A stretch of 53,120 bases of DNA, taken from the NCBI RefSeq assembly GCF_003334255.1, contig NZ_QOWU01000036.1. One strand, given 5' to 3'. The translations under genes were made by a program, and so were the position numbers. The notes under the pieces are model-generated. The model did not search any database, was not told the DNA's origin, and was given only the letters and a program-made list of their open reading frames with translations. This DNA comes from Escherichia coli. Its GTDB lineage: Bacteria > Pseudomonadota > Gammaproteobacteria > Enterobacterales > Enterobacteriaceae. How positions within the stretch are numbered: position 1 is the first letter of the stretch; every line of letters starts with the position of its first letter. This document shows positions 1-53,120 of this stretch, piece by piece.

Positions 1-34269: not shown

Positions 34270-34405
34270 TACTTGCTCCCTTTGCTGGGCCAATATGAGG
34301 GCAGAGAACGATCTGCCTGATGTTTTTCATTGTGATCGCCAGCGCCCTGGCTCTCAATGCTCATTTCTGCCAATGTCTTGCCTATTTCTCCAGAGTGCTG
34401 GAGAA

Positions 34406-35362
34406 ATGCTACAAAATTGCGCACAATCAAATTGCCGCATTATTCCTAAGAAATTACGCGATATGAAACGTGAAGAGATTTGCCGCTTGCTGGCGGATAA
34501 AGTTAATAAACTGAAAAATAAAGAAAATAGTTTGTCAGAACTGTTGCCCGATGTGCGTTTGTTGTATGGCGAGACGCCTTTCGCACGTACACCGGTGATG
34601 TACGAGCCTGGCATCATAATTCTCTTTTCCGGGCATAAAATCGGTTATATCAATGAACGCGTGTTTCGTTATGATGCCAATGAATACCTGCTGCTGACGG
34701 TGCCGTTGCCGTTTGAGTGCGAAACCTATGCCACGTCAGAGGTGCCGCTGGCAGGGTTGCGTCTCAATGTCGATATTTTGCAGTTACAGGAACTGTTGAT
34801 GGACATTGGCGAAGATGAGCATTTCCAGCCGTCGATGGCAGCCAGCGGGATTAACTCCGCCACGTTATCAGAAGAGATTTTATGCGCGGCGGAGCGGTTA
34901 CTCGACGTGATGGAGCGACCACTGGATGCGCGTATTCTCGGCAAACAGATCATCCGCGAAATTCTGTACTACGTGCTGACCGGACCTTGCGGCGGCGCGT
35001 TACTGGCGCTGGTCAGTCGCCAGACTCACTTCAGTCTGATTAGCCGCGTGCTGAAACGGATTGAGAATAAATACACCGAAAACCTGAGCGTCGAGCAACT
35101 GGCGGCAGAAGCCAACATGAGCGTATCGGCGTTCCACCATAATTTTAAGTCTGTCACCAGTACCTCGCCGTTGCAGTATTTGAAGAATTACCGTCTGCAT
35201 AAGGCGCGGATGATGATCATCCATGACGGCATGAAGGCCAGCGCAGCAGCGATGCGCGTCGGCTATGAAAGCGCATCGCAATTTAGCCGTGAGTTTAAAC
35301 GTTACTTCGGTGTGACGCCGGGGGAAGATGCGGCAAGAATGCGGGCGATGCAGGGGAATTAA
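34406..35362 (+). CDS. yqhC: AraC-family transcriptional activator of yqhD
   Basis: ORF 34235..35362 trimmed to [13 protein letters not shown] (318 aa); C-terminal AraC HTH; divergent from yqhD. Confidence 0.9.
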
Positions 35363-35401
35363 ATACGTTCCCGGTACAGCAACCGGGAACGGGGAAAATC
35401 G

Positions 35402-36061
35402 TCAGGCGTTACAGTATTTTTTTTTAATCACCACAAACAGCGTGCCTAACAAGCCAGCGGTTAACAAGGCAATTGGCAGGATCATCAGGAACGTCATTAC
35501 CTGATCTTCATGGCGTTTAACGAACGGAATCATACTTAAGGCATAGCCAAAACTGGTTACCACGCTGACCCACAGCAATCCACTTAACCAGTTGAAAAAC
35601 TGGAAGCGGCGGTTTGGCAGACCGGAAATTCCCGCCATGGTTGGCAGCAGCGTACGGACAAATGCAAGAAAACGTCCAGCCAGCAGCGCCAGCAGACCGT
35701 GGCGGTCAAACATGCAGGTGGCGCGCTGGTGATATTTAGCAGGAAGCTGTGCCAGCCAGCCTTTCACCGTTTTGGTATTCCCTAACCAGCGCCCCTGAAT
35801 ATAACTTAGCCAGCAGCCCAGACTTGCTGCGGCGGTCAGAATCGCAATCGTAGGCAGAAAATCCATAACCCCCTGGGCAATCAATGCGCCTGCCAGTATC
35901 AACAAGCTGTCGCCTGGCAAAAATGAGGCGGGCAGCAGGCCGTTTTCTAAAAACAGCGTGGCAAACATGACAAAGTAAACAACGCTAACAATATGAGGAT
36001 CCGCCAGCGCGGCAAAGTCGTGTTGCCAGAGCGCAGCGATGATATCTTGAATAACAGCCAT
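35402..36061 (-). CDS. yghB: DedA-family inner membrane protein
   Basis: 219-aa multi-pass membrane ORF. Confidence 0.9.
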
Positions 36062-36200
36062 GGACTTTCCTGTGGAACAGCGTTTAAGCCTTTATCTGCC
36101 TATTGTACTCCTGAATCGTCCGGGACGCCTTGATCCCGGACGCAACAATTTAAGACTTTTCACAATAAAATGTCTGCAAAATTGTCCAAAAGTGGCAATG

Positions 36201-37388
36201 TTATACAATTCGCGCAAAACCGGCGTCCAGATCGGCAATCAGATCGTCGACATCTTCCAGACCAATATGCAGGCGAATCAAGGTCCCGCTAAAATCGATC
36301 TCGCCTTGTGGGCGAATGGCGGCGATATGTTCTGGTTGATTTGCCAGGATCAACGATTCATACCCGCCCCACGAGTAGGCCATGCTGAATAAACTGAAGT
36401 TATCCAGATAGTTCGCCAGCTCTTCATTATTGAGTTTTTTCTTAAGCACAAAGGAAAATAGCCCGCTGCTGCCTGTAAAGTCTCGTTTCCAGAATTCGTG
36501 ACCTTTACTGCCAGGCAGAGCAGGGTGGTTAACTCGCGCAACTTGCGGATGTTCTGCCAGCCATTCAGCCACTTTCAGACTGCTTTCATGATGTTGACGC
36601 AAACGCACACCTAATGTGCGCAGGCCACGGCTGGTTATATAGGCGGTATCGGCATCGACCATCTGGCCCATCAGATAGGCATTTTCCCGTAGCTGCTCCC
36701 AGCAACGGGCATTGCACACGGCAGTGCCAATCATCGCATCTGAATGCCCAACCAGATATTTGGTGGCGGCTTGAATAGAAACATCGATGCCAAAATCCAG
36801 CGCCTTAAACAGCACACCGGCTGCCCAGGTGTTGTCGATCATAATGATGGCATCCGGCACCACACTGCGTACGGCGGCAACAATCGCCGGAACGTCGTGG
36901 ACTTCCATGGTGATGGAGCCTGGCGATTCCAGAAACACGATTTTAGTGTTTGGCTGCAGATGCTTAACGATATCGGCACCAATCAGCGGATCAAACCATG
37001 ATGTCGTTACGCCCAGTTTGCTGAGGATTTTGCTACAGAAATCCTGACTCGGTTCATAGGCGGTGTTGGTCATCAACACATGATCGCCCTGTTCGATAAA
37101 AGCAAGAATGGAATTAGCAACCGCTGCCGCCCCGCAGGGAAATAGCACGCAGCCTGCGCCACCTTCCAGTTCACACATCGCTTGTTGTAAGGAGAAATGG
37201 GTTAACGTTCCGCGCCGTCCATAGAACAACTCTCCATTGGCGCGATTACGTGTCGCGTGTTTTTTGGCTTCTACACTGTCAAAGACCAGCGAAGAAGCGC
37301 GCTGAATCACGCTATTTACCGCGCCGAGAGTGTATTTTTTGCTGCGTCCTGCATTCACCAGTTGAGTATCAAGCTTTTTGTCCGCCAT
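36201..37388 (-). CDS. metC: Cystathionine beta-lyase
   Basis: ORF 36201..37466 trimmed to [15 protein letters not shown] (395 aa); PLP-dependent enzyme. Confidence 0.95.
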
Positions 37389-37406
37389 GTCGGGATTCCT
37401 GTTTTT

Positions 37407-37424
37407 ATACGTCTGGATGTCTAA
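37407..37424 (-). promoter_or_regulatory. Candidate tandem MetJ boxes upstream of metC
   Basis: Minus strand reads AGACATCC-AGACGTAT, two adjacent 8-mers resembling the AGACGTCT metbox. Confidence 0.5.
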
Positions 37425-37638
37425 ACTAGCATGAATATTCGCGGGCGCATCCTGAAGAATTGGCATAAAGCAGAAAATTTTCGCAAATGGCGTGCTGGTG
37501 ACTTTTTACTGCGTAAACGCAAGGAAAAGAAAGCAAAGGTACGGCAGTATGCAAATAGTAATGAGAACGACTATCAATTCGACGTCGTTTTGATATTATT
37601 ATGCGCAGATTTTGTGACTTGCGTCCTGGAGATACACA

Positions 37639-38373
37639 GTGGGTAATAATTTAATGCAGACGGACCTTTCCGTCTGGGGTATGTATCAGCACGCCGATAT
37701 TGTCGTTAAGTGCGTGATGATTGGGCTTATTTTGGCCTCCGTAGTCACCTGGGCAATCTTCTTCAGTAAGAGCGTAGAGTTCTTCAATCAGAAGCGTCGC
37801 CTTAAGCGCGAGCAGCAACTGCTGGCTGAAGCGCGTTCCTTAAACCAGGCCAACGATATCGCCGCTGATTTTGGTAGCAAAAGCTTAAGCCTGCATTTGC
37901 TCAATGAAGCGCAGAATGAGCTGGAACTGTCAGAAGGCAGCGACGATAACGAAGGTATTAAAGAACGTACCAGCTTCCGTCTGGAGCGTCGGGTCGCCGC
38001 AGTGGGTCGTCAAATGGGCCGCGGTAACGGCTATCTGGCAACCATCGGCGCGATTTCTCCGTTCGTTGGTCTGTTTGGTACGGTCTGGGGCATCATGAAC
38101 AGCTTTATTGGTATCGCGCAAACGCAGACCACTAACCTGGCAGTCGTTGCGCCGGGTATCGCAGAAGCTCTGTTAGCAACGGCAATCGGCCTCGTGGCAG
38201 CGATTCCTGCGGTCGTTATCTATAACGTATTTGCACGCCAGATTGGCGGCTTTAAAGCGATGCTGGGTGATGTTGCAGCGCAGGTATTGTTGCTGCAAAG
38301 CCGTGACCTGGATCTGGAAGCCAGCGCCGCTGCGCATCCGGTTCGTGTCGCACAAAAATTACGCGCAGGATAA
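37639..38373 (+). CDS. exbB: TonB-system energizer ExbB
   Basis: 244-aa ORF MGNNLMQTDLSVWGMYQHADI..., GTG start. Confidence 0.95.
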   Translation: MGNNLMQTDLSVWGMYQHADIVVKCVMIGLILASVVTWAIFFSKSVEFFNQKRRLKREQQLLAEARSLNQANDIAADFGSKSLSLHLLNEAQNELELSEGSDDNEGIKERTSFRLERRVAAVGRQMGRGNGYLATIGAISPFVGLFGTVWGIMNSFIGIAQTQTTNLAVVAPGIAEALLATAIGLVAAIPAVVIYNVFARQIGGFKAMLGDVAAQVLLLQSRDLDLEASAAAHPVRVAQKLRAG

Positions 38374-38379
38374 TATCCG

Positions 38380-38805
38380 ATGGCAATGCATCTTAACGAA
38401 AACCTCGACGATAACGGCGAAATGCATGATATCAACGTGACGCCGTTTATCGACGTGATGTTGGTTCTGCTGATTATCTTTATGGTGGCGGCACCGTTAG
38501 CGACGGTAGATGTGAAGGTGAACTTGCCTGCTTCTACCAGCACGCCGCAGCCGCGCCCGGAAAAACCGGTTTATCTGTCGGTGAAGGCAGACAACTCGAT
38601 GTTTATCGGTAACGATCCGGTCACCGATGAAACAATGATTACGGCGTTGAATGCGTTAACCGAAGGCAAGAAAGACACCACCATCTTCTTCCGAGCGGAC
38701 AAAACCGTCGATTACGAGACGTTGATGAAGGTAATGGATACGCTGCATCAGGCGGGTTACCTGAAGATAGGTCTGGTCGGCGAAGAAACCGCCAAAGCGA
38801 AGTAA
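38380..38805 (+). CDS. exbD: TonB-system energizer ExbD
   Basis: 141-aa ORF MAMHLNENLDDNGEMHDINVTPFIDVMLVLLIIFMV... Confidence 0.95.
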   Translation: MAMHLNENLDDNGEMHDINVTPFIDVMLVLLIIFMVAAPLATVDVKVNLPASTSTPQPRPEKPVYLSVKADNSMFIGNDPVTDETMITALNALTEGKKDTTIFFRADKTVDYETLMKVMDTLHQAGYLKIGLVGEETAKAK

Positions 38806-38809
38806 AGTA

Positions 38810-39040
38810 GAATTGCCTGATGCGCTACGCTCATCAGGCCTACAAAATCTATTGCAACATGTTGAATCTTCGTGCGTTTGTAGGCCGGATAAGGCGTTCA
38901 CGACGCATCCGGCATTAGGTGCTCAATGCCTGATGCGCTACGCTTATCAGGCCTACAAAATCTATTGCAACATGTTGAATCTTCATGCGTTTGTAGGCGG
39001 ATAAGGCGTTTTCGCCACATCAGGTAAGAGTGAATTCACA
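38810..39040. repeat. REP/BIME array with two near-identical ~90-nt units in tandem
   Basis: GCCTGATGCGCTACGCT(C/T)ATCAGGCCTACAAAATCTATTGCAACATGTTGAATCTTC(G/A)TGCGTTTGTAGGC occurs twice (period ~113 nt) with GCCGGATAAGGCG palindromic units. Confidence 0.85.
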
Positions 39041-39045
39041 ATGAT

Positions 39046-39078
39046 GCCCGGTTGCTTTTCACAACCGGGCATTTTTTT
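39046..39078 (+). terminator. Intrinsic terminator after exbD / convergent yghA
   Basis: GCCCGGTTG...CAACCGGGC hairpin followed by ATTTTTTT. Confidence 0.7.
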
Positions 39079-39961
39079 AACCTAAATGCTCGCCGCCGCA
39101 CACGCCGTGCACTTCTGCGGTGACGTAGCTCGACTCCTGACTTGCCAGATAAACATATACAGGGGCCAGTTCCGCCGGTTGCCCCGCACGTTTCATCGGC
39201 GTTTGCTGACCAAACTGCGGGATCTTATCCTGCGTTTGTCCGCCGGAAATTTGCAGTGCTGTCCAGATCGGGCCTGGCGCGACAATATTCACCCGAATAC
39301 CTTTCTCCGCGACCTGTTTTGCCAAGCCACGGCTGTAGTTCAGAATCGCCGCCTTCGTAGCCGCATAGTCCAGTAAATGCGGACTTGGCTGGTATGCCTG
39401 GATTGACGAAGTGGTGATGATACTTGCACCTTTCGGTAGCAGGGGGATCGCTTCCTGGGTTAGCCAGAACAGCGCGAAAACGTTAATGGCAAAGGTCTTT
39501 TGAAACTGTTCGCTGGTGAGGTCTGCAATATCCGGAATGGCAACCTGTTTCCCGGCGACCAGCGCCATAATATCCAGCCCGCCTAACGCCTTGTGCGCTT
39601 CGTGAACCAGCGAACGGGCAAATTTCTCATCGCTTAAATCGCCTGGCAGCAGAACGGCTTTGCGTCCGCATTCTTCAATGATCTTTTTCACATCCTGAGC
39701 GTCTTCTTCTTCCACGGGAAGATAACTGATCGCCACGTCAGCCCCTTCACGCGCGTAAGCGATGGCGGCAGCGCGACCTATTCCGGAATCGCCCCCTGTC
39801 ACCAGTGCTTTACGATCTTTCAGGCGACCGCTACCAACATAGGTTTTCTCGCCGCAATCCGGTACCGGTGTCATCTTCGCCTGGATGCCTGGCGTCGGTT
39901 GTTTCTGTTTGGGATATTCACCAGTGTAATACTGCGTGGTCGGGTCTTTTAAATGAGACAT
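39077..39961 (-). CDS. yghA: Short-chain dehydrogenase/reductase (NAD(P)-dependent)
   Basis: 294-aa ORF with TGGDSGIG Rossmann motif. Confidence 0.9.
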
Positions 39962-40082
39962 CGTTTTTCTCCCTTCAGGTTCAACGTCCTTTAAGGGTAG
40001 ACGTTCTCGATGCGTTGATAAGGGAACCAGGAAGATCCCTAAACCTCAGAATTATGCGACAAAGGTTTAACGTATATGTTGA

Positions 40083-40646
<564 letters not shown>

Positions 40647-40654
40647 TCTGATTC

Positions 40655-40680
40655 GGGCGCGGTTCGCGCGCCCGTTATTA
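40655..40680. terminator. Bidirectional hairpin between yqhA and gpr
   Basis: GGGCGCG-GTTC-GCGCGCCC perfect inverted repeat. Confidence 0.6.
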
Positions 40681-40685
40681 ACAGG

Positions 40686-41726
40686 TCATTTATCGGAAGA
40701 CGCCTGCCACAGATTCAGCTCGCCATCGGCGATATGCTGATCAATCTGCGCCAGCTCCTTGGTGCTAAATGTCAGATTATTCAGCGCCTGCACGTTCTCC
40801 TCTAGTTGCTCCGCGCGGCTGGCACCAATCAATACCGACGTCACGCGATCATCTTTCAGCAACCAGCTTAACGCCATTTGCGCCATTGATTGTCCACGCT
40901 GCTGTGCCATTTCATTCAATAAGCGCAGGCTGTTGAGGTTGGCTTCGGTAAGCATTTTCGGTGTCAGACCACGAACTTTATTCCCTTCACGATGCATCCG
41001 TGAATCTTGCGGAATGCCGTTGAGATATTTTCCGGTCAGCAATCCCTGAGCCAGAGGAGTAAAGGCAATACAGCCCACGCCGTTATTTTGCAGGGTATCC
41101 AGCAGGCCGCTTTTATCCACCCAGCGGTTCAGTAAATTGTACGAAGGTTGATGAATTAACAGCGGAATTTTCCACTCGCGCAGCAACTCGACCATTTTTT
41201 GCGTCCGCTCTGGCGAGTAAGAGGAGATCCCGACATACAGCGCCTTACCGCTTTGTACCGCATGAGCCAGCGCAGAGGCGGTTTCTTCCATCGGCGTATT
41301 TTCATCGACGCGATGAGAGTAAAAGATATCGACATACTCAAGCCCCATACGCTTCAGGCTTTGGTCGAGGCTGGCGAGCAGGTATTTACGTGAACCGCCA
41401 GAGCCGTAAGGGCCGGGCCACATATCGTAGCCAGCCTTGGTAGAGATAATCAGTTCATCGCGATAAGCGGCAAAATCCTCCCGCAGCAGGCGACCAAAGT
41501 TCTCTTCTGCGCTTCCTGGAGGCGGCCCGTAATTGTTGGCTAAATCAAAGTGCGTAATGCCCAAATCAAACGCTTTACGCAGGATCGCACGCTGTGATTC
41601 CAGCGCGTTAACGTGACCGAAATTGTGCCATAAACCGAGCGATAACGCGGGCAGGCGTAAACCACTTTTTCCGCAATAGCGGTATTGCATCTGCCCGTAA
41701 CGTTCGGGATTCGCTAACCAGACCAT
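40686..41726 (-). CDS. gpr: L-glyceraldehyde 3-phosphate reductase (aldo-keto reductase)
   Basis: 346-aa AKR ORF (yghZ) MVWLANPERYGQMQYRYCGKSGLRLPALSLG... Confidence 0.9.
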   Translation of the reverse strand: MVWLANPERYGQMQYRYCGKSGLRLPALSLGLWHNFGHVNALESQRAILRKAFDLGITHFDLANNYGPPPGSAEENFGRLLREDFAAYRDELIISTKAGYDMWPGPYGSGGSRKYLLASLDQSLKRMGLEYVDIFYSHRVDENTPMEETASALAHAVQSGKALYVGISSYSPERTQKMVELLREWKIPLLIHQPSYNLLNRWVDKSGLLDTLQNNGVGCIAFTPLAQGLLTGKYLNGIPQDSRMHREGNKVRGLTPKMLTEANLNSLRLLNEMAQQRGQSMAQMALSWLLKDDRVTSVLIGASRAEQLEENVQALNNLTFSTKELAQIDQHIADGELNLWQASSDK

Positions 41727-41880
41727 GACCTCTCCTTTCCACCGTTCAATTTCGAAACAATGTTTCTAGTTTAGCGATTCGCCAGCGCGTATCCCGTAGT
41801 CTGGCTCACAGAGTGACGAAAAACTGGGCAAAAACACGTGCTTATGCTTTGCTTAAAAAAACACCAACTGAGGAGTGCAA

Positions 41881-42767
41881 CGATGCCGCGTTTAACCGCC
41901 AAAGATTTCCCACAAGAGTTGCTGGATTACTATGACTATTACGCTCACGGGAAAATCTCGAAACGTGAGTTCCTCAACCTTGCGGCGAAGTGCGGTAGGC
42001 GGGATGACGGCATTAGCGTTGTTTGATTTGCTCAAGCCAAATTATGCGCTGGCGACTCAGGTAGAGTTTACCGACCCGGAAATTGTTGCTGAGTACATCA
42101 CGTATCCTTCGCCAAATGGTCACGGCGAGGTGCGGGGTTATCTGGTGAAGCCCGCAAAGATGAGCGGCAAAACGCCAGCCGTAGTGGTGGTGCATGAGAA
42201 TCGTGGACTGAATCCGTATATCGAAGATGTGGCACGGCGAGTGGCGAAGGCGGGGTATATCGCCCTGGCACCTGACGGCTTAAGTTCCGTTGGAGGTTAT
42301 CCGGGAAATGATGATAAAGGTCGTGAGCTGCAACAGCAGGTTGATCCAACAAACTGATGAATGATTTCTTTGCCGCAATTGAGTTTATGCAACGCTATCC
42401 GCAAGCGACAGGCAAAGTGGGTATTACCGGATTTTGCTATGGCGGTGGCGTATCGAACGCGGCGGCTGTCGCGTATCCGGAACTGGCCTGCGCGGTGCCG
42501 TTTTATGGTCGTCAGGCACCCACTGCCGATGTGGCGAAGATTGAAGCGCCTTTACTACTCCACTTCGCGGAACTGGACACCCGAATCAACGAGGGCTGGC
42601 CTGCTTACGAGGCGGCGTTGAAAGCCAATAATAAGGTTTATGAGGCGTATATCTATCCGGGGGTTAATCACGGATTCCATAATGATTCCACGCCCCGTTA
42701 TGACAAATCTGCCGCCGATCTTGCCTGGCAAAGGACACTGAAATGGTTCGATAAATATCTCTCCTGA
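41881..42767 (+). pseudogene. yghX: Dienelactone-hydrolase-family gene split into three reading frames
   Basis: Three consecutive ORFs in different frames (41838..42026, 41932..42357, 42357..42767) together resemble one ~290-aa dienelactone hydrolase; frame changes near 41990 and 42350. Confidence 0.8.
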
Positions 42768-42885
42768 TAGGTTTATCTCTTACGGGATTACGTCTTAAAC
42801 AAGCATGAAAAAATAGCGTGCGCAAAAGTCGTTCTTTGCCTAAAATATCGCTATATATGACAATATATAGCGAATGAGGTGAACG

Positions 42886-43173
42886 ATGAATAACCATTTT
42901 GGTAAAGGCTTAATGGCGGGATTAAAAGCAACGCATGCCGACAGTGCGGTTAATGTGACAAAATTCTGTGCCGATTATAAACGCGGTTTTGTATTAGGCT
43001 ACTCACACCGGATGTACGAAAAGACCGGAGATCGCCAGCTTAGCGCCTGGGAAGCGGGTATTCTGACGCGCCGCTATGGACTGGATAAAGAGATGGTAAT
43101 GGATTTCTTTCGTGAGAATAATTCCTGTTCTACGTTGCGCTTTTTTATGGCCGGTTATCGCCTCGAAAATTGA
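42886..43173 (+). CDS. yghW: DUF2623 family protein
   Basis: 95-aa [27 protein letters not shown]... Confidence 0.85.
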
Positions 43174-43361
43174 TCAAACATACGTATTATCTTGCTTTAA
43201 TTAATTACACTAATGCTTCTTCCCTTCGTTTTAGCGCCCCGCCGCAGTATCATGATATCGATAACCATAATAAATGTGTGGTAAATGGCGCATCGATCGC
43301 ATTATTGATTTTGCGATTGAGGCAAAATATATGCCAGGTCTTCGCAACGGAATAACTATAA

Positions 43362-44480
43362 ATGACTGGAGATAACACCCTCATCCATTCTCACGGCATT
43401 AACCGTCGTGATTTCATGAAGCTTTGTGCAGCATTAGCCGCCACCATGGGGTTAAGTAGCAAAGCCGCTGCAGAGATGGCCGAATCGGTTACTAACCCGC
43501 AGCGTCCGCCAGTTATCTGGATTGGCGCGCAGGAGTGCACCGGTTGTACGGAATCTCTGCTTCGTGCAACGCATCCAACGGTAGAAAACCTCGTACTGGA
43601 GACTATCTCTCTGGAGTATCACGAAGTGCTTTCCGCCGCCTTCGGTCATCAGGTCGAAGAGAACAAACATAACGCTCTCGAGAAGTACAAAGGGCAGTAT
43701 GTGTTAGTGGTGGATGGTTCCATCCCATTAAAAGATAACGGTATTTATTGCATGGTTGCCGGTGAGCCGATTGTGGATCACATCCGCAAAGCGGCGGAAG
43801 GCGCAGCAGCCATTATCGCTATCGGTTCCTGCTCTGCGTGGGGCGGTGTTGCCGCAGCTGGAGTTAACCCAACTGGCGCAGTCAGCCTGCAAGAAGTTCT
43901 GCCAGGCAAAACCGTTATCAATATTCCGGGCTGCCCGCCGAACCCGCACAACTTCCTCGCGACCGTTGCGCACATCATCACTTACGGCAAACCGCCGAAA
44001 CTGGATGACAAAAACCGTCCGACCTTCGCCTATGGCCGTCTGATTCACGAACACTGCGAACGTCGCCCGCACTTCGATGCTGGTCGTTTTGCCAAAGAGT
44101 TCGGTGATGAAGGCCACCGCGAAGGCTGGTGCCTGTACCACCTCGGCTGTAAAGGGCCAGAAACTTACGGCAACTGCTCAACGCTGCAATTCTGCGATGT
44201 TGGCGGTGTGTGGCCGGTGGCGATTGGTCACCCGTGCTATGGCTGTAACGAAGAAGGTATCGGCTTCCATAAAGGCATCCATCAGCTTGCCAACGTCGAA
44301 AATCAAACTCCGCGTTCACAGAAACCGGATGTTAACGCTAAAGAGGGCGGCAACGTCTCTGCAGGCGCTATTGGTTTGCTCGGCGGTGTGGTTGGGTTGG
44401 TTGCCGGTGTCAGCGTGATGGCGGTGCGTGAACTGGGTCGTCAGCAAAAGAAAGATAACGCTGACTCACGGGGAGAATAA
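43362..44480 (+). CDS. hybO: Hydrogenase 2 small subunit (Tat-exported)
   Basis: 372-aa ORF with twin-arginine signal ([15 protein letters not shown]), FeS cysteine motifs and C-terminal TM anchor. Confidence 0.95.
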
Positions 44481-44482
44481 CC

Positions 44483-45469
44483 GTGAACAGACGTAATTTT
44501 ATTAAAGCAGCCTCCTGCGGGGCATTGCTGACGGGCGCGCTGCCGTCTGTCAGTCATGCGGCTGCTGAAAACCGCCCGCCAATTCCGGGATCGCTGGGGA
44601 TGTTGTACGACTCGACCTTGTGCGTAGGCTGCCAGGCTTGCGTCACCAAGTGTCAGGATATCAATTTCCCTGAACGTAACCCGCAAGGGGAACAGACCTG
44701 GTCGAACAACGACAAACTGTCGCCGTATACCAATAACATCATTCAGGTGTGGACCAGCGGCACAGGGGTCAACAAAGACCAGGAGGAGAACGGCTACGCG
44801 TACATTAAGAAACAGTGTATGCACTGCGTCGATCCGAACTGTGTCTCTGTGTGCCCGGTCTCTGCACTGAAAAAAGATCCGAAAACCGGCATTGTCCATT
44901 ACGACAAAGATGTGTGCACCGGCTGCCGTTACTGCATGGTCGCCTGTCCGTACAACGTGCCGAAGTACGACTACAACAACCCGTTTGGTGCGCTGCATAA
45001 GTGCGAGCTGTGCAACCAGAAAGGTGTGGAACGTCTCGATAAAGGCGGTCTACCTGGCTGCGTAGAAGTGTGCCCGGCGGGCGCGGTGATTTTCGGTACG
45101 CGTGAAGAGCTGATGGCGGAGGCGAAAAAACGTCTGGCGCTGAAGCCTGGCAGCGAATACCACTATCCGCGTCAGACGCTGAAATCTGGCGACACTTACC
45201 TGCATACGGTGCCGAAATATTATCCGCATCTGTACGGCGAGAAAGAGGGCGGCGGTACTCAGGTTCTGGTACTGACGGGTGTGCCTTATGAAAATCTCGA
45301 CCTGCCGAAACTGGACGATCTTTCTACCGGTGCGCGTTCCGAAAATATTCAACACACCCTGTATAAAGGCATGATGCTACCACTGGCTGTGCTGGCGGGC
45401 TTAACCGTGCTGGTTCGTCGCAACACCAAAAACGACCATCACGACGGAGGAGACGATCATGAGTCATGA
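44483..45469 (+). CDS. hybA: Hydrogenase 2 ferredoxin-type FeS subunit (Tat signal)
   Basis: 328-aa [14 protein letters not shown] Tat signal, four CxxCxxCxxxCP clusters, GTG start. Confidence 0.95.

Positions 45470-53120: not shown

Follow-up and report, generated by a model that had tools for sequence, protein, structure and literature searches.

The window analysed here, a 53,120-nucleotide stretch of DNA, covers the yqhD/yqhC region of the Escherichia coli chromosome in reverse orientation relative to K-12. [quoted passage not shown] Pfam domains PF12833, PF00165 and PF06719 (AraC_N) were identified in YqhC. A search of NCBIfam returned AraC-family HTH matches only, and no YqhC-specific model able to fix the N-terminus was found in that collection. 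Positions x of the K-12 genome (NC_000913.3) were converted to window coordinates as 34406 - (x - 3155218), and versions.2 and.3 of that genome differ by 1978 bp at this locus. The published antisense intragenic sigma54 motif GTGGCATAGGTTTCGCA falls on its sequence at 34718-34734 on the minus strand, inside yqhC and pointing towards yqhD, which confirms both the mapping and the offset.

The spacer between yqhD and yqhC was the sole YqhC peak in genomic SELEX, which makes YqhC a single-target regulator, and it also contains the strongest YqhC peak in ChIP-exo. In EMSA, YqhC bound a probe spanning 34270-34420. These assays place YqhC in the spacer at a resolution coarser than the palindrome described below. 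The ChIP-exo peak (3153318-3153348 in version.2) converts to 34298-34328, around the yqhD +1 and off the palindrome.

Table 1. Features of the yqhD/yqhC region, in window coordinates.
Feature	Position	Strand	Basis or remark
dkgA	32174-33001	minus	
yqhD, NADPH-dependent aldehyde reductase, divergent target gene	33106-34269	minus	
yqhD sigma70 promoter: -35 TTGAGA (34357-34352), -10 CACAAT (34334-34329), start ~34322	34329-34357	minus	promoter scan; conserved
Conserved yqhD control block	34351-34392	minus	direct repeat; conservation in 81 genomes; layout kept in L083/L084
Box P, GGCAGAAATGAGCA	34371-34358	yqhD strand	abuts yqhD -35
Box D, TGGAGAAATAGGCA	34392-34379	yqhD strand	
Palindrome, left arm, ATTTCTCCAG	34384-34393		promoter-distal end of conserved box D
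Palindrome, loop/spacer, AGTG	34394-34397		sequence unconstrained
Palindrome, right arm, CTGGAGAAAT	34398-34407		CTGGAGAA invariant; holds predicted yqhC -35 TGGAGA (34399-34404)
Predicted yqhC sigma70 promoter: -35 TGGAGA (34399-34404), 17-bp spacer, -10 CACAAT (34422-34427), start ~34434	34399-34427	plus	
ATG of the K-12 yqhC annotation (318 aa)	34406-34408	plus	probably neither genuine nor conserved start
yqhC CDS from conserved start, 299 aa, AraC/XylS-family activator with AraC_N domain	34463-35362	plus	PGAP; ortholog lengths, alignment, Pfam

A repeat finder located a perfect inverted repeat of 24 bp in the spacer, ATTTCTCCAG-AGTG-CTGGAGAAAT (34384-34407), consisting of two 100% complementary arms of 10 nt (34384-34393 and 34398-34407) and a 4-nt loop. 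Its centre, at 34395.5, is approximately -73 relative to the yqhD start. The preliminary description of the region had reported TTCTCCAG-AGTG-CTGGAGAA at 34386-34405, immediately before an ATG at 34406. That sequence is present as described, but the full repeat is longer, and its right arm reaches into this ATG, covering its A and T. A Markov-1 simulation and an analytic estimate predict only about 0.3 perfect inverted repeats per 53-kb window for arms of at least 10 nt and a loop length of 3-8 nt; therefore, the palindrome is not a chance occurrence. Eleven such repeats were observed in the window, as is usual for real genomes. One is located in the yqhD-dkgA spacer (33022-33045, CTCACCGGAG, 4-nt loop), and another, at 35366-35391, separates the convergent genes yqhC and yghB and probably terminates transcription in both directions; further perfect inverted repeats with arms of at least 10 bp are found at 6263, 8010, 17356, 28372, 39045, 42848, 49407 and 52980. 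A reading of the yqhC palindrome itself as an intrinsic terminator or attenuator was rejected, as no T-run follows 34407 and the terminator scan was silent there.

The palindrome is the 24-bp element already described for the yqhD/yqhC control region. The putative YqhC target given by Frazão et al. (PMC6115493) is a 'SoxS-like sequence and a 24-bp palindrome', and a second paper (PMC10991953) describes the predicted YqhC binding sequence as a 24-bp palindrome of two 10-bp repeating units, citing Lee 2010. The yqhC-yqhD palindrome is credited in this literature to Lee et al. 2010 and Turner et al. 2011. The published element and the one found here share the two 10-bp inverted units, the 4-bp spacer and the location in the yqhD promoter region next to yqhC, with no structural difference between them. 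The exact sequence of the RegulonDB YqhC site was not found in the TF-survey papers and their supplements. To this description, the present analysis adds unequal constraint on the two arms, the coincidence of the right arm with a -35-like hexamer conserved for yqhC, and an adjoining ATG that differs from the conserved start; these points may already have been made in Lee 2010 and Turner 2011.

Variation within E. coli is uninformative, since a 61-nt stretch is at least 99% identical in 4,527 of 5,413 genomes. The palindrome was compared over 81 Enterobacteriaceae loci (81 genomes), which were aligned by anchoring on the conserved yqhC ATG and contain 59 distinct 24-mers. Two regions of these loci are nearly invariant. 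The first is a block at 34351-34391, where nearly every position carries at least 1.6 bits; after a free gap (34392-34397), it is followed by an invariant island at 34398-34405. A free stretch (34407-34418) then leads to a conserved GCGCACAAT at 34419-34427. The arms of the palindrome are thus divided between two conserved elements. Within the right arm, the segment C34398-A34405 is invariant among the distinct sequences except for A34404 (55/59), and CTGGAGAA is invariant across the 81 loci. In the left arm, TTTCT (34385-34389) is invariant or nearly so, and positions 34392-34393, the partners of C34398 and T34399, vary freely. The loop has all four bases at most positions and a low information content. 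What is kept at fixed spacing in almost all 81 genomes is the core TTTCTCC-N8-GGAGAAA.

The preliminary description had proposed that the palindrome, as RNA, folds into a stem-loop that sequesters the yqhC Shine-Dalgarno sequence. Under this model, the yqhC mRNA would begin upstream of 34384, and the hairpin would hide GGAGA and the AUG at 34406, throttling or gating translation. If transcribed, the E. coli hairpin is stable (-12.5 kcal/mol, z = -5.2), although this is trivially true of any perfect 10-bp palindrome, and the pairing is not accompanied by covariation. Compensatory double changes were found at 0 of the 10 stem pairs among the 59 distinct sequences, and uncompensated disruptions are frequent: the innermost pair (pair 10) is mismatched in 30 of the 59, pair 9 in 10, pair 7 in 8 (in Citrobacter, by an uncompensated C to A change) and pair 1, formed with the T of ATG 34406, in 42. 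The consensus fold of 20 representative sequences, for which the first five unpaired columns were filled from the consensus, has an energy of only -1.1 kcal/mol with 0 of 6 pairs covarying. No Rfam 15 family was matched over 34200-34600 apart from a chance mir-72 match (E = 0.99). Judged from these alignments, the palindrome does not evolve like an RNA stem.

The comparative data also bear on the start codon that such a hairpin would control. K-12 annotates ATG 34406 as the yqhC start, and a GFP fusion at this ATG with the native upstream region was expressed (Merchel Piovesan Pereira), both in line with the RNA model, as is the promoter activity found upstream of 34407. In RefSeq/PGAP genomes, however, yqhC starts at ATG 34463 (299 aa), and 34372-34432 carries no annotation in thousands of genomes. 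Of the 81 orthologous loci, only 10 have ATG at the codon corresponding to 34406, and 58 have an in-frame stop between that codon and the conserved ATG; even within Escherichia, strain E69 has ATA in its place together with an in-frame TGA. YqhC orthologs outside Escherichia are 299 aa long (some 305 aa), and their alignment begins at M20 of the E. coli protein. Within Escherichia, the 19 codons from 34406 to 34463 show 1 synonymous versus 6 distinct nonsynonymous differences, the ATA and TGA of E69 among the latter, compared with a synonymous to nonsynonymous ratio of about 6:1 in the next 300 codons of yqhC, and the 57 nt before ATG 34463 are more conserved than the coding region itself. This is the signature of non-coding regulatory DNA.

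A Shine-Dalgarno sequence usually lies 5-9 nt from its start codon. The GGAGA noted in the preliminary description is indeed part of the right arm, but as a Shine-Dalgarno sequence it would be misplaced, only 1 nt from ATG 34406 (2 nt for the GGAG core). Before ATG 34463, E. coli has only a weak SD-like TAAGAAAT, and most other genera have GGAG there. On this comparative evidence, 34463 is favoured and ATG 34406 is probably not the true yqhC start; the apparent Shine-Dalgarno sequence and the ATG would be by-products of the conserved GGAGAAA being followed by TG in Escherichia. The palindrome resembles known 5'-UTR hairpins that sequester a ribosome binding site, such as RNA thermometers and translational operators, in having a stable stem whose 3' arm contains GGAG and AUG; it differs from them in its AUG, which is not that of the conserved start, in an SD spacing of 1-2 nt, in the absence of covariation and in a likely transcription start downstream of it. 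With a non-conserved ATG followed by codons that evolve as non-coding DNA, the sequestration model is not supported, and we regard it as very improbable. YqhC database entries of 355 and 375 aa (P0001, P0002 and P0004) are over-extended ORFs that run from 34235 through the control region.

The right arm can be read as part of a promoter. In 81 of 81 genomes, TGGAGA is followed after exactly 17 bp by a hexamer with invariant A2 and T6. This hexamer has the form CAnnnT, with AACAAT in 3 genomes (CACAAT in 41, CACACT in 22, CACTAT in 6, and others), and in 79 of 81 its end lies 35 nt ahead of the conserved ATG. TGGAGA-17-CACAAT mirrors the TTGAGA-17-CACAAT of yqhD, and we read it as the native yqhC promoter, with a start predicted from these hexamers at ~34434 and a 5' UTR of ~29 nt. 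The predicted start likely lies ~27 nt downstream of the palindrome. With transcription beginning at ~34434, the palindrome and ATG 34406 would both be upstream of the transcript. TGGAGA and CACAAT each match the consensus at 4 of 6 positions and fall under the promoter-scan threshold; such weakness is what one expects of a promoter that depends on an activator. The -10 regions of the two promoters, 34325-34334 and 34422-34431, are 90% identical inverted copies (TTTCATTGTG and CACAATCAAA), such that the two divergent promoters are mirror images about 34378, a centre different from that of the palindrome. On the yqhD strand, the left arm also reads TGGAGA. A promoter towards yqhD from this hexamer was rejected, because the hexamer 17 bp downstream is CAGAAA and has no T6.

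No experimental yqhC start site was found in the literature: the entries listed for E. coli and Klebsiella in the tables of Kim 2012 hold nothing for this spacer, the zero of Reg-Seq is arbitrary, and the DARSI preprint gives no coordinates. The Reg-Seq zero corresponds to 34362 of the window, and its mutagenised region (~34247-34407) ends before the predicted yqhC -10.

The left arm belongs to a different element. It forms the outer end of the conserved block of ~40 bp and is continuous with box D, one of two boxes that constitute a direct repeat (TGCTCATTTCT and TGCCTATTTCT, boxes D and P) at a distance of 21 bp; the proximal box ends at 34358, beside the yqhD -35. Two boxes with the proximal one at the target -35 are an arrangement typical of dimeric AraC-type activators. 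The yqhD hexamers TTGAGA and CACAAT are quoted from Lee 2010 in PMC6115493. The left arm also matches the box TTGCCyAATCCT of distant YqhC relatives. In relatives with 49-52% identity, CTTGCCyAATCCT is kept on the regulator strand, and in a relative with 57% identity a non-divergent Fe-ADH gene is preceded by GAATAGGCAAAACACGGGCAGCTTCGTGCATTGAAGA-N17-CACAAT. No inverted copy like the right arm was found in the distant YqhC-family loci (49-57% identical) that were examined. In the 57%-identical case, a metagenome contig (L083), the yqhD-like Fe-ADH gene precedes the regulator gene, both pointing the same way, and the Fe-ADH promoter keeps the E. coli-like layout box-box-TTGAAGA-N17-CACAAT.

Additional regularities were observed on the yqhD side of the spacer. 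On the yqhD strand, GGCA, GGCA and AGCA occur at 34382-79, 34371-68 and 34361-58, upstream of the yqhD -35. Their 11-bp interval is one helical turn, as expected for successive major-groove contacts by the HTH pairs of an AraC-type protein. The yqhD 5' leader contains an inverted repeat, GGCAGA-N6-TCTGCC (34299-34318, minus strand), located ~5-24 nt into the mRNA and under the YqhC ChIP-exo peak. Unlike the palindrome, this repeat changes its stem between genera while its pairing is kept (GACAGG/CCUGUC, GGCGGUGA/UCAUCGCC). A U-run follows it in many genera, and it has a terminator-like score on the plus strand. Possibly it acts in the yqhD leader as a hairpin or attenuator, or else blocks transcription arriving from inside yqhD.

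The layout of the spacer has parallels in AraC/XylS divergent regions such as araC-araBAD, where the I1-I2 direct repeats abut the -35, and rhaSR-rhaBAD, which has inverted half-sites; these systems are drawn from established knowledge. As in those regions, the regulator gene is divergent from its target, two similar boxes lie ~21 bp apart with the proximal one at the target -35, and the spacer that both genes share probably also serves autoregulation of the regulator. The present region would be set apart by an inverted partial third box over the regulator's own -35, which we infer for yqhC. YqhC also differs from AraC in its sensor domain, which is AraC_N (PF06719) rather than the AraC arabinose-binding domain. 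With class I/II marbox promoters of MarA, SoxS and Rob, the region shares GCA-containing boxes that recur at 11-bp intervals upstream of the yqhD -35, and part of the YqhC site is called 'SoxS-like' in PMC6115493. YqhC is a two-domain, single-target regulator, in contrast to the monomeric global regulators MarA and SoxS. Membership in the marbox group was rejected, since the 20-bp consensus, fitted by eye, gave no convincing register.

The alternative at the DNA level is that the palindrome is a symmetric operator, whose arms are equivalent half-sites of one dimeric protein. The -35 match in the right arm would then be incidental, and the yqhC promoter would lie elsewhere. The bound protein could be YqhC, as the literature supposes, or another regulator, for example one behind the reported CRP and GlaR effects; CRP or GlaR itself as the binder was set aside, the sequence being unlike the CRP consensus. 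The perfect 10-bp dyad, its conserved core at fixed spacing, the published proposal of the palindrome as YqhC target and the restriction of YqhC to this spacer in genomic SELEX are all compatible with an operator, and reporters that lack the predicted -10 are still active. True half-sites, however, would be expected to be alike, whereas the right arm is invariant over 8-9 bp and the partners of C34398 and T34399 are free. A long asymmetric block, kept in relatives lacking the right arm, runs on without a break from the left arm, and the invariant 17-bp spacing to CAnnnT is left unexplained. Additionally, the YqhC ChIP-exo peak lies elsewhere, and Reg-Seq found no repressor-like feature over the palindrome (+22 to +45). 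We consider a symmetric operator unlikely.

The reporter data indicate a further promoter. In Reg-Seq, expression of the yqhC reporter depended on 34362-34382 (0 to +20) in all conditions; this '-10' feature narrowed in LB to +9 to +13, at CAATGT. The region also has an activator-like character in Reg-Seq, and DARSI equated it with the RegulonDB YqhC activator sites. The GFP fusion of Merchel Piovesan Pereira, which carries 34191-34405, was active, and more so in constitutive yqhC mutants; such mutants raise yqhC expression. Thus, YqhC-related expression was seen with two reporters whose upstream regions stop at 34405-34407, short of the predicted -10, and at least one further E. coli promoter must lie upstream of or inside the palindrome. 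A candidate is the extended -10-like TGcCAATGT (34368-34376), which is present only in the clade of Escherichia, Citrobacter and Salmonella.

If TGcCAATGT served as a promoter in this clade, the transcript would begin at ~34383-34384 and carry the palindrome as a 5'-terminal hairpin, which might mask the spurious SD and AUG, stabilise the message, or both, with translation at 34463. The coincidence of the Reg-Seq '-10' feature with CAATGT points in this direction, and TGCCAATGT and the full inner CCAG/CTGG pairing are confined to the same clade. CAATGT agrees with the -10 consensus at just 2 of its 6 bases, albeit the two key ones. In most genera the critical -11 position is occupied by G, and the bases of CAATGT are also part of the conserved YqhC block, so that the Reg-Seq signal may represent activator binding. 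This clade-specific hairpin appears to us improbable. In its fullest form, the second promoter would be YqhC-dependent and start the mRNA exactly where the left arm begins; the hairpin would bury the spurious SD and AUG (34400-34408), direct ribosomes to 34463 and/or protect the 5' end, and the same 24 bp would act as DNA (YqhC box and -35) and as RNA. To this elaborated version, too, we would assign little probability.

Our preferred interpretation, which we hold with somewhat better than even confidence, is that the palindrome is a DNA-level composite of the back-to-back yqhD and yqhC promoters and not an RNA structure. The unequal conservation of the arms, the fixed spacings, the lack of conservation of ATG 34406 and the absence of covariation are observed in the alignments; the protein that contacts each arm and the yqhC start are deduced from them. 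In the composite, the left arm would be the outer end of the two-box block at which dimeric YqhC switches on yqhD-dkgA. The right arm, 8 bp beyond the box, would repeat the inner end of that box in inverted orientation and carry the yqhC -35 TGGAGA; yqhC transcripts are predicted to start at ~34434 and to be translated from ATG 34463. As a copy of the YqhC box, the right arm probably also allows YqhC to contact or neighbour RNA polymerase at the yqhC promoter, which would result in autoregulation. The preliminary description had also suggested that the palindrome could be a DNA operator of the divergent region. That suggestion agrees with the conservation pattern and with the literature, in which the palindrome already figures as a candidate site for YqhC.

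These findings leave the general principles of gene regulation unchanged. They concern a system in wide use, as yqhD and YqhC are employed in aldehyde biosensors and in the engineering of tolerance to furfural, glyoxal and vanillin. If the analysis is right, the K-12 yqhC annotation (318 aa) is probably 19 codons too long, and the native yqhC promoter probably lies partly inside the K-12-annotated coding sequence. Published reporters ending at 34405-34407 would then omit the yqhC -10; as the Reg-Seq/DARSI window and the GFP reporter stop at the annotated ATG, what they indicate about yqhC promoter architecture may apply to a secondary promoter. For the redesign of sensors, the palindrome would have to be treated as two non-equivalent DNA elements. 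The composite probably couples activation of yqhD with autoregulation of yqhC.

Follow-up and report, generated by a model that had tools for sequence, protein, structure and literature searches.

MetJ is a ribbon-helix-helix dimer which binds DNA cooperatively, with one dimer on each 8-bp box, and which uses SAM as a corepressor. The MetJ operators of E. coli, which are those of metA, metB/metJ, metE/metR, metF, metK, metN, mmuP and ybdH/mtnE, are built, like the operator of metC, from tandem abutting 8-bp metboxes related to AGACGTCT, and they are also located, like the metC operator, beside the start of a methionine biosynthesis gene. The metC entry for strain K-12 was published as 'agacatccagacgtat', with 2 metboxes, a score of 18.92 bits and a distance of 18 nt from the start (Augustus & Spicer 2011; PMC3228920). 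The same work described a gel shift of the metC/exbB intergenic fragment by MetJ and tests of known E. coli operators as lacZ fusions, and it found no MetJ effect for exbB (PMC3228920). When the binding of MetJ to an 18-bp metC duplex was measured by fluorescence anisotropy, two dimers were bound, and the EC50 value was 96 nM with SAM versus 2900 nM without it (PMC2650099).

The Fur boxes of E. coli, including those of fhuA, fepA-fes, entC, cirA, fecI and tonB, have, like the Fur box of exbB, the form of a 7-1-7 inverted repeat (TGAnAAn-N-nTTnTCA), and they overlap the core promoter, as is predicted for the exbB box. In the work of 2007, 39 of the 42 strongest Fur clusters of Chen et al. overlap a sigma-70 promoter (PMC2189734). 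For exbB, these authors reported a Fur site of 19.1 bits at U00096.2 3150076, at −70 from exbB, which was confirmed by gel shift (Chen et al. 2007; PMC2189734). This site is one of 3 that are clustered within 31 bp, and it overlaps the Fur box that Eick-Helmerich & Braun had proposed. In a later study, exbB and exbD were placed in the Fur core regulon and were derepressed when fur was mutated in each of the nine strains studied (log2 fold changes of 1.9-5.5), and a Fur ChIP-exo peak for exbB was detected within the metC/exbB intergenic region in both MG1655 and W3110 (Gao et al. 2023). Hence, the MetJ site at metC and the Fur site at exbB are already known and represent textbook regulation, and the analysis described here adds no new biology of MetJ or Fur.

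The divergent metC/exbB intergenic region, as read from the sequence together with the list of open reading frames, covers 250 bp at positions 37389-37638 of the window, by which we mean the whole stretch of 53,120 nucleotides of E. coli DNA that was analysed. The genes and their ribosome binding signals were arranged as follows.

36201-37388, minus strand: metC coding sequence (cystathionine beta-lyase), from the ORF list, its translation, the annotation under BLAST hits and the K-12 annotation.
37397-37400, minus strand: putative Shine-Dalgarno-like AGGA of metC, 8 nt 5′ of the ATG, read from the sequence.
37628-37631, plus strand: conserved Shine-Dalgarno GGAG of exbB, from the alignment.
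37639-38373, plus strand: exbB coding sequence with a GTG start at 37639, from the ORF list and the K-12 annotation.
38380-38805: exbD coding sequence, downstream of exbB, from the ORF list and the K-12 annotation.

The metC ATG is the complement of 37386-37388, with its A at position 37388. A 451-bp query across the region found matches, annotated as metC and exbB, in 5,423 of 5,426 complete E. coli genomes. The K-12 counterpart is located at NC_000913.3 3151985-3152235, and the sole difference between the two intergenic regions is one T in a T-run, which is T5 in the window and T6 in K-12. An open reading frame of 71 aa at 37431-37646 on the plus strand spans the whole intergenic region; it was rejected as a gene, and is almost certainly not one, because it is not conserved, with many indels in the region between genera, and because the T5/T6 difference from K-12 (37503-37507) would shift its frame. 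The scan of positions 36900-38100 against Rfam with a permissive threshold detected no RNA family, which argues that there is no known riboswitch or sRNA in this interval. On the 3′ side of exbD (about 38810-39020), the translations of open reading frames contained repeated 'CRPDK...' and 'LQTHEDSTCCNRFCRPD' peptides, which we take to be typical of the REP/BIME palindromic elements in the intergenic DNA of E. coli.

On the metC side of this region, the following two features were assigned.

37407-37422, minus strand: MetJ operator of two abutting 8-bp metboxes, AGACATCC (37415-37422) and AGACGTAT (37407-37414), from its published identity, the PWM score and conservation.
37423-37431, minus strand: predicted extended −10 element of metC, TGcTAGTTT, which abuts the metbox array, from a motif conserved in the loci and in the alignment.

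The metbox array lies at −34 to −19 from the metC ATG, with 18 nt separating the array from the ATG, and its 16-mer is letter-for-letter the same as the published K-12 metC metbox array. The initial annotation, made from the sequence by eye, had pointed to tandem metbox-like 8-mers about 20-35 nt upstream of metC, and these are indeed the MetJ operator known from K-12. The two boxes, AGACATCC and AGACGTAT, agree with 13 of the 16 consensus positions, and a search for AGACGTCTAGACGTCT, the tandem consensus, in which up to 3 mismatches were allowed, returned a single occurrence in the 53-kb window, which was the metC site, against 0.08 expected. To score the array, a symmetrised 8-bp matrix was built from 27 published boxes of 8 other E. 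coli operators (PMC3228920 supplementary table), with metC left out. Using this matrix, the metC pair obtained 18.5 bits (9.1 + 9.4) and ranked first among 53,105 positions of the window. The maxima in shuffled sequences were 13.2 ± 1.6 bits, and a score of 18.5 bits was reached in 1% of the shuffles; for this score, as for the Fur score given below, the background is the 53-kb window and not the whole genome. The 8-mers which flank the metC metboxes in the same register scored below zero, which argues that this is a genuine two-box operator. The runner-up in the window, with 14.1 bits, was the tandem AGACGGCCAAACATAT at 26261-26276, inside or at the start of the ORF 26143-26880; this match is probably due to chance, because its score is within the range of shuffled sequence.

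To follow the conservation of the region, species-representative genomes were scanned for ExbB, which yielded 80 loci, consisting of 67 from Enterobacterales and 13 from Pseudomonas. A divergently adjacent metC was present in 55 of the 67 Enterobacterales loci, counted among those which could be evaluated. The data showed that a significant metbox pair (p ≤ 0.015 in shuffles) was present in 31 of these 55 loci, mostly from Enterobacteriaceae, which is in line with a published count of metC metboxes in 81 of 119 enterobacterial species. The pair was found in Escherichia, Citrobacter, Enterobacter, Kluyvera, Kosakonia, Cedecea, Pluralibacter, Shimwellia and Mangrovibacter, and it was located at 13-22 nt from the metC ATG in most Enterobacteriaceae and at 43 nt in Shimwellia. 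In the same scan of 55 loci, it was absent from Erwinia, Pantoea and Tatumella (Erwiniaceae), Dickeya, Yersinia, Photorhabdus, Xenorhabdus and Providencia, with Morganellaceae among the families named as lacking it. In the Serratia loci (L050, L052 and L053), which also belong to the 31, a different significant metbox pair, AAACGTCTGGATGGCT, was observed with a score of 16.3 bits at 60-73 nt upstream of metC, which is farther from the start than the pair of Enterobacteriaceae, and which may be an independently placed or a relocated operator. Of 32 loci with metboxes, 23 have the motif TGnTA(G/A)T(T/C)T directly next to the array, and a transcription start of metC would be predicted from its position at about 37414-37418, inside the MetJ operator.

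On the exbB side, two features were assigned as well.

37559-37579: Fur box TAATGAGAAC-G-ACTATCAATT, with the 7-1-7 core TGAGAAC G ACTATCA at 37562-37576 and its centre at 37569, from the PWM score, the published site and conservation.
37591-37599, plus strand: predicted extended −10 element of exbB, TGaTATTAT, from a conserved motif 3′ of the Fur box.

The scores of Fur sites were calculated with a symmetrised 21-bp matrix derived from 17 other K-12 Fur sites, with exbB left out; the coordinates of the training sites were taken from Table 4 of Chen et al. 2007 (PMC2189734), and each of them was checked against the quoted distance from the gene start. The consensus of this matrix, AAATGATAATCATTATCATTT, is the expected Fur motif. 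The best 21-mer, TAATGAGAACGACTATCAATT at 37559-37579, with its centre at −70 from the exbB GTG, scored 19.9 bits and ranked first among 53,100 positions of the window, and it fits the AT-rich inverted repeat of the 7-1-7 form (tGATAATnATTATCa). In the shuffled sequences the maxima were 11.7 ± 2.6 bits, and 19.9 bits was reached in 1.5% of the shuffles. The best site upstream of tonB obtained 11.7 bits with the identical matrix, which is below the exbB box. The search of the window with the classical 19-mer Fur consensus, allowing up to 3 mismatches, gave no match, and by hand count the exbB site agrees with this consensus at 13 of 19 positions; the 19-mer misses the box because it is too strict for such a site, for which the PWM and the 7-1-7 form provide suitable tests. 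The second-best match to the Fur matrix in the window, with 13.8 bits, was the near-palindrome AACTGATGATCATCATCATTG at 7120-7140, which is located in the short divergent region between a ZupT-like gene and its neighbor and has a score within the shuffle range.

The position of the best match was compared with the published site. At this locus, the coordinates of U00096.2 and NC_000913.3 differ by 1978, and hence the site of Chen et al. maps to position 37569 of the window, which is the centre of the best PWM match. The published score of 19.1 bits came from a model which included the exbB site itself, while the matrix used here excludes it. The Fur-like string noticed by eye near exbB, AATAGTAATGAGAACGACTATC at 37554-37575 on the plus strand, extends from −85 to −64 relative to the exbB GTG and contains 17 of the 21 bases of the best 21-mer, so that it does lie on the published Fur site, but its register was set about 5 nt too far to the left.

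The ChIP-exo peaks of Fur were also mapped to the window. The peaks at 3150091-3150113 in MG1655 and at 3150725-3150737 in W3110 (exbB start 3150640) correspond to positions 37532-37554 and 37542-37554, respectively, which places them 5-27 bp upstream of the 21-bp Fur box and not on the box itself. The coordinate system is consistent, because the yqjH peak from the same table (3214555-3214587; Gao et al. 2023) contains the Chen site 3214572. Starting from position 37551, the hexamers GCAAAT-AGTAAT-GAGAAC-g-ACTATC form an F-F-F-x-R arrangement. This could suggest that an extended Fur array exists at exbB, and that the ChIP-exo peak may mark the upstream border of Fur polymerisation.

The Fur box was present in all 67 Enterobacterales loci, with scores of 14.8-24.0 bits, and its sequence among them was nearly invariant as TAATGA(G/T)AA(C/T)-N-ACTATCAAT. 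Among Enterobacteriaceae the central base of the 7-1-7 repeat was G, T or C, with the flanking arms fixed, and the sequence around the box had diverged between families so far as to be unrecognisable. The motif TGnTAnnnT also occurred in 67 of 67 loci, and its start lay 25 bp downstream of the Fur-box centre in 61 loci and 27 bp downstream in the other 6; its variants, described as TGnTATnAT, were mostly TGATATTAT, TGATATGAT or TGGTATCAT. Both the Fur box and the −10 motif were kept in the loci without a neighboring metC. From this motif, the transcription start of exbB would be predicted at about 37605-37607, which would put the centre of the Fur box at about −37. A generic scan of positions 37300-37750 for sigma-70 promoters and terminators found no −35/−10 pair and no terminator, and hence the proposed promoters of metC and exbB are defined by the conserved extended −10 motifs alone. 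The exbB Fur box and the extended −10 together constitute an almost invariant module across the order Enterobacterales. In the Pseudomonas loci (L069-L081), a separate conserved Fur-like box, TAACAAGAATTACTTGCAATAAT, was observed about 330-470 bp upstream of the exbB match; it scored 10.8-17.0 bits with the E. coli matrix, and its sequence is unlike the enterobacterial box.

Taken together, these data suggest that the region contains two back-to-back promoters which work independently, each under a classical repressor site of its own, and we assign to this reading a probability of about 0.95. The predicted starts of metC and exbB are about 190 bp apart. The identity, matrix scores and conservation of the two sites, together with their published binding and regulation, are established, and from the conserved motifs we infer the −10 elements, the transcription starts and the geometry of occlusion by the two repressors. 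On the metC side, SAM-loaded MetJ dimers, one per 8-bp box, would bind cooperatively to the two-metbox operator at 37407-37422, which is placed directly downstream of the predicted extended −10 and covers the predicted start. Because the operator abuts the −10 element and covers the start, RNA polymerase would be blocked when methionine and SAM are plentiful. On the exbB side, Fe2+-Fur bound to the box centred at 37569 would occupy about −48 to −27 of the predicted promoter and thus cover its −35 region. Hence, exbBD would be repressed when iron is plentiful and derepressed when it is scarce, and this derepression would energise TonB-dependent uptake.

The alignment of 28 intergenic regions from Enterobacteriaceae contained one further conserved element beside the two operators.

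37506-37527: third conserved block TTACTGCGTAAACGCAAGGAAA, 22 bp, from the alignment and its fixed spacing to the Fur box.

The consensus of this block, which corresponds to about 3152096-3152117 of NC_000913.3, is TTACTGCGTAA(A/G)CGCAAGGAAA. In all 26 loci which carry the block, exactly 63 bp separate its start from the centre of the Fur box, whereas the spacing between block and metboxes ranges from 71 to 108 bp. The block is thus phased with the promoter of exbB and would be located near −90 relative to the predicted start. The 25 nt between the block and the Fur box are poorly conserved. In the loci examined, the block was absent outside Enterobacteriaceae, and within the 53-kb window it was unique. 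A literature search with its sequence returned unrelated primers only. The block contains the inverted repeats TTTAC-TGC-GTAAA and TGCGT-AA-ACGCA. The idea that it forms a distinctive RNA hairpin was rejected (fold of −8.6 kcal/mol, z = −1.4). To our knowledge, it has no convincing fit to the consensus of CRP, PurR, GalR, LexA, PhoP, RcsB, MetR or CpxR. The arrangement GTAAA-N5-GGAAA within the block resembles, as we take it, a CpxR site, and TTTAC-N3-GTAAA has what is presumably the T-N11-A form of LysR-type boxes; both are leads only.

The presence of this block bears on the possibility that a further regulator acts on the region beside Fur and MetJ, which could be either CpxR at a predicted site GGAAAagaaaGCAAA (37523-37537) or another factor at the block 37506-37527. 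The metC and exbB genes were both among those changed under Cpx-activating conditions, and the site GGAAAagaaaGCAAA was predicted by PSSM with a score of 9.98 (PMC9600279). On the other hand, the metC level in qRT-PCR was 0.06 in the cpxR deletion strain with pnlpE and 0.08 with pnlpE alone (PMC9600279), so the reduction of metC was just as strong when cpxR was deleted, and this speaks against a dependence on CpxR. Moreover, the second half of the predicted site, GCAAA, is not conserved between genera, and the site overlaps only the 3′ end of the third block. In published FNR ChIP-chip data, a peak annotated exbB/metC (U00096.2 3150195), for which no FNR motif was reported, maps to about 37451 in the window, on the metC side, and could also be considered in favor of an additional factor. 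For the block itself, the constant spacing to the Fur centre in 26 loci speaks for such a factor, but Pluralibacter gergoviae and Siccibacter lack the block and still keep the Fur box, the −10 element and the metboxes, and neither the tonB upstream region nor the surroundings of the 17 other K-12 Fur sites contained a meaningfully similar block. On balance, we consider the action of a further regulator possible, although rather unlikely. Still more tentatively, the block itself could be a candidate site for a regulator of the exbBD promoter, and it may already be assigned in RegulonDB/EcoCyc. If true, it would add a second, Fur-independent input to the expression of the Ton system, and it offers a concrete mutagenesis target for studies of Ton-system control.

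In the reading with two independent promoters, each repressor serves one gene. It could alternatively be proposed that the region is one integrated iron/methionine switch, in which MetJ also affects exbB or Fur also affects metC. Such cross-regulation would agree with the fact that both genes share the 250-bp region, with the MetJ shift of the whole metC/exbB fragment, and with the adjacency of metC and exbB in 55 of 67 Enterobacterales loci. However, the MetJ and Fur operators are about 150 bp apart, and each of them is about 150-190 bp upstream of the predicted start of the other gene. The exbB Fur box and −10 are unchanged where metC is not adjacent, and the metboxes have been lost in many lineages which retain the metC-exbB adjacency. 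The supplementary text of the Fur pan-regulon paper (Gao et al. 2023) does not name metC, the published MetJ work found no MetJ effect for exbB, and neither source gave evidence of cross-talk between the control of metC and of exbB. Hence, we regard cross-regulation as very improbable. The weakest explanation, that the MetJ and Fur sites resemble their short degenerate consensus sequences by chance and play no regulatory role, has some apparent support in the failure of the classical 19-mer to find the Fur box, in the length of the metboxes of only 8 bp and in the first matching of both sites by hand, but it is effectively refuted by the first rank of each site among about 53,000 positions using a matrix which excludes that site, by the occurrence of the Fur box in 67 of 67 loci and of the metbox pair in 31 despite diverged flanks, and by the published binding and regulation data for both sites.

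The initial annotation had described both sites as weak matches, which is not upheld by the PWM scans, because neither of the two (18.5 bits for MetJ and 19.9 bits for Fur) is surpassed by any other position of the 53 kb with the respective matrix, and the tonB box obtained a lower score than the Fur box of exbB. Its expectation of iron regulation of exbBD agrees with the published gel shift, the ChIP-exo peak and the derepression in nine fur mutants, and the comparison with published sites gave an identical metbox sequence and a coinciding Fur centre at −70. As judged from the sequence comparisons, both operators are under strong purifying selection. The main value of these results is calibration, as a reader who saw only the sequence located by eye two real operators, which are the strongest matches in 53 kb and coincide with published footprint-level data.

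The comparison with other MetJ operators showed that the per-box scores of metC (9.1 and 9.4 bits) are at the upper end of those among the E. coli operators. The metC operator differs from most of them in its size, since it has only two boxes, which is the minimum array, while most others have three or four; it has been described as the shortest natural MetJ operator (PMC2650099). Its metboxes are also restricted to certain lineages, unlike those of metB or metE. The exbB Fur box, with 19.9 bits, is inside the range of the training sites (19.3-29.4 bits). Its inner positions read GAGAAC/ACTATC versus the classical GATAAT/ATTATC, and these departures from the consensus explain why a plain consensus search misses the site. 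The conservation of this box is unusually strong, as it is nearly invariant across Enterobacterales. As a whole, the metC-exbB region resembles metE-metR and fepA-fes, where repressor sites are likewise located in a short intergenic region between two divergently transcribed units. However, in metE-metR and in fepA-fes the sites of one regulator serve both directions, whereas in metC-exbB there are two unrelated regulators, with one direction for each.

Follow-up and report, generated by a model that had tools for sequence, protein, structure and literature searches.

Positions 41883-42767 on the + strand of the Escherichia coli DNA analyzed here (53,120 nucleotides of contig NZ_QOWU01000036.1, hereafter the window) are, with a probability that we put at about 0.95, a dead copy of the hydrolase gene yghX, which suffered first a 2-bp and then a 1-bp deletion and whose translated 47-aa stub is the small protein YqhI. 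The pseudogene status of yghX is already known, both from RefSeq annotation and from the metabolic-engineering literature, where "the pseudogene yghX locus" of W3110 serves as a neutral integration site (PMC7677707), a use that recurs across many papers of that field. As a textbook K-12 pseudogene and routine neutral integration site, the locus has little general biological weight; what is gained here is the exact definition of its lesions, along with their order and their distribution over 5426 genomes. Those who work on YqhI should be aware that it is a pseudogene stub, present in a minority of E. coli only.

Limits of the locus, its lesions and its fragments

Alignment to intact alleles, for which the 888-nt yghX genes of strains HH97 and KE41 were fetched, identifies the segment as a yghX of 885 nt including the stop codon, versus an ancestral 888 nt encoding 295 aa. 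The copy in K-12 DHB4 is labeled "YghX family hydrolase, frameshifted" (pseudo) in RefSeq; its CDS limits map onto the same positions, and the alignment and difference list show that the two coding sequences agree base for base. In the window, as in K-12, HH97, KE41 and BL21, the gene is placed between the upstream, divergently transcribed gpr (40686-41726) and yghW-hybO. The sequence-only reading of this DNA had taken the locus for yghX disrupted by two frameshifts and had stated that the K-12 gene is a pseudogene too. Both statements are borne out by the RefSeq label, by the identity to the K-12 coding sequence, in which the DHB4 copy is flagged as frameshifted and has the same lesions, and by the intact orthologs at the same locus. 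The start at 41838 given there is wrong, as the GTG at that position is a mere mechanical beginning of an open reading frame; the gene begins at the ATG at 41883, which is backed by a GAGGAG sequence 7 nt upstream and by the RefSeq CDS boundaries (Table 1).

Table 1. Features of the yghX pseudogene in the window
Feature	Coordinates	Strand	Evidence
Shine-Dalgarno GAGGAG, 7 nt upstream of ATG 41883	41870..41875	+	read from sequence
yghX pseudogene	41883..42767	+	RefSeq K-12 DHB4 CDS mapping and intact-allele alignment
Fragment 1 = yqhI, 47 codons and TGA	41883..42026	+	translation; match to sequence in PMC6001520; PF23678
Lesion 1, 2-bp deletion (TA or AT)	junction 41990..41991	+	alignment columns 109-110, difference list, probes
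Fragment 2, +1 frame, ancestral residues 38-157	41992..42357	+	ORF translation; NF041440 34-155
Substitution G→A	41997	+	alignment; sole point difference from HH97
Lesion 2, 1-bp deletion	42349..42351	+	alignment column 470, difference list, probes
Fragment 3, original frame, ancestral residues 160-295 and stop	42357..42767	+	ORF translation; NF041440 158-292
Codon of inferred triad residue C186 (fragment 3)	42435-42437	+	invariant in ortholog alignment
Codon of inferred triad residue D233 (fragment 3)	42576-42578	+	invariant in ortholog alignment
Codon of inferred triad residue H264 (fragment 3)	42669-42671	+	invariant in ortholog alignment

Exactly three events in 888 nt separate the window from the intact HH97 allele, namely two deletions and one substitution. 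The first deletion (GTATG→GTG) turns the ancestral AAG-TAT-GCG into AAG-T-GCG, with loss of part of the codon for Y37 and a change of frame to +1; it falls directly after a conserved 10-residue motif, at the point where a hydrophobic stretch begins. The second, at about 42350 (CCAACCAAA→CCAACAAA), turns CCA-ACC-AAA into CCA-AC-AAA, removing one C from the codon for T157, whereupon the original frame is regained. The substitution is synonymous in the ancestral frame (GTG→GTA, V39), so that putting back TA and C recreates the HH97 protein exactly. The sequence-only reading had proposed that such an alignment to an intact ortholog be made; the result upholds its site near 41990 and its count of two indels, but not the size at the first site, which it had regarded as a single-base indel.

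On the + strand of 41838-42767 there are three open reading frame pieces (41838..42026, 41932..42357 and 42357..42767). These had been read, with peptides quoted from each, as consecutive parts of one protein of the dienelactone hydrolase family, and this is confirmed by an end-to-end match to the NCBIfam model NF041440 (YghX family hydrolase). They had also been assigned to three frames, but single-frame translation from 41883 reveals only two: the pieces with MPRL... and MNDFF... are in phase, as the two deletions together remove 3 bases, and the middle piece alone is in +1. Fragment 1 comprises residues 1-36 of the ancestral protein and 11 out-of-frame residues, after which reading from the ATG at 41883 ends at the TGA at 42024-42026; its 47 aa are the longest in-frame product from the true start in the window. 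Fragment 2, for which the mechanical start is the ATG at 41932, takes in what is left of the hydrophobic N-terminal segment as well as the first half of the α/β-hydrolase fold (including VVVHENRG), and finishes with ...VDPTN and a TGA at 42355-42357. Lesion 2 cuts the fold at residue 157 and divides the domain between fragment 2, which has its N-terminal half, and fragment 3, which has the complete predicted catalytic triad (see below).

The curated cutoff of NF041440, which applies to the whole protein, is 460 bits. Fragment 1 matches model positions 1-35 (55 bits, E 5e-15), fragment 2 positions 34-155 (234 bits, E 2e-69) and fragment 3 positions 158-292 (262 bits, E 5e-78), each falling below the cutoff though well outside what chance would give, whereas the intact 295-aa ortholog scores 587 bits. 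As the fragments tile positions 1-292 of the model, the locus belongs to the family, though as a broken rather than a functional gene. The return of the last third to the original frame would be without consequence because the stops in between block read-through, and none of the fragments could be an active hydrolase, since the fold is split at residue 157 and the triad residues are all in fragment 3. With the fold split and a stop codon at 42024-42026, we infer that a full-length product is not made and that the enzyme function is lost.

Relative to the K-12 pseudogene, with which it shares both deletions, the substitution and the neighbors (gpr; yghW, hybO), the window differs from DHB4 over 7 kb at two positions, 41835 (C vs T) and 44234 (G vs T). 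The former lies in the divergent intergenic region between gpr and yghX, 48 nt before the start of yghX/yqhI. When the 1021 bp around the gene were used as a query, all K-12 matches were 99.9% identical and several non-K-12 isolates matched at 100%, and the window is therefore a close relative of K-12 and not K-12 itself.

The intact YghX protein

An intact 295-aa yghX is retained in BL21, in O157 strains and in other Enterobacteriaceae. Its products in HH97 (WP_001137768.1) and BL21 (WP_001424373.1) are encoded at the same locus and belong to the same NF041440 family as the window copy; they differ in that the intact gene makes a 295-aa protein and the window copy cannot. Full-length orthologs of 294-299 aa with 85-92% identity are found in Citrobacter, Pseudescherichia, Enterobacter, Kosakonia, Leclercia and Silvania. 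Pfam searches with the intact protein recover the DLH domain (PF01738) at residues 84-294 (E 3e-48) and the YqhI-like domain (PF23678) at residues 1-36. In the window the DLH domain is not contiguous: lesion 2 interrupts it at residue 157, and lesion 1 puts it out of the frame set by the start codon. A structure deposited as "Uncharacterized protein" (PDB: 4zv9) aligns to residues 59-294 and is essentially identical to YghX over this range, while the more distant structural matches are dienelactone hydrolases (e.g. 1din, E 5e-15).

The likeness to dienelactone hydrolase (Pseudomonas ClcD, PDB: 1din) consists in a common domain family, a G-x-C-x-G elbow (GFCYG in YghX), and a conserved aspartate and histidine. 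In the ortholog alignment C186 (which is in GFCYG), D233 and H264 are invariant, as is Y37, and by the family motif Cys186-Asp233-His264 is the predicted catalytic triad. Dienelactone hydrolase is, however, only distant kin: YghX adds a strongly conserved N-terminal segment of 58 residues with a hydrophobic stretch, and genes of a dienelactone pathway are absent from the vicinity of yghX.

This N-terminal segment (residues 1-58, corresponding to 41883-41990 of the window and the restored frame beyond) is almost invariant across genera of Enterobacteriaceae, a degree of conservation well above that of ordinary signal peptides. It is laid out as a G-K-x-x-K-R-E-F-L motif (S-K-R-E-F-L), the hydrophobic stretch, N-Y-A-L-A and then TQV; the alignment to 4zv9 begins at residue 59. 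This suggests that the N-terminus marks an exported or anchored enzyme. It may represent a KR-type Tat signal with a chaperone-binding region or, alternatively, a membrane anchor with a cytoplasmic peptide. Tat signals were recognized by an S/T-R-R-x-F-L-K motif, a hydrophobic region, an A-x-A cleavage site and a match to a TAT profile. In YghX the pair at the core of the motif is KR instead of RR, and this KR is invariant in the orthologs. No TAT-signal profile matched the intact protein in Pfam, nor its N-terminal 72 aa in NCBIfam at E-values up to 10, and the Tat idea is for this reason a lead at the level of the motif only.

Distribution, order and age of the lesions

To place the two lesions in a population context, the segment 41780-42800 was used as a megablast query against 5426 complete E. 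coli genomes. Every one of them matched at the yghX locus, with match lengths of 1021, 1022 or 1024 bp. Junction-specific probes of 52-54 nt, so designed that every 28-mer seed was forced across the junction, were then used to score each site. At site 1 the 2-bp deletion was detected in 1505/5426 genomes and the intact sequence in 3786/5426; at site 2 the 1-bp deletion was detected in 1199/5426 and the intact sequence in 4222/5426. Neither of the site-1 probes matched in 135/5426 genomes, and 257 of the carriers of the 2-bp deletion match with one mismatch in the probe (e.g. PEC1020, G114A); given these genomes, additional alleles or lesions of yghX probably exist. A joined probe of both deleted alleles matched 1505 genomes, 1195 of them across both halves. 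Since the probe for the 2-bp deletion had given the same total, the 1-bp deletion never occurs without the 2-bp deletion; about 306 genomes carry the latter by itself. Consistent with this, a joined probe with site 1 intact and site 2 deleted gave no 100% match among the best-ranked matches listed for the complete E. coli genomes. The intermediate state is exemplified by CUVET20-PYO1, which has an 886-nt yghX allele with lesion 1 only that is annotated as frameshifted. This strict nesting indicates that the 2-bp deletion came first and that the 1-bp deletion arose later in a sub-lineage.

These observations bear directly on whether the indels are errors of sequencing or assembly, in which case the true gene would be a single 295-aa reading frame. 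That is merely the default worry for any frameshift, and nothing specific speaks for it here. Neither lesion is in a long homopolymer (GTATG→GTG and AACCAA→AACAA); the identical junctions recur in complete genomes that were assembled independently (1505 and 1199), several K-12 references among them; and random errors would not yield a strictly nested pattern with an intermediate allele. Since the same junctions are found, nested, in so many genomes, the lesions are inherited; on the strength of the junction counts, the nesting and the intermediate allele we reject the alternative, whose probability is practically negligible. The locus displays both a heritable lesion and intact orthologs at the same place (HH97, KE41 and BL21), as expected of a frameshifted pseudogene.

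The earlier suggestion of an ancient lesion rather than a sequencing error stands as far as inheritance in 1505 and 1199 genomes is concerned, whereas "ancient" holds merely in a relative sense. The lesions are older than the spread of a large natural clade, yet young by divergence: there is one substitution in 888 nt relative to the intact HH97 allele, and the gene of BL21, likewise a laboratory strain, is still intact. Carriers include K-12 MG1655, J53 and C600, and many human, animal and water isolates. Both small deletions are shared by K-12 and about a quarter of the sequenced E. coli, percentages that are not natural allele frequencies because the genome collection is rich in laboratory derivatives of K-12.

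A different possibility is that the gene is still functional, either through recoding by a +1 and a -1 frameshift that would leave only Y37 missing, or as a split gene whose parts reassemble and are coupled at the TGATG at 42355-42359. A +1 shift just past the AAG at 41990 would indeed restore the ancestral sequence minus one residue, and in frame 0 the change at 41997 gives rise to AGG, a rare codon. At TGATG the stop codon of fragment 2 shares bases with the start codon of fragment 3, a layout that can support translational coupling, and the failure of YqhI alone to complement a yqhI deletion, for which a cryptic ORF or regulatory element has been suggested (PMC11429745; see below), might be accommodated by either scheme. 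Recoding would, however, require two independent events in series. The second site has no X-XXY-YYZ slippery heptamer at 42344-42357 (GAT CCA ACA AAC TGA), and the first, which needs a +1 shift, has no prfB-type stop or hungry-codon context. As to a split gene, direct reading of the sequence upstream of the ATGs at 41932 and 42357 revealed no Shine-Dalgarno sequence at either, and the TGATG overlap simply reflects the ancestral K-L-M-N codons. Moreover, the residue that would be dropped, Y37, is invariant in orthologs; most E. coli simply carry the unshifted gene; the lineage keeps gaining lesions (the second deletion, an IS1 insertion, a recombined patch), which is the pattern of an unselected gene; and engineers have disrupted the locus with no cost reported (PMC7677707). 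On this population and sequence evidence both programmed frameshifting and a functional split gene are rejected as very improbable.

Taken together, the history of the dead gene can be reconstructed as follows. The ancestral gene encoded a 295-aa protein with a putative 58-residue export or anchor segment and an α/β-hydrolase domain of the dienelactone hydrolase type. In an ancestor of K-12 and of many natural isolates, the 2-bp deletion in codon 37 caused translation from the normal start to end after 47 codons. With the gene dead, a sub-lineage then gained the 1-bp deletion in codon 157, and in some strains later damage followed, be it by insertion of IS1 or by recombination of a patch.

The former is seen in strain J6 (NZ_CP195973.1, 404-2065 of the extracted stretch), where an IS1A insertion close to the 3' end of a double-deletion yghX adds a third, independent lesion to the already dead gene. 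The latter is seen in strain EcN_Sk (NZ_CP172017.1, 459-1343 of the extracted stretch), whose mosaic yghX contains both K-12-type deletions and a patch of 19 substitutions in CDS columns 352-447, most of them in common with the divergent KE41 allele, which suggests recombination within the pseudogene. This allele is odd for a strain labeled as Nissle (EcN), as the EcN-derived SYNB1934 perfectly matches the intact site-1 probe.

YqhI as a stub of yghX

The 47-aa product of fragment 1 is letter-identical to the sequence of K-12 YqhI printed in PMC6001520, and its position, with gpr on one side and the yghX remnant on the other, is also the same; the older annotation used in that paper names the K-12 gene yghX_2. 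YqhI consists of yghX codons 1-36 and 11 residues derived from the frameshift, and the "YqhI-like" entry PF23678 spans exactly those 36. By this correspondence YqhI is the translated stub of the yghX pseudogene. The published studies treat YqhI as a small protein, whereas here the same sequence is recognized as a remnant of yghX: the words "pseudogene" and "frameshift" are absent from PMC6001520 and PMC11429745, and yghX is unmentioned in the latter. As promoter, ribosome-binding site and start codon have stayed functional, the cell goes on making the 47-aa stub. In about 70% of E. coli genomes, by contrast, there is no separate YqhI protein, since their site 1 is intact.

YqhI was detected by chromosomal epitope tagging and immunoblotting (VanOrsdel et al. 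2018, PMC6001520), and is among 17 small proteins reported from ribosome profiling and RNA-Seq to be induced under Mg2+ limitation (PMC11429745). In the latter study a transcriptional reporter carrying cloned DNA from upstream of yqhI did not respond significantly to low Mg2+; deletion of yqhI lowered the growth yield in low Mg2+, a phenotype that plasmid-borne YqhI failed to complement; overexpression of YqhI had no effect, and the summary table likewise lists none. The authors propose a cryptic ORF or a regulatory element as the basis of the uncomplemented phenotype (PMC11429745).

It is conceivable from these data that the stub was co-opted as a new gene, with YqhI having a selected role of its own in low Mg2+. 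Its production from the chromosomal locus (PMC6001520), the rise in ribosome footprints and RNA-Seq signal under Mg2+ limitation and the reduced yield of the deletion strain (PMC11429745) would all fit such a birth of a gene. Expression is nevertheless expected anyway of a freshly broken gene whose promoter, ribosome-binding site and start codon are intact, and the missing complementation, the lack of an overexpression effect and the unresponsive reporter speak against a function of the protein itself, as do the newness of its 11-residue tail and its absence from the roughly 70% of genomes with an intact site 1. We therefore consider gene birth unlikely, and retain the interpretation of YqhI as a stub of dead yghX.

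If YqhI is a mere stub, its response to Mg2+ might stem from the signals of the ancestral yghX, in which case intact YghX of BL21, O157 strains and other Enterobacteriaceae would be a low-Mg2+-responsive and possibly Tat-exported envelope hydrolase. We offer this tentatively, at somewhat short of even odds. Intact yghX is strongly conserved and the structure of its product is solved; as the Mg2+-stress regulation of yqhI may extend to this intact gene, BL21 would be a convenient strain for studying it. The residual interest of the locus, which is small, resides in this relationship of YqhI to yghX and in the well-conserved, uncharacterised intact enzyme.

A scan of 41650-42950 for promoters and terminators, in which total matches were not above those in shuffled sequence, found no sigma-70 consensus on the + strand upstream of yghX. 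The same terminator scan flagged, on the - strand of the yghX-yghW intergenic region, a perfect palindrome at 42848-42873 with 11-bp arms (TCGCTATATAT-TGTC-ATATATAGCGA), some 13 nt before the ATG of yghW at 42886. It looks more like a candidate operator for a dimeric regulator of yghW.
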